From Acidobacteriota bacterium (GTDB lineage Bacteria > Acidobacteriota > UBA6911 > RPQK01 > JAJDTT01): a DNA stretch of 64,000 bases. The stretch is from NCBI GenBank assembly GCA_965263035.1, contig OZ253580.1, positions 1,824,001 through 1,888,000 of the forward strand, in the 5' to 3' direction. A model generated the notes under the pieces. That model was given only the letters and a program-made list of their open reading frames with translations, was not told the origin of the DNA and did no database searches. Below are positions 1 to 64,000 of the stretch, in pieces. The position numbers and the translations under genes are program-made. The stretch's first letter is position 1. Every line of letters starts with the position of its first letter.

Positions 1-1
1 C

Positions 2-1015
2 GATCCGGACCCCGGACGGCGCTTCAAGATGGTCCGGGAGGAACACCCCCGGGCCATCATGGCGGCCTACAGTCCCGACGGGCTGCACTGGACCGACTCC
101 TCCAACAACCCCATCATCAAGAGTAGCGGCCTGGAGACCGGCGGCCTGATTCGATTCAACGGCTTCTACTACCTGAATGGTCAGGGAGGGCCGATCCCCC
201 ACCCCGTCCCCAAGGCCCGGAACCGAATCATGGTCACATTCGTCTCCCACGACTTCGACCACTGGAGCGACGCGGCCCATCTCAGCTTCCGGAGGGATCC
301 CATCCCGCCGCGTCCTCTCAACGATTTCGAGATCCATCGCGGCGAACAGGTCCACATGGGGGCCAGCCTCTGGAACCGGGGCAACGTGATCCTTGGTTTC
401 TACGGCCAGTACCACAATCAGACCAATGACCGGCGCTACTCCACCTGCGACCTGGGCCTGGTGGTGAGCCACGACGCCATCCATTTCAAGGAGCCGATCC
501 CCGACTTCAAGATCCTGCCCTCCTACGAGGAGCCGGATGGGGCCGAACCGCGGCTGATCCAGGGTCAGGGCTTCGAGAACATCGGCGACCGGACCTTCTT
601 CTGGTACAGCATCTGGGTCGCGTTCAATCCGGAGGGGCCCACCGGCGTCCGTCTGGCCACTTGGGACCGGGACCGGCTGGGATACTTCAAGGCGGCACCC
701 CGGACGGAGGGCGCCCATTTCTTCTCCGCGCCGATCCGGTTGGATTCCCGGCGAGCGGAGATCTACGTCAACGCCGGAGGACTGTCCGAGAAGAGCCAAC
801 TCCGGGTCGAGGTCCTGGACGACCGATTCCAGCCGTTGCCGGGCTACTCCGGCGAGGATTCGATGCCACTCCTGGAATCGGGCCTGCGCCAGCGCGTGAC
901 CTGGCGCGGCAAGGACCAGCTCGAAGGGGTGGACCGTCCGGTCCGTGTCCGTGTGAACTGGGAAGGGATTTACCCGGAAGATGCTCGCTTGTATGCCGTC
1001 TACGTGGTGGAGTAG
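2..1015 (+). CDS. GH32/43/130-like beta-propeller protein, paralog 1 (5' partial)
   Basis: Frame is open from the window start (DPDPGRRFKM, matching DPDPQRRFKM in the 29184 paralog); SxDGxxW repeats; C-terminal domain shared with four other paralogs. Confidence 0.7.
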   Translation, partial: DPDPGRRFKMVREEHPRAIMAAYSPDGLHWTDSSNNPIIKSSGLETGGLIRFNGFYYLNGQGGPIPHPVPKARNRIMVTFVSHDFDHWSDAAHLSFRRDPIPPRPLNDFEIHRGEQVHMGASLWNRGNVILGFYGQYHNQTNDRRYSTCDLGLVVSHDAIHFKEPIPDFKILPSYEEPDGAEPRLIQGQGFENIGDRTFFWYSIWVAFNPEGPTGVRLATWDRDRLGYFKAAPRTEGAHFFSAPIRLDSRRAEIYVNAGGLSEKSQLRVEVLDDRFQPLPGYSGEDSMPLLESGLRQRVTWRGKDQLEGVDRPVRVRVNWEGIYPEDARLYAVYVVE

Positions 1016-1221
1016 CCAGCGTTTTTCCGGGCGCGGGTTCGATGTCCAGCTACTCTCTCGGGTTGGACCGCCAAGACTCGACTTACATGATCGTTTCAGG
1101 CATTGTGGCGAAGGTTCATCCGCGTTTCCCATTTGGCTGTAGGGGCGCCAAGCCTCCAAATGGAAAAGGACGGACAAACCCTACTGCTGAATAGAGTTAG
1201 AATCTGCCAGGAAGGTCGCCC

Positions 1222-2835
1222 ATGCCCGGAATGATCGTCGCTCCCCAGCCCGTGGCGGTGGAAGAGGGGGCCAAGGTCCTGATGTCGGGCGGCAACGCGA
1301 TCGATGCCGCCGTCACCTGCGCCCTGGTGCAGTCGGTCCTGAGCCTCCACATGTGCGGGATCGGCGGCTACATCATCCCGACCCTCCACCTCGCCGGCGA
1401 TTCCAAGCGGAAGGGACGGGTCCTGGATGCTCCCGCTCTGGCCGGTTCGAAAGCCTCCCCAGCCATGTGGGAAGAGGCGGTCCTGGGACCCAACCCCGAC
1501 GGCTGGGGCTTCTTCCTGAAGGACAAGGTCAACGACCTCGGGTATCAGTCCATCTGCGTCCCCGGAGCGGTCAAGGGATTCGCCGCCATGCTGGAGCGCT
1601 GGGGAACCCTTTCCTGGCGGACGGTCCTGGAGCCCGCGGCCAGAATCGCCCGGGAGGGGTTCGTGGTGGACAAGACACTGGCGGACGGATGGAGGGCGAG
1701 GCCGGCCTATCCTGAAGCCTCCTGTCTGCTGGACTACGTCCAGGGCAACGCCGAGGCGAGCCGGATCTATCTCAACCCGGACGGACTTCCCCGCGAGGTC
1801 GGGGATCGGCTGACCAACCCCGACTACGCCGCAACCCTCGAACACCTGGCCGAACATGGCCCCGAAGATTTCTACCGGGGGGAATTGGCGGAAATCATGG
1901 CCGCCGACCTTGCGGCAAACGGCAGCTTCGTGACCGCAGGAGACCTGGCCGGTTACCGGCTCCGGGATCCTGAGCCGGTCGTGGGCAGCTATCGAGGATA
2001 TCGCGTGGTGAGTTCCCAGCCTCCGCACGGGGGTCCGACCCTGGTGGCCATCCTCAACATCCTGGAGGGCTGGGATCTTCCCAGCCTGGGACACAACTCC
2101 CCGGCCTATATCGAGCGCGTGGCCATGGCCATGAAGGCCGCCTTCGCCGACCGGAGTCTGCACCTGGCCGATCCGGATTTCGTGGAGGTTCCCCTGGACT
2201 GGATGATCTCCAAGGAACGGGCATCCCATTGGCGCCGCACCATCGAGGAGGGCGGAAGCATCAGCGTGGAGCCCATGGCGCCGGAACCTCCCGACACGAC
2301 CCAGGTCAACGTGGTGGACTCTGAGGGAAACTGCGTCTCGCTGACCCACTCCCTGGGAGTCTCGTCCGGAGTGATCACTCCGGGCCTGGGCTTCATGTAC
2401 AACAACTCCATGATCAACTTTCACCCCCTGGCCGGGCATCCCAACTCCATCGCTCCGGGCAAGGGGCGAACCACGGGAATGACTCCGACCCTGGTCTACC
2501 AGGGAGATCGGCCGGTGGTGGTGATCGGCGCGCCCGGGGCGACTCGAATCATCACCTCCGTCCTCCAGGTCCTGGTCAACATCCTGGATTTCGGGATGAG
2601 CGCCAGCGACGCGGTGCTGGCTCCCCGTTTCGACTGCCAGGGTGGCCTGATCCGTTGCCAGGCTCGTATCCCCGAATTCGTTTGCGCCCAGGTCCGCAAG
2701 GATCACCCCATCGAGCGGCTGCCCCTGAGTCACGGGGGGATGGGGCTGGTTCACGCCATTGTCATCGATCCCGAGACCGGACAACTCTCGGGAGGCGCCG
2801 ACGCCGGCAGCGGTGGCATGGCGCTGCTAACATGA
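1222..2835 (+). CDS. ggt: Gamma-glutamyltransferase family Ntn-hydrolase, no signal peptide
   Basis: GGNAIDAA, GIGG, VPG, nucleophile motif DTTQVNVVD..GN.VSLTHS, YNNSMINF, GAPGA. Confidence 0.9.
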   Translation: MPGMIVAPQPVAVEEGAKVLMSGGNAIDAAVTCALVQSVLSLHMCGIGGYIIPTLHLAGDSKRKGRVLDAPALAGSKASPAMWEEAVLGPNPDGWGFFLKDKVNDLGYQSICVPGAVKGFAAMLERWGTLSWRTVLEPAARIAREGFVVDKTLADGWRARPAYPEASCLLDYVQGNAEASRIYLNPDGLPREVGDRLTNPDYAATLEHLAEHGPEDFYRGELAEIMAADLAANGSFVTAGDLAGYRLRDPEPVVGSYRGYRVVSSQPPHGGPTLVAILNILEGWDLPSLGHNSPAYIERVAMAMKAAFADRSLHLADPDFVEVPLDWMISKERASHWRRTIEEGGSISVEPMAPEPPDTTQVNVVDSEGNCVSLTHSLGVSSGVITPGLGFMYNNSMINFHPLAGHPNSIAPGKGRTTGMTPTLVYQGDRPVVVIGAPGATRIITSVLQVLVNILDFGMSASDAVLAPRFDCQGGLIRCQARIPEFVCAQVRKDHPIERLPLSHGGMGLVHAIVIDPETGQLSGGADAGSGGMALLT

Positions 2836-2854
2836 ATTCAGAAGGGATCGACCC

Positions 2855-4651
2855 ATGAGCCAGAACCTGATCGCCCTGCAGAACAAGTTTCTGGGTCACG
2901 GACAGACCGTCTACGACGAGCTCTCGAAGCTCCACGAACGGCAGGGCTACATCGGCGACCAGGACATCGACCGTCTGGCCCGCCAGCACCACCTCCCTCC
3001 CCAGCAGATCCGGGCGACGGCCAAGTTCTATGAGGAACTCTCGCACGACCGGCCGGCCGAAAGGGTCATCAAGGTCTGCAACGGCGAGGCCTGCCGGGTC
3101 GCCGGCTTCGTTTCCTGCGAGGAACAGCTTCTTGAAGCGTGCGCCCTCGACGCTCCCGGGGGCGTCGGCGCCAACGGGGTGCGGCTCGAGCACGTCACCT
3201 GTCTCGGCTATTGCGGCCTGGGTCCCAATGTCATGCTCGACAACGAGCCGGTCAGTCTCGCCGGCGAAGGCGCACTGGAGTCAGTGCTGGAGTACGCCCG
3301 GGCCGGGGCTCCCCATGGACTGACCGAACCCAACAATCCGATCCACATGCCGGATGCCGGTGAACCCTGCATTCTGCTCAGGCGGTTCGATCGGAATGTG
3401 GTGTCTCTGCAAGGCGCCCGTGAGGCCGGAGTCTACAACTCGCTGGAAAAGGCACTCACGGAAATGACCCCCGGGGAGGTGATCGACCAGACCAAAGCGA
3501 GTCGGCTTCGAGGGCGCGGAGGCGCCGGTTTCCCCTCTGGCATCAAGCTGGAAACGGTTTCGCGCGCCCAGTCGGCCGACGGCCGCAAGTTCGTGGTGGT
3601 CAACTGCGACGAAGGGGACGCCGGCTCCTACATCGACAAGGAACTGATGGAGCGAGACCCCCATACTCAATTGGAAGGAGCTCTGCTGGCCGCCTATTCC
3701 TGCGGCGCCCAGGAGGTCATCCTCTACATCCGCTTCGAGTACCCCCGCCTGCTCCGAGTGATGCGCCAAGCCATCGCAGACGCCGAGGGAGCGGGCCTCA
3801 TCGGTTCGAATATTCTGGGAAGCGATTTCTCCTGCCGGGTACGGATCGTCAAGGGTCAGGGGGCGTACATCTGCGGCGAGGAGACCTCACTGCTCAGGTC
3901 CATCGAAGGGGTCCCGGCCATCGTCAGCTTCAAGCCGCCCTTCCCCGCCGAGAAGGGGCTCTACGGCTGCCCCACGGCGGTGAACAACGTCGAGACCCTG
4001 CACAACCTGCCCTGGATCATTGAACACGGCGGTAAAGCCTTTGCCGCCTACGGGCATGGCAACTCCCGAGGCACCAAGCTGGTCAGCCTCAACACCCGGG
4101 TCCGGCGGCCGGGGGTCTACGAGATCGAGTTGGGCGTCACCTTGCGGGAGCTGGTTTTCGATCGGGCCGGCGGGATGGTTCCCGGGGAGGTCTTCAAGGC
4201 GGTCCAGGTGGGAGGGCCCTTGGGAGGCATCCTGCCCGAGAGCAAGCTGGACACGCCCTTGGCGTTCGAGACCATGGCCGAAGCCGGCGGCATTCTGGGG
4301 CACGCCGGAGTGGTCGTCTATTCCCAACGGGACGATCTGGTGGAGATCGGACGGGCCCTGATGGCCTTCTGCGCCGTCGAAAGCTGCGGAAAGTGCTTCC
4401 CCTGCCGCATCGGCGCCGTGCGGGGCACCGAACTGTTCGACCAGTTCCTGGACCCGAACGGCATCGGCGTGACCGACGACAAGCTGCAGTTGCTCTCAGA
4501 ACTGTGCGAGACCATGAAGTACGGCAGCCTCTGCGCCTTGGGCGGGATGATCCCCATTCCCATCGAGAACCTGATGGAGTTCTTTCCCGAAGAGATCGAC
4601 AGGTACCGGAGAGGAAAGAGGAAAGAGGAGAGAGAAAAGAGTCAAGAGTGA
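2855..4651 (+). CDS. NAD-dependent formate dehydrogenase gamma-beta fusion (NuoE+NuoF-like, FdsG-FdsB)
   Basis: N-terminal 2Fe-2S Cys motif (VCNGEAC...CLGYC) followed by RGRGGAGFP, NCDEGD, YICGEET and CGKCFPC...C; lies directly upstream of the FDH alpha subunit. Confidence 0.88.
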   Translation: MSQNLIALQNKFLGHGQTVYDELSKLHERQGYIGDQDIDRLARQHHLPPQQIRATAKFYEELSHDRPAERVIKVCNGEACRVAGFVSCEEQLLEACALDAPGGVGANGVRLEHVTCLGYCGLGPNVMLDNEPVSLAGEGALESVLEYARAGAPHGLTEPNNPIHMPDAGEPCILLRRFDRNVVSLQGAREAGVYNSLEKALTEMTPGEVIDQTKASRLRGRGGAGFPSGIKLETVSRAQSADGRKFVVVNCDEGDAGSYIDKELMERDPHTQLEGALLAAYSCGAQEVILYIRFEYPRLLRVMRQAIADAEGAGLIGSNILGSDFSCRVRIVKGQGAYICGEETSLLRSIEGVPAIVSFKPPFPAEKGLYGCPTAVNNVETLHNLPWIIEHGGKAFAAYGHGNSRGTKLVSLNTRVRRPGVYEIELGVTLRELVFDRAGGMVPGEVFKAVQVGGPLGGILPESKLDTPLAFETMAEAGGILGHAGVVVYSQRDDLVEIGRALMAFCAVESCGKCFPCRIGAVRGTELFDQFLDPNGIGVTDDKLQLLSELCETMKYGSLCALGGMIPIPIENLMEFFPEEIDRYRRGKRKEEREKSQE

Positions 4652-4809
4652 AGAAAGGCGCGTAGTTTACGCGTAGCGGGCACCTCAACCGAAAATGATC
4701 TCGTCAGGAATACTGGAGCCAGATTGGTTCGAAGCCCTGTTTCTCCCCTGAATCCGCCGGGGCCCAGCCGGTGAGGGAGCTTTTCTCTTTCCTCATTTTC
4801 TCTTTCCTC
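4611..4809. repeat. Purine-rich heptamer tandem repeats (GAGGAAA-like) with an inverted counterpart
   Basis: GAGGAAA GAGGAAA GAGGAGA GAGAAAA GAGTCAA GAGTGAA at 4611-4652; complementary TTTTCTC TTTCCTC ATTTTCTC TTTCCTC at 4781-4809. Confidence 0.7.
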
Positions 4810-4895
4810 CGGTGGAATTTGGTGTCCCTCAGGTCCGGTCAGGCTTAATTTCATGAAACATAGTAGACTGGCAGGTATCGCATAGGAATTCGCTT

Positions 4896-7715
4896 ATGAG
4901 CCAACAGAACGGGCATGTATCCGCGACCATCGATGGACGATCCGTTAACGTCCCTCGCGGAGCGACCATTCTGGAGGCCATGAAGCCCATTGGGCGCACC
5001 GTTCCCACGCTCTGCTACTCCGATCGAATGGAACCGTTCGGCGCCTGCCGGACCTGCCTGGTGGAGCAGGTGGGAGGCAAACCGGTCGCTTCGTGCCACA
5101 CCCAGGTGCGGGAGGGCGGCGCCTACACCACCCGGTCCCCCCTGCTCACCCGCCTGCGGCGCAACATCACCGAGCTGATCGTTTCGGACCATCCTCTCGA
5201 ATGCCTGGACTGCACCGCCAACGGGCGCTGCGAGCTCCAGTCGCTGGCCCAGGACGTGGGTCTGCGAACCCCTCGCTACGAGAATCCTCGCATCCACACC
5301 CCGTCCATGGACAACACCCATCCCTTCATCAAGCTGGAGATGGACAAGTGCATCGGCTGTGCCCGATGCGTGCGGGCGTGCGACGAGATCCAGGGTTCCT
5401 TCATCCTGGGAATGTCCGGCCGCGGCTATGACGTCCAGGTTATCGCCGGCAACGACACCGGGTTCGAAGAGGCCGACTGCGTCAGCTGCGGCCAGTGCGT
5501 GTTCGAGTGTCCTGTGGCCGCCCTGGAGGAAACCCAGACCCGAGCCCATGGCTTGCCTGACGAGACCGTCACCACGACCTGCAGTTACTGCGGGGTCGGG
5601 TGCTCCCTGAACGTGAACATGAAGGACGGGGAGATCGTCAACATCGAGCCGAATCCCGAAGGGAGCGCGAATCTGGGCCACACCTGCGTCAAAGGCCGGT
5701 TCGCCCACCAGTTCGGCAAAAGCAAGGACCGGCTGCGAGTTCCCCTGATCAAGGACGGCGAGGGCAACTTCCGCGAGGCGTCCTGGGACGAGGCCTTCGG
5801 CCTGATCGCCCGCAACCTGTTGGAGGTCCGGGAACGGTACGGACCGGAAGGCTTCGCCTTCATCAGTTCCTCCCGCTGCACCAACGAAGAGAATTTCCTG
5901 ACCCAGAAGTTTACCCGCACCATCATGCGGACCAACTCCGTGGATAATTGTTCGCGAGTCTGCCACTCCCCGTCGGCCTTCGCTCTGGGGGCCGCGTTGG
6001 GGACGGGGGCGGGAACCAACAGCTTCCAGGACGTGGAGAAGTCGAAGCTGCTCATGATCGTGGGCGCCAACCCCACCGAGGCTCATCCGGTCTTCGGCGC
6101 CCGCATGAAACAGGCCGTCCTCAAGGGCTGCCAGCTCATCGTGCTGGATCCCCGGAACACGGAACTGGCCCGGTGGGCGGACCTCCACCTGCCTCTGACA
6201 CCTGGTTCAAACGTCGCCGTCATCAATGCCATGCAGCATGTCCTCCTGACGGAGAGGCTCATCGACCAGGACTTCATCGACCGGTACAGCGAAGGCTTCG
6301 AGGAACTCAAGGCCGAGTTGGGGTCCTGTACGCCCGAGTGGGCCGGTGAGATCAGTGGAGTGGAACCCGATCTGATCCGGCAAGCGGCCCGGATGTATGC
6401 GGGCAGCGGCGCCAGCCAGATCCTCTGGGGTCTGGGAGTGACCGAAGCCGGACACGGGTCCAATGCCGTATTCGGCATGATCAACATGGCCGTCATGACC
6501 GGAAACATCGGCCGGCCGGGCACCGGAACCTGTCCCATCCGGGGACAGAACAACGTTCAGGGCGCGTCCGACATGGGTGCGCTGCCCAACGTCTTCAGCG
6601 ACTACCGCAAGACCACGGATCCCCAGGCCCGGGCCGAGCACGAGGAGGTCTGGGGATGTCCTGTACCGGACAACACGGGTCTGCGCATTCCCGACATGTT
6701 CGACGCGGCGCACGCGGGGACTCTCAAGGCCATGTACGTGCTGGCCGAAGACATCGCCCAGTCGGACCCGGATACGGCCCATGTGGTGGGGGCTCTGGAA
6801 AAGCTGGACTTCCTGGTGGTCCAGGACATCTTCATGTGTGAGACGGCGAAGTACGCCGACGTCGTGCTGCCCGGCTCCACCTTCCTGGAAAAGAACGGCA
6901 CCTTCACCAACTCCGATCGCCGTATCCAGCCCGTCCGCGAAGTGGCGGCGCCTCCCGGCGAACTCATGGCCGACGGAGACGTGGTCAACACGGTGGCCCG
7001 CCGCATGGGTTTCGACCTCGGTTTCGACGACGGCCCGGGGACCCCCATCGATCCCAGCCGGATCATGGACGAGATCGCCCGGCTCACTCCCAAATGGGGC
7101 GGCGTCCGTTACGACCGGCTCGAGAAGGAGGGGTTCCTCCAGTGGCCCTGCTACGACGAGAACCACCCGGGCACGGAAATCGTCCACGAGGGAGGCGACT
7201 TCCTGCGCGGCAAGGCGAAGTTGACGGTCACGCCGTGGCAGGAGCCAGGCGAGCTGCCCAGCGACGAATTCCCCTTCTATCTGACCACCGGCCGAATGCT
7301 GTTCCACTACAACGTGGGCACGCAGACCCGCCGCACCGCCGTGAGCAAGCTGGACAAGGCCCGGGAAGAGAAGGTCCGGATCCATCCTCGCGACGCCCGC
7401 TCCCTGGGCATCAAAGCGGAAGAAATGGTGGACGTCATTTCCCGGCGGGGACGAGTCCGGGTCAAGGCCGAGATCACCAAGGCCAGCAACGTGGGCACCG
7501 TCTTCATGACCTTCCACTATCCCGAGACCCGCACCAACATCCTGGTGGGAGACGCCAAGGACGAGTTCACCGGTTGTCCCGAGTACAAGGTCAGCGCGGT
7601 TCGGCTGGAGAAGGTGGTCACCGGGATCGAAGAGAGCTTTACCCTGCCCGGCGTGACCATCGAAGGTGAGCCGGTGCCGGTGGATCACCGGGAACTGGCC
7701 CTGGCCAAGGCCTAG
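4896..7715 (+). CDS. fdhF: Formate dehydrogenase alpha subunit (FdsA/FdhF type, Mo/W-bisPGD, Cys ligand)
   Basis: N-terminal 2Fe-2S and 4Fe-4S motifs, CSYCGVGC, active-site NCSRVCH, RGQNNVQG, C-terminal molydopterin-binding domain. Confidence 0.93.
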   Translation: MSQQNGHVSATIDGRSVNVPRGATILEAMKPIGRTVPTLCYSDRMEPFGACRTCLVEQVGGKPVASCHTQVREGGAYTTRSPLLTRLRRNITELIVSDHPLECLDCTANGRCELQSLAQDVGLRTPRYENPRIHTPSMDNTHPFIKLEMDKCIGCARCVRACDEIQGSFILGMSGRGYDVQVIAGNDTGFEEADCVSCGQCVFECPVAALEETQTRAHGLPDETVTTTCSYCGVGCSLNVNMKDGEIVNIEPNPEGSANLGHTCVKGRFAHQFGKSKDRLRVPLIKDGEGNFREASWDEAFGLIARNLLEVRERYGPEGFAFISSSRCTNEENFLTQKFTRTIMRTNSVDNCSRVCHSPSAFALGAALGTGAGTNSFQDVEKSKLLMIVGANPTEAHPVFGARMKQAVLKGCQLIVLDPRNTELARWADLHLPLTPGSNVAVINAMQHVLLTERLIDQDFIDRYSEGFEELKAELGSCTPEWAGEISGVEPDLIRQAARMYAGSGASQILWGLGVTEAGHGSNAVFGMINMAVMTGNIGRPGTGTCPIRGQNNVQGASDMGALPNVFSDYRKTTDPQARAEHEEVWGCPVPDNTGLRIPDMFDAAHAGTLKAMYVLAEDIAQSDPDTAHVVGALEKLDFLVVQDIFMCETAKYADVVLPGSTFLEKNGTFTNSDRRIQPVREVAAPPGELMADGDVVNTVARRMGFDLGFDDGPGTPIDPSRIMDEIARLTPKWGGVRYDRLEKEGFLQWPCYDENHPGTEIVHEGGDFLRGKAKLTVTPWQEPGELPSDEFPFYLTTGRMLFHYNVGTQTRRTAVSKLDKAREEKVRIHPRDARSLGIKAEEMVDVISRRGRVRVKAEITKASNVGTVFMTFHYPETRTNILVGDAKDEFTGCPEYKVSAVRLEKVVTGIEESFTLPGVTIEGEPVPVDHRELALAKA

Positions 7716-7734
7716 TTCAAGCTCGGTCCCCGTT

Positions 7735-7954
7735 TCAGTTCGCGGAATCCAGCCCGAAGTGTTTCATCTGCCGGCAGATCTGGTCCCAGGTCTCGCCGTC
7801 CACCTCAATGCCTTCCGTCTCCCGTCTCCGAGCGGTCCGGAATTCCGGCTCGCCGGGGAGCAGGATCTCCTGGAAACCGGGAGCCAGACGGCTGGTTCGG
7901 ATGTGGGCAATCATGGCATCCAGTTCGTCGTAGTAGGTCTCCAGTTCGGTGAAG
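7735..7954 (-). pseudogene. Orphan 3' fragment of the Ldh_2 oxidoreductase gene at 9472-10515
   Basis: 7753-7954 aligns without gaps to 9484-9685 (9 mismatches in 202 bp by manual comparison); ends ...KHFGLDSAN-stop. Confidence 0.9.
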
Positions 7955-7987
7955 GGTGCAGCCCTCCCCGGAAAAGCGGTAAACAAG

Positions 7988-9313
7988 AAGGGGACAGTCT
8001 GTTTTTCCGCGCTGGGTCGAGTTTCCCCGGTTGCTTCCGGAAACCCGAGGTTTGCTGATTTTCTTGAGTTTCCTTCGTCTGTCTCAATTCTGAATCGTTG
8101 TTGTCATCAGAGGGACGAACCGATCCCCGCCGAGTCCGAGTCCGGTGAACCGAGGACCGTGGCCATGGCCCGAACCGCACGACACAAGAGCTCAGAAGCC
8201 GCCTTCTATCACCTCACCAATCGAGTCACCGGCTGGACCGATTGGTTCCCCTTTGAAAACCGCCAAGCCCGTCGCAAACTCCTGAACATGATGTTGTTCT
8301 ATGTGGCTGTCTACCGGTGTCGTTTGGCCGCGTTCCAGATCATGGGCAATCACTTCCACTTCATCGTCCATTTTGAGAAACCTCGCCCCTTGTCCCGCGA
8401 GGAGTTGTGGGAGAGCGCCCACAAACTTTATGGACGAAAAGCAGAGGTGACAACCGCCCGTTGGACCGACGCCCAATGGGAGGCTTTCAACCAGCGTCTA
8501 TTTGACGTGTCCAAACTGATGGCGAACTTGGACGGGCAATATGCCACGTGGTTCAACCACGAGTTTGCACGGCGAGGCCATTTTTGGGGTGATCGTTTCA
8601 AGAACCCGGAGCTCCTGGGACGCCAAGCCGTCCAGGATGCCATCCTCTACGTGGAACTCAATGCCGTCCGGGCCGGACTGGTCAAAAGGCCCGAGCAGTG
8701 GAAGTGGGGCTCGGCCCGCTGGAGACTCACCGGCAAGGACCAAGACCTGATTCCACTGGAGGAACTGTTCCCCTCGGATCCCGGAACGGACCTGTACAGC
8801 AGTTACCGGGCTCGCTTGTACTATCGAGGAGCCGTCCCCACCCGGGAGGACCAGGCCGCGATCCCCCGGTGGATCCTCCATCAGGAGCAGCGACGTGGAT
8901 TTACCCGTCCCGGAGCTTTTCGCCGGCGTTTGCGATTTCTGACGGACGGATTGGCCGTCGGGCCGGCAGAGAAGGTGGCGCAGCTGCTGGAGACTTATCG
9001 GCAGCAAGGTCGATATCGACGTCGCCGACACCCCATCCCCCAACTGGGCGGAGTGTTGTTTTCCTTGCGGGAGCAGCGCTCGAACGCCTTCGTCACGTAG
9101 ACCCGCCTGATCGCCGACCGTCGATTCTGCCACCGCGGCACCCAACGACCCAGATCACGGGAACCACCCAATAGACTGAATTGTCCTCTTAGTCCGAAGT
9201 TCCAGACTCAGAGACAAGATAACTCCTCGATTATAAAAGGATAACTGACGAATCGGACTAGTTGTCCACTGGGAACACCTTGACCAACGCCCGGGAATCG
9301 AGACCGTCCCTTT
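7988..9313 (+). mobile_element. Putative Y1/RAYT transposase unit bounded by short imperfect inverted repeats
   Basis: AAGGGGACAGTC (7988-7999) and GACCGTCCCTTT (9302-9313) are inverted with 10/12 matches and enclose the transposase and AT-richer flanks. Confidence 0.5.
8165..9100 (+). CDS. HUH Y1 transposase (REP-associated tyrosine transposase-like)
   Basis: MARTAR..FYHLTNR, IMGNHFH (HUH), GHFWGDRFK, YVELNAVRAGLV..PEQWKWGS (catalytic Tyr). Start placed at ATG 8165 rather than 7949. Confidence 0.88.
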   Translation: MARTARHKSSEAAFYHLTNRVTGWTDWFPFENRQARRKLLNMMLFYVAVYRCRLAAFQIMGNHFHFIVHFEKPRPLSREELWESAHKLYGRKAEVTTARWTDAQWEAFNQRLFDVSKLMANLDGQYATWFNHEFARRGHFWGDRFKNPELLGRQAVQDAILYVELNAVRAGLVKRPEQWKWGSARWRLTGKDQDLIPLEELFPSDPGTDLYSSYRARLYYRGAVPTREDQAAIPRWILHQEQRRGFTRPGAFRRRLRFLTDGLAVGPAEKVAQLLETYRQQGRYRRRRHPIPQLGGVLFSLREQRSNAFVT

Positions 9314-9321
9314 CCTTCGCG

Positions 9322-9480
9322 CTACGAACTGTCCCTACGAACTCTACGCGAACTGCGAACTGTCCCTACGAACTCTACGCGAACTGTCCCTACGAACTCC
9401 TCCCCTAATTCGCGCTACGAACTGCGATCCTCTCTACGAACTGCTCCCCTACGAACTGCTACGAACTGTCCCTACGAACT
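9322..9480. repeat. Irregular tandem array of CTACGAACT / GAACTGTCCCTAC units (half-REP-like)
   Basis: Exact CTACGAACT at 9322, 9335, 9366, 9390, 9415, 9434, 9449, 9459 and 9472, plus two CTACGCGAACT variants. Confidence 0.92.
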
Positions 9481-10515
9481 GATCCCGAAGTGTTTCATCT
9501 GCCGGCAGATCTGGTCCCAGGTCTCGCCGTCCACCTCGATGCCTTCCGCCTCCCGTCTCCGAGCGGTCCGGAATTCCGGCTCGCCGGGGAGCAGGATCTC
9601 CTGGAAACCGGGTGCCAGACGGCTGGTTCGGATGTGGGAGATCATGGCGTCCAACTCGTCGTAATAGGTCTCCAGTTCGGTGAAGTGTTCGATGTGGTAG
9701 ACCGTCAGGAGCACTCCGTTGCTGACGAACTTGGGGGCGCCGGCCGCGCAGCCCTCGCCGCCCACGGCTCCTCCCATGACCTCCACCATCATGGACAGTC
9801 CGTAGCCCTTGTGAGCCACCACCCCACCCAGAGGAAGGAGGGCCCCGGGTGGATCGGATTTCACCTTCCGCGGGTCGGTGGTGGGCCTTCCCTGGGAGTC
9901 GACGGCCCAACCTTCGGGGATGGATTCGCCGCGGTTGATGGCCACGCGGACCTTCCCCTCGGCCACCACCGAGGTGGTCATGTCCAGAAGCAGCGGTTCG
10001 TGCCCGCGGCGGGGCGCGGCAAAGGCCAGTGGATTCGTGGACAGCCGCCCTTCCCGGCCCCCGAAGGGGATCACCTGCGCGCCCAGATGTCCTGCGTTGG
10101 CGAAGAGTTGGGCCATGAATCCGGCCCGGGCGGCCATCAACGGATAGGCCCCCACCCGACCGATATGGCTGGTGTTGCGCAGGGTCACGGTCGCCACACC
10201 GTGGACTCGCGCCTTCTCCATGGCCAGACGATTCGCGAAGGCGGCTCCCACCTGCCCCAGGGCGCCTCCTCCGTCCACCACCGCCGAGCTGGGACGTTCC
10301 TGGACGATCCAGGGCCGGGCGCCGGGGTTGAAGCGGCCGTCACGAATGCCTTGGGCATACTCGTAGAACCGGATGGCTCCATGGGAATCGTGGCCGAAGA
10401 GGCTCGACTCCACCAGGTGGTCCACGACGGCCTGGGCATCCTCCGGACGGCAACCCGCGGCCTGGAAGAGTTGATAGCCGAGTTCCCTCAGGGCTTGGGG
10501 GGAGAACCTGGGCAA
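9472..10515 (-). CDS. Ldh_2 (malate/L-lactate dehydrogenase-like) family oxidoreductase, copy 1
   Basis: GHDSHG, HIGRVGAY, STNPLAFA, DMTTS, HKGYGL, LPGE; TTG start. Confidence 0.9.
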   Translation of the reverse strand: MPRFSPQALRELGYQLFQAAGCRPEDAQAVVDHLVESSLFGHDSHGAIRFYEYAQGIRDGRFNPGARPWIVQERPSSAVVDGGGALGQVGAAFANRLAMEKARVHGVATVTLRNTSHIGRVGAYPLMAARAGFMAQLFANAGHLGAQVIPFGGREGRLSTNPLAFAAPRRGHEPLLLDMTTSVVAEGKVRVAINRGESIPEGWAVDSQGRPTTDPRKVKSDPPGALLPLGGVVAHKGYGLSMMVEVMGGAVGGEGCAAGAPKFVSNGVLLTVYHIEHFTELETYYDELDAMISHIRTSRLAPGFQEILLPGEPEFRTARRREAEGIEVDGETWDQICRQMKHFGISS

Positions 10516-10551
10516 GAGCGTACTCCTTTCCTGTGCCGTATCCGCCGTTCT

Positions 10552-11607
10552 CTAACCGGCCGGCGGCAGGGGCAAGCCGATGCGTTCCATGTCCGCGCCG
10601 ATGAGAAACCAGGTCTTGGCGTCGATGTCGATTCCATCCTCTTCCCTCCGGCGGGCCGACCGAAGCTCGGGCTCCCCCGGAAGCAGGATTTCATTGAATC
10701 CGGGGGCCGACGGGCTGGACCGGACGTACCGGATCAGCGCCTCCACCTCCTGATAGTAGTCCTCCTGGTCGATGAAGTGATCGATCCGATGGACCACCAG
10801 GAGCATGCCGTTGCTGACCATCTCGGCTTCACCGACACAACATCCCTGGCCGCTCAGGGTCCCGGCCAGCAGCTCCACCATGAGGCTCATCCCGTAGCCT
10901 TTGTGGGAGGCGATTCCCCCCAAGGGCAAGATGGCTCCTCTCGGCTCGGTGCGGAAACTGTCGGGATCGGTGGTGGGGCGTCCCTGGTGATCGATGAGCC
11001 ATCCTTCCGGCACCCGCTTCCCGGCGTAGGAGGCGACCCGGACCTTGCCCTCGGCGGCCACCGAAGTGGTCATGTCCAGGAAGATGGGCTCAGTGTCCCG
11101 CCGGGGCGCCGCAAAGGCCAGGGGATCGGTGGTGAGACGCGCGTCGATGCCGCCGAAAGGCGCAATCTGGTTCCCGAACCGGCCGCCGTTGACGAAGGCC
11201 TGGCCGATCATTCCGCCCCGGGCCACCATCAGCGGGTAAGCCCCGACCCTCCCGACGTGACTCGTGTTGCGGAGCGAAACCGCGGCCACTCCATGCTGGG
11301 AGGCCTTTTCCATGGCCAGGCGGGTGGCGAACGCGGCGCCCACCTGACCCAGTGCGCCGGCGGCGTCCACCACCGCGCAGGAGGGATGGTCCCGGACCAC
11401 TCTGGGCTGGGCCTTGGCCTGGAAACGCCCCTTCCGGATGGCGTCCATGTACTCCGGGTACCGGATGACCCCGTGGGAATCGTGTCCGAAGAGATTCGAC
11501 TCCACCAGATGATGGGTGACGACCCGGGCGTCCGCCGGGTCGCATCCGGCGGCCTCGAACAACCGGTAGCCGATCCGGCGCAAGGTTTCGGCTTGGACTA
11601 CGGGCAT
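10552..11607 (-). CDS. Ldh_2 family oxidoreductase, copy 2
   Basis: Same motifs (GHDSHG, HVGRVGAY, DMTTS, HKGYG); tandem paralog. Confidence 0.9.
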   Translation of the reverse strand: MPVVQAETLRRIGYRLFEAAGCDPADARVVTHHLVESNLFGHDSHGVIRYPEYMDAIRKGRFQAKAQPRVVRDHPSCAVVDAAGALGQVGAAFATRLAMEKASQHGVAAVSLRNTSHVGRVGAYPLMVARGGMIGQAFVNGGRFGNQIAPFGGIDARLTTDPLAFAAPRRDTEPIFLDMTTSVAAEGKVRVASYAGKRVPEGWLIDHQGRPTTDPDSFRTEPRGAILPLGGIASHKGYGMSLMVELLAGTLSGQGCCVGEAEMVSNGMLLVVHRIDHFIDQEDYYQEVEALIRYVRSSPSAPGFNEILLPGEPELRSARRREEDGIDIDAKTWFLIGADMERIGLPLPPAG

Positions 11608-11763
11608 GACGGCAGTTTCTCCAGCGGCGGATTGTAAAGGATGGGGTCCCTGCTGTCAGCCGCGGATCCCGCGAGAATCGGCGGGAGATTGCCAGACCCG
11701 GCTTCACGTTGGCAAAATGGAGTCCGCCAACGTCTTTGAGACGTTCATGGAAAGGCTAGAGCA

Positions 11764-12636
11764 ATGGACACCTCTTTCACCAACAGTCGAGAAAGCCTGG
11801 AGCGGGCGAACCGCGTCACTGACGGCCATTGGACCAGTCTGACCCGGCCCCAGCAGTTTCGTTCCCTCGAGTTGGAGGGTTTCGTCGTCATTCCCGATCT
11901 GCTGAGCGAGGAACTGGTGGAGGAGATCCGCGAGGAGACTTCCAGGCTCCCCACCACGGCGGTTGACTACAGCGAGCATCAGCGGTACTTGTCCGATGTG
12001 CAGTGGACCGACTCGCCCCACGCCACCTCGGTCATTGCTCTGCCGGCCACGGTGGAGTTCCTGGAAGAGCTCTTGGGCGACGAGCTGATCTGCACCTCGT
12101 GCACGTACGCCGAATCCAGGCCGGGCCATCCGGGAATCTCCTTTCACACCGATGCCCAGCCCTACGGGAACAAGACGTCCGGAGTCCTGACCAGCTCGCC
12201 CTGTCTGGTCCGAGTCCTCTACTACCTGGACGACCTGACTCCGGAGTGCTCCCCCTTCAAGGTGATTCCGCGCTCCCACGTGTCGCTGCACAGCGACGCC
12301 AACCCGTACAACCGCTACCTTTCCCACGACGATGAGTTGATGGTGACCTGCCGCGCCGGCTCGGCGGTGATCATCAACCAGAAGGTGTTTCACGCCAATT
12401 TTCCCAACTACAGCGACCGGATACGCCGCATGCTGGCCATCGCCTACCGGCCCACTTGGGCGGGTCCCATAGACGACGTTCCGGAGCGCGACCCGGAGAA
12501 GGTGGCCGGTCTACCTCCGGCCGTCCGAAAATATTTCAGGAGTCTCAACACGCGGAACATCGATTTCGATCTGCCGAACCGCCCGGACAACATGGCGAGG
12601 CATGCCGCTGGCATTTCGCCTGGGCGCTGGGGCTGA
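11764..12636 (+). CDS. Phytanoyl-CoA dioxygenase (PhyH) family Fe(II)/2OG dioxygenase, copy 1
   Basis: [13 protein letters not shown]...H facial triad, YYLDDLT, VIPRSH, distal Arg. Confidence 0.85.
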   Translation: MDTSFTNSRESLERANRVTDGHWTSLTRPQQFRSLELEGFVVIPDLLSEELVEEIREETSRLPTTAVDYSEHQRYLSDVQWTDSPHATSVIALPATVEFLEELLGDELICTSCTYAESRPGHPGISFHTDAQPYGNKTSGVLTSSPCLVRVLYYLDDLTPECSPFKVIPRSHVSLHSDANPYNRYLSHDDELMVTCRAGSAVIINQKVFHANFPNYSDRIRRMLAIAYRPTWAGPIDDVPERDPEKVAGLPPAVRKYFRSLNTRNIDFDLPNRPDNMARHAAGISPGRWG

Positions 12637-12748
12637 TCCGGGTGATGAGGGAATGGGACGCCACGATTCATCCCCTGAATCGAAACGGACCCTTTCCCAG
12701 ACGAGAAAGACTCAAACCGGGAAGAACGAAGAGAGGATATTTAGAGAA

Positions 12749-13621
12749 ATGGATACTTCTTTCACCAACAGTCGAGAAAATCTGGAGCGGGCGAACCGGG
12801 TCCCGGAAAGCCATTGGGGCGGTCTGACCCGCGCCCAGCAGTTTCGTTCCCTCGAGTTGGAGGGTTTCGTCGTCATTCCCGACCTGCTGAGCGAGAATCT
12901 CATGGAGGAGATCCGAGAGGAAACCTCCAGAGTCCCCACCAGGTCGGTCGATTACAGCGAGCATCAGCGGGGTTGTCCCGATCTGCAGTGGACCGACTCT
13001 CCCCGAGCCACCTCGGTGATCGCCCTGCCGGCCATGGTGGAGTTCCTGGAAGAACTCTTCGGCGACGAGCTGATCTGCACCTCGTGCCAGTACGCCGAGT
13101 CCCGGCCGGGCCACCCCGGAATCGTCATTCACACCGATTCCCAGCCCTACGGCTCCAAGATATTCGGAGTCCAGGCCAGCTCGCCCTGCCTGGTCCGTGT
13201 CCTCTACTACCTGGACGATCTCACTGCGGAGTGCTCCCCTTTCAAGGTGATCCCGCGCTCCCACCTGTCGCTGCACCGCGACGCCAACCCGTACAGCCGC
13301 TACCTTGCCCACGACGACGAGTTGATGGTGACCTGCCGCGCCGGCTCGGCGGCGATCATCAACCAGAAGGTGTTTCACGGCAACTTTCCCAACTACAGCA
13401 ACCGGATACGCCGCATGCTGGCCATCGCCTACCGGCCCACCTGGGCCGGTCCCATAGACGACGTTCCGGAGCGCGACCCGGAGAAGGTGGCCGGTCTCCC
13501 TCCGGCCGCCCAAAAATATTTCAGGAGCCTCAACACGAGGACCATCGATTTCGATCTGCCGAACCGCCCGGACAACATGCCGACGCATGCCGCGGGCATT
13601 TCGCCCGGCCGTTGGAGCTGA
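12749..13621 (+). CDS. PhyH family dioxygenase, copy 2
   Basis: 290-aa close paralog of 11764-12636; ATG at 12749 gives the same [10 protein letters not shown] start. Confidence 0.85.
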
Positions 13622-13704
13622 TTCGGGATACCCAGGGGTCGGACCGCCGCCCTTCGCCACCCGGATGGGAGCGGGCCCTTCCCCGAACAAGAAGGACTCA
13701 GACC

Positions 13705-14463
13705 ATGAAGAACAAAGGGAAGATCGCCATCGTCACGGGGGCTGGATCGGGAATCGGCCGTCACACCACCTGGGCCCTGCTGCGTTCCGGGTTCAGTGTC
13801 GCTCTGGCGGGAAGGCGTCTGGAAGCACTGGAAGAGACGGTTCGCCTGGCAGGACCCGACGGCGCCCGGACCCTGGCGGTCTCGACCGACGTGAGCGACC
13901 CGGCATCGGTCTCGAACCTCTTCTCCCGAACCCGGGCAACCTTCGGCCGGCTCGATCTCCTCTTCAACAACGCCGGGATCTCGGCTCCCGCGGTTCTGCT
14001 GGAAGATCTGACCTTCGAACAGTGGCAGTCGGTGGTCGGCGTCAACCTGACCGGCTCCTTCCTCTGTACCCGGGAAGCGTTCCGCATGATGAAGAGTCAG
14101 GAACCCATGGGGGGACGAATCATCAACAACGGCTCCGTTTCGGCCCAGGTGCCCCGGGTCAATTCGGCACCCTATACCTCCACCAAGCACGCCATCACCG
14201 GCCTGACCCGTTCCACCTCTCTGGACGGCCGCAAGTACAACATCGCCTGCGGCCAGATCGACATCGGAAACGCGCTGACCGAAATGACCCGGAGAATGCA
14301 GACGGGAGTCCCGCAGGCCAACGGAACCGTCATGGTCGAACCCAACATGGACGTGGACGACATTGCCGACGCGGTGGCCTACATGGCCAGCCTGCCGCTG
14401 GAGGCCAACGTTCAGTTCATGACCGTGATGGCGACCAAGATGCCCCTTGTCGGCCGCGGCTGA
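13705..14463 (+). CDS. Short-chain dehydrogenase/reductase
   Basis: [17 protein letters not shown]; RBS AAGGA before ATG 13705. Confidence 0.92.
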
Positions 14464-14494
14464 CGAGCAGGCATTCCTTGGCCGGCAATCGGCG

Positions 14495-15643
14495 TCAGAT
14501 TTCTGCGTCGATGCCTTGACGCGTTTCGGCAATCACCAGATCGACCACTGATCGCAAGGCTTCCATCCTGGTGACCCCGTCCAGACGGACGAGGCGGTAG
14601 TGGTCGAGTTGCCGGTCGGCGCTGCTCCCTTGCCGGATGATGGAGGACACGCGGCTCAGCTCCTTCTGGCAGCCGAGTGCCTGGGCGTCGCCATCCAGTT
14701 CCTCCAACAGCCCCAGGGCGTAGTCGTTGATATCCATGCGCCCGCCGTGGCGAGTGTCGCCGAGGAACGCGAACGCTCCGTAGCGCTGCGCCAGCCAGCG
14801 ATTCTCGGCGATGATCTCGGTGCGCGGCTCCGGGGGCAGGGCGCCGGCTCGATCCTGCCGCAGCAGCCATCGAACCAGGGATGAGTAGAGCGCCGCGATG
14901 CAGACCGCATCATCGATGAGCGGGCAGACGTCGCAGATGCGCATCTCCACCGTGGGATGGAGGTCGGCGGGCCGAATGTCCCACCACAGCTCATTGCCGC
15001 CCTCGATGAACTGCATACGCTTGTAGTCCTCCACGAGCCGGTCGTATTCCGCCCGGGAATACAGGGGGCCGGGCAAGCTCGTGCGCGGGAGCACTCCGAA
15101 AAGACTGAGCCGATACGACTTGAAACCAGTGAGGTGTCCCGCGTTGAACGGGGATGAGGTGGACAGGGCGTGGAGCAGAGGCAGGTACTGGCGGAGGGCG
15201 GTCATGACGCGGATCCGTTCATCCGGGTCGCCAAAACCGGCGTGGATGTGCATGCCGCCGATGAGCAGCCGCCGTACGGCCTCCTGGAACGTGACCACGA
15301 ACCGCTCGTACCGTTTTTTGGGCGTGGGCATCTGCGCGGTCCATGACGCGTAGGGATGGGTGGACGCGGCCAGCACCGCCGCACCGTGCTGCGCCGCCGC
15401 CTCGATCACCAGCCGCCGGGTCTCCACCAACGCCTCCCGAACGTCGGCCACTGAAGCGCAGACCCGGGTATTGGTCTCGATCTGGGAGCGGAGAAACTCG
15501 GTCACCACCTTGTGCGGTCCTTGATTCTGCTCGCAGGCGTCGTAGATGCCCGGGTCGGGATCGGAAACCAGGTCGCGGGTCTCGGGGTCGACGAGAAAGA
15601 ACTCCTCTTCGATGCCGAGTGTGATTTCTAGGTCCTGGCTCAT
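14495..15643 (-). CDS. Carboxylate-amine ligase (glutamate-cysteine ligase family 2, YbdK-like)
   Basis: TLGIEEEF, GMHIH, STSSPF, WWDIRP, TVEMRICD. Confidence 0.9.
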   Translation of the reverse strand: MSQDLEITLGIEEEFFLVDPETRDLVSDPDPGIYDACEQNQGPHKVVTEFLRSQIETNTRVCASVADVREALVETRRLVIEAAAQHGAAVLAASTHPYASWTAQMPTPKKRYERFVVTFQEAVRRLLIGGMHIHAGFGDPDERIRVMTALRQYLPLLHALSTSSPFNAGHLTGFKSYRLSLFGVLPRTSLPGPLYSRAEYDRLVEDYKRMQFIEGGNELWWDIRPADLHPTVEMRICDVCPLIDDAVCIAALYSSLVRWLLRQDRAGALPPEPRTEIIAENRWLAQRYGAFAFLGDTRHGGRMDINDYALGLLEELDGDAQALGCQKELSRVSSIIRQGSSADRQLDHYRLVRLDGVTRMEALRSVVDLVIAETRQGIDAEI

Positions 15644-15868
15644 GGCGATCAATTTGGAACTATGACGATCGAAAGCGAGGGTGGGAACGTCGGGGTCGTC
15701 CGGTAGATTTCACTTGGATTCACCACGTGTCTTACGATCCTGGAATGGGAGTCGTTCCGGCAAGTCGAATTATAAGCATGTCACGATGAAGGCCAATCCG
15801 GCGATTTTCAATCTGGAACGTCAATTGAGGTCATCGACCAACGGCATCTGCTCCAGCACGAAAAGAGA

Positions 15869-16636
15869 ATGGTAGCACAGCACATCCGAAGCCGATCCTC
15901 GCTGGGAGCAGGATTTTCCCGACGTTCACCGGCGACTCCGACCGTCCGGTTTTGCGCTCTGCTGGTGGCCATTCTGGCCCTCACCGCGTGCGGCGGCCGC
16001 AAGAAAATCAAGCTTCCGCCACCCGTCGAAGCCAAGAGGGGGTGGTCCGAGGTCGGCATCGCCAGTTGGTACGGGCATCCCTACCACGGGCGTAAGACCA
16101 GCAACAGTGAGACCTACGACATGAACAAGATGACGGCCGCCCATACGCGGCTGCCGTTCGGCACCTGGGTCAACGTCGAGAATCTCCAGAACAGAAGGTC
16201 CACACAGGTCCGGATCAACGATCGGGGGCCGTTTACCGCCCGGTACATCATCGATCTTTCCAGGGCCGCCGCTTCGGAGATCCAGATGATCGGGGCCGGC
16301 ACAGTCCGGGTCCGTCTCACGGTGATCAGCGGTCCCAATACAAATCGCAGAAGCTCGAAGCGCAGTACACGCTCCGTAACCTCGCGGCCGGCGTCTCCCA
16401 GAGGCGGGTACGAAATTCAGATTGGTGTCTTCAAAAGTCAAGCGAATGCCAAGACGCTGGCCTGGGCGGCCAACCAGAAAGGCCACAGTGCGGAGATCAA
16501 ACCATTCCGGCGAGGCGGCCCGAGACTCTACCGCGTCGTGGTTGCGGGAGGAACCCGGGAGGCGGCGAACAAGCGCCTTCGGAAGCTCAAGAGCCAGGGT
16601 TTCAAGGGGTTCGTGAGACAACGTCGAGGCGACTAG
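15869..16636 (+). CDS. rlpA: Septal ring lytic transglycosylase RlpA lipoprotein with SPOR domain
   Basis: Lipobox LTAC; GIASWYG, TAAH..LPFGT, VRINDRGPF, IIDLS; C-terminal SPOR-like segment. The true start may be further downstream. Confidence 0.88.
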   Translation: MVAQHIRSRSSLGAGFSRRSPATPTVRFCALLVAILALTACGGRKKIKLPPPVEAKRGWSEVGIASWYGHPYHGRKTSNSETYDMNKMTAAHTRLPFGTWVNVENLQNRRSTQVRINDRGPFTARYIIDLSRAAASEIQMIGAGTVRVRLTVISGPNTNRRSSKRSTRSVTSRPASPRGGYEIQIGVFKSQANAKTLAWAANQKGHSAEIKPFRRGGPRLYRVVVAGGTREAANKRLRKLKSQGFKGFVRQRRGD

Positions 16637-16659
16637 GAGGGGGGACATTCTTGTCCCCC
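16636..16659. repeat. REP-like palindrome, family A
   Basis: GGAGGGGGGACATTCTTGTCCCCC overlaps the rlpA stop; same architecture as the copies at 32741-32898, 34457 and 42445-42530. Confidence 0.65.
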
Positions 16660-16697
16660 AATCTTCCTCCGCCGGACCCCGGCGGGTGAGGTGTTCC

Positions 16698-18836
16698 TTA
16701 CCGGCTCGTCCCCGCCTCGGGCAGGGCGAAGGCCACGTAGGTGTCTCCCGACGGAGTACCCATTTTTCCTCCCCCGGCGGCGATGACGACGAACTGCCGG
16801 CCCTCGACCGCGAAGGTGGCTGGAGTGGCGTAGCCCCCCCAAGGCAACCGGGTCTCCCAGAGAATCCTTCCCGTATCCGTATCGAACGCCCGGAATCGCT
16901 CGTCCATGGTCGCGCCGATGAAGAGCAAGCCGCCGGCGGTGACGACGGGTCCGCCGTAGTTCGTGGTTCCAGTGGGTGGAATTCCGCGCTCGGTCAGCTC
17001 GTCCAGACGACCCAGCGGCACCTGCCAGACGAGGGTCCCTGCATTGAGATCGAGAGCCGTCAACTGGCCCCATGGGGGCTTGATGGCCGGGTACCCGTCC
17101 GGGTCCAGGAAGTGATTGTATCCCGTGAACGTGTAGGGGATCCGGCCTTCGGTGACGGCCCATGGCGGGACGTTGTCGGCGTCGGCGCCGGCGAGAAAAT
17201 CGACCACCGCGTCCAATTCCAGGTCCGAGAGTCGGGGCATGGGCGCCATCCGGCCCACACCCAGCCGGATCAGATCCCGGGTTTCCTTGCGAGGATAGAC
17301 CTGCTCCAAGGGGAGCGGAGGATTGTTGTGGCGCGGACTGCCTTGCCGCCGGTCCCCGTGGCAGCCGGCGCAGTGGAGCTGATAGACGCGGGCTCCGGGT
17401 GACGGCTCCGGAAGTTGCCGATCCTGCGTAGAGACCATGGTCAGGATCCACGGCATCTCGGTGGAGTTGACGTACAACCTGCCGTTGGAAGCGTCGAAGG
17501 CCGCGCCGCCCCATTCGCCGCCGCCGTTGAAACCGGGAAAGACGAGAGTTCCCTGAGTGCTGGGCGGTTCATACATGTTGCCCCGGCGAACCTGGCGAAA
17601 GCGTTCGTCGACGGCGGCGCGAGCGCGTGGCGAGAGGTCTGTGACGTCCGCTTCGGTGAAGGACTGACGGGAGAAGGGGGGCGGTTTGAGGGGAAACGGC
17701 TGCGTGGGCCAAGCCTGCTCCCCGGCCAGGTCCGAGGGGGGCACCGGCCTCTCCTCCACCGGAAACAGCGGTTCACCCGTATCCCGGTCCAAGACGAAGA
17801 CGTCTCCCCACTTGGTGATCTGGGCGACGGCATCGATCCTCCTGCCCTCCCGGTTCAACGTGACCAGATTGGGGGGCGCGGGCAGGTCCCGGTCCCAAAG
17901 ATCGTGGTGCACGGCTTGGAAATGCCACTGGAGCTCTCCGCTGTCGGCGGCGAGGGCCAGGACGCAATTGCCGTACAGGTTCTTTCCCTTCCGGTCCCCG
18001 CCCCAGAAGTCGAAGGACGGCGATCCGGTGGAGGCGAAGACGATCCCACGCTTTTCATCCACCGTCATCCCGGCCCAGGCGTTGGCGCCGCCCGCGTAGG
18101 TCCAGGCATCCGCCGGCCAGGTCTCGTGTCCCTTCTCACCCGGCCGCGGCACCGTGTGGAAGGTCCATCGGAGTCGGCCCGTCCGGACGTCGAAGGCTCG
18201 AATGTGTCCGGGCATGGCGGGTCCGGGTCCCTCTCCAACCCGACTGCCCACAATCAGGAGGTCCTGGTATAGGGCGGGCGGGGTAGTCAACACGACCCAG
18301 GCCTTTTCCAAGTCTTCGGATCCCAAGCCGGCCCTCAGGTCGATTCGGCCGTTGTCCCCGAAGGACGGGGCCGGCAGCCCGGTTGCAGCGTCCAACCCCA
18401 AGAGGAGATGCCCCGCAGGGTAGAAGATCCTCTGTTCGGATCCGCCTTCCCAGTAGACAAGGCCACGATTCACGCTCGTCGAGCTGAGTCCGGCCTCCTC
18501 GACCGGATCGTAGACCCAGATCTCCTGCCCTGTCGCTGCATCCAGACAGAAGGCCTTCAGCATTGGCGACGTGCCGAACAGACGGCCCCCGACGACGAGG
18601 GGATTGCACTGGATCTGACTGGATTCGGTATTGTCCCCGGTGCCGTAGGACCAGGCGATCTGCAGCCGGTGCACGTTTTTCCGGTTGATCTGGTCCAAGG
18701 AGGAATAGTGGGAGGCCGCGGCGTCCCCCAGGTAGACCGGCCAGTCCGACGGATCCGCGTCGCTCACCGGCCGGCAACCGGCCTGAGTCGTCAGACAGAC
18801 GAAGACCAGGACCGGGAGAGCAAGGAGTATTCTCAT
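16698..18836 (-). CDS. PQQ-dependent dehydrogenase (glucose/quinate type) with an inserted cytochrome c domain
   Basis: Signal/lipoprotein N-terminus, HDLWDRD, GGGEWGG, KPPWG, CAGCH heme motif, TAGGLLF. Confidence 0.88.
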   Translation of the reverse strand: MRILLALPVLVFVCLTTQAGCRPVSDADPSDWPVYLGDAAASHYSSLDQINRKNVHRLQIAWSYGTGDNTESSQIQCNPLVVGGRLFGTSPMLKAFCLDAATGQEIWVYDPVEEAGLSSTSVNRGLVYWEGGSEQRIFYPAGHLLLGLDAATGLPAPSFGDNGRIDLRAGLGSEDLEKAWVVLTTPPALYQDLLIVGSRVGEGPGPAMPGHIRAFDVRTGRLRWTFHTVPRPGEKGHETWPADAWTYAGGANAWAGMTVDEKRGIVFASTGSPSFDFWGGDRKGKNLYGNCVLALAADSGELQWHFQAVHHDLWDRDLPAPPNLVTLNREGRRIDAVAQITKWGDVFVLDRDTGEPLFPVEERPVPPSDLAGEQAWPTQPFPLKPPPFSRQSFTEADVTDLSPRARAAVDERFRQVRRGNMYEPPSTQGTLVFPGFNGGGEWGGAAFDASNGRLYVNSTEMPWILTMVSTQDRQLPEPSPGARVYQLHCAGCHGDRRQGSPRHNNPPLPLEQVYPRKETRDLIRLGVGRMAPMPRLSDLELDAVVDFLAGADADNVPPWAVTEGRIPYTFTGYNHFLDPDGYPAIKPPWGQLTALDLNAGTLVWQVPLGRLDELTERGIPPTGTTNYGGPVVTAGGLLFIGATMDERFRAFDTDTGRILWETRLPWGGYATPATFAVEGRQFVVIAAGGGKMGTPSGDTYVAFALPEAGTSR

Positions 18837-18988
18837 TTCGAACCGAACACGGGGACCGTGCCCCTCGCGTTCAGTCTACTACCAACTGCGGGGACGAAGC
18901 TCTTTCCAGTGGTCCGGGGGCGCACGAGGAAGGAACCGTTTCCGCCGTGGCTCACCCACGGTTTCAAAACCACCGATAGCAGACCCTA

Positions 18989-20626
18989 ATGAGAGAATTC
19001 ACAGCTGATCTCATGCGATTACTTCATTTTGGGCGTCGCGTCATCGCGACGGCGCTACTACTGGTCCCGCTCCTCGGCTGCTCTCCGGCGGCTTCGTCTC
19101 CCGGTATGGAGCAACCCACGGAGCAAGAAACGGTTTCCGCCGGTGTCGAGATCGAAGAGCTGAGGCACAAAGCCCGGTGGCGCAAGCGGCGCCTCATCTT
19201 CAACAACGACGGCGACGACGCTCTCTTCTTTCCGTCCGACCTACCCGTCACGCCGCGGAACCTTCTGGAACGCCGGACCATCCCCGTCATCGGGACCCAG
19301 GTGGACACGGTTTTCTATTGCACCACCCAGAGCATCGGCGCCTACACCCATCGCAGTGAGGTCGCCGAACTCCTGGTGCGGGACCTGCCCAGAGAGGGAT
19401 TTCGGAACTCGGTCGGCGAATTCGCCAAACAGGATACGGACCCGTTGGAGATCGTAACGGAGCACTGCAGGAAAGAGGGGATCGAGATCTTCGCCACCCT
19501 GCGCATGAACGATGTCCACGACAGCTCCGACCGGTTCTCGGTCCTGGGTTCCAAGTTCAAGCGGAAACACCGCCTGGCTCTTTTCGGGACCTCCCGAAAG
19601 CCGCCTCCATACGGGTACTGGTCGGGTGCCGATTTCAGTTGGAAAGTGATTCGGAACATGACCTTCCAGGTGTTGGAGGAGATGGCCTCCAACTACGATC
19701 TGGACGGCCTGGAACTCGATTTTTGGCGCCACCCTCCGTATTTCAAGACCTATGCCTGGGGAGAACCGGTCACTCGCGAAGAAACGGAATCCATCACCCG
19801 GCTGATGCGTCGAGTCCGCAGGATGGCCGATGCCCGGGGCCGGGAGCGGGGACGGCCACTGCTGATCGCGGTCCGGGTCATGGACTCGCCCGAGTTGAGT
19901 CAGGACATGGGGTTGGACCTGGTGACCTGGCTCCGGGAAGACCTGGTGGATCTGGTGATCGTCGGCGAGGTGGCGTTGGCGCCCTGGGAGGAGACCATCC
20001 GGCTGGCTCATCGTTACGGCGTGCCCGTCTATCCCTGCATCCGAAGGTCCATCATCGGGGAAGAACGGGGATCACTGGAGTCGTTCCGGGCTCAGGCCCT
20101 GACGGCCTGGAAGCAGGGGGCCGACGGGATCTATCTCTTCAATCTATTTCCCGAAGAGGACCACGACCGGAAGTATCGCGAGCTGGGAGACCCGAATGGC
20201 CTGGAGCGGCTGGACAAGCTCTACAGCCTGGACCCGGTGGGCCGGGAATCCTTCAAGCGGTACATCCACGACTTTGAGAAATACAAGGCGCAAGAGCCTG
20301 TTTCTCCTCTCTCTCCGGTGGAGTTGGAACCGGACACGAACTACACCATCCCCATGTACCTGGCCGACCGGTCCCTGAGCCAGGCCATCGTCGGCAAGCG
20401 TCCCCTGGTGCGGGCCCGCCTGCAGTTGGAAAACCTGGACCCGGAGGCAGCGGTTCGGTTTTCGGTCAACGGTCATCGGCTGGAAGCCGAAGAGAGGGTC
20501 CAGGACGAACTCCGCTTTTCGATCTCGCCCACGCGGCTGCACACGGGATACAATCACTTCCGCATTTCCGTCCCGGCCGGCCCGGCGCCGCGCTTGAAGG
20601 ACATCCTGGTGAGCGTTCTCTACTGA
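18989..20626 (+). CDS. Putative lipoprotein, glycoside-hydrolase-like TIM barrel (GHL10/DUF187-like)
   Basis: LLGC lipobox; IFNNDG, RMNDVHD, YDLDGLELDF, GADGIYLFN. Confidence 0.6.
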   Translation: MREFTADLMRLLHFGRRVIATALLLVPLLGCSPAASSPGMEQPTEQETVSAGVEIEELRHKARWRKRRLIFNNDGDDALFFPSDLPVTPRNLLERRTIPVIGTQVDTVFYCTTQSIGAYTHRSEVAELLVRDLPREGFRNSVGEFAKQDTDPLEIVTEHCRKEGIEIFATLRMNDVHDSSDRFSVLGSKFKRKHRLALFGTSRKPPPYGYWSGADFSWKVIRNMTFQVLEEMASNYDLDGLELDFWRHPPYFKTYAWGEPVTREETESITRLMRRVRRMADARGRERGRPLLIAVRVMDSPELSQDMGLDLVTWLREDLVDLVIVGEVALAPWEETIRLAHRYGVPVYPCIRRSIIGEERGSLESFRAQALTAWKQGADGIYLFNLFPEEDHDRKYRELGDPNGLERLDKLYSLDPVGRESFKRYIHDFEKYKAQEPVSPLSPVELEPDTNYTIPMYLADRSLSQAIVGKRPLVRARLQLENLDPEAAVRFSVNGHRLEAEERVQDELRFSISPTRLHTGYNHFRISVPAGPAPRLKDILVSVLY

Positions 20627-20686
20627 TCGGACGCCGCCTTGCCGGCGCAGGCAATAAGTTCAAATCCGGACCGAGAGGAGGTCGAC

Positions 20687-21244
20687 ATGGTTTCAGTCGT
20701 TTCACTTTGGCTTCCGGTGCTGCTTTCGGCGGTGCTGGTCTTCATCGTCAGCTCCATCATTCACATGGTGCTCCGGTACCACAGGGCGGACGTGGGACCG
20801 GTTCCCGAAGAGGCCGAGGTGATGGCCGCACTCCGGCCGTTCAAGATCCCGCCGGGGAACTACTGCATTCCGCACGCCGCGGACCCCAAGGAAATGGGCT
20901 CGCCGGAGTTCATCGAGAAGACCAACAAAGGCCCGGTGGCCATCATCACGGTGCTCCCCAACGGGCCGACGAAAATGGGGCCGAGTCTCGCCATGTGGTT
21001 CGGATACTGCGTGATCGTCGGAGCCGTGGCCGGCTACGCGGCCGGACTGACCATCGGACCGGGCGCCGACTACATGGCCGTCTTCAAAATGGTCAGCGTG
21101 GTCGCCTTCGCCGGTTACTCGCTGGCGATCCTGCAGAACGCCATCTGGTGGCATCGAGGCTGGGGTTTCACGCTGCGCACCATGTTCGACGGTCTGATCT
21201 ATGCTCTTCTCACCGGCGGAACTTTCGGCTGGCTCTGGCCCTGA
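20687..21244 (+). CDS. Conserved hypothetical membrane protein
   Basis: GAGGAGG RBS; about four hydrophobic segments. Confidence 0.75.
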   Translation: MVSVVSLWLPVLLSAVLVFIVSSIIHMVLRYHRADVGPVPEEAEVMAALRPFKIPPGNYCIPHAADPKEMGSPEFIEKTNKGPVAIITVLPNGPTKMGPSLAMWFGYCVIVGAVAGYAAGLTIGPGADYMAVFKMVSVVAFAGYSLAILQNAIWWHRGWGFTLRTMFDGLIYALLTGGTFGWLWP

Positions 21245-21272
21245 CCGGCGGTGGCAACGGAGGCAATTCGGA

Positions 21273-21851
21273 ATGGCCATAAGTGACAACCGCGACCGTC
21301 CGATGCGCAACAGCTACTGGATCAAGCCGGGCTGTTTTGCGGCAGGCGAGTACCCTGGCCATTGGGACCCCGTCCGGGCCCCCGAAAAGGTTCGCAAGTT
21401 GCTCGCCGCGGGAATCGACCACTTCATCGACCTGACGGAGTCGGGCGAGTTGGAGCCCTATGCTGGAATCGTCGCGAAGGAGGCCCGTCGACTCGGCCTG
21501 GACATCGGGTGGGAGCGACATCCAATTGTCGACCTGAGCATCCCGTCCTCCCCCGGACAGATGGTCAGGATTCTCGATGCCGTCGACGCCGCTCTCGGCG
21601 ATGGCAAGACTCTTTACGTTCACTGCTGGGGCGGTGTGGGAAGAACCGGCACCACCGTGGGCTGTTGGTTGGTCCGGCATGGATCCTCGGGTGACGAAGC
21701 CCTGCGACAGATCGCCGAGTGGTGGCAGGGAATGGGAAAAATCTTCTTCCACCCCCGATCGCCGGAAACCCGGGAACAGAGAGAGTACGTCCGGTCCTGG
21801 ACCGAACCCTCGGCCGGCTCCGTGACTGGCAACCTGGGCGAGGCCCGATAG
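21273..21851 (+). CDS. Dual-specificity/tyrosine phosphatase family protein
   Basis: HCWGGVGRTG (CX5R) P-loop; SPET..Q. Confidence 0.85.
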   Translation: MAISDNRDRPMRNSYWIKPGCFAAGEYPGHWDPVRAPEKVRKLLAAGIDHFIDLTESGELEPYAGIVAKEARRLGLDIGWERHPIVDLSIPSSPGQMVRILDAVDAALGDGKTLYVHCWGGVGRTGTTVGCWLVRHGSSGDEALRQIAEWWQGMGKIFFHPRSPETREQREYVRSWTEPSAGSVTGNLGEAR

Positions 21852-21897
21852 TCAACGCCGGCCGGCATGCCGCCGCGGCCCAGAGTCCACTTCTCGT

Positions 21898-22329
21898 CTA
21901 TCTGTCAGGCGGGTACGAAATCAGCCGGAAACCCTGCTGAGCAAAGTGCCGGTCGAAAGCAAACGCCGTGGAAATTCCGCGCTGGCGCATCATTGCGAAG
22001 CTCGAACAGTCCACCAGGCTGAGGTCCCTTCTATTGACTCCGAGCAGGGTTGCGACGGCGTTCGTGTGGTGCGCGTCATCGATCACCACAACAGTCACCA
22101 CCGGCAGGAGATCGTTGTACAAAGCGCGCACCGCGTCCATCCCGAGCCGTGCTTGGACGAGGGATGTCGTTTCCACACAGACGTAGCTCGATGTCACCAA
22201 CAATGCTCCGGCTTGGATCAGTTCACGCCATGCCGTTCTCGCATGAGCATGCACTTCGTCGTCGGCATCCAAAACAGCGTGGAGAGCGGATGTGTCGACA
22301 AATACCCGATCACCTCTCGGATGCTTCAT
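21898..22329 (-). CDS. vapC: PIN-domain toxin
   Basis: VFVDTSA, E in VCVET, SLVDCSSF, AFAFDRHF; overlaps the upstream antitoxin. Confidence 0.88.
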   Translation of the reverse strand: MKHPRGDRVFVDTSALHAVLDADDEVHAHARTAWRELIQAGALLVTSSYVCVETTSLVQARLGMDAVRALYNDLLPVVTVVVIDDAHHTNAVATLLGVNRRDLSLVDCSSFAMMRQRGISTAFAFDRHFAQQGFRLISYPPDR

Positions 22330-22576
22330 AGGCAGAGACCAGAAAGTCGTCGTGGCGGCGGGCGACATCGCTACGCCCGGAGTGAAACCGTCCGGCTGCG
22401 GAGATTGCACGCTGCGCACGAGTCGTGTGGGCCCCCTGCCCCATCTGAGCCAGGACATTGTCCACGCCGTTGCGTACCAACTCGGAAATCGACAACCCGC
22501 GTTCCGCGGCAAGCGCTCGCAACCGGTGAAGCTGCCGTTCCTTCAACTGAACTTGAGTCCGAATCATAGGCATCAT
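22310..22576 (-). CDS. vapB: CopG/RHH antitoxin
   Basis: MIRTQVQL...SISELVR...AGRFHSG..DVARRHDDFL, upstream of the PIN gene. Confidence 0.82.
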   Translation of the reverse strand: MMPMIRTQVQLKERQLHRLRALAAERGLSISELVRNGVDNVLAQMGQGAHTTRAQRAISAAGRFHSGRSDVARRHDDFLVSAYEASER

Positions 22577-22662
22577 GATGTTATTTCATCGCTGGCATCA
22601 CAACATGCTGTTTCGGTATCCAGAATTGGATCCGGAAATGGCGACTGCCTGATCGCAGTGCC

Positions 22663-24186
22663 TCACTCGTTTCCCTCCCGGAGCCGGTTTACGGTGTAGG
22701 CGGCCAGTTTGGTCACCAACGGTTCACCATCTCGGGAACTGATCCTCCGGCTTGGACGCAGTTCGTAGACCCGTCCCGTCAACATTGGATCCGAAAGGCG
22801 GAGCGACACTCGGTGTCCATCTTCGGAAATGGACACCTTCTCGATCCGGACCGGAGTGACGTCCGTCTTGGGAGACCCGTATTCCCCGTGGTAGCGGTAG
22901 TAGTAGTGGATCAGGGAATAGTCTTCGGCTAGTGCCGCGGTGGCCGGATCCACGGGCTTGGTGAAGATGAGGTCGAACCCCGATTCGGTCAGCCGCATCT
23001 CCTGAATGTCCAGGGGAGTCTTTCCCGTCCAGGCCACCCGCTGCAATCCCTCTCCGACTCCCCAAATCCGTGAGGTCTGCGCCACATAGAGATCTCCATT
23101 CGGGGAGAACGCCAGCCGAATGTTTCCCTTGCGAAGCCCGCGCCCCTCGATGAACGGGAAGCAGGCCCCCTGATAGGTCCCCGCGACCTTCTCCAGATAG
23201 ACCCTGTGAATCCGGGGATAGGTCCAGTCGGCGATGAACATCTGGCCCGGGTAGGGGCCGAACCGTCCTCCGGTGCGGTCTTCCAGAGGCTGTCCCAGGG
23301 AACCGGCCATGTCGTTCTGAGGAAACTGGATCGCCGGCATCTTGCGCCAGCGCGCCAACGTCTCCACCTCGATGTCCACGGGGTTGATGCCCTCGAAGTC
23401 CGGATGCCAATTCAGAGAGGAGGGATGTCCATAAAACGATCCGGGCGTGACATGATGCAGAGGAGAGGTCCCGACCCAGCCCCCCTGGTTGTCGGTGGCG
23501 AACAGTGCGCCTTCCCGATTGAACCCCAGGCCGTTGGGCTGCCGGAAACCGGAGGCAACGGGCACGAAGTCGCCGGCAGGAGTGATCTTGATCACCCAGC
23601 CGCGGTAGGACACGGGTGAATTGTGCCCGAACCGGCCCACCGTTCCGGGCTTGGGGTTTTCGGCGACCCGGCTCCGAGTCGTCGCCGGTCCCCGGCCCAA
23701 GAACCTGTGACGGGCCGAACCCGAGGCCAATCCCAAACCCATGTAGAAATTCCCCTCCCCATCCCGGGCCAGACCGTACACGAACTCGTGGTAGTTGCCC
23801 GACATTCCCCATTGGTCGCTGAGGGTCTGGTAGTGATCGGCCCGTTCGTCTCCATCGGTGTCGACGATCCGCGTCAATTCGGACAGCTGTGCCACGAAGT
23901 ATTCCCCCGGCTTCCCGGCGACGATACCCAGTGGGACCTGGAGTCCGGTGGCGAACCGGCTCCAGCGGCCCGAGTCCGGATCCCGCCGATAGAGGCCCCC
24001 GCGGCGAAAGCAGGCCACCAGCCGGCCACGCGGATCGAAATCGATCCCGCCCACCTCGGGTGCCACTCCCGGGGGCGTCTCCACGGTCTCGACCCGGTAG
24101 CTCTCCCTGGGGACCTGGGCCAAGGCAGGAGACAGTCCGACCCACGCCGCCAACCAGAACAGGAGCAGGACTCCGATACGTCTCAT
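22663..24186 (-). CDS. Secreted beta-propeller protein (sorbosone-dehydrogenase-like, Planctomycete type)
   Basis: Signal peptide from ATG 24186; GNYHEF, GFRQPNG, TDNQG; overlaps the upstream cytochrome gene by 4 nt. Confidence 0.7.
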   Translation of the reverse strand: MRRIGVLLLFWLAAWVGLSPALAQVPRESYRVETVETPPGVAPEVGGIDFDPRGRLVACFRRGGLYRRDPDSGRWSRFATGLQVPLGIVAGKPGEYFVAQLSELTRIVDTDGDERADHYQTLSDQWGMSGNYHEFVYGLARDGEGNFYMGLGLASGSARHRFLGRGPATTRSRVAENPKPGTVGRFGHNSPVSYRGWVIKITPAGDFVPVASGFRQPNGLGFNREGALFATDNQGGWVGTSPLHHVTPGSFYGHPSSLNWHPDFEGINPVDIEVETLARWRKMPAIQFPQNDMAGSLGQPLEDRTGGRFGPYPGQMFIADWTYPRIHRVYLEKVAGTYQGACFPFIEGRGLRKGNIRLAFSPNGDLYVAQTSRIWGVGEGLQRVAWTGKTPLDIQEMRLTESGFDLIFTKPVDPATAALAEDYSLIHYYYRYHGEYGSPKTDVTPVRIEKVSISEDGHRVSLRLSDPMLTGRVYELRPSRRISSRDGEPLVTKLAAYTVNRLREGNE

Positions 24187-26693
24187 TCTCTTGCGCTCAG
24201 GACCAGGATCTCGAATCGGATGTCTCCGTCGATGGGAATCCGAATGCTCTCCTTCTCTACGGTTCCCCGGCTCGCGGTCACCCGAACCGGACCTTCGACA
24301 CCCGCGTCGAACCGGAGCGGAACCTGGACCCGCTCGATCCGGAACTCCCACCGAAACCCGTCCGCTGCTCCGGTGGGGCGGATTCGTTCGTAGACCTCCG
24401 CTCCGGCCACCGAGTAATGGAATTCCGGGACGTCGTCCCGCATGCGGTAGCCTTCGAAGCGAGTTTCCGGAAGGCTTTCGGAATCGGCCAGCCGGAACGG
24501 GAAACGGGTCGACCGGAAAAAACGCCTCCCCGGGATCTGCGGGGTCAGAGTGTAACCGTCGTCTCCGGTCTTCCGGCGCAGGGTTTCCTCAAGGTCCAGA
24601 AACCTCCCCCGCCAGGCGTACAGAAGACGGTGGGAGCCGGCATCGAAGCAGTAGGAGAGGCCGCCGGGCAGGCCCACCGCGATCGCCGCCGGAGTCGCCT
24701 CCTGCATGATGGTCCGGACCACGACGCTCCCATCGGACGGAACCGGGCGGCTTTCGGCCGTCCAGGGATCGCGCGGCGGATCCATCCCGACGGGAAAAGG
24801 ACCGGCCCTGCCGACGCCGAGCGCCCCCCAGATCCTCTGAAGGCTTTCTTCCCTCTCCTCCGGTGCGATGTCCGTGAAGTGCTCCGGCATCGAGGTCCCG
24901 GAGAGGATCCGGGCAGGATTCAACATGAATCGCCGGTACCACGGGTACCGGAGACGATGCGCGGCCTCGGCCAACTGGGGCGCCTTCTCCCCCTGGGCGC
25001 GGTAGTCCGCCCAGTCATGACAACTGATACAGCCCAGGCTCTTTCCTTCCGTGTCCCGCCCCAAAAGCGTCAGTCCTCGATGCGTATCTTGCTGGGAGGT
25101 CACCGACTCCACGGCAGGAGCCGAAGGGTCGAGACCCGAAGCCTGGGCGAACCCGTGGATCAGCGGCTCCACCTGGTTTCGAGGAAACCTGGGCATGCGC
25201 AGTGAGATCCAACTTCGAAGCCGGACCTTTCCCAGCAGCGCCTCTTCCAGGAACTCGAGCCGGAGCTTCTCTCCGGCCGCAGTCAGAACCGGCGCTCCGG
25301 CCGCCTGCCCGCCGCCGAAGTGGTCCATGACATGACAGGCCGTGCAGCGAAGCCGGCGGACCCGCCGGTAGAAGTCGTAGACGGGCGCGGGACTGATGTC
25401 GGGGAACCGTTCTTGAAGGCGGAGAAAGTCTCGAATCGCCGCCCGCTGTTCCCCGTCCAGGCGATACCGGGGAAGAGTGGGTCCGGGGTCTTCCGCCAGA
25501 CACCCTGCATCGAGGGAAAGCGAAGCGACCGAGTGAGGAAGAACGGGGACAGTGGCCGGTTCCCGGGCCTCCAGCCGGTGGCAGGAGAGACATCCCCGGG
25601 ACCGGATCAGCTCCTCTCCGCGGGCCGAATTGCCGTCCGGTATCGACTGCTCCGGAGATCGCGGTGCGGAACCGGCCAAGTAGGCGGCAATCTGCAGCGC
25701 CTCCGCGTCGTCCAGGTGCAGCGAGGGCATGCGGTTTCCAGGATGGTGGCGGAAGGGGTCCTTCAGATAATGGGCCAAACCGGCTACGGTCAGCTTCGAC
25801 CCGACGCCGTCCAAGGAGTAACTTTCCGCCGTATGGCATGCCGTGCAACCCAACGAGAGGTAGAGATCGCGGCCGCGGTCGGCGTCCACACCCGACCGGT
25901 CCGTTTCTCGATTCGGCAGGGCGGTGATCGGCCGCGACGTGAGAAACGCCGTCACGTCTCTGGCCGCCTCCGCGTCGAGCAATGCCGGCATGGTGGCGTC
26001 GGAGCGGACCGCGGCCGGATCGACGAGCCATTCGTGGAGCCAAGCCGGGTTCAACCCAGCGGCGGCGCTCAAGTCGGGTCCGCGGCGGCGATCCAGGGAT
26101 TCAGACCCACTCTCGTGGCAGTTGACACATCCCAGGTTCTCTACCAGGTCTCGACCCCGTTCGACCCGGTTCTGGTCCGCACCGGGCGCGCTCTCCGGTT
26201 CATGGAACAGGACCCGGGAAGGGACCGGCTCCAGAGAAAAATGCTCCGATTCCCAGCGCAGCCGGAGCTGGGCCGGCCCCGGAAGCCGCCGATATCTCAG
26301 CCGAATGCGATGTCGGCCGGCGCCCAGGGTCACGGCTTCGCTGCCGACCTTCTTACCGCCGACCTCCAACTGGCCGCCGCCCTCGAATCGATAGCGGCCC
26401 GTCTCCAGAATCGACAGGAACCCCTCCCACTCGGCTTGGAAACCGGGATCCAGGGAAGGATGCAGGGACTCTCCTTCCTCCAGGTAGAAATTGGGCGTCG
26501 GAGTCACCAAGTGGACCCGATGCCGTCCGTCTTCGTAGCGGGCGGCCAATCCGGGCCGAAGCTCCCTCTTCCCGAGGCCCGGCGGTCCCGGAGGCGGACC
26601 CGTCTCACCTCCCGGACGGCAGGCACCCATGACGGTCAAGACGAAAAGTATGAGAAGGCCGTCAAACCGGAATCGCCTCGATTTCGCGTTCAC
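24183..26693 (-). CDS. Penta-heme c-type cytochrome lipoprotein with PA14-like domain
   Basis: Five CxxCH motifs (CVNCH, CTACH, CLSCH, CTACH, CISCH); MGAC lipobox; start inferred at GTG 26693. Confidence 0.78.
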   Translation of the reverse strand: MNAKSRRFRFDGLLILFVLTVMGACRPGGETGPPPGPPGLGKRELRPGLAARYEDGRHRVHLVTPTPNFYLEEGESLHPSLDPGFQAEWEGFLSILETGRYRFEGGGQLEVGGKKVGSEAVTLGAGRHRIRLRYRRLPGPAQLRLRWESEHFSLEPVPSRVLFHEPESAPGADQNRVERGRDLVENLGCVNCHESGSESLDRRRGPDLSAAAGLNPAWLHEWLVDPAAVRSDATMPALLDAEAARDVTAFLTSRPITALPNRETDRSGVDADRGRDLYLSLGCTACHTAESYSLDGVGSKLTVAGLAHYLKDPFRHHPGNRMPSLHLDDAEALQIAAYLAGSAPRSPEQSIPDGNSARGEELIRSRGCLSCHRLEAREPATVPVLPHSVASLSLDAGCLAEDPGPTLPRYRLDGEQRAAIRDFLRLQERFPDISPAPVYDFYRRVRRLRCTACHVMDHFGGGQAAGAPVLTAAGEKLRLEFLEEALLGKVRLRSWISLRMPRFPRNQVEPLIHGFAQASGLDPSAPAVESVTSQQDTHRGLTLLGRDTEGKSLGCISCHDWADYRAQGEKAPQLAEAAHRLRYPWYRRFMLNPARILSGTSMPEHFTDIAPEEREESLQRIWGALGVGRAGPFPVGMDPPRDPWTAESRPVPSDGSVVVRTIMQEATPAAIAVGLPGGLSYCFDAGSHRLLYAWRGRFLDLEETLRRKTGDDGYTLTPQIPGRRFFRSTRFPFRLADSESLPETRFEGYRMRDDVPEFHYSVAGAEVYERIRPTGAADGFRWEFRIERVQVPLRFDAGVEGPVRVTASRGTVEKESIRIPIDGDIRFEILVLSARE

Positions 26694-26764
26694 GGATGAA
26701 CCGGCCCCTCTCCCCCATGCCCGAATCGGACCGACGGGAATGGGTCCTGGCGATCCGGCAAGCT

Positions 26765-28117
26765 TCACTCCGGATGGTTGGTGCGCTTCACAAGTTCGTC
26801 CACTTTTTCCACGATGATCTCTTCCACCGGCGCCCGGAAGGGGCCTGATTGCCCGTAGCCGACCATGGCGCCCGCACCTTCGTAGCCGCCCTCCTTGAGC
26901 ACCCTCAGGGAGGGAATATAGGCGAAGACCTCGTTGGAATAGCCGGCGACCCAGACCGTGTCCCATCCGTGGGCCTCCCTGAGCCGCAGGGAGTAGTCGA
27001 CAACCACCTCGCCCGCCAGGTGAATCAGGGTGAGGTCCTCCCCGAACTGCCAGACCTGAATCGGGTACGGATAGCTGTCCGGCAGCCTCCCCTCCCTCTC
27101 GATTCTCTCCAGGAGGAACCGCGCGTGACGCTGGCGGCTTCCCGTCTCCCGCCGGGCCCGGGCTTCCAGCTCTTGGCGCGAAGGAGGCTTGCTGAAGGGG
27201 ATCGCCACCCGCTCGAAGGCGGTGGTGAGAGGACCCCGGACCGCAGCCATCTCCCCGTCCAGCACCAGGTCCACGGCAAACGCCAGAATCTGGCCGTAAC
27301 TCCTGGCCAGATCCACCGATCTTCGGGGGAGGGGGTTGGCGTCGGCTCCGCAGCCGGTGACGAACAGGGCGGTGGTGCCCGGATGCTTTTCCTGCACGGA
27401 TTCCTGAGCGAACCCGGGCCAGTCTCCGTTGATCCGGTAGTCGGACAGGACCGTGGCGTGGCAGGCGTATCCAAAGACCACGGCCCGCAACTCACCATCG
27501 ACACCACGCACGGCGAGGACGGGGACATCGTGGTCCACCGGGCCGGGCAGATGGCGTTTCCCGGTCCGGACACGGCGGCGATTGACGGCAAACCCCGCCG
27601 ACCCCTGTCCGAAAGTGAGCCGAGCCGGCGAGAGCTGCTCCATGGACTGGCCGATCACCTTCACGATCTCGTCCAGGACCCAACTGGTGTAACGGCCGAC
27701 GACCCGGAGATGCTCCGGTTCCATGGGGTATGCCGGCCGAAGCACGTCCCCGGCGACGGGACCGCTGTGAGTGTGGGAGAAGTTGAGGCCGAGACGATCC
27801 CGGCTCAAGCCGAATTCCTGCCAGGCCCGGTCCGCGATCTGGTCCGAGAGGCGGCGGCTGAGTCCCAGCAGATCGATGGTCACCAGGACGGTCACCGCCC
27901 CCGTCTCATCCTCCAGGGCCAGAGCCTTGGCGTGGAGGTCCTGCAGGACCTCCCCCGAAGGACGTTCCCGGGATCCGTAGCCCGCCAGCCAGATGGGTTC
28001 CTTGGGCGTGATGGGCACACTGGCCACTCCCGCTCTCCACCCCGATTGCCCCTGACCGGCTGCGGTCTCTACGACGAACAGCAGCAATACAATCGTCCAA
28101 GGCGAGACTCTTTTCAT
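26765..28117 (-). CDS. Neutral/alkaline ceramidase-like secreted hydrolase
   Basis: ITP..PIWLAGY, SHTHSGP, YACHAT, GCGADANP, EGGYEG. Confidence 0.8.
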   Translation of the reverse strand: MKRVSPWTIVLLLFVVETAAGQGQSGWRAGVASVPITPKEPIWLAGYGSRERPSGEVLQDLHAKALALEDETGAVTVLVTIDLLGLSRRLSDQIADRAWQEFGLSRDRLGLNFSHTHSGPVAGDVLRPAYPMEPEHLRVVGRYTSWVLDEIVKVIGQSMEQLSPARLTFGQGSAGFAVNRRRVRTGKRHLPGPVDHDVPVLAVRGVDGELRAVVFGYACHATVLSDYRINGDWPGFAQESVQEKHPGTTALFVTGCGADANPLPRRSVDLARSYGQILAFAVDLVLDGEMAAVRGPLTTAFERVAIPFSKPPSRQELEARARRETGSRQRHARFLLERIEREGRLPDSYPYPIQVWQFGEDLTLIHLAGEVVVDYSLRLREAHGWDTVWVAGYSNEVFAYIPSLRVLKEGGYEGAGAMVGYGQSGPFRAPVEEIIVEKVDELVKRTNHPE

Positions 28118-28124
28118 GACCTCC

Positions 28125-29072
28125 TCACTCCTGTTCTTCGGTCAGCATTTCGTCCGCGAACCGCCGGACCGAGTCCAGCGTCTCCTGGGTACTCGGGGCG
28201 TCTACCGAGAGGACCAGGTAGTCGAGTCCCGCTTCCCGATAGCGGCGGACGTCGTCGCGGACCTGCGCCGCGGTTCCGGTCAGGTGGAGCCGGTGCCCGT
28301 TGCCGTCGAATCGGGCTTCTCCCAGAACCAGCGTGTGTCTCAGCGTGACGCCCACCGTCCGCGGGTCCCGTCCCTCCGCGCGGCAGATTCGAGCCAGATC
28401 CTCCCGGGCTTTCCCGATCTGGCGGGGAGAGAGCCGAATGCCGTGCCAGGCGTCGCCCAGCCGGACGCTCCGGCGCAGGGCGAAGCGGGAATTCCCTCCC
28501 ACCCAGATGGGAGGATGCGGCTGTTGCACCGGCCGCGGGAAGAAGACCATGCCCGAGGTGCGGAAGTGCTTCCCCCGGTACTCCGGGACGTCCTGGGCGC
28601 AGGCGGCCTTGAGAATCTCGATGTGCTCGTCGGTGAGTGCTCCCCGCTTCCGGTAGGGCGCACCCATGGCGGCGAATTCTTCCGGCATCCAACCCACGCC
28701 GACGCCGTAGATCACCCGCCCTCCCGAGAGAACGTCCAGCGTGGTGATCATCTTGGCGTTCAAGAGGGGATTCCGGAAAGGAAGGACCAGAACGCTGATC
28801 CCCAGCCGCACGCGCCTGGTAGCTCCTCCCACAAAACTGAGAGTGGCGAGGGCTTCCAGGACGTTCTGAGCCTCGGGACTGGCCTTGCCGGGCCCGAACA
28901 TTGCCGGGTAGCGCCGGACCAGATCCGCGGGAAAGAGGGTCCGGTCACTGACCCAGACCGAGTCGTACCCGGCTTCTTCGATGGCCGCGGTCATTCTCCG
29001 GACGTAATCGGCCTGGGCTCCAGCGGTGACTGCCGGCGTGACCGAAGTGGTCGCGGCGACTCCGAACTTCAT
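28125..29072 (-). CDS. LLM-class (luciferase-like, possibly F420-dependent) oxidoreductase
   Basis: GYDSVWVSD, LDVLSGGR, GVGVGW..EEF, PVQQPHPPIWVGG. Confidence 0.88.
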   Translation of the reverse strand: MKFGVAATTSVTPAVTAGAQADYVRRMTAAIEEAGYDSVWVSDRTLFPADLVRRYPAMFGPGKASPEAQNVLEALATLSFVGGATRRVRLGISVLVLPFRNPLLNAKMITTLDVLSGGRVIYGVGVGWMPEEFAAMGAPYRKRGALTDEHIEILKAACAQDVPEYRGKHFRTSGMVFFPRPVQQPHPPIWVGGNSRFALRRSVRLGDAWHGIRLSPRQIGKAREDLARICRAEGRDPRTVGVTLRHTLVLGEARFDGNGHRLHLTGTAAQVRDDVRRYREAGLDYLVLSVDAPSTQETLDSVRRFADEMLTEEQE

Positions 29073-29183
29073 GCGATTCGCGCCCTCCGTCCGGGAATCT
29101 TATCACCCCGGTGGAGGAGCGGTGGTAGACTTCGGTGGAACCGCAACGGGCATTTCGTGGGTTACTCGAACATGTGTTCTCGA

Positions 29184-30635
29184 ATGAGATTCCTGCTGAC
29201 GGTGGCGAACCTCGCCGCTGCCGGCGCCGCCATCCTCGGAAGCTCGCAGGCGGCCGGTGTGGAGATCGGCCACCGGACGCAGCTCTTCATCGACGACCAC
29301 GTGGTGGAGTCCACCCAGGGCGTGACCCGGCGGTTGAACCGATTGGAACGACATCCGGGCAATCCGATTCTGGAGGGTGACCGTCCCTGGGAACGATGGA
29401 TGATCTCGCCCAATGGGAGGGCCGCTCTCTTCGATCGGGAGACCGGCGAGTTCAAGATGTGGTACATGGCCTCCCACCCGGAAGAGGGGGCACCGGGCGG
29501 GTTCCGGTACAAGGTGGGTTACGCCGTGTCCAAGGATGGCACCAACTGGAGCAAACCGAATCTGGGGCTGGTGGACTGGGAGGGTTCGCGCGAAAACAAT
29601 CTCATTCCCCGGGGCGTCAACTGGATGCGGCGGGCCAACGTCATCAAGGACCTCCGCGATCCGGATCCCCAACGGCGGTTCAAGATGACCTACGTGGACG
29701 TCTTCGACGGAGAGGCGGCCATCACCAAGGGCTATTCGGCCGACGGAGTCCACTGGAGGCTCAACGGCGACGGGAAGCCCTGGTTCCGGCGGCCCCACAA
29801 CGGGAACCTGTTGGGTTGGGATCCGCGCATCCAACGCTACGTCTTCTACGTTCGGATGCGCGCAGCACAGAATACGGTGGGGCGGGCCGTCAGTCCCGAC
29901 TTCGTCACCTGGTCGGACCCCGAAACAGTGATGGCTCCCGGACCGGAAGAACCCGATCTCCACTTCAAGGGACTGGCCGCGTTCCTTTACGAGGACCTCT
30001 ACCTGGGCTGGCTCTGGGTCTTCGAAAGAGGGGCGAAGGAGTTCGTCGCGGCGGCGGCCGAGTTGGCCGTGAGCCGGGACGGGATCCACTGGAATCGGCC
30101 CTTTCCCGGGTCTTTCGTTCTGGAGCGGGGAGAAGATCCGGCCTGGGACAGCCAGCTCAGCATCCCGGTGGCTCCCGTGGTGCACGACCAGCGGATCTGG
30201 TGCTATTACTGGGGCGAGAACATGCCCTACACCATGGAAGCCATCTGGAAGGTGAAAGACGGCTGGGTCCAGGACGGCCGGCGCATGCAGCGGGCCACCG
30301 GTCTGGCCACCTTGCGGCTGGACGGATTCGTGGCGCTCTCGGCGAAGGGCGACGGATCGGTCACCACGAAGCTGCTCGAGACGCCCGGCGGACGACTGAC
30401 GATCAACGCCCAGGTCCGGGGCGAACTTCGAGCGGAGGTCCTCGACGAGAACGGCAAGGTCATGCCCGGATACGGGTTTCAGCAATGCAGCCCAATCCGG
30501 GGGGACTCGTTGCGCCACGACGTCACCTGGGGGAGCGGAGCGGATCTCGTGCCTCGCCGGAAGGCGGGACTTCGCATTCGATTCCACTTGCAGGATACGG
30601 ACCTGTACGCCTTTCAGGTTAACAGTCCGTGGTGA
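29184..30635 (+). CDS. GH-like beta-propeller protein, paralog 2
   Basis: Signal peptide; QLFIDD, GNPILEGDRPWE, SKDG.NW.KP.LG, RLDGF. The upstream part of the 28116 ORF is a shadow frame. Confidence 0.75.
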   Translation: MRFLLTVANLAAAGAAILGSSQAAGVEIGHRTQLFIDDHVVESTQGVTRRLNRLERHPGNPILEGDRPWERWMISPNGRAALFDRETGEFKMWYMASHPEEGAPGGFRYKVGYAVSKDGTNWSKPNLGLVDWEGSRENNLIPRGVNWMRRANVIKDLRDPDPQRRFKMTYVDVFDGEAAITKGYSADGVHWRLNGDGKPWFRRPHNGNLLGWDPRIQRYVFYVRMRAAQNTVGRAVSPDFVTWSDPETVMAPGPEEPDLHFKGLAAFLYEDLYLGWLWVFERGAKEFVAAAAELAVSRDGIHWNRPFPGSFVLERGEDPAWDSQLSIPVAPVVHDQRIWCYYWGENMPYTMEAIWKVKDGWVQDGRRMQRATGLATLRLDGFVALSAKGDGSVTTKLLETPGGRLTINAQVRGELRAEVLDENGKVMPGYGFQQCSPIRGDSLRHDVTWGSGADLVPRRKAGLRIRFHLQDTDLYAFQVNSPW

Positions 30636-30786
30636 AAGTCCCGCGAGCACCGAGACCGGTCCTGCGCCCACCGGACAAGGCGCAACGGAGGGAGCAGACC
30701 GGGAGTATGTGAGCCGATAGCAACGCAGTCCGCGCACGATGCAGGGACGGTCGAATGCCGTGACGACTTTCGCCACGGGCGGTTAA
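30619..30786. mobile_element. MITE of about 160 bp with terminal inverted repeats and flanking TTAA
   Basis: TTAA at 30619-22 and 30783-86; TIRs 30623-30640 and 30765-30782 match at 15/18. Confidence 0.72.
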
Positions 30787-30854
30787 GGCCGATTGAACAT
30801 ATCGACGGACATTCAAAAGGGTCCAATTAGAATTCAGAATCTTCCGACACTCCC

Positions 30855-32711
30855 ATGCTCTGGCTTCCCTTCGCTCTGCTCGCGCTCCTGACCCCTCCCC
30901 AGGAGAAAGAACCGCCCACCGAGGAGACGCCGAAGGGTTCTCACGAGACCGTCGTCGTCACGGCCAGCCGCCAGGAGCAGCCTCTTCTCGAGAGCACGTC
31001 ACTGGTCACCGTCCTGTCCCGGGACGACCTCCGCCGGTCTCCGGCCCTGGTCCTGGACGACGCGTTGCGCCAGATCCCCGGGTTCAGCCTCTTTCGACGC
31101 AGCAGCAGCATGATCTCCCATCCCACCACTCAGGGCGTTTCTCTACGGGGCATCGGGCCCTCCGGAACCAGCCGCACGCTGGTCCTGTTCGACGGCATTC
31201 CCTGGAACGATCCCTTCGGCGGCTGGGTCTACTGGAACCGGATCCCCCGCATGGCTCTGGAGAGCGTGGAGGTGGTCCGGGGCGCCACCAGTCCTCTGTA
31301 CGGGAGCACCGCGCTGGGGGGAACCATTCAGCTCCGTCCGAGCCGCAACCAGCGCCGGCTGGAGGTCCGGGGCGTGTTGGGGGATCACAAGTACGCCGAC
31401 CTGGATCTGGCCGCCTCGGACAGAATCGGAAACTGGGGATATCTGGCCGCCGCACGGGTACTGGACACCGACGGCTACTTCATCATCGACGAGGCGCTCC
31501 GGGGAGAGGTGGACACGCCGGCCAACAGCCGGTTCGAGACCTTCTTCGGCCGGGTTTCCTACAAGGGATTCCATGTCGGCGTCAACACGTTTCGGGAACG
31601 GCGCAGCAACGGGACGCAACTCCAACAGAACGACTCCCGGATCGCTCTCCTGGAGACGGGCCTCGAGGGCGATTCCTGGCAGGGACGCTTCTACGTCCAG
31701 TCCGGGCTTTTCAAAAACACCTTCTCCCGGGTCCTGAGTGGCCGTTCCCGGGAATTCGTGACTGCCCGGCAGGAATTCCCCACGCTGGGAACGGGAGGGT
31801 CGCTGACCTGGAATCCGCGGGGGCAACTGTTGCTGGGCACCGATTGGAGACGAGTCACCTGGCAGGACCGGGTGCAGAATCTGGCCGGACTGTTCGTCCA
31901 ACAGACCCTGCCCCTCCACACCCGGCTGGATTTGCAGCTCGGAGCCCGGACGGACTGGTGGCAGGGCCGCACCACCGAAACCTCGCTGAATCCCCGCCTG
32001 GGTATCCTGTTTCGGGGCGCCCCCTGGCTGACCCTGCGCAGCTCGGCCTACCGTGGATTTCGGGCCCCGACGCTGAACGAGCTCTATCGCCCCTTCCGGG
32101 TGGGCAACGTCATCACCGCCGAGAACCCCGATCTGGGCGAGGAACACTTGTGGGGAGGAGAGTTGGGAGCCGACCTCCATCCGTCCAGCAACGTGCTGTT
32201 CCGGATCAACGGTTTCTGGAACTCGCTTCGGGATCCGGTGGGAAACGCCACCGTCTCCGTCGGTCCCCAGTTCATCCAACGCCAGCGGCGGAATCTGGGA
32301 CAGGTCTGGGTCCGGGGCCTGGAGTTGGAGACGGGCCTGCAGGGCGACATCCCGTGGAGCCTGAGGATGGGCTACCTCTACTCCCAGACCGAAGTGGGTG
32401 AGACCGGCCTGTGGCTGCCCCAGGTCCCCCGCCATCAGTTCACGGCGGAGATCCGTTACGACGGGCCGTTCAACGCGTCTCTTCAGGGAAGATGGGGCGG
32501 GGATCAGTTCGAGGACGATCGCAACACCATGATCCTGGAGCGCTTCTTTCTCCTGGGCGCCAGCGTCCGAAAACCGTTGGGCGAATCGCTGGAGATCTTT
32601 CTGGCGATCGAGAATCTCCTGGACCAGGACTACGTGGTTCGGCTGACGCCGTTGCCCTCACTGGGCACCCCCCGCCTGATCTATGCCGGCATTCAACTCC
32701 GGCTGAGGTAG
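30855..32711 (+). CDS. TonB-dependent receptor
   Basis: TonB box ETVVVTASR; plug motif VEVVRGATSPLYGSTALGGTI; RAPTLNELY; ENLLD. Confidence 0.9.
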   Translation: MLWLPFALLALLTPPQEKEPPTEETPKGSHETVVVTASRQEQPLLESTSLVTVLSRDDLRRSPALVLDDALRQIPGFSLFRRSSSMISHPTTQGVSLRGIGPSGTSRTLVLFDGIPWNDPFGGWVYWNRIPRMALESVEVVRGATSPLYGSTALGGTIQLRPSRNQRRLEVRGVLGDHKYADLDLAASDRIGNWGYLAAARVLDTDGYFIIDEALRGEVDTPANSRFETFFGRVSYKGFHVGVNTFRERRSNGTQLQQNDSRIALLETGLEGDSWQGRFYVQSGLFKNTFSRVLSGRSREFVTARQEFPTLGTGGSLTWNPRGQLLLGTDWRRVTWQDRVQNLAGLFVQQTLPLHTRLDLQLGARTDWWQGRTTETSLNPRLGILFRGAPWLTLRSSAYRGFRAPTLNELYRPFRVGNVITAENPDLGEEHLWGGELGADLHPSSNVLFRINGFWNSLRDPVGNATVSVGPQFIQRQRRNLGQVWVRGLELETGLQGDIPWSLRMGYLYSQTEVGETGLWLPQVPRHQFTAEIRYDGPFNASLQGRWGGDQFEDDRNTMILERFFLLGASVRKPLGESLEIFLAIENLLDQDYVVRLTPLPSLGTPRLIYAGIQLRLR

Positions 32712-32740
32712 CGGATCGCCCCTGATCCGGTAAGGTGCAC

Positions 32741-32898
32741 CAGGAAGGGCGACTTTCTTGTCGCCCGCTGGGAGAGGAGATTTTCTTGTCGCCGACTCTT
32801 CACGGAGGGTTGTTGCTGTGCGATTCGGCGGCCGGAAAGTGTAGAGTGGGGACTCCGTCCCCCCTACCCCCCTAATCGGCGGCAAGAAAACCGCCGCT
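32741..32898. repeat. Cluster of family-A REP-like palindromes
   Basis: GGGCGACTTTCTTGTCGCCC (32747), GGAGAGGAGATTTTCTTGTCGCCG (32771), CGGCGGCAAGAAAACCGCCGCT (32877). Confidence 0.75.
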
Positions 32899-32914
32899 TG
32901 TCTGTTTAAATGGG

Positions 32915-33072
32915 GCCGTCCGGGTCGCTCATGAGCGACCCGGACGGCGGTGGCTGGACCGTACCGCCGCGGACTGTTACGAACCGTATGGGAGTGAGGT
33001 CGGCCACCGTCTTTCCCGATGTCCTGAATGGATACGAGGGCATCAAGGCCCGAATGACAAGCACAGGAGACA
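32915..33072 (+). ncRNA. Predicted IS110 bridge RNA (boundaries approximate)
   Basis: 5' perfect 34-bp palindrome (32915-32948); target loop ACCGCCGC (32963) and ATGGGAG (32988); donor loop ATGGATAC (33028) and GACAAG (33056). Confidence 0.8.
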
Positions 33073-33078
33073 GGAAAG

Positions 33079-34026
33079 ATGAAACAGCATACCGTAGGCA
33101 TCGACATCTCGAAAGCGCACCTGGACGCGCACCGGCTGGCCGACGGCCATTCCGCCCAGTTCGACAATGACCCGGCCGGCTTCCGGGCGCTGATTGATTG
33201 GATCGGAACTCCGGTCGAGTGCATCGCGTACGAGGCCACCGGTCCCTACCACCGGGACCTCGAGGAAGCGCTGTCCAAAGCGAAGCTGCCGCTGGCGAAG
33301 GTGAACCCCTGGCAGGCGCGGCGCTTCGCCGAGGCGACCGGGAGCCGCGCCAAGACCGACGCCGTAGACGCTCGGAAACTGGCCCAGCTGGCCGCCACGC
33401 TGGAGCCGCGCCGGACCCAGGTGCCGTCCAAAACGCAACGCCGGCTCCAGGATCTGCAGACGTCCCGGGACGCGCTGATGCGCCAGCGCACGGCCGCGCT
33501 CAACCGCCGCCGACAGCTCCGCGAACCCCTGCTCAAACAGCAGAACCAGATCCAGATCAACATGTTCGAGCGCCACCTGCGCGCCATCGACCGCAAATTG
33601 CAGACGCTGATTGCGGCCGACGAGGCGCGGGCCCGCAAGTTGGAGATCCTCACCTCCATCCCGGGGATCGCGGCCACCACCGCCGCCGGTCTGCTGGCCG
33701 AGATGCCCGAGCTGGGCGCCCTCAGCGGCAAGGCCGCCGCCAGTCTGGCCGGGCTGGCCGCCGTTCCGCGCGAGTCGGGGGCTTGGCAGGGCCGGGCCTT
33801 CATCCGGGGCGGACGGGCGCGGGCGCGACGGCTCCTGTACATGCCGGCGGTGGCCGCCCTGCGCTGGAACCCCGACTTGGCCGAGGTGTACCGGAGGCTG
33901 AGCGAGCGCGGCAAGCCCGGCAAGGTGGCCCTCGTCGCCGTCATGCGCAAGCTTATCGTCCTGGCCAACACCCTCGTCCGGCAGGACCGCACCTGGTTGC
34001 CCGTAGCGCCCCGAGCGACCTTCTGA
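33079..34026 (+). CDS. IS110 family recombinase/transposase
   Basis: DEDD residues (GIDISK, YEATG, KTDAVDA), SIPGI, catalytic-Ser motif RESG, LYMPA. Confidence 0.95.
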   Translation: MKQHTVGIDISKAHLDAHRLADGHSAQFDNDPAGFRALIDWIGTPVECIAYEATGPYHRDLEEALSKAKLPLAKVNPWQARRFAEATGSRAKTDAVDARKLAQLAATLEPRRTQVPSKTQRRLQDLQTSRDALMRQRTAALNRRRQLREPLLKQQNQIQINMFERHLRAIDRKLQTLIAADEARARKLEILTSIPGIAATTAAGLLAEMPELGALSGKAAASLAGLAAVPRESGAWQGRAFIRGGRARARRLLYMPAVAALRWNPDLAEVYRRLSERGKPGKVALVAVMRKLIVLANTLVRQDRTWLPVAPRATF

Positions 34027-34456
34027 GGCCACGGAGAGACCCCGTGAGGAAAGGGAGCGTGTGGACCCCCTGATGGCCGTCTGTCGAACTTCCGGTCAAG
34101 TCTGGCCGGAAGCTTGCTTACGGCCATGAAAGCTCTTCACGCCCTGGGGAGCGCCGGGTCACCCGAAGGGCCGCAGCGAAGCGGAGGAGCCGGAGGCTTG
34201 ACCCGACGCTCCCCAGGGCGTATCCGGACCTCCCGGAGGACTGACGTCGACGATCTCAGGTCCCTCGATCCAGTTATCGGTCCACTCATCGCCCCCTGCA
34301 CGGCGCCCGCTGGATCCAGCTCGATCTCCGCCTCACCTCCGGCGGAAGAACGCTCCTCCTAACCCTGTGCCCTTTGGACCGGACAGATCACGTACTAACG
34401 ACACGGGATGGAAACACCGATTAGCACCCACCACTTGCAACATGGATACTCCCATT

Positions 34457-34504
34457 CGGCGACAAGAAAGTCGCCGCTCCAGTCGCCGCTCCAGTCGCCG
34501 CTCC
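34457..34504. repeat. Family-A REP with a triplicated foot
   Basis: CGGCGACAAGAAAGTCGCCGCTCC followed by two extra AGTCGCCGCTCC; overlaps the ALDH stop codon. Confidence 0.85.
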
Positions 34505-35922
34505 TACCCGTTCAGGTGGACGACCACCATCTTGGACTCGGTCATCTCTTCGACCGCGTAACGGGGGCCTTCCTTGCCCATGCCGCTATCCTTGAGGCCT
34601 CCGTAGGGCATGAGGTCGGCCCTCCATTGGGGGCCCCAGTTGATGTGCAGGTTGCCGCTGTCCACTTCCTGGGCGAATCGCATGGCCCGATCGATGTCCT
34701 GAGTGAAGATAGCCGCCGAGAGGCCGTAGCGAGTGTCGTTGGCCATGGCTATGGCCTGATCGATGTCGTCGAAGCGACTCACGGCCACGGCGGGACCGAA
34801 GAGCTCGTCGCAACTGATCCGCATGGCCGGGTCCACGTCGGCCAGGATGGCCGGTTCCACCAGGGCCCCGTTGCGGGCTCCTCCGGTGAGCAGCCGGGCT
34901 CCGCCGTTCGCCGCTTCCTGAATCCAGTTGGACACGCGGATGGCGTCCGATTCCCGAACCAACGGCCCCATGGTGATCCCTTCCTGGAGCTGATCTCCGA
35001 TGCGAATCCCCTCGACGCCGGTCTTGAGGCGGTCCAGGAACTCGTCGTAGATCCGGTCCGCGGCCAGCACCCGCTGCGCCGAGATGCAGACCTGTCCCGC
35101 GTTGGCGAATCCGGTGGCCACCGTGGCCGCGGCCACCTTGTCCAGATCGGCGTCGTCCATCACCAACAGCGGGGCGTTGGACCCCAGTTCCATGGTGACC
35201 TTTTTCATTCCGGCCACCCTGCAGATATGATCTCCCACTTCGTAGCTGCCGGTGAAGCTGATCTTGCGGACTCGAGGGTCGCCCGAGAGAAAGTCGCCCA
35301 CCTCGCTGCCGGGACCCGTCAGGCAGGCCAGGGCCTGGGGCGGCGTCCCCGCCTCCAGCAGAATCTCCACCAGCTTGAGCGCCGACAGGGGAGTGTCGGT
35401 GGCCGGTTTGACCACTACGGAGTTTCCGGCGGCCAGTGCGGGTCCCACCTTGTGGCAGACCAGATGCAACGGAAAGTTGAACGGGGTGATGGCCACCACC
35501 ACACCGCAGGGAACCCGCAGGGTGAACCCCAGGCGTCCGGCGCAGCCGGGCGCCGCGTCCAGCGGAAGGACCTCACCGGTGATCCTCTTGGCCTCTTCTC
35601 CCGAGAGCCGGATGATCTCGGCGGCTCGTACCGCTTCGATCCGGGCTTCCGCCAGGATCTTCCCCTCTTCGGAACTGATGGTCCGGGCCAGATCCTCCGC
35701 CCGCTCCTCCATGATGTCCGCCGCCTTGGTCAGGATTCGCGACCGGTCGTACGCCGGCAGGTTCCGCATCACGCGGGCCCCCTCGACGGCGCCGGCCAAG
35801 GCTGCATCCACGTCGGCGGGCCGGGCCTTGGGAACGGTGTCCACCACCGAGTCGTCGTAAGGATTCCTGACTTCGATCAGTTGGGGCGTCTCGGTCCACT
35901 CACCTTGTACGAACATTCTCAT
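34504..35922 (-). CDS. Aldehyde dehydrogenase family protein
   Basis: ITPFNFP, SFTGS, MELGSN, AGQVCIS, ELFGP, PYGGLKDSG. Confidence 0.93.
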   Translation of the reverse strand: MRMFVQGEWTETPQLIEVRNPYDDSVVDTVPKARPADVDAALAGAVEGARVMRNLPAYDRSRILTKAADIMEERAEDLARTISSEEGKILAEARIEAVRAAEIIRLSGEEAKRITGEVLPLDAAPGCAGRLGFTLRVPCGVVVAITPFNFPLHLVCHKVGPALAAGNSVVVKPATDTPLSALKLVEILLEAGTPPQALACLTGPGSEVGDFLSGDPRVRKISFTGSYEVGDHICRVAGMKKVTMELGSNAPLLVMDDADLDKVAAATVATGFANAGQVCISAQRVLAADRIYDEFLDRLKTGVEGIRIGDQLQEGITMGPLVRESDAIRVSNWIQEAANGGARLLTGGARNGALVEPAILADVDPAMRISCDELFGPAVAVSRFDDIDQAIAMANDTRYGLSAAIFTQDIDRAMRFAQEVDSGNLHINWGPQWRADLMPYGGLKDSGMGKEGPRYAVEEMTESKMVVVHLNG

Positions 35923-36011
35923 GGCTTTTTCTCCTTACCGTTCCGGTTCAAAAACTCGGCGCCAGATCACCCGGCTGGTGCATGGCGGGACGTTCACCGT
36001 TGGCGGTCACA

Positions 36012-37478
36012 CTATCGAAAGCGGAGGGAGTAGAGATCCGCGTCCCGCATCACGATTTTCAGCCGAACCGGCTCGCCGGCGATCCGGTTCAAGGTATCCC
36101 GAGTCGCCTTCGGGTGACTCCGATCCCACTTGACCGTGTGCTCGACCTCGTCTCCAAAGATCAGTGGCGAGTCTTCCAGCGAGAAACCGGGAACCGGGTT
36201 GCCATGGAGGTCCTGGACCTCGATCCGGATGCTTCCTGCGGCCGAGGTGGAAAAGTTCAAGACCAGATCGTTGCCCTCGAAGATCAACGGTTTGGTCACC
36301 ATCTCTCCGCCCTTGTAGCCGGCGTGGAGAGAGGCGAACCCATCCATGCGTACGGTCATGCGCTCCAGATGGGCACTGGGTGACGTGTAGTTCCGCGCCA
36401 CGTAAAGGGAGATTTCGTCGTCGCCCGTGGGGACGACGCCGGAGGACACCATGTTGGTCCGATGCACCCAATTCTTGGGGTCCCGGCCCGGCCGAATGAA
36501 GGCCTGTCCGAACCGCCGGTCCCAGTGCACCCCGTCACGGCTGGTCATGAACACGCCGTCGGAGACCCCGGCCCCCGCCGCGTTGTCGTGGTACGTCCTC
36601 CACGGAACGAAGCGCTTGGGAAAGGCCAGATAGATCTGGGGAGCCCGGAAGTAGGGTTGGGTGGCGTTGGTGTAAAAGTGCTCCCTCGGTGCCCCTCCGT
36701 AGTCGGCCCACTCCCCCTTCGTCCAGTGAATGAAATCCTTGGAGGTGGCGCATTTGACGGTGCGGACCCCGTCCGTGAAATCCCGGTAAATAGCCACGTA
36801 AAGTTCCCGAACCGGATCCCAGAAGGGCACGTTCAACGAATCGAAGGCGCCGTCGCTGATGACCGGCTCTTCCTGGATCTTGGTCCAATGGATGCCGTCG
36901 GGCGAAGCCAGTGCCAGCAGCGGTCCGCCCGCCAGCGCCTTGTAACGCTGGGACGGATCGGCTTCCGAGTTGCCGTCCTTGAAGGGAGCGAAGTTGTGCC
37001 CGCCCTTTCCGGTCCAGACGATGTTGTTGTCCTTGGAGCCTTCGAACTCGATCAGGCCCAGAGAAGGTCGAGTCCAGTGGATGCCGTCCTTGCTCTCGAC
37101 GTAGCAGGAGACCTCCTCGTGCTCCGGGATCACCGTCTCGCCGGGAGCCACAAACTGGGGGAAGGTATAGCCGGCGTGACTGCTGCCGCGATAGTACATG
37201 CGGTAGAGGTCGCCGTCCTTGAAGACGGTGTGGTAGAGCGAAGTCGTCCCCTCCCACGGTTTGTCGAACTTGAGCACGGTCCCTGCCGGCCGGGGCTCCT
37301 GAAGCTGGAGCCGCACTCCCTTCATGGAATCGATGAGGTATTCGTCGACGAAGAGTTCCAAGCTGGAGCCGATGTCCAGCGGCTTCACTTTCTGACCGTG
37401 GCTGGAAGCCTGGGGTTCAACCGAAACCAGCGCCAGCAGGACCAACAAGCCCATGGATTGCGGATATCGCCTATTCAT
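36012..37478 (-). CDS. GH-like beta-propeller protein, paralog 3
   Basis: Signal peptide; ELFVDE, DKPWEG, ESKDGIHW.RP.LG, RMDGF. Confidence 0.75.
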   Translation of the reverse strand: MNRRYPQSMGLLVLLALVSVEPQASSHGQKVKPLDIGSSLELFVDEYLIDSMKGVRLQLQEPRPAGTVLKFDKPWEGTTSLYHTVFKDGDLYRMYYRGSSHAGYTFPQFVAPGETVIPEHEEVSCYVESKDGIHWTRPSLGLIEFEGSKDNNIVWTGKGGHNFAPFKDGNSEADPSQRYKALAGGPLLALASPDGIHWTKIQEEPVISDGAFDSLNVPFWDPVRELYVAIYRDFTDGVRTVKCATSKDFIHWTKGEWADYGGAPREHFYTNATQPYFRAPQIYLAFPKRFVPWRTYHDNAAGAGVSDGVFMTSRDGVHWDRRFGQAFIRPGRDPKNWVHRTNMVSSGVVPTGDDEISLYVARNYTSPSAHLERMTVRMDGFASLHAGYKGGEMVTKPLIFEGNDLVLNFSTSAAGSIRIEVQDLHGNPVPGFSLEDSPLIFGDEVEHTVKWDRSHPKATRDTLNRIAGEPVRLKIVMRDADLYSLRFR

Positions 37479-37540
37479 CTCGTCCTCCCGTACGTTCCTG
37501 TCTCGGATGCCGGCCCGAAGCATACGCCGTAGGTGGGAGC

Positions 37541-37575
37541 GAAGAAAGAGGAACGAGGAAAGAGAGACGAGGAGC
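37541..37575. repeat. Purine-rich heptamer tandem repeat
   Basis: GAAGAAA GAGGAAC GAGGAAA GAGAGAC GAGGAGC; same family as 4611-4652. Confidence 0.6.
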
Positions 37576-37610
37576 CCGTGAGACCGCCGAGCGCCTCTTG
37601 CGGCGGGTTT

Positions 37611-38045
37611 CTAACCGCCCGGACCGTCCGCGCTGAAGTAGGCTTCCAGGGAATTCAGCTGATCCGCCAACTCCTCGATGTGATGCTGAAGCAGATTGCG
37701 AACCGACAACAGCCCGGTGACACGATTCTCCGAGTCCACCACCGGCAGGTGCCGGATGTGGCGGGAGACCATGAGCTCCAGGGCCTCTCCCGCTTCCGCC
37801 TCCTCCCCGATCGTCTGGACGGCCGTCGTCATAACCTCGCGAACGGTGGTGGCTTCAGAATCCAACCGGGGCACGACGACTCTCAGCATCACGTCCCGTT
37901 CGGAGAAGATTCCGACCAACTCATCCCCCTCCAGGACGACGGCGGCGCCGATTCTGGCGTTTCGCATGGACATGGCGGCCGAGAGCACCGTCGAGTCGAC
38001 TGCCACACTGGGAGGCGGAACTTGCGCCAATTTGATCACCTTCAT
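37611..38045 (-). CDS. CBS-domain pair protein
   Basis: LVGIFSERD, IRHLPVVD, GLLSVRNL. Confidence 0.9.
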   Translation of the reverse strand: MKVIKLAQVPPPSVAVDSTVLSAAMSMRNARIGAAVVLEGDELVGIFSERDVMLRVVVPRLDSEATTVREVMTTAVQTIGEEAEAGEALELMVSRHIRHLPVVDSENRVTGLLSVRNLLQHHIEELADQLNSLEAYFSADGPGG

Positions 38046-38162
38046 TCCAACACCTCTCCAATCCGCAATAATTCAAGGCAGGAATGGGCCGAGTATAACA
38101 CAGCGTCTGCCGGAAGAGCCCCGGAATCCACTGTCGAAGACAAGCCGGGAGAGGTCGGACGA

Positions 38163-38858
38163 TCACATGACGACCGGCCCGGAGACCTCTTCATCTTCTT
38201 CGATCTCCAGGACTTCGGCCGCCCGGATCCAGCGCTTGCGCCGCTGGAAATAGACGCCGGCCGCGATGACGCCCAGAATCAGTCCGATGGCGTGGGTCCG
38301 ATAGCTGACCTGAGGTTGAACGGCAGCAGGCAGGAGGAGGATCAGAGCCACACCCAGGCTTCGCATCACCCGTTTCTTCAGGGGGAGGCTCCGCTCCACC
38401 AGGATGTAGACGGTCAACCAGAATCCGGCCATCACGTGGGTCATGCCCGAAGCTCCCACCAGGTGAACCTCGGGGGAATAGGTCAGAAGGGAGAGGTAAT
38501 TGGTGACGCCGCTCAGAACGATGACGCCCAGGGGATAGACTCCGAAGCCGAAGTAACCGTAGAGGAGGTAGCCGAAGAAGATCACGAAGGGAAGATTGGA
38601 GCACAGATGCATCCAATTGGAATGGACGGCCAGAGCGGAGAATAGCCGCCAATATTCCTGCTGGTCCATGACCCTTGCCGGCACGGCCGCCAAGAGTCGA
38701 GAGAGCTCAGGAGAGTCCCTCCATACGAGGATGGAGACGAACAGGATGACCATCGCGCTGGTGGCCGCGACCAAGCCGCTGTTTTCCGCCGGCTTCCGCG
38801 AGAGGAGGGTCCGCTTGACCACGATCCGTGGCTGTGTCCAGTTGAATTCCGTTGACAT
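38163..38858 (-). CDS. Rhomboid family intramembrane serine protease
   Basis: YWRLF, H..W.HL..N, GASG catalytic Ser, downstream His in THAIG. Confidence 0.85.
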   Translation of the reverse strand: MSTEFNWTQPRIVVKRTLLSRKPAENSGLVAATSAMVILFVSILVWRDSPELSRLLAAVPARVMDQQEYWRLFSALAVHSNWMHLCSNLPFVIFFGYLLYGYFGFGVYPLGVIVLSGVTNYLSLLTYSPEVHLVGASGMTHVMAGFWLTVYILVERSLPLKKRVMRSLGVALILLLPAAVQPQVSYRTHAIGLILGVIAAGVYFQRRKRWIRAAEVLEIEEDEEVSGPVVM

Positions 38859-39023
38859 GGGCAATGTACCGGCGGTTTTCCATCATAGGAGCGGGGACCC
38901 TCGGGTTCAACGAGAGGGAGGCGTGGAATCCTCGGTTGGGCCCGTTCGGGTACGTTTCCGGGGTCTGTGCCGTGCTAACATCGACGCAGCCGGCTTGGTC
39001 TTTGCGTCCGTGAGACGTCACTC

Positions 39024-39434
39024 ATGAGTTGTTTGCGAAGTCCCGTCCCCTCCGACATCAAGGTGCTGAGAAAGCTCTGGCCGCGGCTGTCCGATGCGGC
39101 TCTGGAAGCGCAAATCCGTGGGCCCCGGCTCCGAATCATTGAAGCCGGAGGGAAGCCGGTGGGTTTTCTCAAGTTCCACGTGATCTGGGAATCGCTCCCC
39201 TTCATCGAGCTCATCGTGATCCTGGAATCGGAACGGGGTCTCGGCTACGGCACCCGGGCGGTGAGGGAGTGGGAGCGGCAGATGGCGGAACGCGGCTTCG
39301 ACCTGGTGGTCATGTCCACTCAGGCCTCCGCCACGGCCCAGCACTTCTGGCGCAAGCTCGGCTACCGGGATTGCGGCGCGCTCACGATACGGGACCAGCC
39401 CGCCGAGATCTTCATGCAGCGTCGCCTCTCGTAG
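39024..39434 (+). CDS. GNAT family acetyltransferase
   Basis: RGLGYGT (motif A), FWRKLGY. Confidence 0.85.
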   Translation: MSCLRSPVPSDIKVLRKLWPRLSDAALEAQIRGPRLRIIEAGGKPVGFLKFHVIWESLPFIELIVILESERGLGYGTRAVREWERQMAERGFDLVVMSTQASATAQHFWRKLGYRDCGALTIRDQPAEIFMQRRLS

Positions 39435-39544
39435 GGACACCCCTTGTGTGCGGTCGCCCATCCTTCCGTCAGCCGTATTTCGAAGCCGGTCGAATGTCGT
39501 GGCGACTTTCGAGACGGACTGCTAAAGTCGGAAAACTCAAGCAC

Positions 39545-39618
39545 GCGCCCGTAGCTCAGATGGACAGAGCAACGGACTTCTAATCCGTGGGTCGGGGGTT
39601 CGAATCCCTCCGGGCGCG
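39545..39618 (+). tRNA. tRNA-Arg(TCT)
   Basis: GCGCCCG/CGGGCGC acceptor stem, anticodon arm ACGGA-CTTCTAA-TCCGT, GGTTCGAATCC T-loop; CCA not encoded. Confidence 0.95.
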
Positions 39619-40499
39619 CTACCGGTCTACGACGAGATTGCCCGTCTTTCAGGCGAGCGTCTGATCATGACCGATCCATTCGAACCAAAGGCGTGCTCCG
39701 AAATCGATGCGAAACCGGACTTGGTCGGCTGGCCGGTTCAAGCTCCCTCGGATCTCGGTCCGACCTCCGAGCGCGGCATTGCGCTACGAGAATTCCCGCC
39801 GAAGGCCACACATCGGCGCCAACGTATTCACGAGCGGTTCCGGACTTGGCCGTTTGAGCGCGACGCCGAGAACTCCTTCACCCGGGCAACCGCACGAATG
39901 GCTCGAACACTTTGACCCGGGGACGAGCAAATCCTCAACCGCGACGCCGTCGCGCCGCAGGACTTCGAGGTGGGAAGCGCCTCGCCGACGTTCCGATTGC
40001 CTCCGGACGCGACCGTTCGTTCTACGAACTTGGCCTGATGCAGTGTAAGAACGACATGGGCGAACTCGGCGCGTTCGTTCCGGACGCCACGACGACCGAC
40101 CATCAGGAGGCGGAGCGTCACCCGATCCGAATACACTTGCCTTGAATCTTCCTGGTACGTCATGAATTGGTTTCCGCGTTGGCTCGGTCAACGACGCGGC
40201 GTGGCTTTCGATGGCGTCGGCGTGTGACTGCTCGTACGCATTGGCGTGGAGGAGCGGTTGCAAAAAACGTGCCGGACGTACGTAACAGCAGTCAACGATC
40301 CGGCCACCTCCATCGTGCATTCGACCCAAGTTCAGAGCAAGGAGTTATTGGAGCAGTGCCAAGAGCGATTCGAACTTAAGCAGGGTGGCGGTACGTGTGG
40401 ACAGTCGCCATGGAACTGCGCCCGCATACCTCCACGTGACCATGCGCCAGCCCGCCAGACCTCGTGAAGAAACCAGCGCCAGATTCTTGAAGACTTGAT

Positions 40500-41864
40500 A
40501 CGCCGAAAAATATTCACGAGGTCAGGGATCCGATTCACGTGTTCGTCCGCTTGGACAGCGATGAGCGGAAGGTCCTGGATTCCCGACCGCTTCAAAGGCT
40601 GCGCCATATTCACCAATTGGCCATGAGCTACCTTGTGTATCCGGGAGCGACGCACAAGAGATTCGAACACTCCTTGGGGGTCATGGAACTCGCAGGCCGC
40701 GTTTTTGACGTAGTTACGAGGCCGGAGAATACGACGGATGAGATTCGAAATCTTCTGGAACCCATTTCCGTCCCCGACAAGCTTGCCTACTGGCGGCGGG
40801 TGTTGCGGATGGCCGCTCTCTGCCACGATGTCGGCCACCTCCCGTTCTCGCATTCGACTGAAAGACTGCTGCCGGATGGCTGGAATCACGAACACCTGAC
40901 AAGGGAATTCATCTCCAGCAAGGAAATGGAAAAGATATGGTGCTCCACGACTCCACCGCTCCGAACTGAGGATGTCGTCAAGCTGGCGGTGGGCCCGAAA
41001 AAAGTCGATGACCTGAACTTCAACGACTGGGAAACCATTCTCTCAGAAATCATCGTCGGGGATGCATTCGGCGTGGACCGTATGGACTACCTCCTGCGCG
41101 ATTCGCATCACGCAGGAGTCGCATACGGCAAGTTTGACCATTACCGGTTGATCGATACGCTTCGTATTCTTCCGAAACCACGGTCACAGGAGGAGGAGGG
41201 CTCTCAAGAGCCAGTGCTCGGCGTGGAGGAAGGCGGCATTCAATCGGCCGAAGCTCTCATGCTGGCGCGCTACTTCATGTTCTCCCAGGTTTATTTGCAT
41301 CCTGTCCGTCGAAGCTATGACATACATCTGGAGGACTTTCTGAAGGAACGGCTCCCTGGTGGCTTTTTCTCCACCGACCCGGAAGACCATTTGAAAATTA
41401 CGGACAACGAGATCACCGCCGAGTTACGGGAAGCCGCGGCAGCGAAAGATGCGCGTGGTCATTTGCATGCCCGCCGAATCGTGCGACGGGAGCACTTCAA
41501 GCAACTGTATGAGCGGAATCCTGACGACGTCCAGATCAACCCTGAATCTGGTGACGCAATTTTCGGGCCTTTGTGTGATGAGTTCGGCCAAGAATGCTTC
41601 CGACGGGATCGTTACTACCAGCAGGGCGGTGCACCAGATTTTCCGGTGCTTCTGCGGGACGGTCGTTTGGCGTCTTCTCTTTCCATCTCTGCCGTATTGA
41701 AGACTCTACCGATTCTGTCGGTCGATTTCATATTCGCAGATCGTTCCATCTTTTATGAAGCCGACACCTGGTTAAAAAACAATCGCCAACAGATTATTCG
41801 GCCCTTGGAAGAGGATAAGGAGGAGAGTAATGGACAGAATGGCGAAGGCCGCGTTGATCGCTGA
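40500..41864 (+). CDS. HD-domain phosphohydrolase, SAMHD1/YwfO dNTP triphosphohydrolase-like
   Basis: RDPIH, QRLRHIHQL, PGATHKRFEHSLG, HDVGH.PFSH, DRMDYLLRD, VYLH. The conserved N-terminus begins at an ACG (40500); the first canonical start is GTG 40539. Confidence 0.88.
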   Translation, partial: TPKNIHEVRDPIHVFVRLDSDERKVLDSRPLQRLRHIHQLAMSYLVYPGATHKRFEHSLGVMELAGRVFDVVTRPENTTDEIRNLLEPISVPDKLAYWRRVLRMAALCHDVGHLPFSHSTERLLPDGWNHEHLTREFISSKEMEKIWCSTTPPLRTEDVVKLAVGPKKVDDLNFNDWETILSEIIVGDAFGVDRMDYLLRDSHHAGVAYGKFDHYRLIDTLRILPKPRSQEEEGSQEPVLGVEEGGIQSAEALMLARYFMFSQVYLHPVRRSYDIHLEDFLKERLPGGFFSTDPEDHLKITDNEITAELREAAAAKDARGHLHARRIVRREHFKQLYERNPDDVQINPESGDAIFGPLCDEFGQECFRRDRYYQQGGAPDFPVLLRDGRLASSLSISAVLKTLPILSVDFIFADRSIFYEADTWLKNNRQQIIRPLEEDKEESNGQNGEGRVDR

Positions 41865-42372
41865 GTTGATTGAAAGATTGAGGCAAGAGGGAAGCTGGTG
41901 CGGAGAAACCCATGTGCAAAAGGCAGTCTATTTTCTGCAGAACCTCATGGACGTTCCTCTGCAATTCGATTTCATTCTGTACAAGCATGGTCCGTTTTCG
42001 TTCGATCTGAGAGACGAACTCACGGCCTTGCGCGCAGACGGCTTACTGAGACTGGAAACCCGGGGATTGTATGGTGCACGGATAGCCGCCACAGATCAGA
42101 GCATCTACATCCGGGAGTTCTACCCACGAACCTTGTCCAGACACAATAAGGTTATCGATTTCACATCTGGACAGATCGGGAAAAAAGGAGTTGTCGAACT
42201 GGAGCGACTGGCCACGGCCCTGTATGTGACCAGGCAATCCGGTCATCAGGCTTCGATTGATAACAGGGTGAAGACACTGGTCACCCTCAAACCCCACATA
42301 CCGGAAGAGGAGGCTCAGAAAGCCGTCTCGTTCGTGGACCACATGATCGAACTCGCGCACGACATGAGTTGA
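41830..42372 (+). CDS. YwgA/SocA(Panacea)-like winged-helix protein
   Basis: QKAVYFLQ...F.LYKHGPFSFDL...LERLAT; overlaps the HD gene; GGAG RBS. Confidence 0.65.
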   Translation: MDRMAKAALIAELIERLRQEGSWCGETHVQKAVYFLQNLMDVPLQFDFILYKHGPFSFDLRDELTALRADGLLRLETRGLYGARIAATDQSIYIREFYPRTLSRHNKVIDFTSGQIGKKGVVELERLATALYVTRQSGHQASIDNRVKTLVTLKPHIPEEEAQKAVSFVDHMIELAHDMS

Positions 42373-42444
42373 AGCCTGTACGGGCGATGTCGAGTCGCGA
42401 CGCGAAGCTCGGAAACCATCGGGAGGGACGCTACGCGGGACTTC

Positions 42445-42530
42445 GGAGGGGGAACTTCCAGTCCCCCTTGTGCCCCCCGGATCGGCGACTGGAAAGTCGC
42501 CGATCCGGGGGGCTGGAATGCCGCCGCTCC
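42445..42530. repeat. Cluster of family-A REP-like palindromes
   Basis: GGAGGGGGAACTTCCAGTCCCCC, GGATCGGCGACTGGAAAGTCGCCGATCC and GGGGGGCTGGAATGCCGCCGCTCC between convergent genes. Confidence 0.7.
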
Positions 42531-42537
42531 GCTCTCA

Positions 42538-43980
42538 TCAGAAGTTGTAGCCCATGGCGAGGTTGAACTGGTCGAGGCCGGTCTTGGCGCGGTTCCGGTT
42601 CCACTGATAGTCGGCTTTGACTACGATATTGGAAATCGGCTTGAGCTCCAGGCCCAAGGTGTGGAACGACCGGTCCCGTGCAGGATTACGAAGGTATCCG
42701 GCAGGCACCTGAGCCTGGGTGTCGAGAGTCTCGGCCCGATAGTAGGGCATCAGCCTCACGTCTTCCCGTACCCGGGAAAGCAGGTTGTAACCGAATTGAA
42801 GATAACCTCCCTGCTGAGTCTCACCCACCGAATCCATCCCGGTGTATCCGAGAGCCTGATTCAGTTCGGCCACGTCGTCCAGGGAGGCTCGGGCATAGAG
42901 ACCTCTCAGGTCGAAGCCCTCCATCCGGATCTGAGCGTGAAGCTCCCCGATCCTGGTCCCCAGGTCCAAATCTTGTCCGTCGAACGTCAGCCCCTGACCC
43001 GAGCCCCCGTTGTAGATGGACCCACCGAAGAAGACTCCCGGAGTCGGATTCAGATCGACCCGCGCCACTACGGCCATGTGGGAGGCCTTCGCCTTGTACC
43101 CCTTTTGCCGGCCGCCCCGCAGGCCATTGGAGCTGAACTTCGAACCCAGCAGACCATTCACCACGTAGACGCGGTAGTCGACCATCCCCGCGGACCCGAC
43201 GAAGCCGAACCCGTTCTCCCGCCAGGTGCTGGGCAGGATCCGGCGTTCGGTCTCCGGCCGATTGGCTCCCACGAAGACCGTGGGTTCATGAAGCTCGTTG
43301 ACCAGACCCATGGGCAGCAGGAGCAATCCTCCCCGGAGGGTCAGGTGATCGTTGACCAAGAAGTCCAGGTAGGCAAACTCGACCGACGTGGATCCTCCGA
43401 GGCTGGTGGATCCATGCTCGATCTCGATCTCCGAGTTGAAGACGAAGCGATCGTTGAACCGATAGCCGGCGTAGAGGATGGCCCGGAGAAAATCGAGTTC
43501 AGAGGTCTTGGAGACGGTGTCTCCAGACTCGTTATGAACACTGAAATTATTGTAGAGCATCTCACCGTAGCCGGCGATGGAGACACCCTGTTGCTTCCGA
43601 TAAATAGTGGCTGCCGCAGGACCGAGTCCTTTGCTGCGAGCCTGATCATCCGTGATCTCGATCTCCGGCTCGCCGCTGCGTAAACGTTCCACTTCGATGG
43701 CGAGAATGTCGACCTGACGCCGGACTTCCGCCAGTTCCTCGTCTGAAGATGCCTGTTTCTCAGATTTGGGGACCGCCTCCGGCTGTGGAGTCCTCTCCTT
43801 CTCGAGTTTCTCCAACCTCCGCTTCAACTCTTCGATCTGGGCCTTCAGATCTTGCTTGCCGGTGCCCATTACCGGCGGCAAGAGGGCGGCCAGCAACAGG
43901 CCAGCCACAAAATACTTCCACCATCGGTTACGCATTCTTGATCTTGTCTTCCCGTACATGCGAATCTCCCTGTGTTCCAT
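42538..43980 (-). CDS. Outer-membrane porin-like protein with N-terminal coiled coil
   Basis: Signal peptide, coiled coil, GYGEMLY, NSEIEIEH, terminal aromatic YNF. The true start is probably one of the downstream Mets. Confidence 0.72.
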   Translation of the reverse strand: MEHREIRMYGKTRSRMRNRWWKYFVAGLLLAALLPPVMGTGKQDLKAQIEELKRRLEKLEKERTPQPEAVPKSEKQASSDEELAEVRRQVDILAIEVERLRSGEPEIEITDDQARSKGLGPAAATIYRKQQGVSIAGYGEMLYNNFSVHNESGDTVSKTSELDFLRAILYAGYRFNDRFVFNSEIEIEHGSTSLGGSTSVEFAYLDFLVNDHLTLRGGLLLLPMGLVNELHEPTVFVGANRPETERRILPSTWRENGFGFVGSAGMVDYRVYVVNGLLGSKFSSNGLRGGRQKGYKAKASHMAVVARVDLNPTPGVFFGGSIYNGGSGQGLTFDGQDLDLGTRIGELHAQIRMEGFDLRGLYARASLDDVAELNQALGYTGMDSVGETQQGGYLQFGYNLLSRVREDVRLMPYYRAETLDTQAQVPAGYLRNPARDRSFHTLGLELKPISNIVVKADYQWNRNRAKTGLDQFNLAMGYNF

Positions 43981-44170
43981 AGGTGGAACTCAACCCCGTC
44001 CAGTTGTCACCGTTGATGGAGGAAAGCTATAGTGAGGATTGGTCTTTGCTCAAAGGCCGAAAAATCGAATCGGGGTGCGCCGATGCCACCGGTGTACCCC
44101 ACCCCCTCAATTCATTCCCCCGGATGCTTCAACATTCAACGCCTCATGCCCGCGTGCCGCGAGCATCTTA

Positions 44171-44187
44171 TTGAAATTGGATTTCAA
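44171..44187. promoter_or_regulatory. AT-rich 7-3-7 inverted repeat, candidate Fur-type operator
   Basis: TTGAAAT-TGG-ATTTCAA in the divergent intergenic region upstream of the porin. Confidence 0.5.
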
Positions 44188-44228
44188 CTTCAACCCATGT
44201 CTCCATTTTTTCTTGGAAAGGTCGAACC

Positions 44229-45872
44229 ATGAACAAGCTGCTTGTGATCGCACTGCTGTTGAGCACCGCCGCGGAAGCCGAGGCCGGGGAGAAGGCCAAG
44301 ACCTCCCCCTTCACCGAACCCCAGAAACGGGCCAAGCGGATCCGCGCCAACAACGGGGCTTGGAATCCCATCGTCGACGTCACCGACGTATTTCCTGGAA
44401 ATCGGGCGTTGGATCGCCAGGGTGTCTTCAAGCTGTTCGACGCCGCCATCGGAGTCCAGCTTCGTGTCGAGCAGGCGGAGAGATCCGCACCCCTGCTGGA
44501 GGCGACGGCGGAGTGGGAGCAGGGGAAGTTCATCGGCCCCCTGTTCATCTGGAGAGCCGGCGGACTGCTCCACATGATCTACGAATGCTCAAGGGCGGAG
44601 GCCACGGCCTACGCCACCAGCACCGACGGTTACCATTGGACACGTCCGGAACTGGGCCAGGTCGAATTCGACGGGTCGTCGGCCAACAACCTCCTGCGAA
44701 ACGGCATCCGGGGTGCCACGGGTGTCTTCATCGACCCCCAGGCGCCGGCGGCGGAACGCTTCAAGGCCATGGGCGGCGACATGGCCTGGTACGACCCGGA
44801 GACCCTGCAGCCCCTTGACGGCGAGGAGGCCATGCGACGCTGGAACCGCCTAGTCTATGAGAAGGACACGTACAAGGGGCCTCGAGCGGAGATCTGGGGG
44901 CGCACCCTGGGCTGGATCTCGGCGGACGGCCGGGACTGGAAACCGCTGGAGAAGGCCCTGGGCAACCGTCCCGTCAACGGCGGCATCTCCGCCCACTACG
45001 ACGAGGCCAACGGCGAGTACATCGCCTACCAGCAGATCATGGGCAACACCGCCGAGCTGATTCCGGGGATCGGCACCGCCCGGATCGAGGAGGAGACGCA
45101 GCGCCGCACCATCGGGTTCTCGCGGACCAAGGACTTCCGGACCTGGCCGGCTCCCAAGCTGATCCTGGCTCCCGACGCCCAGGATGACCTGGACATCTCC
45201 TTTTATGGCGCCAACTACTTCCCCTATCCAGGGCGTACCGACCTTCACGTCATGGTCATCCCCGTCTACCACCAGCGGAACGACCACGTGGACACCCAGA
45301 TCGCCTTCAGCCGCGACGGCCTCTTCTGGACCCGGCCCGAGCGGCGGGCCATCCACCCTGTAGGCCCCCCCGGCAGCGGGGAAGATTGCCAGGTGCACAC
45401 TTGGCGCAACGGCATGCTGGAGCTTCCCGACGGCCACTGGGCGGTGCCCTACACGGGAATGTCCAGCCTCCACAACGTCTACGGGCAGGACCATCTCTTT
45501 CCCCAGGGACGGCCCATTCAGATCCGCTACGCGTTGTGGAAACCGAACCGCTTCTGCGGGATCGAGGCGGAGAGCGAAGGCCGGTTCACGATTCCCTCGA
45601 TCTACCGGCACGGGAACGAGCTGCGTCTGAACTACCGGTGCGCTCCGGGGGGCTGGATCAGCGTGGAGTTGCTGACCAAGAGCCCGTCCATGAATCAGGC
45701 CGATCTGCCGCCCATCGAGGGCTTCACCTTTGCCGACTGCGACCGCCTGACGGGCGACGAGTCCGATCGAGTCGTGACCTGGAAGGGTAAGCGCGATCTC
45801 TCCGGAATCGGAGAGACGGTGGCGATTCGCATCCGGATGTACCAGGCCAAGGTCTTCGCCTACAAGTTCTAA
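44229..45872 (+). CDS. GH-like beta-propeller protein, paralog 4
   Basis: Signal peptide; STDGYHW.RPELG.VEFDGS..NN, FSRDG..W; related C-terminal domain. Confidence 0.7.
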   Translation: MNKLLVIALLLSTAAEAEAGEKAKTSPFTEPQKRAKRIRANNGAWNPIVDVTDVFPGNRALDRQGVFKLFDAAIGVQLRVEQAERSAPLLEATAEWEQGKFIGPLFIWRAGGLLHMIYECSRAEATAYATSTDGYHWTRPELGQVEFDGSSANNLLRNGIRGATGVFIDPQAPAAERFKAMGGDMAWYDPETLQPLDGEEAMRRWNRLVYEKDTYKGPRAEIWGRTLGWISADGRDWKPLEKALGNRPVNGGISAHYDEANGEYIAYQQIMGNTAELIPGIGTARIEEETQRRTIGFSRTKDFRTWPAPKLILAPDAQDDLDISFYGANYFPYPGRTDLHVMVIPVYHQRNDHVDTQIAFSRDGLFWTRPERRAIHPVGPPGSGEDCQVHTWRNGMLELPDGHWAVPYTGMSSLHNVYGQDHLFPQGRPIQIRYALWKPNRFCGIEAESEGRFTIPSIYRHGNELRLNYRCAPGGWISVELLTKSPSMNQADLPPIEGFTFADCDRLTGDESDRVVTWKGKRDLSGIGETVAIRIRMYQAKVFAYKF

Positions 45873-45957
45873 TGCGATCCCGTTCGGCTGGACATGGGAA
45901 AAAAACAGCGTCTATGATGCATAGGTAGTCGTTCCAACTTTTGCGGAGTCAAAGATC

Positions 45958-47268
45958 ATGAAAACCCTGCTCTCCCTGGTCCTGCTCTTTTCGGCCGCGG
46001 CGCCCCTTCAAGCGGGCAATTGGCCCCAATTCCGGGGCCCCAGTTTCAACGGGTCGACCCCCGAAAAGGGTTTGCCGACCCAATGGTCGCCAACCGAGAA
46101 CATCGCGTGGAGCGCGACCTTGCCCGGACCCAGTGCGGCTACGCCCGCCGTCTGGAAGGATCACGTCTTCGTTTCCAGCACGGACACGAAGTCCAATACG
46201 CTGAAGGCCCTCTGCTTTGACCGGGCCAGCGGCAAGCTGCTCTGGCAAAGGGACTTCGCCACCGGGATCAACAGGGACAGCCGGAGCGACTTCGCCTCGC
46301 CCTCTCCCGCCACCGACGGCAAGCTGGTCGTCTTCTTCTATGGCAATGGGGAGATGGCGGCGTTCGACTTTTCGGGGCATCAGCTCTGGCGGCGCCAGAT
46401 CGAGAAAGACTACGGCGAATTCGCCTTCTTCTGGACCTTCTCGTCCAGTCCGCTCCTCTTCGACGGCAAGCTCTACCTCCAGGTGCTGCAGCGGGACGTC
46501 CCCATCGAGGGACGCGGTTTGAAGGACCGCAAGAACCGGTCGTACATCCTGGCCATGAAACCCGAAACCGGCGAGACCCTGTGGCGCAGCTTCCGCCCCA
46601 GCCAGGCGGTGGCCGAGTCTCGCGAGGCCTTCACCTCCCCCGTCCCCTTTGTCCACAACGGGCGCCGCGAATTGTTGGTGGTTGGCGGCGACGACCTGAG
46701 CGGCCACGACCTGGAGACCGGCAAGGAACTTTGGCGGTGGGGGACCTGGAATCCCACGCGCATCCGGCACTGGCGCCTGGTCCCCTCCCCCGTGGCCAAC
46801 CAGGACGTGATCCTGGCCTGCGCCCCCAAGCGGGATCCCATCTACGCCATCAAGACGGGCGGAGTCGGAACGCTGGACGACAGCTCCATCGCCTGGGTCA
46901 GCAAGGACGTCCGGCCGGTGACCTCCGACGTACCCACACCCGCGTACTACGACGGAGACTTCTTCGTCCTGAGCGACGTGCGGAAGTCCCTCTCTCGAGT
47001 CGAGCCCAAGACGGGCAAGGTGAAATGGACGATTCCGACGCCGGGCCGCAGCAAATACGAGGCCTCGCCCCTGGCCGGTGACGGCAAGATCTACCTGATC
47101 AATTTCGACGGAGACGTGGTGATTGTGGACGCGGCAGGAGGAGAGGTCCTCAACCAGATCGCCATGGGCGACGCCGAGGACGCCCCGGTCCGCTCGACCG
47201 TGGTGGCAGCCCAGGGTCACCTATTCGTCCGGACCAACCGGACCCTGTTCTGCGTCGGCCAGAACTGA
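45958..47268 (+). CDS. PQQ-binding-like beta-propeller repeat protein (BamB-like)
   Basis: Signal peptide; NWPQFRGP, repeated TG..LW, ASP motifs. Confidence 0.85.
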   Translation: MKTLLSLVLLFSAAAPLQAGNWPQFRGPSFNGSTPEKGLPTQWSPTENIAWSATLPGPSAATPAVWKDHVFVSSTDTKSNTLKALCFDRASGKLLWQRDFATGINRDSRSDFASPSPATDGKLVVFFYGNGEMAAFDFSGHQLWRRQIEKDYGEFAFFWTFSSSPLLFDGKLYLQVLQRDVPIEGRGLKDRKNRSYILAMKPETGETLWRSFRPSQAVAESREAFTSPVPFVHNGRRELLVVGGDDLSGHDLETGKELWRWGTWNPTRIRHWRLVPSPVANQDVILACAPKRDPIYAIKTGGVGTLDDSSIAWVSKDVRPVTSDVPTPAYYDGDFFVLSDVRKSLSRVEPKTGKVKWTIPTPGRSKYEASPLAGDGKIYLINFDGDVVIVDAAGGEVLNQIAMGDAEDAPVRSTVVAAQGHLFVRTNRTLFCVGQN

Positions 47269-47280
47269 CCCGGCAGCGCG

Positions 47281-48378
47281 CTACGCGAGTTTGCCCCGGC
47301 CAACCAGCGGCCAGACCGTCTCCACGCGGCCGTCCCGGATCCCGTACAGGACGTCGTGCAGAAAGACCGTCGAGTCCGAGTATCCGGGAATGATCTCGAT
47401 CTTGTCCCCCACCCGGGGCGATTCGCTGGGCTCGGCCAACCGGATGATTCCGTGCTCGGCCGACATCACGAACTCCCGGGCCGCGATCCCTCCCAGGACT
47501 TTGGGGGCGGAGGAGGCTCGGCTCATGGTCTTGAATCCGGCGTCGCAGATGATGCGGGTGGGATGGGGGCGGCTGGTCACGGTGGACAGGATGGTCAGTG
47601 CGAACTCGTGCTCCACGCCGTAGTCGTGACGGTATGTGATGTCGCAGTAGACGCCGCCTCCCGCCTCGATCTCCGTGATTCCGGGAACGAAAGCGCTGAT
47701 CCAGTAGGTCCCGGTGCCGCCGCAACTGACGATTTCAACCGGAATCCCCGCGTTCCGGATGGCTTGGGCGGTGTCCGTCAGCTTCCCCAGGGCCTCCTCG
47801 ACCAGGAGCTTCCTCTTTCCCAGGTCCGACTCGCCCAGCACCTGGGCCTCCCAGGTCTGCAATCCGGCGAAGCGCACGTGCCGCAGTTGGGCGATCCGGC
47901 GGGCCAGGTCCACGGTGGGTTCTCCCGGCAAGACTCCGGCGCGCTGCATTCCCACGTCCACCTCGATCAGGATCCGGGGACGGACGCCCTTCACACCCGC
48001 GGCGCGGTCGATGGCCTGGGCGTTCTCGAATTGGTCCACACAGACCATCACGTCGGCCCGGCGGCAGACGTTGACCAGACGGTCGATCTTCGCCGGACCC
48101 ACGATCTGGTTGGCCACGAGGATGTCGTGGATGCCGGCGGCGGCCATGACCTCCGCCTCCCCCAGCTTGGCGCAGGTGATTCCGTGGGCTCCCGCTTCCA
48201 GGCACAGATTCGCCAGGGCCGGCGTCTTCATCGCCTTGGTGTGGGGGCGCCATCCCACCTTGGCGTCGCGAACGATAGTGGCCGCCATGCGGTCGATGTT
48301 GCGCTGAAGGATATCCAGATCCACCATCAGTGCCGGCGTATCCAGCGCCTCCCTGGGTTGTCCCACCAAACTGTTCAC
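47281..48378 (-). CDS. PLP-dependent D-threonine aldolase/DSD1 family enzyme
   Basis: TPAL.VD, RPHTK (PLP Lys), CAKLGEAE, GGTGT, DAGFK, SAEHG. Confidence 0.88.
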   Translation of the reverse strand: MNSLVGQPREALDTPALMVDLDILQRNIDRMAATIVRDAKVGWRPHTKAMKTPALANLCLEAGAHGITCAKLGEAEVMAAAGIHDILVANQIVGPAKIDRLVNVCRRADVMVCVDQFENAQAIDRAAGVKGVRPRILIEVDVGMQRAGVLPGEPTVDLARRIAQLRHVRFAGLQTWEAQVLGESDLGKRKLLVEEALGKLTDTAQAIRNAGIPVEIVSCGGTGTYWISAFVPGITEIEAGGGVYCDITYRHDYGVEHEFALTILSTVTSRPHPTRIICDAGFKTMSRASSAPKVLGGIAAREFVMSAEHGIIRLAEPSESPRVGDKIEIIPGYSDSTVFLHDVLYGIRDGRVETVWPLVGRGKLA

Positions 48379-48560
48379 GGAGCCTTCCTCCCGCCTGATT
48401 TCCGCTTGGCCATCCGGCGCGGCAACACCAATGGCATCGATTCCATCCAGTTTACTACGGTACTGTCCTGCGGCGGGTAATCGGACAACGTCCAGAGCGC
48501 ACCTTCTCCTGCCGGTGTCCCGATGGACAGTCTCCCGGCCGGAGAAGTAGAATTCCGGCT

Positions 48561-49640
48561 ATGTCTCGTCTGACTTCCATCGTCGCGATTGTACTCGCCC
48601 TCGGGACCACGCTCCCAGGCCAATCCCAGACCCGGCGCTACCTTTACATGAGTACGCCGGACGGAGCTCAGGTGGAGGGCCGATCCGGCACCGGAATCCT
48701 CATTTTCGACATCGACACCGGCCACAAGTTCGTCCGGAGGATCCACCTTCCCATCTTCCAGGAAGGCCTGCGCGGCTTCACCGGGAGCCTGATCAATCAC
48801 GCCGTCTACTACTCCACGACCAACCACCGTCTGGGAGCCTTCGATCTGGAAACGGAGAAGATCCTCTGGGAGAACACCTTCGCGCCGGGATGCTGCGACC
48901 GCTCTTCCATCACCATGGACGGCAAGAAGATCTACGCACCCACCGGATTCTGGCACACGGAGGAAGACGCCGGATTCGTCGTGATCGATGCCCGGAACGG
49001 AGAATTCATCAAGCGGATTCCCGTAGGCCCGAACGCCCACAACAGCATCGTGAGCCTGGACGGACGGCACGTCTTCCTGGGAACCCGGACCATGCTGACC
49101 ATGTTCGACACCCGGGACGACAGCATCGTCCGCCAGATCCCGAACGTGGGCGAGTACATGATCTTTCCGTACACCGTCACGCGAGACCACAGCCTGGCCT
49201 TCGTCTGCCTGGGGAAGCACGTGGGGTTCGACGTGGTCGATCTGAAACAGGGCAAACTCCTGCACCGGGTCTTCGCCGGCGAGGAGAAAATTCGCCATCG
49301 GACCCATGGCGCCGGCCTGACCCCCAACCAGAAGGAACTGTGGATCAGCGACCAGTCGGGCCGAAAGCTCTTCTACTTCGACGCCACCCGGATGCCGCCC
49401 CGGGAGATGGGACACGTGAATCTTTCCATCGGAGGCCACGGCTGGGTCACCTTCAGCCTGGACGGCAAGTACGTCTACTCCCACGCGCCCGACATCTTCG
49501 ACGCCAGGACCAAGAAGCGTGTCGGCATCTTCCGGGATGAAGACGGCCGCCCCTTTGCCAGCTCCAAGTTCATCGAGGTGCATTTCCGGGACGGCAAGGT
49601 CGTCACCATGGGGAACGAGTTCGGACTCGGCCGTCATTGA
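48561..49640 (+). CDS. Secreted YncE-like beta-propeller protein
   Basis: Signal peptide; repeated DG..Y strand motifs. Confidence 0.65.
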   Translation: MSRLTSIVAIVLALGTTLPGQSQTRRYLYMSTPDGAQVEGRSGTGILIFDIDTGHKFVRRIHLPIFQEGLRGFTGSLINHAVYYSTTNHRLGAFDLETEKILWENTFAPGCCDRSSITMDGKKIYAPTGFWHTEEDAGFVVIDARNGEFIKRIPVGPNAHNSIVSLDGRHVFLGTRTMLTMFDTRDDSIVRQIPNVGEYMIFPYTVTRDHSLAFVCLGKHVGFDVVDLKQGKLLHRVFAGEEKIRHRTHGAGLTPNQKELWISDQSGRKLFYFDATRMPPREMGHVNLSIGGHGWVTFSLDGKYVYSHAPDIFDARTKKRVGIFRDEDGRPFASSKFIEVHFRDGKVVTMGNEFGLGRH

Positions 49641-49666
49641 TCCGTATTTCTCACCGGAGGTCCATC

Positions 49667-50824
49667 ATGAAACGACGCTTCCGTGCCCGAAGACTCAGCC
49701 GCCGCGGGATGGTGAACTCAACCCTCCTGGGCTTGGCCGGGATCGGAACGGCGAAGGCATCGCCGTTCCGAGCGCCGGCATCAGCCGGAAGCGAGGAAAC
49801 GGACCACCTCGTCAACATGGACCAGGTGGAGCGCTTCGTCGCCGTCGACAACAAGTGCGCTTGGCCCAACCTGACCCTGATGCCCGACGATTCCATCGTC
49901 GCCACCATCTTCGGGAGTCCCTGCCACGGCTTCTGCGACGGGGCCGCCGAGTGCTGGAAAAGCGACGACGGAGGCCGCATGTGGAGCTTCGTGAGCATAC
50001 CGGCCCCCAACGAACCGGGCACCAACCGCAAGGACTTGGCGGCCGGACTCACGCCCAAGGGCTCCTTCGTGGTCCTCTGCAGCGGCTCCAAGGTGGCCCC
50101 TCCCGATCCGGTCACCCGCATGAGACCCATTCTGCAATCCGTGGTCTGCCGGTCCACGGACGGCCTCAAGACCTGGACCTGCCGGAGCAGCCTGGAACTG
50201 CCTCCCGGCGCGGACCACGTCATCCCCTTCGGCGACATCGCCGCTCTGCCCGGGGGACGGCTCGCCGTGACCGGATATACCGGCGACCACATCCGGACGA
50301 ACACGGCCTGGATCTTCTTCAGCGATGACGACGGACGCACCTGGGGCAACCCCCGCCCCCTGGGGGTGGACGACTTCAACGAGTCGACTCTGCTCGTCAC
50401 CGGAGGAAACCGGCTCCTGGCCGCCACCCGGACCCTGGGGAACAGCCACACCCACATCTCGGTCTCGGAAGACGCCGGACAGACCTGGAGGCATCTGGGA
50501 CCCGCATCCCTTCCGGGACAGATGCCGGCCAATCTCATCCGGTTGCAGAACGGGGGGATCCTCCTCACTTACGGATCCCGGCTGCGGGGAATGTTGGGCG
50601 TCTTCGCCCGCATCAGCCGCGATGAGGGCCTGACCTGGGGGGCGCCGAGGGTGCTCTTCAACACCACGGTGCGCCGGGCGAACACGCGGCCCGGCGGCGT
50701 TGACGGCGGCTACCCCTCCAGCGTGCAGTTGAAAGACGGCACCATCGTCACCGCCTACTACTGCCAGCGGATCCCCATGCATCAGCGCTACCACATGGGG
50801 GTGGTCCGGTGGCGGGTCTCATAG
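49667..50824 (+). CDS. Sialidase-like BNR-repeat protein, probable Tat signal
   Basis: Asp-boxes SDDGGRMW, STDGLKTW, SDDDGRTW, SEDAGQTW, SRDEGLTW; GYPSS; SRRGM N-terminus; GGAGG RBS. Confidence 0.8.
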   Translation: MKRRFRARRLSRRGMVNSTLLGLAGIGTAKASPFRAPASAGSEETDHLVNMDQVERFVAVDNKCAWPNLTLMPDDSIVATIFGSPCHGFCDGAAECWKSDDGGRMWSFVSIPAPNEPGTNRKDLAAGLTPKGSFVVLCSGSKVAPPDPVTRMRPILQSVVCRSTDGLKTWTCRSSLELPPGADHVIPFGDIAALPGGRLAVTGYTGDHIRTNTAWIFFSDDDGRTWGNPRPLGVDDFNESTLLVTGGNRLLAATRTLGNSHTHISVSEDAGQTWRHLGPASLPGQMPANLIRLQNGGILLTYGSRLRGMLGVFARISRDEGLTWGAPRVLFNTTVRRANTRPGGVDGGYPSSVQLKDGTIVTAYYCQRIPMHQRYHMGVVRWRVS

Positions 50825-51964
50825 ATCGGCCGGCGCCGCATACGGGCCGCCGGTGGCGCGCAGGGCCATCTTCTCCCGGGTCATTCGGACCGCGTAGCCT
50901 TCCGCCGCGGCGTTGAGCCTGGCCATGGCTGAGGCGGGCAGCTTCAACTCGGTCCCCTTGAGATTCTCCTCGACGTGCTCCGGTTTCTCCCCACCGGCGA
51001 GGACGCTGGTGACCTCAGGATGGGCGGCCACCCAGGCCACACACACCTGGGGCCGGGTCACCCCCAGTTCCCGGGCCACCTCATCCAGAACCTTGACCAT
51101 GTCCATGAGAGCGGACCCTTCAGGAACCTCCCTTCCCGGCACCAGGCTACCCCCACCCAACGGACTGAAGGCCATGAGTCCCAGGTTTCCCCGCCGAATC
51201 AGAGGGAACAGCCCCTCGACGATGAGGCTTCTGCGGTCCCCGGCCACGACGGTGAAGTAGTCCTGGAGCCCGGCCAAGGGCGCTCTGCCGGGTTGATTCC
51301 CCAATTCCAACAGTTCCTCCACCTGCCTCGGCAGGTGATTGGAGACTCCCCAGTACCGGATCTTTCCCGACTCGACCAGGGCGGTCATGGCGGCTGCGAT
51401 TTCCTCCATGTGCGCTTTGGTCGGAGCATCCTGATCGGGCGTTTCTTCATTGGAGGAAGGGGTTTTCCGGTCCGGACTGTGGAGCAGATAGATGTCGATG
51501 TAGTCGGTTCCCAGCCGCTTGAGACTGGCTTCCACCTTGGTTCTCAGGATCGGCTCGGTGAAGGCGATCTTCTCTCCCTCGACCCGGGGATAGGCCTTGG
51601 TAGAGATGACGACCTCGTGCCGGCGGCCCGCAATCCCGTGGCCCAGAGCGATCTCCGACTCGCCTGACCCATAGGCCTCGGCCGTGTCGAAGAAATTGAT
51701 CCCCACGTCGATGCAGTGGCGCAAAAGATCGTGTGCCTCTTTGCTGTCCCCCTCGCGGGACAGATGGGTCCGGAAGGCGGTCCCCTGACACATCTTGGAG
51801 ACCCACAGATCGGTGTGGCCGAATCTCACCAGGTGGGAAGGACGATCGGTAGTCTCGGCCGGAGGCGACGTGGCGCAGCCGACTTTGGACAGACCCAGGA
51901 CTGTCGATCCTGCGGCGGCCCCGAGAGTCGTGAGGAAACGTCTTCGATCCGTGTCTGTCGGCAT
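50819..51964 (-). CDS. Aldo/keto reductase with Tat signal
   Basis: DRRRFL; GINFFDTAEAYG, SLKRLGTDYIDIYLLH, GKIRYWGVSN, FSPLGGG. Confidence 0.88.
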   Translation of the reverse strand: MPTDTDRRRFLTTLGAAAGSTVLGLSKVGCATSPPAETTDRPSHLVRFGHTDLWVSKMCQGTAFRTHLSREGDSKEAHDLLRHCIDVGINFFDTAEAYGSGESEIALGHGIAGRRHEVVISTKAYPRVEGEKIAFTEPILRTKVEASLKRLGTDYIDIYLLHSPDRKTPSSNEETPDQDAPTKAHMEEIAAAMTALVESGKIRYWGVSNHLPRQVEELLELGNQPGRAPLAGLQDYFTVVAGDRRSLIVEGLFPLIRRGNLGLMAFSPLGGGSLVPGREVPEGSALMDMVKVLDEVARELGVTRPQVCVAWVAAHPEVTSVLAGGEKPEHVEENLKGTELKLPASAMARLNAAAEGYAVRMTREKMALRATGGPYAAPADL

Positions 51965-52008
51965 TGCCAGCTCCGTTGGTAGTCGGCGGCAGGAGGCGCC
52001 GCGGACGC

Positions 52009-53451
52009 TCACGCGATGATGTCGTGGACCACCTTCCCATGCACGTCGGTCAGGCGGAAGTCCCGGCCCGAATACCGGTAGGTGAGCCGCTCATGGTCGA
52101 GCCCCATGAGATGGAGGATGGTGGCATGGAGGTCGTGGACGTGCACCCGGTTCTCCACCGCCGTGAGCCCGAACTGGTCGGTGGCGCCGTAGCTGAAGCC
52201 CCCCTTGACGCCGCCGCCGGCCATCCAGACGGTGAAACCGTAATGGTCGTGGTCCCGTCCCTTCTGGCCCTCCGAGGTGGGCGCCCGGCCGAACTCGCCG
52301 CCCCAGATCACCAGGGTCTCGTCCAGCATGCCCCGCTGTTTCAGATCCTTGATCAGGGCCGCGATCCCCCGGTCGCAGGCATCGGCCAGCGCCTTGTGTC
52401 CACCGGCGATGTCGTTGTGCCCCGTGTCCCAGGCGATGTCATAGTGATCGATGGAGTGGGACACCTGAACCATCCGTACTCCGCGCTCCACCAGCCGCCG
52501 GGCCAGCAGACACCCCTTGGCATATTCGCTGTCACCGTAGAGTTCCAGCGTGGCTTTGCTCTCCTGCGAGAGATCGAAGGCCTCGGGCGCCGCGAACTGC
52601 ATGCGGAAGGCCATCTCCATGGCCTGAATGCTGCTTTCCAGGTGGTGGTCCTGCTGCTGCCGCTCCAGGTCGAGGCGGTTGAGGCGGGTCAGGAGATCGA
52701 TCTGCCGCCGCTGTTCTGTCCGGGGCAGCCAGTTGTTCTTGAGATCGCTCAAGATTCGGTCCGGCTTCATCTCGTGCAGGTTCACGTAGGTTCCGGCATA
52801 GGCCCCGGGGAGGAAGGAGTTCCCCCAGTTCGCCAGCTTGCCGCGCGGCTGGCCTCGAGGGCTCATGGCCACGAACCCCGGCAGATCCTGATTATCGGAA
52901 CCCAGTCCGTAGACCAGCCAGGAACCCATGCTGGGCCGGCTCGGCTGCAGGTGGCCCAGGTTCATCATCAGGATGGCGCCGGCGTGCTCCGGGATGTCCG
53001 TGTGCATGGAATGGATGAAGCAGATGTCGTCGACGCACTCACCCACATGGGGAAAGATTTCGCTGACCCACTTGCCGCACTCGCCGTACTGCTTGAACCC
53101 GAAGGGAGAGGGGAAGAGCCCGTTCTTGGTATTCCGAAGGGACTTCCGGTCAACGATTTCGGGGCGCTTTCCCTGGTATTTCCGGATCTCGGGTTTGTAG
53201 TCGAAGGTGTCGACCTGGGAGGGTCCGCCGGGCATGAAAAGTTGGATCACGCGCTTGGCCCGGGGAGCGAAGTGGGGAGCCTTGGGGGCCAAATGCGAAC
53301 CCTTCGCCGCAAGGGTCGCCCCCGAAACCCGGGTCCCCAGACCGCCGTCCTCGGCCAGGACACCGGCGAGTCCCAGGACGCCGAATCCCGCGCCCAGCCG
53401 GTGCAGCATGTCACGTCGATCGAATGGCGGTGGTTGCGGCAGATGGAACAA
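52009..53451 (-). CDS. DUF1501 domain protein (Tat signal)
   Basis: RRDML; GGPSQVDTFD.KP, ARRLVERGVR, WD.H, GEFGR.P, GRDH. Confidence 0.9.
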   Translation of the reverse strand: MFHLPQPPPFDRRDMLHRLGAGFGVLGLAGVLAEDGGLGTRVSGATLAAKGSHLAPKAPHFAPRAKRVIQLFMPGGPSQVDTFDYKPEIRKYQGKRPEIVDRKSLRNTKNGLFPSPFGFKQYGECGKWVSEIFPHVGECVDDICFIHSMHTDIPEHAGAILMMNLGHLQPSRPSMGSWLVYGLGSDNQDLPGFVAMSPRGQPRGKLANWGNSFLPGAYAGTYVNLHEMKPDRILSDLKNNWLPRTEQRRQIDLLTRLNRLDLERQQQDHHLESSIQAMEMAFRMQFAAPEAFDLSQESKATLELYGDSEYAKGCLLARRLVERGVRMVQVSHSIDHYDIAWDTGHNDIAGGHKALADACDRGIAALIKDLKQRGMLDETLVIWGGEFGRAPTSEGQKGRDHDHYGFTVWMAGGGVKGGFSYGATDQFGLTAVENRVHVHDLHATILHLMGLDHERLTYRYSGRDFRLTDVHGKVVHDIIA

Positions 53452-53522
53452 GGTTCGAAACTCCTGAATGCTTGGCGCCTATTGTTGCACGATCCTGGCC
53501 TCGCCGGAAGAGGACGGACAGT

Positions 53523-55883
53523 TTACCGAACGTACATGAACTCGTTGGAACTCATGAGCACCTGGCCGTAACGCTCCCAGGGGGTCAGCTCCGAACCTGA
53601 CGAAGACTCGGCCCGCAAGAACCGAAGGCCCAAGCGGGTTTCCTCCTCGCTCGGGGACCGGCCGAACAGGAGACGGTAGGCGCGCCCGATTCTCTCCGAG
53701 TCATCGTCGGAGTCGTTTTCGAGCCTCTTGGAGAGCGCCTTGGCCCGATCCACCATGAAGGGGCTGTTCATCAGAAAGAGAAACTGTTGCGGCACGATAC
53801 TGGTGCCCCGCTCGGGGACGGTGGCCCGCATGATGGGAAAATCGAACAGCCGCAGGAACTGATCGGAGCCGGACTGGTCGCCGTTGCGGCTGACCTTGGC
53901 GTAGAGCGTACGCCGCCGGCTGCCGGTGATGTCGTCCACCGGTGGACCACCCATCTCCAGGTCCAATTCCCGAGTCACGGCCAGAAGGGAGTCCCGCCAC
54001 GACTCCACGTCCATTCTCCGGGGGTTCATGCGCCAGAGCAGCTCGTTGTCGCTGTCGACGGCAAAGGCCCGAGCATCGAACCGGCTGCTCATCTGATAGG
54101 TGGCCGAAGTCATGATCAGACGGTGCAGCGACTTGAGCGACCAACCCGACTCCATGAAGCCGGCAGCCAGCCAGTTCAGCATCTCCTCATGGGTCGGTTC
54201 CCGGCCCAGCGTTCCAAAGTTCCCGGGCGACCGGACCAGCGCCTTGCCGAAATGATGCATCCAGACCCGATTGACCATCACCCGTGCCGTCAGGGGGTTG
54301 GCCGAGCTGGCGACGGCCTCGGCCAACTCGATGCGCCCGCTTCCGTGGGTGAACCGGGGCGTATCCACACCGGTAAGGACCCTCAGGAAACGCCGCGGCG
54401 CCATATCCCCCGGTTTTCGAAGGTTTCCGCGAGTGGCCACGGGCATGTCCTGGTTCCCGGTCTCGGCCAGAACATGGGCAAAATCGTACTTGGGCGGCGT
54501 GCCTTCCTTGAGTTTTTCGACCTCCGCCTTCCACTGCTTGACCAGTTCCTCCTCTTCGGCTGACAGCTTCCGCTTCTCTTCCCGGGCCCGAGCCCGGAGG
54601 TCCCCCTCTCTCTTCTGTGCCGCCTTGATCTTTTCCTGGTAGTCGTCATAGGCCTCGACCACGCCCTCCGGAACCAGCGGCAGCTCACCGCTCATGGTGT
54701 TGTCGAAGATCCCGGCCAGGGAGTAGTAGTCCTGCTGGGGAATGGGATCGAACTTGTGGTCGTGACAACGGGCGCAGGAGACCGTGACGGCCATGAAGCC
54801 GCGAGTCAGAGTGTCGATCCGGTCGTCCAGGGTCTCGCCTCTGGCCTGGGCCACACTGTCGGGATCACCGCCATCGGACGAATAGTAGGGTCCCAGGGCG
54901 AAGAATCCGGTGGCCACGGCGTCTTCGGTGTCGCCCACCAGGTCACCGCTGATCTGAAGCCTGACGAAACGGTCATAGGGCAGATCTTGGTTGAAGGCGG
55001 AAACGACCCAATCCCGGTAGCGCCAAGCTTGGGTCAGTTCCCGGTTCCGCCGATCCAGAAATCCGCCGAACCCGTCGCTGTACCGGGCCACGTCCAGCCA
55101 ATGTCGAGCCCAACGTTCGCCGTAGCGGACGGAGCCGAGAAGCTCAGTGATCTTCTGCTCCACGGCTCCTTGCGGATCTCGCCGGGCCGCTTCCACGAAC
55201 TCAGCCGCCTCGTCCGGAGTCGGCGGCAGTCCCACCAGATCCAGGTGCATTCTTCGGACCAGGGCTCCCGGGTCCGCCGGCGGAGCCATTTCAAGACCCA
55301 GCGATTCCAGCTTCGCCAGGACGAAGGAGTCGATGGGATTCCGTACCCGCGACTCGGCCGATACCTTCGGCGGCGGCGGCTTTCGGACCGGTTCCCAGGC
55401 CCAGTGACCGGCGCGGATCTTCTCCCAGTCCGGCTCATCACCTTCGGAAGCCGGCGGGGATGCGGCCGCCTGTGCCTCCGGCCAGGGTGCACCCAGCCGG
55501 ACCCACTCCACCAAGTCGGCGACCTCACGCTCCTTGAGCTTTCCACCGGGCGGCATCTGTATCGAATCTCCCCGAACCGCTCGGATCAGCAGACTCTCAT
55601 CGGGGCGGTGAGGAATGATGGCGGGTCCCCGATTGCCCCCCTTCAACAGTCCCGCCCGTTTATCGAGTCTCAGATTCCCCTGCGGTTGGTCGATTGCGGC
55701 CCCATGGCAGGCGAAACAGTGTTTCGACAGGAGAGGCCGCACCCGGCGCTCGAAAAACTCCAGCCGGGATGGCTCTTCCGTCTGGGCGGCCAAGCTGACG
55801 CCCGAGCCGATCCAGGACGTTCCCAGGACGGACCAAGCGAACAGGAACTGGATACAGGAGTGTCTCAGCCCCAGTAAGACCAT
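53523..55883 (-). CDS. Planctomycete cytochrome c / DUF1549 / DUF1553 (PSD1) protein
   Basis: CFACH, YGERWARHWLDVARY, CARCHDHKFDP, NPLTARVMVNRVW. Confidence 0.9.
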   Translation of the reverse strand: MVLLGLRHSCIQFLFAWSVLGTSWIGSGVSLAAQTEEPSRLEFFERRVRPLLSKHCFACHGAAIDQPQGNLRLDKRAGLLKGGNRGPAIIPHRPDESLLIRAVRGDSIQMPPGGKLKEREVADLVEWVRLGAPWPEAQAAASPPASEGDEPDWEKIRAGHWAWEPVRKPPPPKVSAESRVRNPIDSFVLAKLESLGLEMAPPADPGALVRRMHLDLVGLPPTPDEAAEFVEAARRDPQGAVEQKITELLGSVRYGERWARHWLDVARYSDGFGGFLDRRNRELTQAWRYRDWVVSAFNQDLPYDRFVRLQISGDLVGDTEDAVATGFFALGPYYSSDGGDPDSVAQARGETLDDRIDTLTRGFMAVTVSCARCHDHKFDPIPQQDYYSLAGIFDNTMSGELPLVPEGVVEAYDDYQEKIKAAQKREGDLRARAREEKRKLSAEEEELVKQWKAEVEKLKEGTPPKYDFAHVLAETGNQDMPVATRGNLRKPGDMAPRRFLRVLTGVDTPRFTHGSGRIELAEAVASSANPLTARVMVNRVWMHHFGKALVRSPGNFGTLGREPTHEEMLNWLAAGFMESGWSLKSLHRLIMTSATYQMSSRFDARAFAVDSDNELLWRMNPRRMDVESWRDSLLAVTRELDLEMGGPPVDDITGSRRRTLYAKVSRNGDQSGSDQFLRLFDFPIMRATVPERGTSIVPQQFLFLMNSPFMVDRAKALSKRLENDSDDDSERIGRAYRLLFGRSPSEEETRLGLRFLRAESSSGSELTPWERYGQVLMSSNEFMYVR

Positions 55884-55914
55884 GTTTCTCGTCGTAGGCT
55901 TCGACCGGGCTACG

Positions 55915-58900
55915 CTAGAACTCGTAGCGCAGACCGAACTGCATCACCCGCGGTGGAATCATCACCTGAGAGTAGTTGCCGAAGCTCCCAGGGAAGACGA
56001 AGGAGAGGGTTTCCCATGCGTTGGCGTTGAACCGGACGCTGTTGGTCAGGTTGAATACCTCGGCCCGAAACTGAACGCTGTGACCCTCGAATGGCATCGG
56101 AAAGCGCTTTCCGAGCGCCATGTCGATGGAGAAAATCCCGTCCCCGCGCAGGTTGTTGCGTTGCCCGACTTCGCCGGGCAGAACCTGCCTGAACGAAGCC
56201 AGGGCCGCTGCCGGATCGCTGAAGACGTTCGGTCCACTGCCCCCTCCGATCAGCCTCGCGTTCTTCGTGTTCGTCTGCTCCGGCACCTGTCCGTCGGTTT
56301 CGGCAAAGTGTTGGTAGCAGTAGCAGGTCGGCCACGCCAGACCGTTCAGCACACTGAGGGGCAGGCCCGACGTCACGCGCATCAGGCCGCTGACCTGCCA
56401 GCCGCCGAGCAGGGCCTGGCCCGCCGGCCCCAGGTCGGGAAGGAGGGCCTTCCCTCGGCCGACGGGCAACTCGGCCACCCAGTTGGCGTTCCATTGGTGG
56501 CGCATATCGAAGTCGGAAACGGCCCGCTGCGCCTCCCGGTCCCAGGAGTTGATGACGCTGAATGCCGACCAGTAGGTGTCGCCCGGAATCTGACCGAACC
56601 GTTGACCCTGGGTGCGACGGGCGCTGACGGACACCAGGTCCGTGGACTTGGACAACGTATAGTTCAGGTGGAACTGGAACCCCTTGGAGAAGGCTTTGCG
56701 CAACGACACCTGCATCGAATGATAGGTCGAGGTTCCGAAAGACCGGAGTGCATCGAAGGCCCAGAACTGGGGATTCATGAATGCACCCGGCCCCAGATCG
56801 CTACAGAACGGGGAGCAGGCATAGTCAATATAGTAGAGCGATGTGCCGGTATCGGGACTGCCGGACCGGATGACGTCGTAGACGCGCTGAGTCGCGGTTG
56901 CGTCCGGAGTGGCGGCTCCGGAATAGAGGCTTTCCCAGAACGCGATGGGCTGCACGGCCCCGGTCGGCGTCCCGCTCCGCGCCATGAGTTCGAGGTCCTG
57001 GAGCGCGTCCAGCAGATATCCGCCGGACACCGGATCCTTGAAGTTGGCGTACTGGGCTGAGGCGGTGTCGTTGACGAGCAGTCTGCGACCAAGTCGGCCG
57101 ACATAGCCGATCTCGATCAAATATCCTCCGTCCAACTCACGGGCCAGAGAAAAGGTGGGATTGATACTGTACGGTGGCACCACGCTGGAGTCGACACCCT
57201 GGCTCCATCCCAGTCCCATGGGGTTGGGGGTACCAGGTCCGCCTGGCGGAGGAGGCAGAATCCCTGCCGCTGGGAGATTCGAAAGCCCGGCGAAGCGAGG
57301 TGACGCCGCCACAGTGGAGATCTGGTTGGTCACCTTGCTGGTGAGGCCGAACGCATTCCGGTCGAGCATCTGCATCATGCCCATCCCGAAGCTGCTGTAG
57401 AAGATACCCGCCCCGGCCCGGATCGACGTCCTCCCCGGGCCGCCGAACAGCTTGCCCAAGAAACCATCCCCGAAATCCGGCGAGAAGGCCACGGCAAGCC
57501 GAGGCGAGAAATTCTTGTAGTGGGTGGCCCACAGCGGACCGCCTTGCGGGTCGTCCACTCCCACGAAGCCGATCGGCCCAGCATCGCGCGTGGGCCGGCC
57601 GCTCGCCGCCAGGTCCAGACGGTGGGCGATGTACTGGTCGAGACCCGGCGTGATGCTGACCTGCAGTCCATTCACCTCCCGTACCGGCGGCATGATCGAC
57701 CAACGCAGGCCAGCCGTGACCGTCAGGCCCGGTTGGACGCGCCAAGTGTCCTGGAGGTAGAGCTCGAATTGTTCCGCCCCGAAAGTTCGGCTGACAGGAT
57801 CTCCCAGCGACAAAGGATTGCCGGCCAGGTCGTAATTGTAATTCGCATCGAAGAAGTTGAGGACCCCGAGGGCAGTCGCCATCGTCTCCCGGTAAATTCC
57901 CGGGTTGGCCGGCGCCACGGCGAGTGGCCCGTCGAATACCGTGGGGGCGTCGAACAATGCCCACGCGGCCTGCTTCGCAAAATGAAAGCTGTTGCCGTAG
58001 CTCAAACGTTGGTTCCGTGTTGAGAAGAATACTCCGCCGAACTGCAGGGTGTGCGATCCACGTATAACGGAGAAGTCTCCCGCCACAGTCTGCGTCGGCA
58101 AATAGGTGTCCCTGGGCGTCGTCGAACCCTCCATATCGTCGATGATGCTATCTCCGAGACTTGCCCTGGATTCCGTCTGAACGCCCGAAATGACCAACTT
58201 CTGGCCAGTGAATCCATAGCGGAACGTGCCCAGGACGTTGGTCCCGAACGTGCCGTCGTATCCGACTGCCCACCCGCGGCTGGTGTCCGCGGTCTCCCGG
58301 TTCGGGGGCTGGCCGGGAAACTGGGGCACGCTTGAGATGCTGTCGTTCTGGTAGTTGGTGCGCAGGAACATGCGGTGCCCACCGTTCCGATCCAAGTTCC
58401 AATCCAGCTTCGAGATGAACGTGTTCCAGACCAGGGGAGTCGAGGCCGCGAACCGGAATCCAGCCGTGTTCAGACCGTCTCCGACGGTGGAGTCGTTGGG
58501 TTCCGGAAAGGAACTGAAGTACTGGAGGGTGGCAGGATTGGGACCGGTCCCCAGTGGATCGATCCGGCTACTGATGAATTCCGGGCTCAGCGTCTGTATT
58601 TCCCCGCTGGCGCTCCTGTAGCGGACGAATCCATCGCGCATCGATGCCGTCGGAACTCGGCGCACCGCGCTGCCCTCGCTGGCGTCCCGGCGGCCTTCGT
58701 AGTTGACGAAATAGAAGAAACGATCATTCTTGACGGGACCGCCGACCGAGGCTCCGAAGACATTTCGGATGAGCTTCGGACGATCGACGCCGGCCCTGTT
58801 GTTGAAGAAATCATTCGCCGCCGTAACCGTGTTCCGGTGGTATTCGTAGAGCGATCCATGGATCTCGTTGGACCCGCTCTTCGTCACCAGCGACACCTGC

Positions 58901-59625
58901 GCGCCCGACGAGCGGCCCTGGTCGGCATTCGCCGTGGTCGTCACGACGCGGAATTCCTGGATCGAATCCAGCGTGTTGCGAAGGACGCTGGTGAAGGGCA
59001 GGCGTCCGTCCTGGTCGTTCACGTCGACCCCGTCCAGCGTCACGTTCGACTGGTCGCTCTGGGCTCCGTTGACGGAACCGTTCCTGATATCTCCCGACAA
59101 TTGGGCGTCCAGCGGGTCCGCGGTAAGGAACGTGACACCCGCCTGCAGCGAGAGCAGGCCGGCCGGGTTTCGCGCATTCAACGGCAATTGACCGATCGGC
59201 TTGGTTCCGAACGCGTTTCCGACCGATGCATCGGTAGTGTTCAACTGTCTGGCCGCTGCGGACACCGTGATGGATTCCTCGAGCGCCTCGACGTCGAATC
59301 TCACGGGAATCTCGACCTTGGTGTTGACGAGCAACGTGACACCTTGAATAGTCACCGATTTGAAGCCCGGCTGAGACGCTGACAGCGTGTAGGAACCGGG
59401 TGGGAGCTGGGCAAAGACGTAAAGCCCCTCGTCGCTCGACAATACGGTTCGCAGGAGACCGTTCGCCTCGTTGGTGACGGTGACCTCCGCACCAGGCAGG
59501 ACGCCCCCGGTCTCGTCAGTGACCACCCCGCTCAGACTGCTTGACTGAGCGTAGGAATATGGAGCGGCGACGAGGATCGTCACCAGGAAGGCCAGGAACG
59601 GAGAGTAGACGTGCAATGGTTTCAT
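55915..59625 (-). CDS. Oar-type TonB-dependent receptor with carboxypeptidase regulatory-like N-domain
   Basis: Signal peptide from ATG 59625; GVVTDETG.VLPGA, TKSGSNEIHGS, NFSPRL, PRVMQFGLRYEF. Confidence 0.9.
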   Translation of the reverse strand: MKPLHVYSPFLAFLVTILVAAPYSYAQSSSLSGVVTDETGGVLPGAEVTVTNEANGLLRTVLSSDEGLYVFAQLPPGSYTLSASQPGFKSVTIQGVTLLVNTKVEIPVRFDVEALEESITVSAAARQLNTTDASVGNAFGTKPIGQLPLNARNPAGLLSLQAGVTFLTADPLDAQLSGDIRNGSVNGAQSDQSNVTLDGVDVNDQDGRLPFTSVLRNTLDSIQEFRVVTTTANADQGRSSGAQVSLVTKSGSNEIHGSLYEYHRNTVTAANDFFNNRAGVDRPKLIRNVFGASVGGPVKNDRFFYFVNYEGRRDASEGSAVRRVPTASMRDGFVRYRSASGEIQTLSPEFISSRIDPLGTGPNPATLQYFSSFPEPNDSTVGDGLNTAGFRFAASTPLVWNTFISKLDWNLDRNGGHRMFLRTNYQNDSISSVPQFPGQPPNRETADTSRGWAVGYDGTFGTNVLGTFRYGFTGQKLVISGVQTESRASLGDSIIDDMEGSTTPRDTYLPTQTVAGDFSVIRGSHTLQFGGVFFSTRNQRLSYGNSFHFAKQAAWALFDAPTVFDGPLAVAPANPGIYRETMATALGVLNFFDANYNYDLAGNPLSLGDPVSRTFGAEQFELYLQDTWRVQPGLTVTAGLRWSIMPPVREVNGLQVSITPGLDQYIAHRLDLAASGRPTRDAGPIGFVGVDDPQGGPLWATHYKNFSPRLAVAFSPDFGDGFLGKLFGGPGRTSIRAGAGIFYSSFGMGMMQMLDRNAFGLTSKVTNQISTVAASPRFAGLSNLPAAGILPPPPGGPGTPNPMGLGWSQGVDSSVVPPYSINPTFSLARELDGGYLIEIGYVGRLGRRLLVNDTASAQYANFKDPVSGGYLLDALQDLELMARSGTPTGAVQPIAFWESLYSGAATPDATATQRVYDVIRSGSPDTGTSLYYIDYACSPFCSDLGPGAFMNPQFWAFDALRSFGTSTYHSMQVSLRKAFSKGFQFHLNYTLSKSTDLVSVSARRTQGQRFGQIPGDTYWSAFSVINSWDREAQRAVSDFDMRHQWNANWVAELPVGRGKALLPDLGPAGQALLGGWQVSGLMRVTSGLPLSVLNGLAWPTCYCYQHFAETDGQVPEQTNTKNARLIGGGSGPNVFSDPAAALASFRQVLPGEVGQRNNLRGDGIFSIDMALGKRFPMPFEGHSVQFRAEVFNLTNSVRFNANAWETLSFVFPGSFGNYSQVMIPPRVMQFGLRYEF

Positions 59626-60144
59626 CGTGTGATTTCTCCTCACCAAGGCCGACGCCGGGACTGTCCCGGCATTTTTCTCCCTTTGATTGGCAGATCGATG
59701 GAGACTCGGATGAAATAATTCGAAAGAGAAATCATTTCCAAAAGATCCGGACACGCGACCACGCTTGATTGCGTCGAATTCCAGCTTCGCGGTGATACCG
59801 GCAATGGAAGCTCCCGGTTGGAACTGGGAGTGGCACAGCTTCCAATCTTTGCCTGCCGTGAAGGCCCGCCCAAGCTGGGTGAAGAAATTTTAACTCTTTG
59901 TGGCCGGTTGGCGCCCCCCCTGCTACAAGTTGCGATCTTCGCGACATGGAGCGCGATCTTATGTACCCCGAGGATAACAGACTGTGACCAATGGTTCACA
60001 CGGGGACGAATCTGGAGTTCGGGATCGGTTCGACGCCGGTGAGACCTCATTCAGAATTCCAATCCGGCAATTCGGGACACACTGTACGAAGATGAAATCC
60101 GCCGTCGGTCGTACCCCATGCGACTCCGAAAGAGAGGATAACCG

Positions 60145-61653
60145 ATGTCCCTGAAAATGGTGAGACCTCATCACGGACTCCTCCTCTTGATACTGGCTGG
60201 CGCCGGGCTCCACGCCTCACCCGAGACCATCGACGTGGGGTCCCGCAAGCAACTGTTCGTGGATGACCTCTATATCGAGTCGAGCTACGGAGTCCGGCTC
60301 ACCATGAACCCACCGTGGCAGGACCGGCGAATCCTCCTGGAGCCGGACCAGAACTGGGAGGGTCCCGGACAGGGTGGCTCCATCGGCCCCTATTCCAGCG
60401 TGCTCAAGGACAACGGGAAGATCCGCCTCTGGTATGACCAGCGCCAATACGGCGACGACCGTTTCCCGGACGTGCTGAGGGTCTGCTACGCCGAGTCCGA
60501 CGACGGTTTGGTGTTCGTCAAACCGCACCTGGGACTTTACGAGGCCGACGGGTCCCGCCAGAACAACATTGTGCTTCCCGGCAAGATCGGAGGCTCGTCC
60601 GTCTGGATCGATCCCCACGCTTCGCCAGAGCACCGGTACAAGAACCAAGCCAAGGTCTATCCATCCAACGAACTCCATCTCCACACCTCGCCGGACGGGT
60701 ATCGCTGGAAGCTCTTCTCCACGCTGGGTCCGGGTCCAGGCGGCTGGGACACCCAGAGCATCATTTTCTGGGATCCGCCGTCGTCGCGTTACCTCCTGTT
60801 CACCCGGTACTGGACCCGATTCGAAGACCGGAACCGGAACTTTCGCTCGGTGCGCCGCCTGGAGTCCCGCGACCTCGTCCACTGGACCAATCAGAGCATC
60901 GTAGTGGGCCCGGACGCCATCGACCGGAGGACCCATGCCACACCCACCGGCCAGCCGCCGGTGGACTACTACGGTGCCGACGTCTTCCGGTACGAGGAAG
61001 CGGACCAGGTCTACATCCTCCTGGCCCAAGCCTTCTGGCACTGGAAGCCGAGACCCCCCGTGTCCGGATTGGGTCCCAGCGCCATGGATGTGCGCCTGCT
61101 CGTAAGCCGGGACGGGAAACAATTCCGGCGGGTGGGAGAGAGAAAGCCCTTCCTTCGGATGGGACCTCCCGGAAGCTTCGACTCGGCCCGGGTCTGGACC
61201 CTGCCCCACCCCGTTCGCTTGGGTGACGAACTCTGGATCTACTACAACGGGTCCAACCAGGACCATGACCGGCAGTTGGATCCAGAGTCTTCCAGTCACC
61301 GGACGGGCATCGGCCGGGCCGTCATGAGGCTGGACGGCTTCGTATCCGTGGACGCGCCGTACGGCGGCGGCCGCTTCACCACTCCGCCGATCCGTTTCAG
61401 CGGGTCACGACTGGAATTGAACCTGGACACAGGTGGGGGAGGTCAGGCTGTGGTGGAGATTCTGGACGAATCGGGGCGAACCGTACCCGGTTTCTCGCGC
61501 GAGGAGGCGCTGCCCCTGAACGGGAACTCGGTCCGCCTGCCGGTGCGCTGGAAAGGAGACCCGGACTTGGAGAAACTGGCGGGCCAGCCGGTCCGCCTCC
61601 GGTTCCGTCTTCAGGATTGCAAGCTCTACGCCTTTCAGTTCAAGGAGAACTAA
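60145..61653 (+). CDS. GH-like beta-propeller protein, paralog 5
   Basis: Signal peptide; QLFVDD, AESDDG..F.KP.LG, SRDG, RLDGF. Confidence 0.75.
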   Translation: MSLKMVRPHHGLLLLILAGAGLHASPETIDVGSRKQLFVDDLYIESSYGVRLTMNPPWQDRRILLEPDQNWEGPGQGGSIGPYSSVLKDNGKIRLWYDQRQYGDDRFPDVLRVCYAESDDGLVFVKPHLGLYEADGSRQNNIVLPGKIGGSSVWIDPHASPEHRYKNQAKVYPSNELHLHTSPDGYRWKLFSTLGPGPGGWDTQSIIFWDPPSSRYLLFTRYWTRFEDRNRNFRSVRRLESRDLVHWTNQSIVVGPDAIDRRTHATPTGQPPVDYYGADVFRYEEADQVYILLAQAFWHWKPRPPVSGLGPSAMDVRLLVSRDGKQFRRVGERKPFLRMGPPGSFDSARVWTLPHPVRLGDELWIYYNGSNQDHDRQLDPESSSHRTGIGRAVMRLDGFVSVDAPYGGGRFTTPPIRFSGSRLELNLDTGGGGQAVVEILDESGRTVPGFSREEALPLNGNSVRLPVRWKGDPDLEKLAGQPVRLRFRLQDCKLYAFQFKEN

Positions 61654-61882
61654 CCAGGCGGAAAACGGAATCGAGATCACTCAGGTTGCCAACACCAGGA
61701 AATGGATCTGCCCAGGAGCCTGCGCCGCAGAAATTGATCTACTGCGAAAGTGGTAGAATCGGTCCATATTTCCCCGATTTCTCGGCGAATAGCACAACTA
61801 TGCACCTCAAAATCGAGAAAATCTGGCCTCGATTCCCCACTTTCTCGCTACGATCATTTCTACCGCGCAGACTCCTAGCCCA

Positions 61883-62860
61883 TTGAATTTCGACCTCCAG
61901 ACACTCCGAGGGGATCTCTCCGGCGGTATCACCTCCGCGGTGGTGACGCTGCCGGTCGCATTGGCCTTCGGCGTGGCGTCGGGCCTGGGGGCGGCCGCGG
62001 GCTTGTACGGCGCTATTGCCGCCGGCTTTTTCGCGGCTCTGTTCGGCGGAACGCGGGCACGATTCACGCGTTGCCCGGGGTGGTGGCCAACATCAATGGC
62101 AGCGCCTTTGCCATCGCCTCCCTGACGCTGGTTGTCGTATCGATCTGGCCCCGGCGCCTGGCGAGACTGCTGCCCGCTCCCCTGCTGGCCCTGGTTGGCG
62201 GGACACTGGTGGGCCTGTTGTGGCTCAGTGACGCCCCCGTCATCGGACCCGTGCCTGGAGGCCTGCCGGAACCGCAGTTGATCTTCCCCTCCGCCGGCTT
62301 CATGGCGGGTGCCCTCCAACCCGCGCTCATTCTTGCCCTGCTCGCCTCCGCGAACAGCCTTCTCACGTCCCTGGTCGCCGATTTCCCTAACTGGCGGACA
62401 CCACAATCCCAACCGGGAACTGGTGGGTCAGGGGATCGGCAACATGGTCGCGGGACTCATCGGAGGCGTGCCCGGAGCCGGGGCCACCATGGGAACCGCC
62501 ATCAACATACGGGCCGGCGCCCTGACCCGGGCATCGGGGGCCTTTTCCGCGGTGGTCCTGCTGGTGTTTCTATTGGGTCTTGGCCATTACGTGGAGCCGA
62601 TTCCCCGGGCCGTTCTCGCGGGCCTCCTGATCAAGGTCGGCTGGGACATCGTCGACTGGAATCTTCTCACCCGGCTTCACCGCATCCGGCGCGAACACGC
62701 GGCAGTCATGCTGATCACGCTGGGCCTGACGGTGTTCGTCGACCTGGTGACCGGCATCGCCATCGGGCTGATCGCCGCGGGAATGACTCACGCACGGCAG
62801 TTGGAACGCCTGGAGATGGACAGCGTCGTCTCGGTTCCGCTGCTGGACCAGACCTTCTTT
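61883..62860 (+). pseudogene. SulP/SLC26 (BicA-like) anion transporter pseudogene
   Basis: GDLSGG..LPVALAFG..AGLYGA in one frame, an apparent internal deletion near 62065, a frameshift near 62385 before NRELVGQGIGN, and truncation before the STAS domain. Confidence 0.85.
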
Positions 62861-62866
62861 TGGGGC

Positions 62867-64000
62867 CTATATATCTGACTTGACGTCAGCACACAGTTCC
62901 GGCGCCACGCTCGGCCCACTGGCCCACGTTTCGGCACCCAGGGCAAGAACCCCCGCCCTGAGAATGTTCAGGGCTGCATTATGGTCCCTGTCCATTCTGA
63001 GATCACAGGCTGAGCAGCGATACGTCTCGCTCCTTCCCGGTCGATTCCGGGCACCACAACGGTGACAGTCCTGCGACGTGTATTGTGGGTTGACTTCCAC
63101 GAACTCCCGACCGGCCCACTCTGCCTTGTACTGGAGTTGATTCCGCAGCAGCCCCCATTGCTGTGAGAGCATCTCCCGATTCAAGCCCTTCGTCGTCATC
63201 CCCTTGATGTCCAACTTCTCCACCGCAATCAGTCCGTTCTTGCGGATGATCTCAGTGGTCTGCCGGTGACAGGAATTCCGGTTGCGTACACCCTCCCGGA
63301 AACGCATTCCCGCCAACCGGCGGACTCTCTTCTTCCTCCGGTTCGACCCCCGCCGGCACCGAGCAATCTTTCTCTGTTGCCGCCTGATCTCCGCCCAGTC
63401 CCGGGTGTTGCGTTCGATTCGTTCACCGGTGGACATAACCGCCCGCTTGCGGACACCCAGGTCGATTCCGACCGCCGATGCACACTTCGGCAGCGGCTGC
63501 TTCTCGACTTCATAGGTCAGATCCACGTACACCCGATTCGGCTTGCGGACGATCCGCAACGCCTTCAGTTCACCATCGGGCAAGGGCCGGGCCGGGAACA
63601 ACCGAATCGTCGGAAAGCCCTGGGGACGGATGGCGTATCCCCGGGCCCGCTTTTTCACCATCGTCGTCCTGGGATCGACGATATCAATGGTCTCCATCCT
63701 GGAGATCGGTCGGAACCGGGGATACCCAGGATCCTCTCCCGCCTTGGAGCGCCGGAAGAAGGCCTGGAAGGCTGGCTCCAAGCGAAACAACATCCCCCTC
63801 TCGGCCTTGACGGCAATGGCCCCGAGCCCGTCCGGATCGTTTCTCCGCTGCTGCGTCAAACCCCGCAACTGGTCATACAGAGTCACGGATTTCTCATCCT
63901 TCTCCCAGGTGTCCTTACGCTCCTCCAGGGCGGAGTTGTAGAGGCGGTTCAAAACTGATCTGATCCAATCCAGACGCCGAAGCCCTCCCTTGGACATCTT
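62867..64000 (-). CDS. tnpB: TnpB RNA-guided endonuclease (IS200/IS605 or IS607 related), probably 5' partial
   Basis: RuvC residues GIDLG, AVEKL, DRDHNAALNI; zinc finger TSQDCHRCG...CSAC; frame open to the window edge. Confidence 0.92.
   Translation of the reverse strand, partial: KMSKGGLRRLDWIRSVLNRLYNSALEERKDTWEKDEKSVTLYDQLRGLTQQRRNDPDGLGAIAVKAERGMLFRLEPAFQAFFRRSKAGEDPGYPRFRPISRMETIDIVDPRTTMVKKRARGYAIRPQGFPTIRLFPARPLPDGELKALRIVRKPNRVYVDLTYEVEKQPLPKCASAVGIDLGVRKRAVMSTGERIERNTRDWAEIRRQQRKIARCRRGSNRRKKRVRRLAGMRFREGVRNRNSCHRQTTEIIRKNGLIAVEKLDIKGMTTKGLNREMLSQQWGLLRNQLQYKAEWAGREFVEVNPQYTSQDCHRCGARNRPGRSETYRCSACDLRMDRDHNAALNILRAGVLALGAETWASGPSVAPELCADVKSDI

What the first reader, a model, noticed from the sequence alone, without database searches (positions are those of the whole stretch)
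32877..34480. IS110 element with a fully readable bridge RNA programmed against a host REP
Seen: the reconstructed empty target is ACCGCCG-CT-CCCAT and the circle junction (donor) is ATGGATA-CT-TGTC. The 5' non-coding end contains, in order, ACCGCCGC (left target), ATGGGAG (reverse complement of CTCCCAT), ATGGATAC (left donor) and GACAAG (reverse complement of CTTGTC). Each pair lies inside a closing stem, after a 34-bp palindrome. Circularisation would also create TTGCAA-N17-TTAAAT, a possible junction promoter. Known: this matches the IS621 bridge-RNA mechanism, and IS621 also targets REPs. The mechanism is known, but this appears to be an intact ortholog with its own guide set and a different REP target, and so a candidate programmable recombinase.
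Basis: partly seen in the sequence, partly recalled or inferred. Interest (0 to 1): 0.82.

Follow-up and report, generated by a model that had tools for sequence, protein, structure and literature searches.

The report
IS110 insertion sequence with bridge RNA
This is an intact mobile element of the IS110 family that carries its own guide ("bridge") RNA matching both its repeat-sequence target and its own ends, a well-supported new example of a mechanism described in 2024 rather than a new kind of system.

Summary
Window 32899-34450 is a 1552-bp IS110-group element. It encodes a 315-aa DEDD/Ser recombinase (Pfam PF01548 and PF02371; PDB ISCro4 1.4e-35, IS621 2.5e-32). Its 180-nt left end holds, in order, ACCGCCGC, ATGGGAG, ATGGATAC and GACAAG. 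These match the left target, right target, left donor and right donor in the strand pattern described for IS621. Chance does not explain this: all four were present in 0 of 100,000 shuffles.

The genome holds 13 copies with identical ends. Sister genomes have the same locus uninterrupted at ...CCGCCG-CT-CCCGT.... Three copies carry one C-to-A change in the left target guide, and they sit in ACCGACG-CT sites at the end of another IS. Orthologues in other Acidobacteriota, Candidatus Foliamicus and an alphaproteobacterium carry different guides that match their own targets and ends. Their alignment supports a 5' stem-loop and two internal-loop stem-loops (13 of 36 pairs compensatory).

The circular form and transcription of the RNA were not shown.

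This is a new member of a known kind, of moderate interest. The added value is a natural one-base retargeting event within a single genome.

The parts
32877..32896 (+). REP-like hairpin CGGCGGCAAGAAAACCGCCG. Its 3' arm (32890-32896, ACCGCCG) is the left target (LT).
   Evidence: 6-pair stem. Family census. Orthologous uninterrupted site.
32897..32898 (+). Left copy of the CT core dinucleotide.
   Evidence: CT lies at both junctions in 13 of 13 left ends and in all right ends found. There is a 2-nt overlap of the flank matches in sister genomes G007 and G006.
32899..34450 (+). The IS110-group element, 1552 bp counted with the right-hand CT.
   Evidence: seven of the 13 copies are 1552 bp; the others are 1474-1555 bp or truncated. 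Empty orthologous site.
32906..32911 (+). TTAAAT, the -10-like half of the possible junction promoter.
   Evidence: Direct reading. TTGAAT or TGTAAT lies at the same place in Foliamicus orthologues.
32915..32948 (+). [quoted passage not shown]
   Evidence: helix 1: 5 of 12 pairs with compensatory change.
32948..33009 (+). Target-binding stem-loop. Outer stem 32948-32953/33004-33009 and 32957-32960/32998-33001 encloses the internal loop with LTG and RTG.
32963..32970 (+). Left target guide (LTG) ACCGCCGC, identical to LT plus the first core base. The ninth base is G, not T.
   Evidence: A C-to-A variant is found in the 3 copies that sit in ACCGACG-CT.
32988..32994 (+). Right target guide (RTG) ATGGGAG, the reverse complement of CT-CCCAT.
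32995..32996 (+). TG, at the position of the target-loop handshake guide. U can pair with donor A at the base before the core.
   Evidence: Direct reading against the rule in PMC11208158 (passages).
33012..33077 (+). Donor-binding stem-loop. Outer stems 33012-33017/33073-33077 and 33022-33026/33064-33068; distal stem 33038-33041/33048-33051.
33028..33035 (+). Left donor guide (LDG) ATGGATAC, identical to the right end of the element plus the first core base.
   Evidence: Invariant in all orthologues.
33056..33061 (+). Right donor guide (RDG) GACAAG, the reverse complement of CT-TGTC.
   Evidence: It covaries with the left end in orthologues: TACAAG with TGTA, GATAAG with TATC.
33062..33063 (+). 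CA, at the position of the donor-loop handshake guide. C can pair with target G at the base before the core.
   Evidence: Direct reading against PMC11208158.
33079..34026 (+). Recombinase gene, 315 aa. Catalytic residues D9, E52, D94, D97 and S233-G234.
34104..34233 (+). About 130-nt hairpin repeat nested in the 424-nt right end. It also occurs alone elsewhere in the genome and is partly missing in 3 copies.
   Evidence: (chance mir-939 hit on the hairpin).
34435..34440 (+). TTGCAA, the -35-like half of the possible junction promoter.
   Evidence: Direct reading. TTGACA lies at the same place in Foliamicus orthologues.
34442..34450 (+). Left donor ATGGATA plus the right copy of the CT core.
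34451..34455 (+). Right target (RT) CCCAT.
34457..34476 (+). Next REP-like hairpin CGGCGACAAGAAAGTCGCCG. It is part of the target neighbourhood, not of the element.

Best explanation
Window 32899-34450 is an intact, recently active insertion sequence of the IS110 group that moves by bridge-RNA-guided recombination, as described for IS621.

Inferred cycle:
- The element excises as a circle.
- The joined right and left ends bring a -35-like box (TTGCAA) and a -10-like box (TTAAAT) together. Transcription from there gives a bridge RNA of about 160 nt: a 5' stem-loop, a target-binding loop and a donor-binding loop.
- The 315-aa DEDD/Ser recombinase binds the RNA.
- LTG (ACCGCCGC) and RTG (AUGGGAG) pair with the bottom and top strands of ACCGCCG-CT-CCCAT, at the 3' foot of a REP-like hairpin.
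- LDG (AUGGAUAC) and RDG (GACAAG) pair with the circle junction ATGGATA-CT-TGTC.
- Strand exchange at the CT core inserts the element.

Shown here: the ends, the target, the protein family and its catalytic residues, the guide matches, the RNA fold with covariation, and guide-target covariation within the genome and between orthologues.

Inferred only: the circle, the promoter, the RNA as a molecule, and catalysis.
For: 1. Protein. PF01548 8.9e-23 and PF02371 9.4e-19. It aligns over residues 3-299 to ISCro4 (9t56, 1.4e-35) and IS621 (8wt6, 2.5e-32). D9, E52, D94, D97 and S233-G234 stand opposite IS621 D11, E60, D102, D105 and S241-G242 (residue roles from PMC11208158).

2. Guides. The four segments are present once each, in order, with 0 of 100,000 shuffles holding all four.

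3. Copies. There are 13 copies at 93-100% identity. 13 of 13 left ends read ...CT|TGTCTGTTTAAAT and all 12 complete right ends read ATGGATACT|. Nine have a 315-aa ORF.

4. Empty sites.
- The orthologous locus in sister genomes G007 and G006 is uninterrupted...aagaaaGCCGCCG-CT-CCCGTTcggcgac....
- Paralogous uninterrupted 14-mers occur at 2 places in the genome.

5. Covariation within the genome.
- The 3 copies whose LTG reads ACCGACGC lie in ACCGACG-CT.
- That site is the left end of an IS1182/IS5-like element.
- Of its uninterrupted copies, 2 carry ACCGACG and 4 carry ACCGAAG (a one-base mismatch). None of the 4 ACCGAAG copies holds the element.
- Copy -78133 has an RTG that predicts CTCCTTT and lies next to CTCCTCT.

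6. Covariation across orthologues.
- LTG GTCGCCGCT sits in GTCGCCG-CT.
- GCCCTCGCT sits in GCCCTCG-CT.
- TTCGTGTCT sits in TTCGTGT-CT (26 of 35 alphaproteobacterial sites match 9 of 9).
- RDG TACAAG goes with left end TGTA, and GATAAG with TATC.
- L038: RT CTCCAGAC matches its guide 8 of 8.
- Over 61 sites in 6 guide classes, the cognate mean is 6.61 of 7 against 4.21 for all pairings. 2 of 720 class permutations score as high.

7. Structure. The RNAalifold consensus of 13 left ends gives the three-part architecture. On 36 pairs, 97.6% of cells are paired, 13 pairs carry compensatory change, 0 of 500 shuffles reach this, and slid controls give 32-55% paired.

8. Handshake positions. U after the RTG can pair with donor A7, and C after the RDG with target G7, as the rule in PMC11208158 requires.

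9. Promoter halves. The -35-like and -10-like boxes keep their places in orthologues (TTGACA-18-TTGAAT or TGTAAT in Foliamicus).
Against: - No circle junction was seen. Among the 15 joints listed when contigs of 4 runs were laid there is none from 34450 back to 32899 (5 further joints were not shown).
- The RNA is not shown as a molecule. Only contigs, not reads, were available.
- The junction promoter matches the consensus at 8 of 12 positions and lacks A at position 2 of the -10 box (criteria).
- The ninth LTG base is G, so the second core base is not matched by the left guide. Sister lineages have T there.
- The distal stem of the target loop is not supported. RNAalifold gave only 2 pairs there, between guide segments, and I removed them.
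- Three copies (subfamily B) carry an RTG variant predicting CTGCTTT, whose flanks read CTCCTGT (5 of 7) and CTCTCGA (2 of 7). Two of these three copies have a 30-aa ORF.
- L040, L045 and L033 match their left target at only 5-6 of 7 non-core positions.
- The right end (424 nt) is longer than the left end (180 nt), unlike the usual IS110-group pattern described in PMC11208160.
- The structure alignment holds 4 sequences from one genome and several close relatives, so independent compensatory events are fewer than the cell counts suggest.
Confidence: 0.93

Rival explanations
1. The element is a bridge-RNA IS by descent but is now a fossil. The copies are relics of a past burst and no longer move.
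For: - No circle junction among the joints listed.
- 4 of 13 copies are damaged: ORFs of 30, 30 and 274 aa, and one copy truncated.
- Solo right-end fragments exist.
- The junction promoter is weak (8 of 12).
Against: - Seven further copies are 97.7-99.8% identical to the window copy.
- 9 have the full 315-aa ORF with all catalytic residues.
- The window insertion is absent from the same locus in sister genomes G007 and G006.
- A derived guide variant has colonised a new target in at least two diverged host-IS copies. The flanks are 87-88% identical while the element copies are about 94-99% identical.
Confidence: 0.1
2. Target choice is made mainly by the recombinase recognising the REP hairpin or DNA motifs directly. 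On this view the left-end matches are by-products (for instance protein-binding subterminal repeats), not RNA guides.
For: - All REP targets share a GC-rich hairpin just 5' of the core.
- A preprint reports that a target stem-loop adds specificity for ISPpu10 (abstract only read).
- RT matches are often only CTCC plus 1-3 bases.
Against: - The matches follow the strand pattern of IS621: the left guides are identical to the top strand and the right guides are its reverse complement.
- They lie in internal loops of a fold kept by compensatory changes.
- A one-base guide change tracks a one-base target change onto a site that is not a REP.
- Four different left guides in four lineages each match their own targets.
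Confidence: 0.03
3. Dual recognition. RNA pairing sets the sequence, but a DNA hairpin formed by the target (the REP stem, whose 3' arm is the left target) is also needed, as proposed for ISPpu10.
For: - 10 of 13 copies lie at the 3' foot of a REP hairpin.
- The second target, GTCACCGACG-CT, can form a small CGTC/GACG hairpin (direct reading).
- 91 ACCGCCGCTCC sites exist in the genome, 64 of them in hairpins.
- ISPpu10 abstract.
Against: - Nothing here separates sequence from structure, because the hairpin arm is itself the guide-matched sequence.
- Copy -5836382 and the alphaproteobacterial targets were not examined for hairpins.
Confidence: 0.25

Closest known systems
IS621 of Escherichia coli (IS110 group; bridge recombinase; PDB 8wt6)
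   Same: - DEDD RuvC-like domain plus Tnp domain with catalytic Ser-Gly.
- CT core.
- Bridge RNA in the left end with a 5' stem-loop, a target loop and a donor loop.
- Left guides identical to the top strand and right guides complementary to it.
- Handshake positions.
- REP target.
- Promoter split across the junction.
(Passages of PMC11208160 and PMC11208158 read.)
   Different: - Different guides and target (ACCGCCG-CT-CCCAT).
- The ninth LTG base does not match the second core base.
- The RTG is contiguous over 7 bases.
- The right end is 424 nt, longer than the left end.
- The host is an Acidobacteriota genome, by its closest named relatives.
- Only remote protein similarity (2.5e-32).
ISCro4 transposase (PDB 9t56)
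   Same: Best solved-structure relative by sequence: 1.4e-35 over residues 3-299, with the same catalytic motifs in the alignment.
   Different: A distant orthologue. Nothing about its RNA or target was compared here.
ISPpu10 / ISPpu9 of Pseudomonas putida (IS110 family, REP-associated)
   Same: Insertion next to a GC-rich stem-loop of a repeated intergenic sequence (abstracts only).
   Different: No sequence comparison was made. ISPpu9 is described with a small RNA gene downstream of the transposase. Here the guides are upstream.
IS1111 group (bridge/seek RNA in the right end, long subterminal inverted repeats)
   Same: Same recombinase family. A long right end is also seen here.
   Different: All four guide segments lie in the left end. 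The long right end is explained at least in part by a nested hairpin repeat. No long subterminal inverted repeats were noted in the ends read.

Membership tests
IS110 family, IS110 group (IS621-like bridge recombinase elements) | Recombinase with an N-terminal DEDD RuvC-like domain and a C-terminal Tnp domain carrying the catalytic serine. | tested here: met
   PF01548 and PF02371 score above their cut-offs. D9, E52, D94, D97 and S233-G234 align to IS621 D11, E60, D102, D105 and S241-G242 (roles from PMC11208158).
IS110 family, IS110 group (IS621-like bridge recombinase elements) | Site-specific insertion with a 2-nt core present at both junctions, and no long target duplication. | tested here: met
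   CT lies at both junctions of all copies. The orthologous empty site has a single CT.
IS110 family, IS110 group (IS621-like bridge recombinase elements) | [quoted passage not shown] | tested here: met
   RNAalifold consensus. 97.6% of cells paired, 13 of 36 pairs compensatory, 0 of 500 shuffles as high. The distal stem of the target loop is not supported. No Rfam family matched at E up to 1 apart from a chance miRNA hit.
IS110 family, IS110 group (IS621-like bridge recombinase elements) | The first loop pairs with both strands of the target. The second loop pairs with both strands of the donor (the joined ends). | tested here: met
   Includes covariation within the genome and across four lineages.
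IS110 family, IS110 group (IS621-like bridge recombinase elements) | The handshake guide after RTG and RDG pairs with the non-cognate DNA at the base before the core. | tested here: met
   U (32995) with donor A. C (33062) with target G. The second handshake bases do not form Watson-Crick pairs. Direct reading.
IS110 family, IS110 group (IS621-like bridge recombinase elements) | Circular intermediate whose junction rebuilds a promoter for the RNA. | tested here: inconclusive
   The boxes TTGCAA-17-TTAAAT would form and are conserved in place, but match only 8 of 12 consensus positions. No circle joint was listed in contigs of 4 runs.
IS110 family, IS110 group (IS621-like bridge recombinase elements) | The RNA is expressed and bound by the recombinase, and recombination depends on it. 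| not testable with these tools
   Only contigs of public runs were available.
IS110 family, IS110 group (IS621-like bridge recombinase elements) | Typical rather than defining: the left end is longer than the right end. | tested here: not met
   Left end 180 nt, right end 424 nt. Orthologues of 1177-1279 bp have short right ends. The excess here includes a nested hairpin repeat.
IS1111 group | Guide RNA in the right end, with subterminal inverted repeats of 7-17 bp. | tested here: not met
   The guides lie in the left end. Group description from PMC11208160.

The most novel reading that the evidence does not exclude
Within this one genome the element has been caught re-aiming itself. A single C-to-A change in the left target guide moved a sub-lineage from REP hairpins to a fixed site at the left end of an unrelated IS1182/IS5-like element, just upstream of that element's transposase gene. 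Copies of the new target that differ by one base have stayed empty. If so, bridge-RNA elements can change niche by single point mutations in nature and can become site-specific parasites of other transposons.
Probability: 0.6. Interest if true: 0.45.

Novelty: new member of a known kind. Interest (0 to 1): 0.35.

Why it matters
The element adds a fully readable, apparently intact bridge recombinase with its RNA from a GC-rich Acidobacteriota genome. Its own guide set comes with a family of natural guide variants (ACCGCCG, ACCGACG, GTCGCCG, GCCCTCG, TTCGTGT) that share one donor design. That set is a ready-made series for testing how far guide changes alone set specificity, and it is a candidate orthologue for recombinase engineering.

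The one-base retargeting onto another IS is a clean natural illustration of programmability. It does not change the known mechanism. PMC11208160 (passages) already reports predicted bridge RNAs in 85.7% of IS110-group elements, and covariation over thousands of them.

Tried and rejected
- Rfam scan of 32000-35500: no bridge-RNA family. The only hit, mir-939 (E 0.17, below its gathering score), lies on the hairpin repeat in the right end and is taken as chance.
- Single-sequence MFE fold: z = -5.35, but it pairs guide segments with each other. I replaced it with the consensus fold.
- The two RNAalifold pairs between LTG and RTG (columns 134-135/158-159) were dropped before counting.
- Promoter scan of the integrated element: 0 sites.
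- Public runs: all 24 are kept as contigs, and 4 were laid.
  - A joint 32896 to 34449 (skips 1552, with 2 letters fitting both sides) appears in 4 of 4 runs. This is the empty-site form. Its sides are only 21-37 letters and the REP is repeated, so it may come from paralogous sites or other strains. I do not count it as evidence of excision.
  - 'Going back' joints 34480 to 32874/32876 with 1-3 extra letters look like REP-REP neighbours, not circles.
  - In RNA run X17 the summed word depth is 1082 and 854 over 32898-33029 against 14.5-28.5 over 33030-34151. RNA run X18 shows no such excess (9-11 against 4-28). The tool states that contig depth cannot rank parts of a gene, so this is a lead only.
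- RTG A-to-T as a retargeting change: rejected, because L032 and L034 in a sister genome share it while sitting in ACCGCCG REPs.
- Loci dropped from the guide tables because no left end or anchor was found: L037, L038, L039, L067, L075, L077, L078, L079, L084, L086, L089. L090 was not analysed.
- Supplementary files of the papers were not seen. Supplementary tables of PMC11208160 may already list this or a near-identical orthologue.
- Literature search for IS110 with Acidobacteriota: none of the 10 listed papers holds the word Acidobacteriota.
Full report
**What is there**

- The left flank ends ...CGGCGGCAAGAAAACCGCCG-CT (CT = 32897-32898). The element then starts TGTCTGTTTAAAT at 32899.
- The element ends ...CTTGCAACATGGATA-CT (CT = 34449-34450) and is followed by CCCATTCGGCGAC....
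- One long ORF lies inside, 33079-34026 on the + strand, 315 aa.
- This leaves a 180-nt non-coding left end and a 424-nt right end.
- The four proposed guide segments each occur once in the left end, in the stated order: ACCGCCGC 32963, ATGGGAG 32988, ATGGATAC 33028, GACAAG 33056.
- The 34-nt palindrome is 32915-32948.

**Is it more than chance?**

In 100,000 dinucleotide-preserving shuffles of the left end, the four segments appeared in 545, 2684, 271 and 5496 shuffles. All four appeared together in none. Only 17 of 200,000 random CT sites of the same genome had both target segments in order in the left end.

**The protein**

Pfam gives DEDD_Tnp_IS110 (8.9e-23) and Transposase_20 (9.4e-19). 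Against solved structures the best relatives are the ISCro4 transposase (9t56, 1.4e-35) and the IS621 transposase (8wt6, 2.5e-32), aligned over residues 3-299. Counting along that alignment, D9, E52, D94, D97 and S233-G234 stand opposite IS621 D11, E60, D102, D105 and S241-G242. PMC11208158 describes these as the composite active site (passages read).

**Copies, ends and empty sites**

The window lies in a single 6.2-Mb contig.
- The genome holds 13 copies with a left end, and 15 matches to the right-end anchor. These are the 12 complete right ends, one right-end remnant and two diverged fragments.
- Every left end reads CT|TGTCTGTTTAAAT and every complete right end reads ATGGATACT|.
- Nine copies keep a 315-aa ORF. 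One has 314 aa, one 274, and two have 30 (one of these two is also truncated at its 3' side).
- The same chromosomal locus in two genomes of the same genus (G007, G006) is uninterrupted. It reads ...aagaaaGCCGCCG-CT-CCCGTTcggcgacaagaaagtcgccgct..., and the two flank matches overlap by exactly the two core bases.

This fixes the boundaries and shows that the window copy is an insertion younger than the split of these genomes.

**The target**

The target is the 3' foot of a REP-like hairpin, CGGCG-NN-loop-NN-CGCCG. A loose pattern finds 889 hairpins, of which 190 are followed by CTCC. Among those, 64 read ACCGCCG-CT-CC, 53 GCCGCCG and 50 GTCGCCG.
- Nine copies lie in ACCGCCG-CT.
- One lies in GCCGCCG-CT.
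- Three lie in ACCGACG-CT.

**Guide-target covariation inside the genome**

Aligning the 13 left ends shows that exactly the three copies in ACCGACG-CT have C-to-A at the matching place of the left target guide (ACCGACGC).

Their target is not a REP. It is the left end of another repeated element whose ORF carries DDE_Tnp_1_6, DUF772 and DDE_Tnp_1 domains, so it is IS1182/IS5-like. That element has about ten copies:
- Three hold the IS110 element and one holds a right-end remnant.
- Two uninterrupted copies carry ACCGACG-CT.
- Four uninterrupted copies carry ACCGAAG-CT, one mismatch to the guide, and none of these four is occupied.

The flanks of the occupied copies are 87-88% identical in two of the three comparisons, while the IS110 copies are 94-99% identical (the 94% values include a 78-nt length difference). 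So at least two insertions into this site look independent.

The A-to-T change in the right target guide of these copies is shared with L032 and L034 of a sister genome, which sit in ACCGCCG REPs. Only the LTG change is therefore specific to the retargeted lineage.

Right-target matches are looser. Counting core plus five bases, copies match their own guide at 7, 7, 6, 6, 6, 6, 6, 6, 5, 5, 5 and 2 of 7. The poor ones belong to a sub-lineage (B) whose guide predicts CTGCTTT and two of whose three copies have broken ORFs. I cannot say whether that guide mutated after insertion or whether these copies were moved in trans.

**Orthologues**

A scan of one genome per species found 60 related loci:
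- Acidobacteriota MAGs (84-94% protein identity);
- Candidatus Foliamicus MAGs (64-69%);
- one alphaproteobacterial MAG with many copies (36-43%).

Their left ends carry different guides that fit their own flanks.
- GTCGCCGCT sits in GTCGCCG-CT (L031, L035, L036).
- GCCCTCGCT sits in GCCCTCG-CT (L041-L044, L046).
- TTCGTGTCT sits in TTCGTGT-CT (26 of 35 sites match 9 of 9; the others match 6-8).
- The right donor guide changes with the left end: TACAAG with TGTA, GATAAG with TATC.
- L038 matches its right target at 8 of 8.
- Less good: L040 and L045 (7 of 9) and L033 (8 of 9).

Over 61 sites in six guide classes, the cognate mean is 6.61 of 7 non-core bases against 4.21 for all pairings. Two of 720 permutations of the class labels score as high. 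Eleven loci without a recognisable left end or anchor were left out.

**RNA structure**

The consensus fold of 13 left ends (4 from this genome, 9 orthologues; alignment A1) gives three parts (window coordinates):
- a 5' stem-loop (32916-32947);
- a stem closing a large internal loop that holds LTG and RTG (32948-33009);
- a second stem-loop (33012-33077) whose internal loop holds LDG and RDG around a short distal stem.

After I removed two doubtful pairs between guide segments, 36 pairs remain. 97.6% of cells are paired, 13 pairs carry changes on both sides, and no shuffle of 500 reaches these values. Sliding the partners by 1-3 columns gives 32-55% paired.

The sequences are related, and most double changes come from the Foliamicus and alphaproteobacterial rows, so the number of independent events is smaller than the cell count. 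The distal stem of the target loop is not supported.

This architecture is the one PMC11208160 describes for 103 orthologues of IS621 (passages). [quoted passage not shown]

The bases right after RTG (U) and RDG (C) can pair with the donor A and the target G that precede the core. These are the handshake positions of PMC11208158.

**Promoter and expression**

Joining the ends would place TTGCAA 17 nt before TTAAAT. This is only 8 of 12 consensus positions, and the integrated element has no promoter-like site by the scan tool.

The two boxes keep their places in orthologues, with TTGACA-18-TTGAAT and TTGACA-18-TGTAAT in Foliamicus. PMC11208160 reports such a junction promoter for IS621.

Public runs were available only as contigs. 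Laying four of them showed an empty-site form with short sides in all four, and no listed circle joint. One of two RNA libraries had a much higher summed depth over 32898-33029 than over the gene. By the tool's own warnings none of this is evidence for or against excision or expression.

**Comparison with what is known**

The element works like IS621 and meets the family's testable defining features (see Membership tests).

It differs in these ways:
- its guide set and target;
- a left target guide whose ninth base does not match the second core base (sister lineages have T there);
- a right end longer than the left end, which is unusual for the IS110 group (PMC11208160). This is partly explained by a roughly 130-nt hairpin repeat nested at 34104-34233, which also occurs alone in the genome.

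REP targeting is known for IS621 (the title of Choi et al. 2003 in the reference list) and for ISPpu9 and ISPpu10 (abstracts).

**Verdict**

This is a new member of a known kind. The mechanism, its generality across the family and large-scale guide-target covariation are already published. The added value is a clean natural series of guide variants and a one-base retargeting onto another insertion sequence inside one genome.

Interest is 0.35. Confidence that this is a functional or recently functional bridge-RNA-guided IS110 element is 0.93.

Noticed in passing
window 61715-61878 (and more than 150 other places in the genome, e.g. G000:C1:1125671-1125837): A repeat of about 165 nt occurs more than 150 times in the genome, mostly at 92-98% identity. 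It looks MITE-like. One copy lies in the window, and one lies just left of a subfamily-A IS110 copy.
   Followed up: no
G000:C1:1127346-1128848 (L017:1745-3247), with about 10 copies genome-wide: An IS1182/IS5-like element (ORF with DUF772, DDE_Tnp_1_6 and DDE_Tnp_1). Its left end, about 38 nt before the transposase start codon, is the insertion site of the retargeted IS110 sub-lineage.
   Followed up: partly
window 34104-34233: A hairpin repeat of about 130 nt sits inside the right end of the IS. Solo copies lie at G000:C1:1959693-1959822, 2981629-2981758 and other places. Its centre is missing in the three 1474-1477-bp IS copies. DNA-type runs show a sharp depth peak at 34152-34217.
   Followed up: partly
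window 34465-34503: The 12-nt unit CCAGTCGCCGCT (the REP 3' arm plus CT-CCAG) stands in tandem right of the insertion. Sister genomes have a single, diverged version. One RNA-library contig lacks 12 nt at 34469.
   Followed up: no
window 32740-32800: Upstream of the target lie further REP-like units in the opposite orientation (gggcgactttcttgtcgccc, attttcttgtcgccg). A conserved motif gtagagtggggactccgtcccccctacccccc precedes REPs at several insertion sites in this genome and in sister genomes.
   Followed up: no
G000:C1:4205111-4205526 and 5347234-5347311: Solo or diverged right-end fragments of the IS, or of a relative of it. One is an inverted pair around 4205342-4205452 next to an IS1182-like copy.
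   Followed up: no
L047-L088 (alphaproteobacterial MAG): A single MAG holds at least 35 copies of a 36-43% identical orthologue, all next to a hairpin of the type ggtcataaaaagtgaccttttcatgacc followed by (T)TTCGTGT-CT. Its left end is 238 nt instead of 180.
   Followed up: partly
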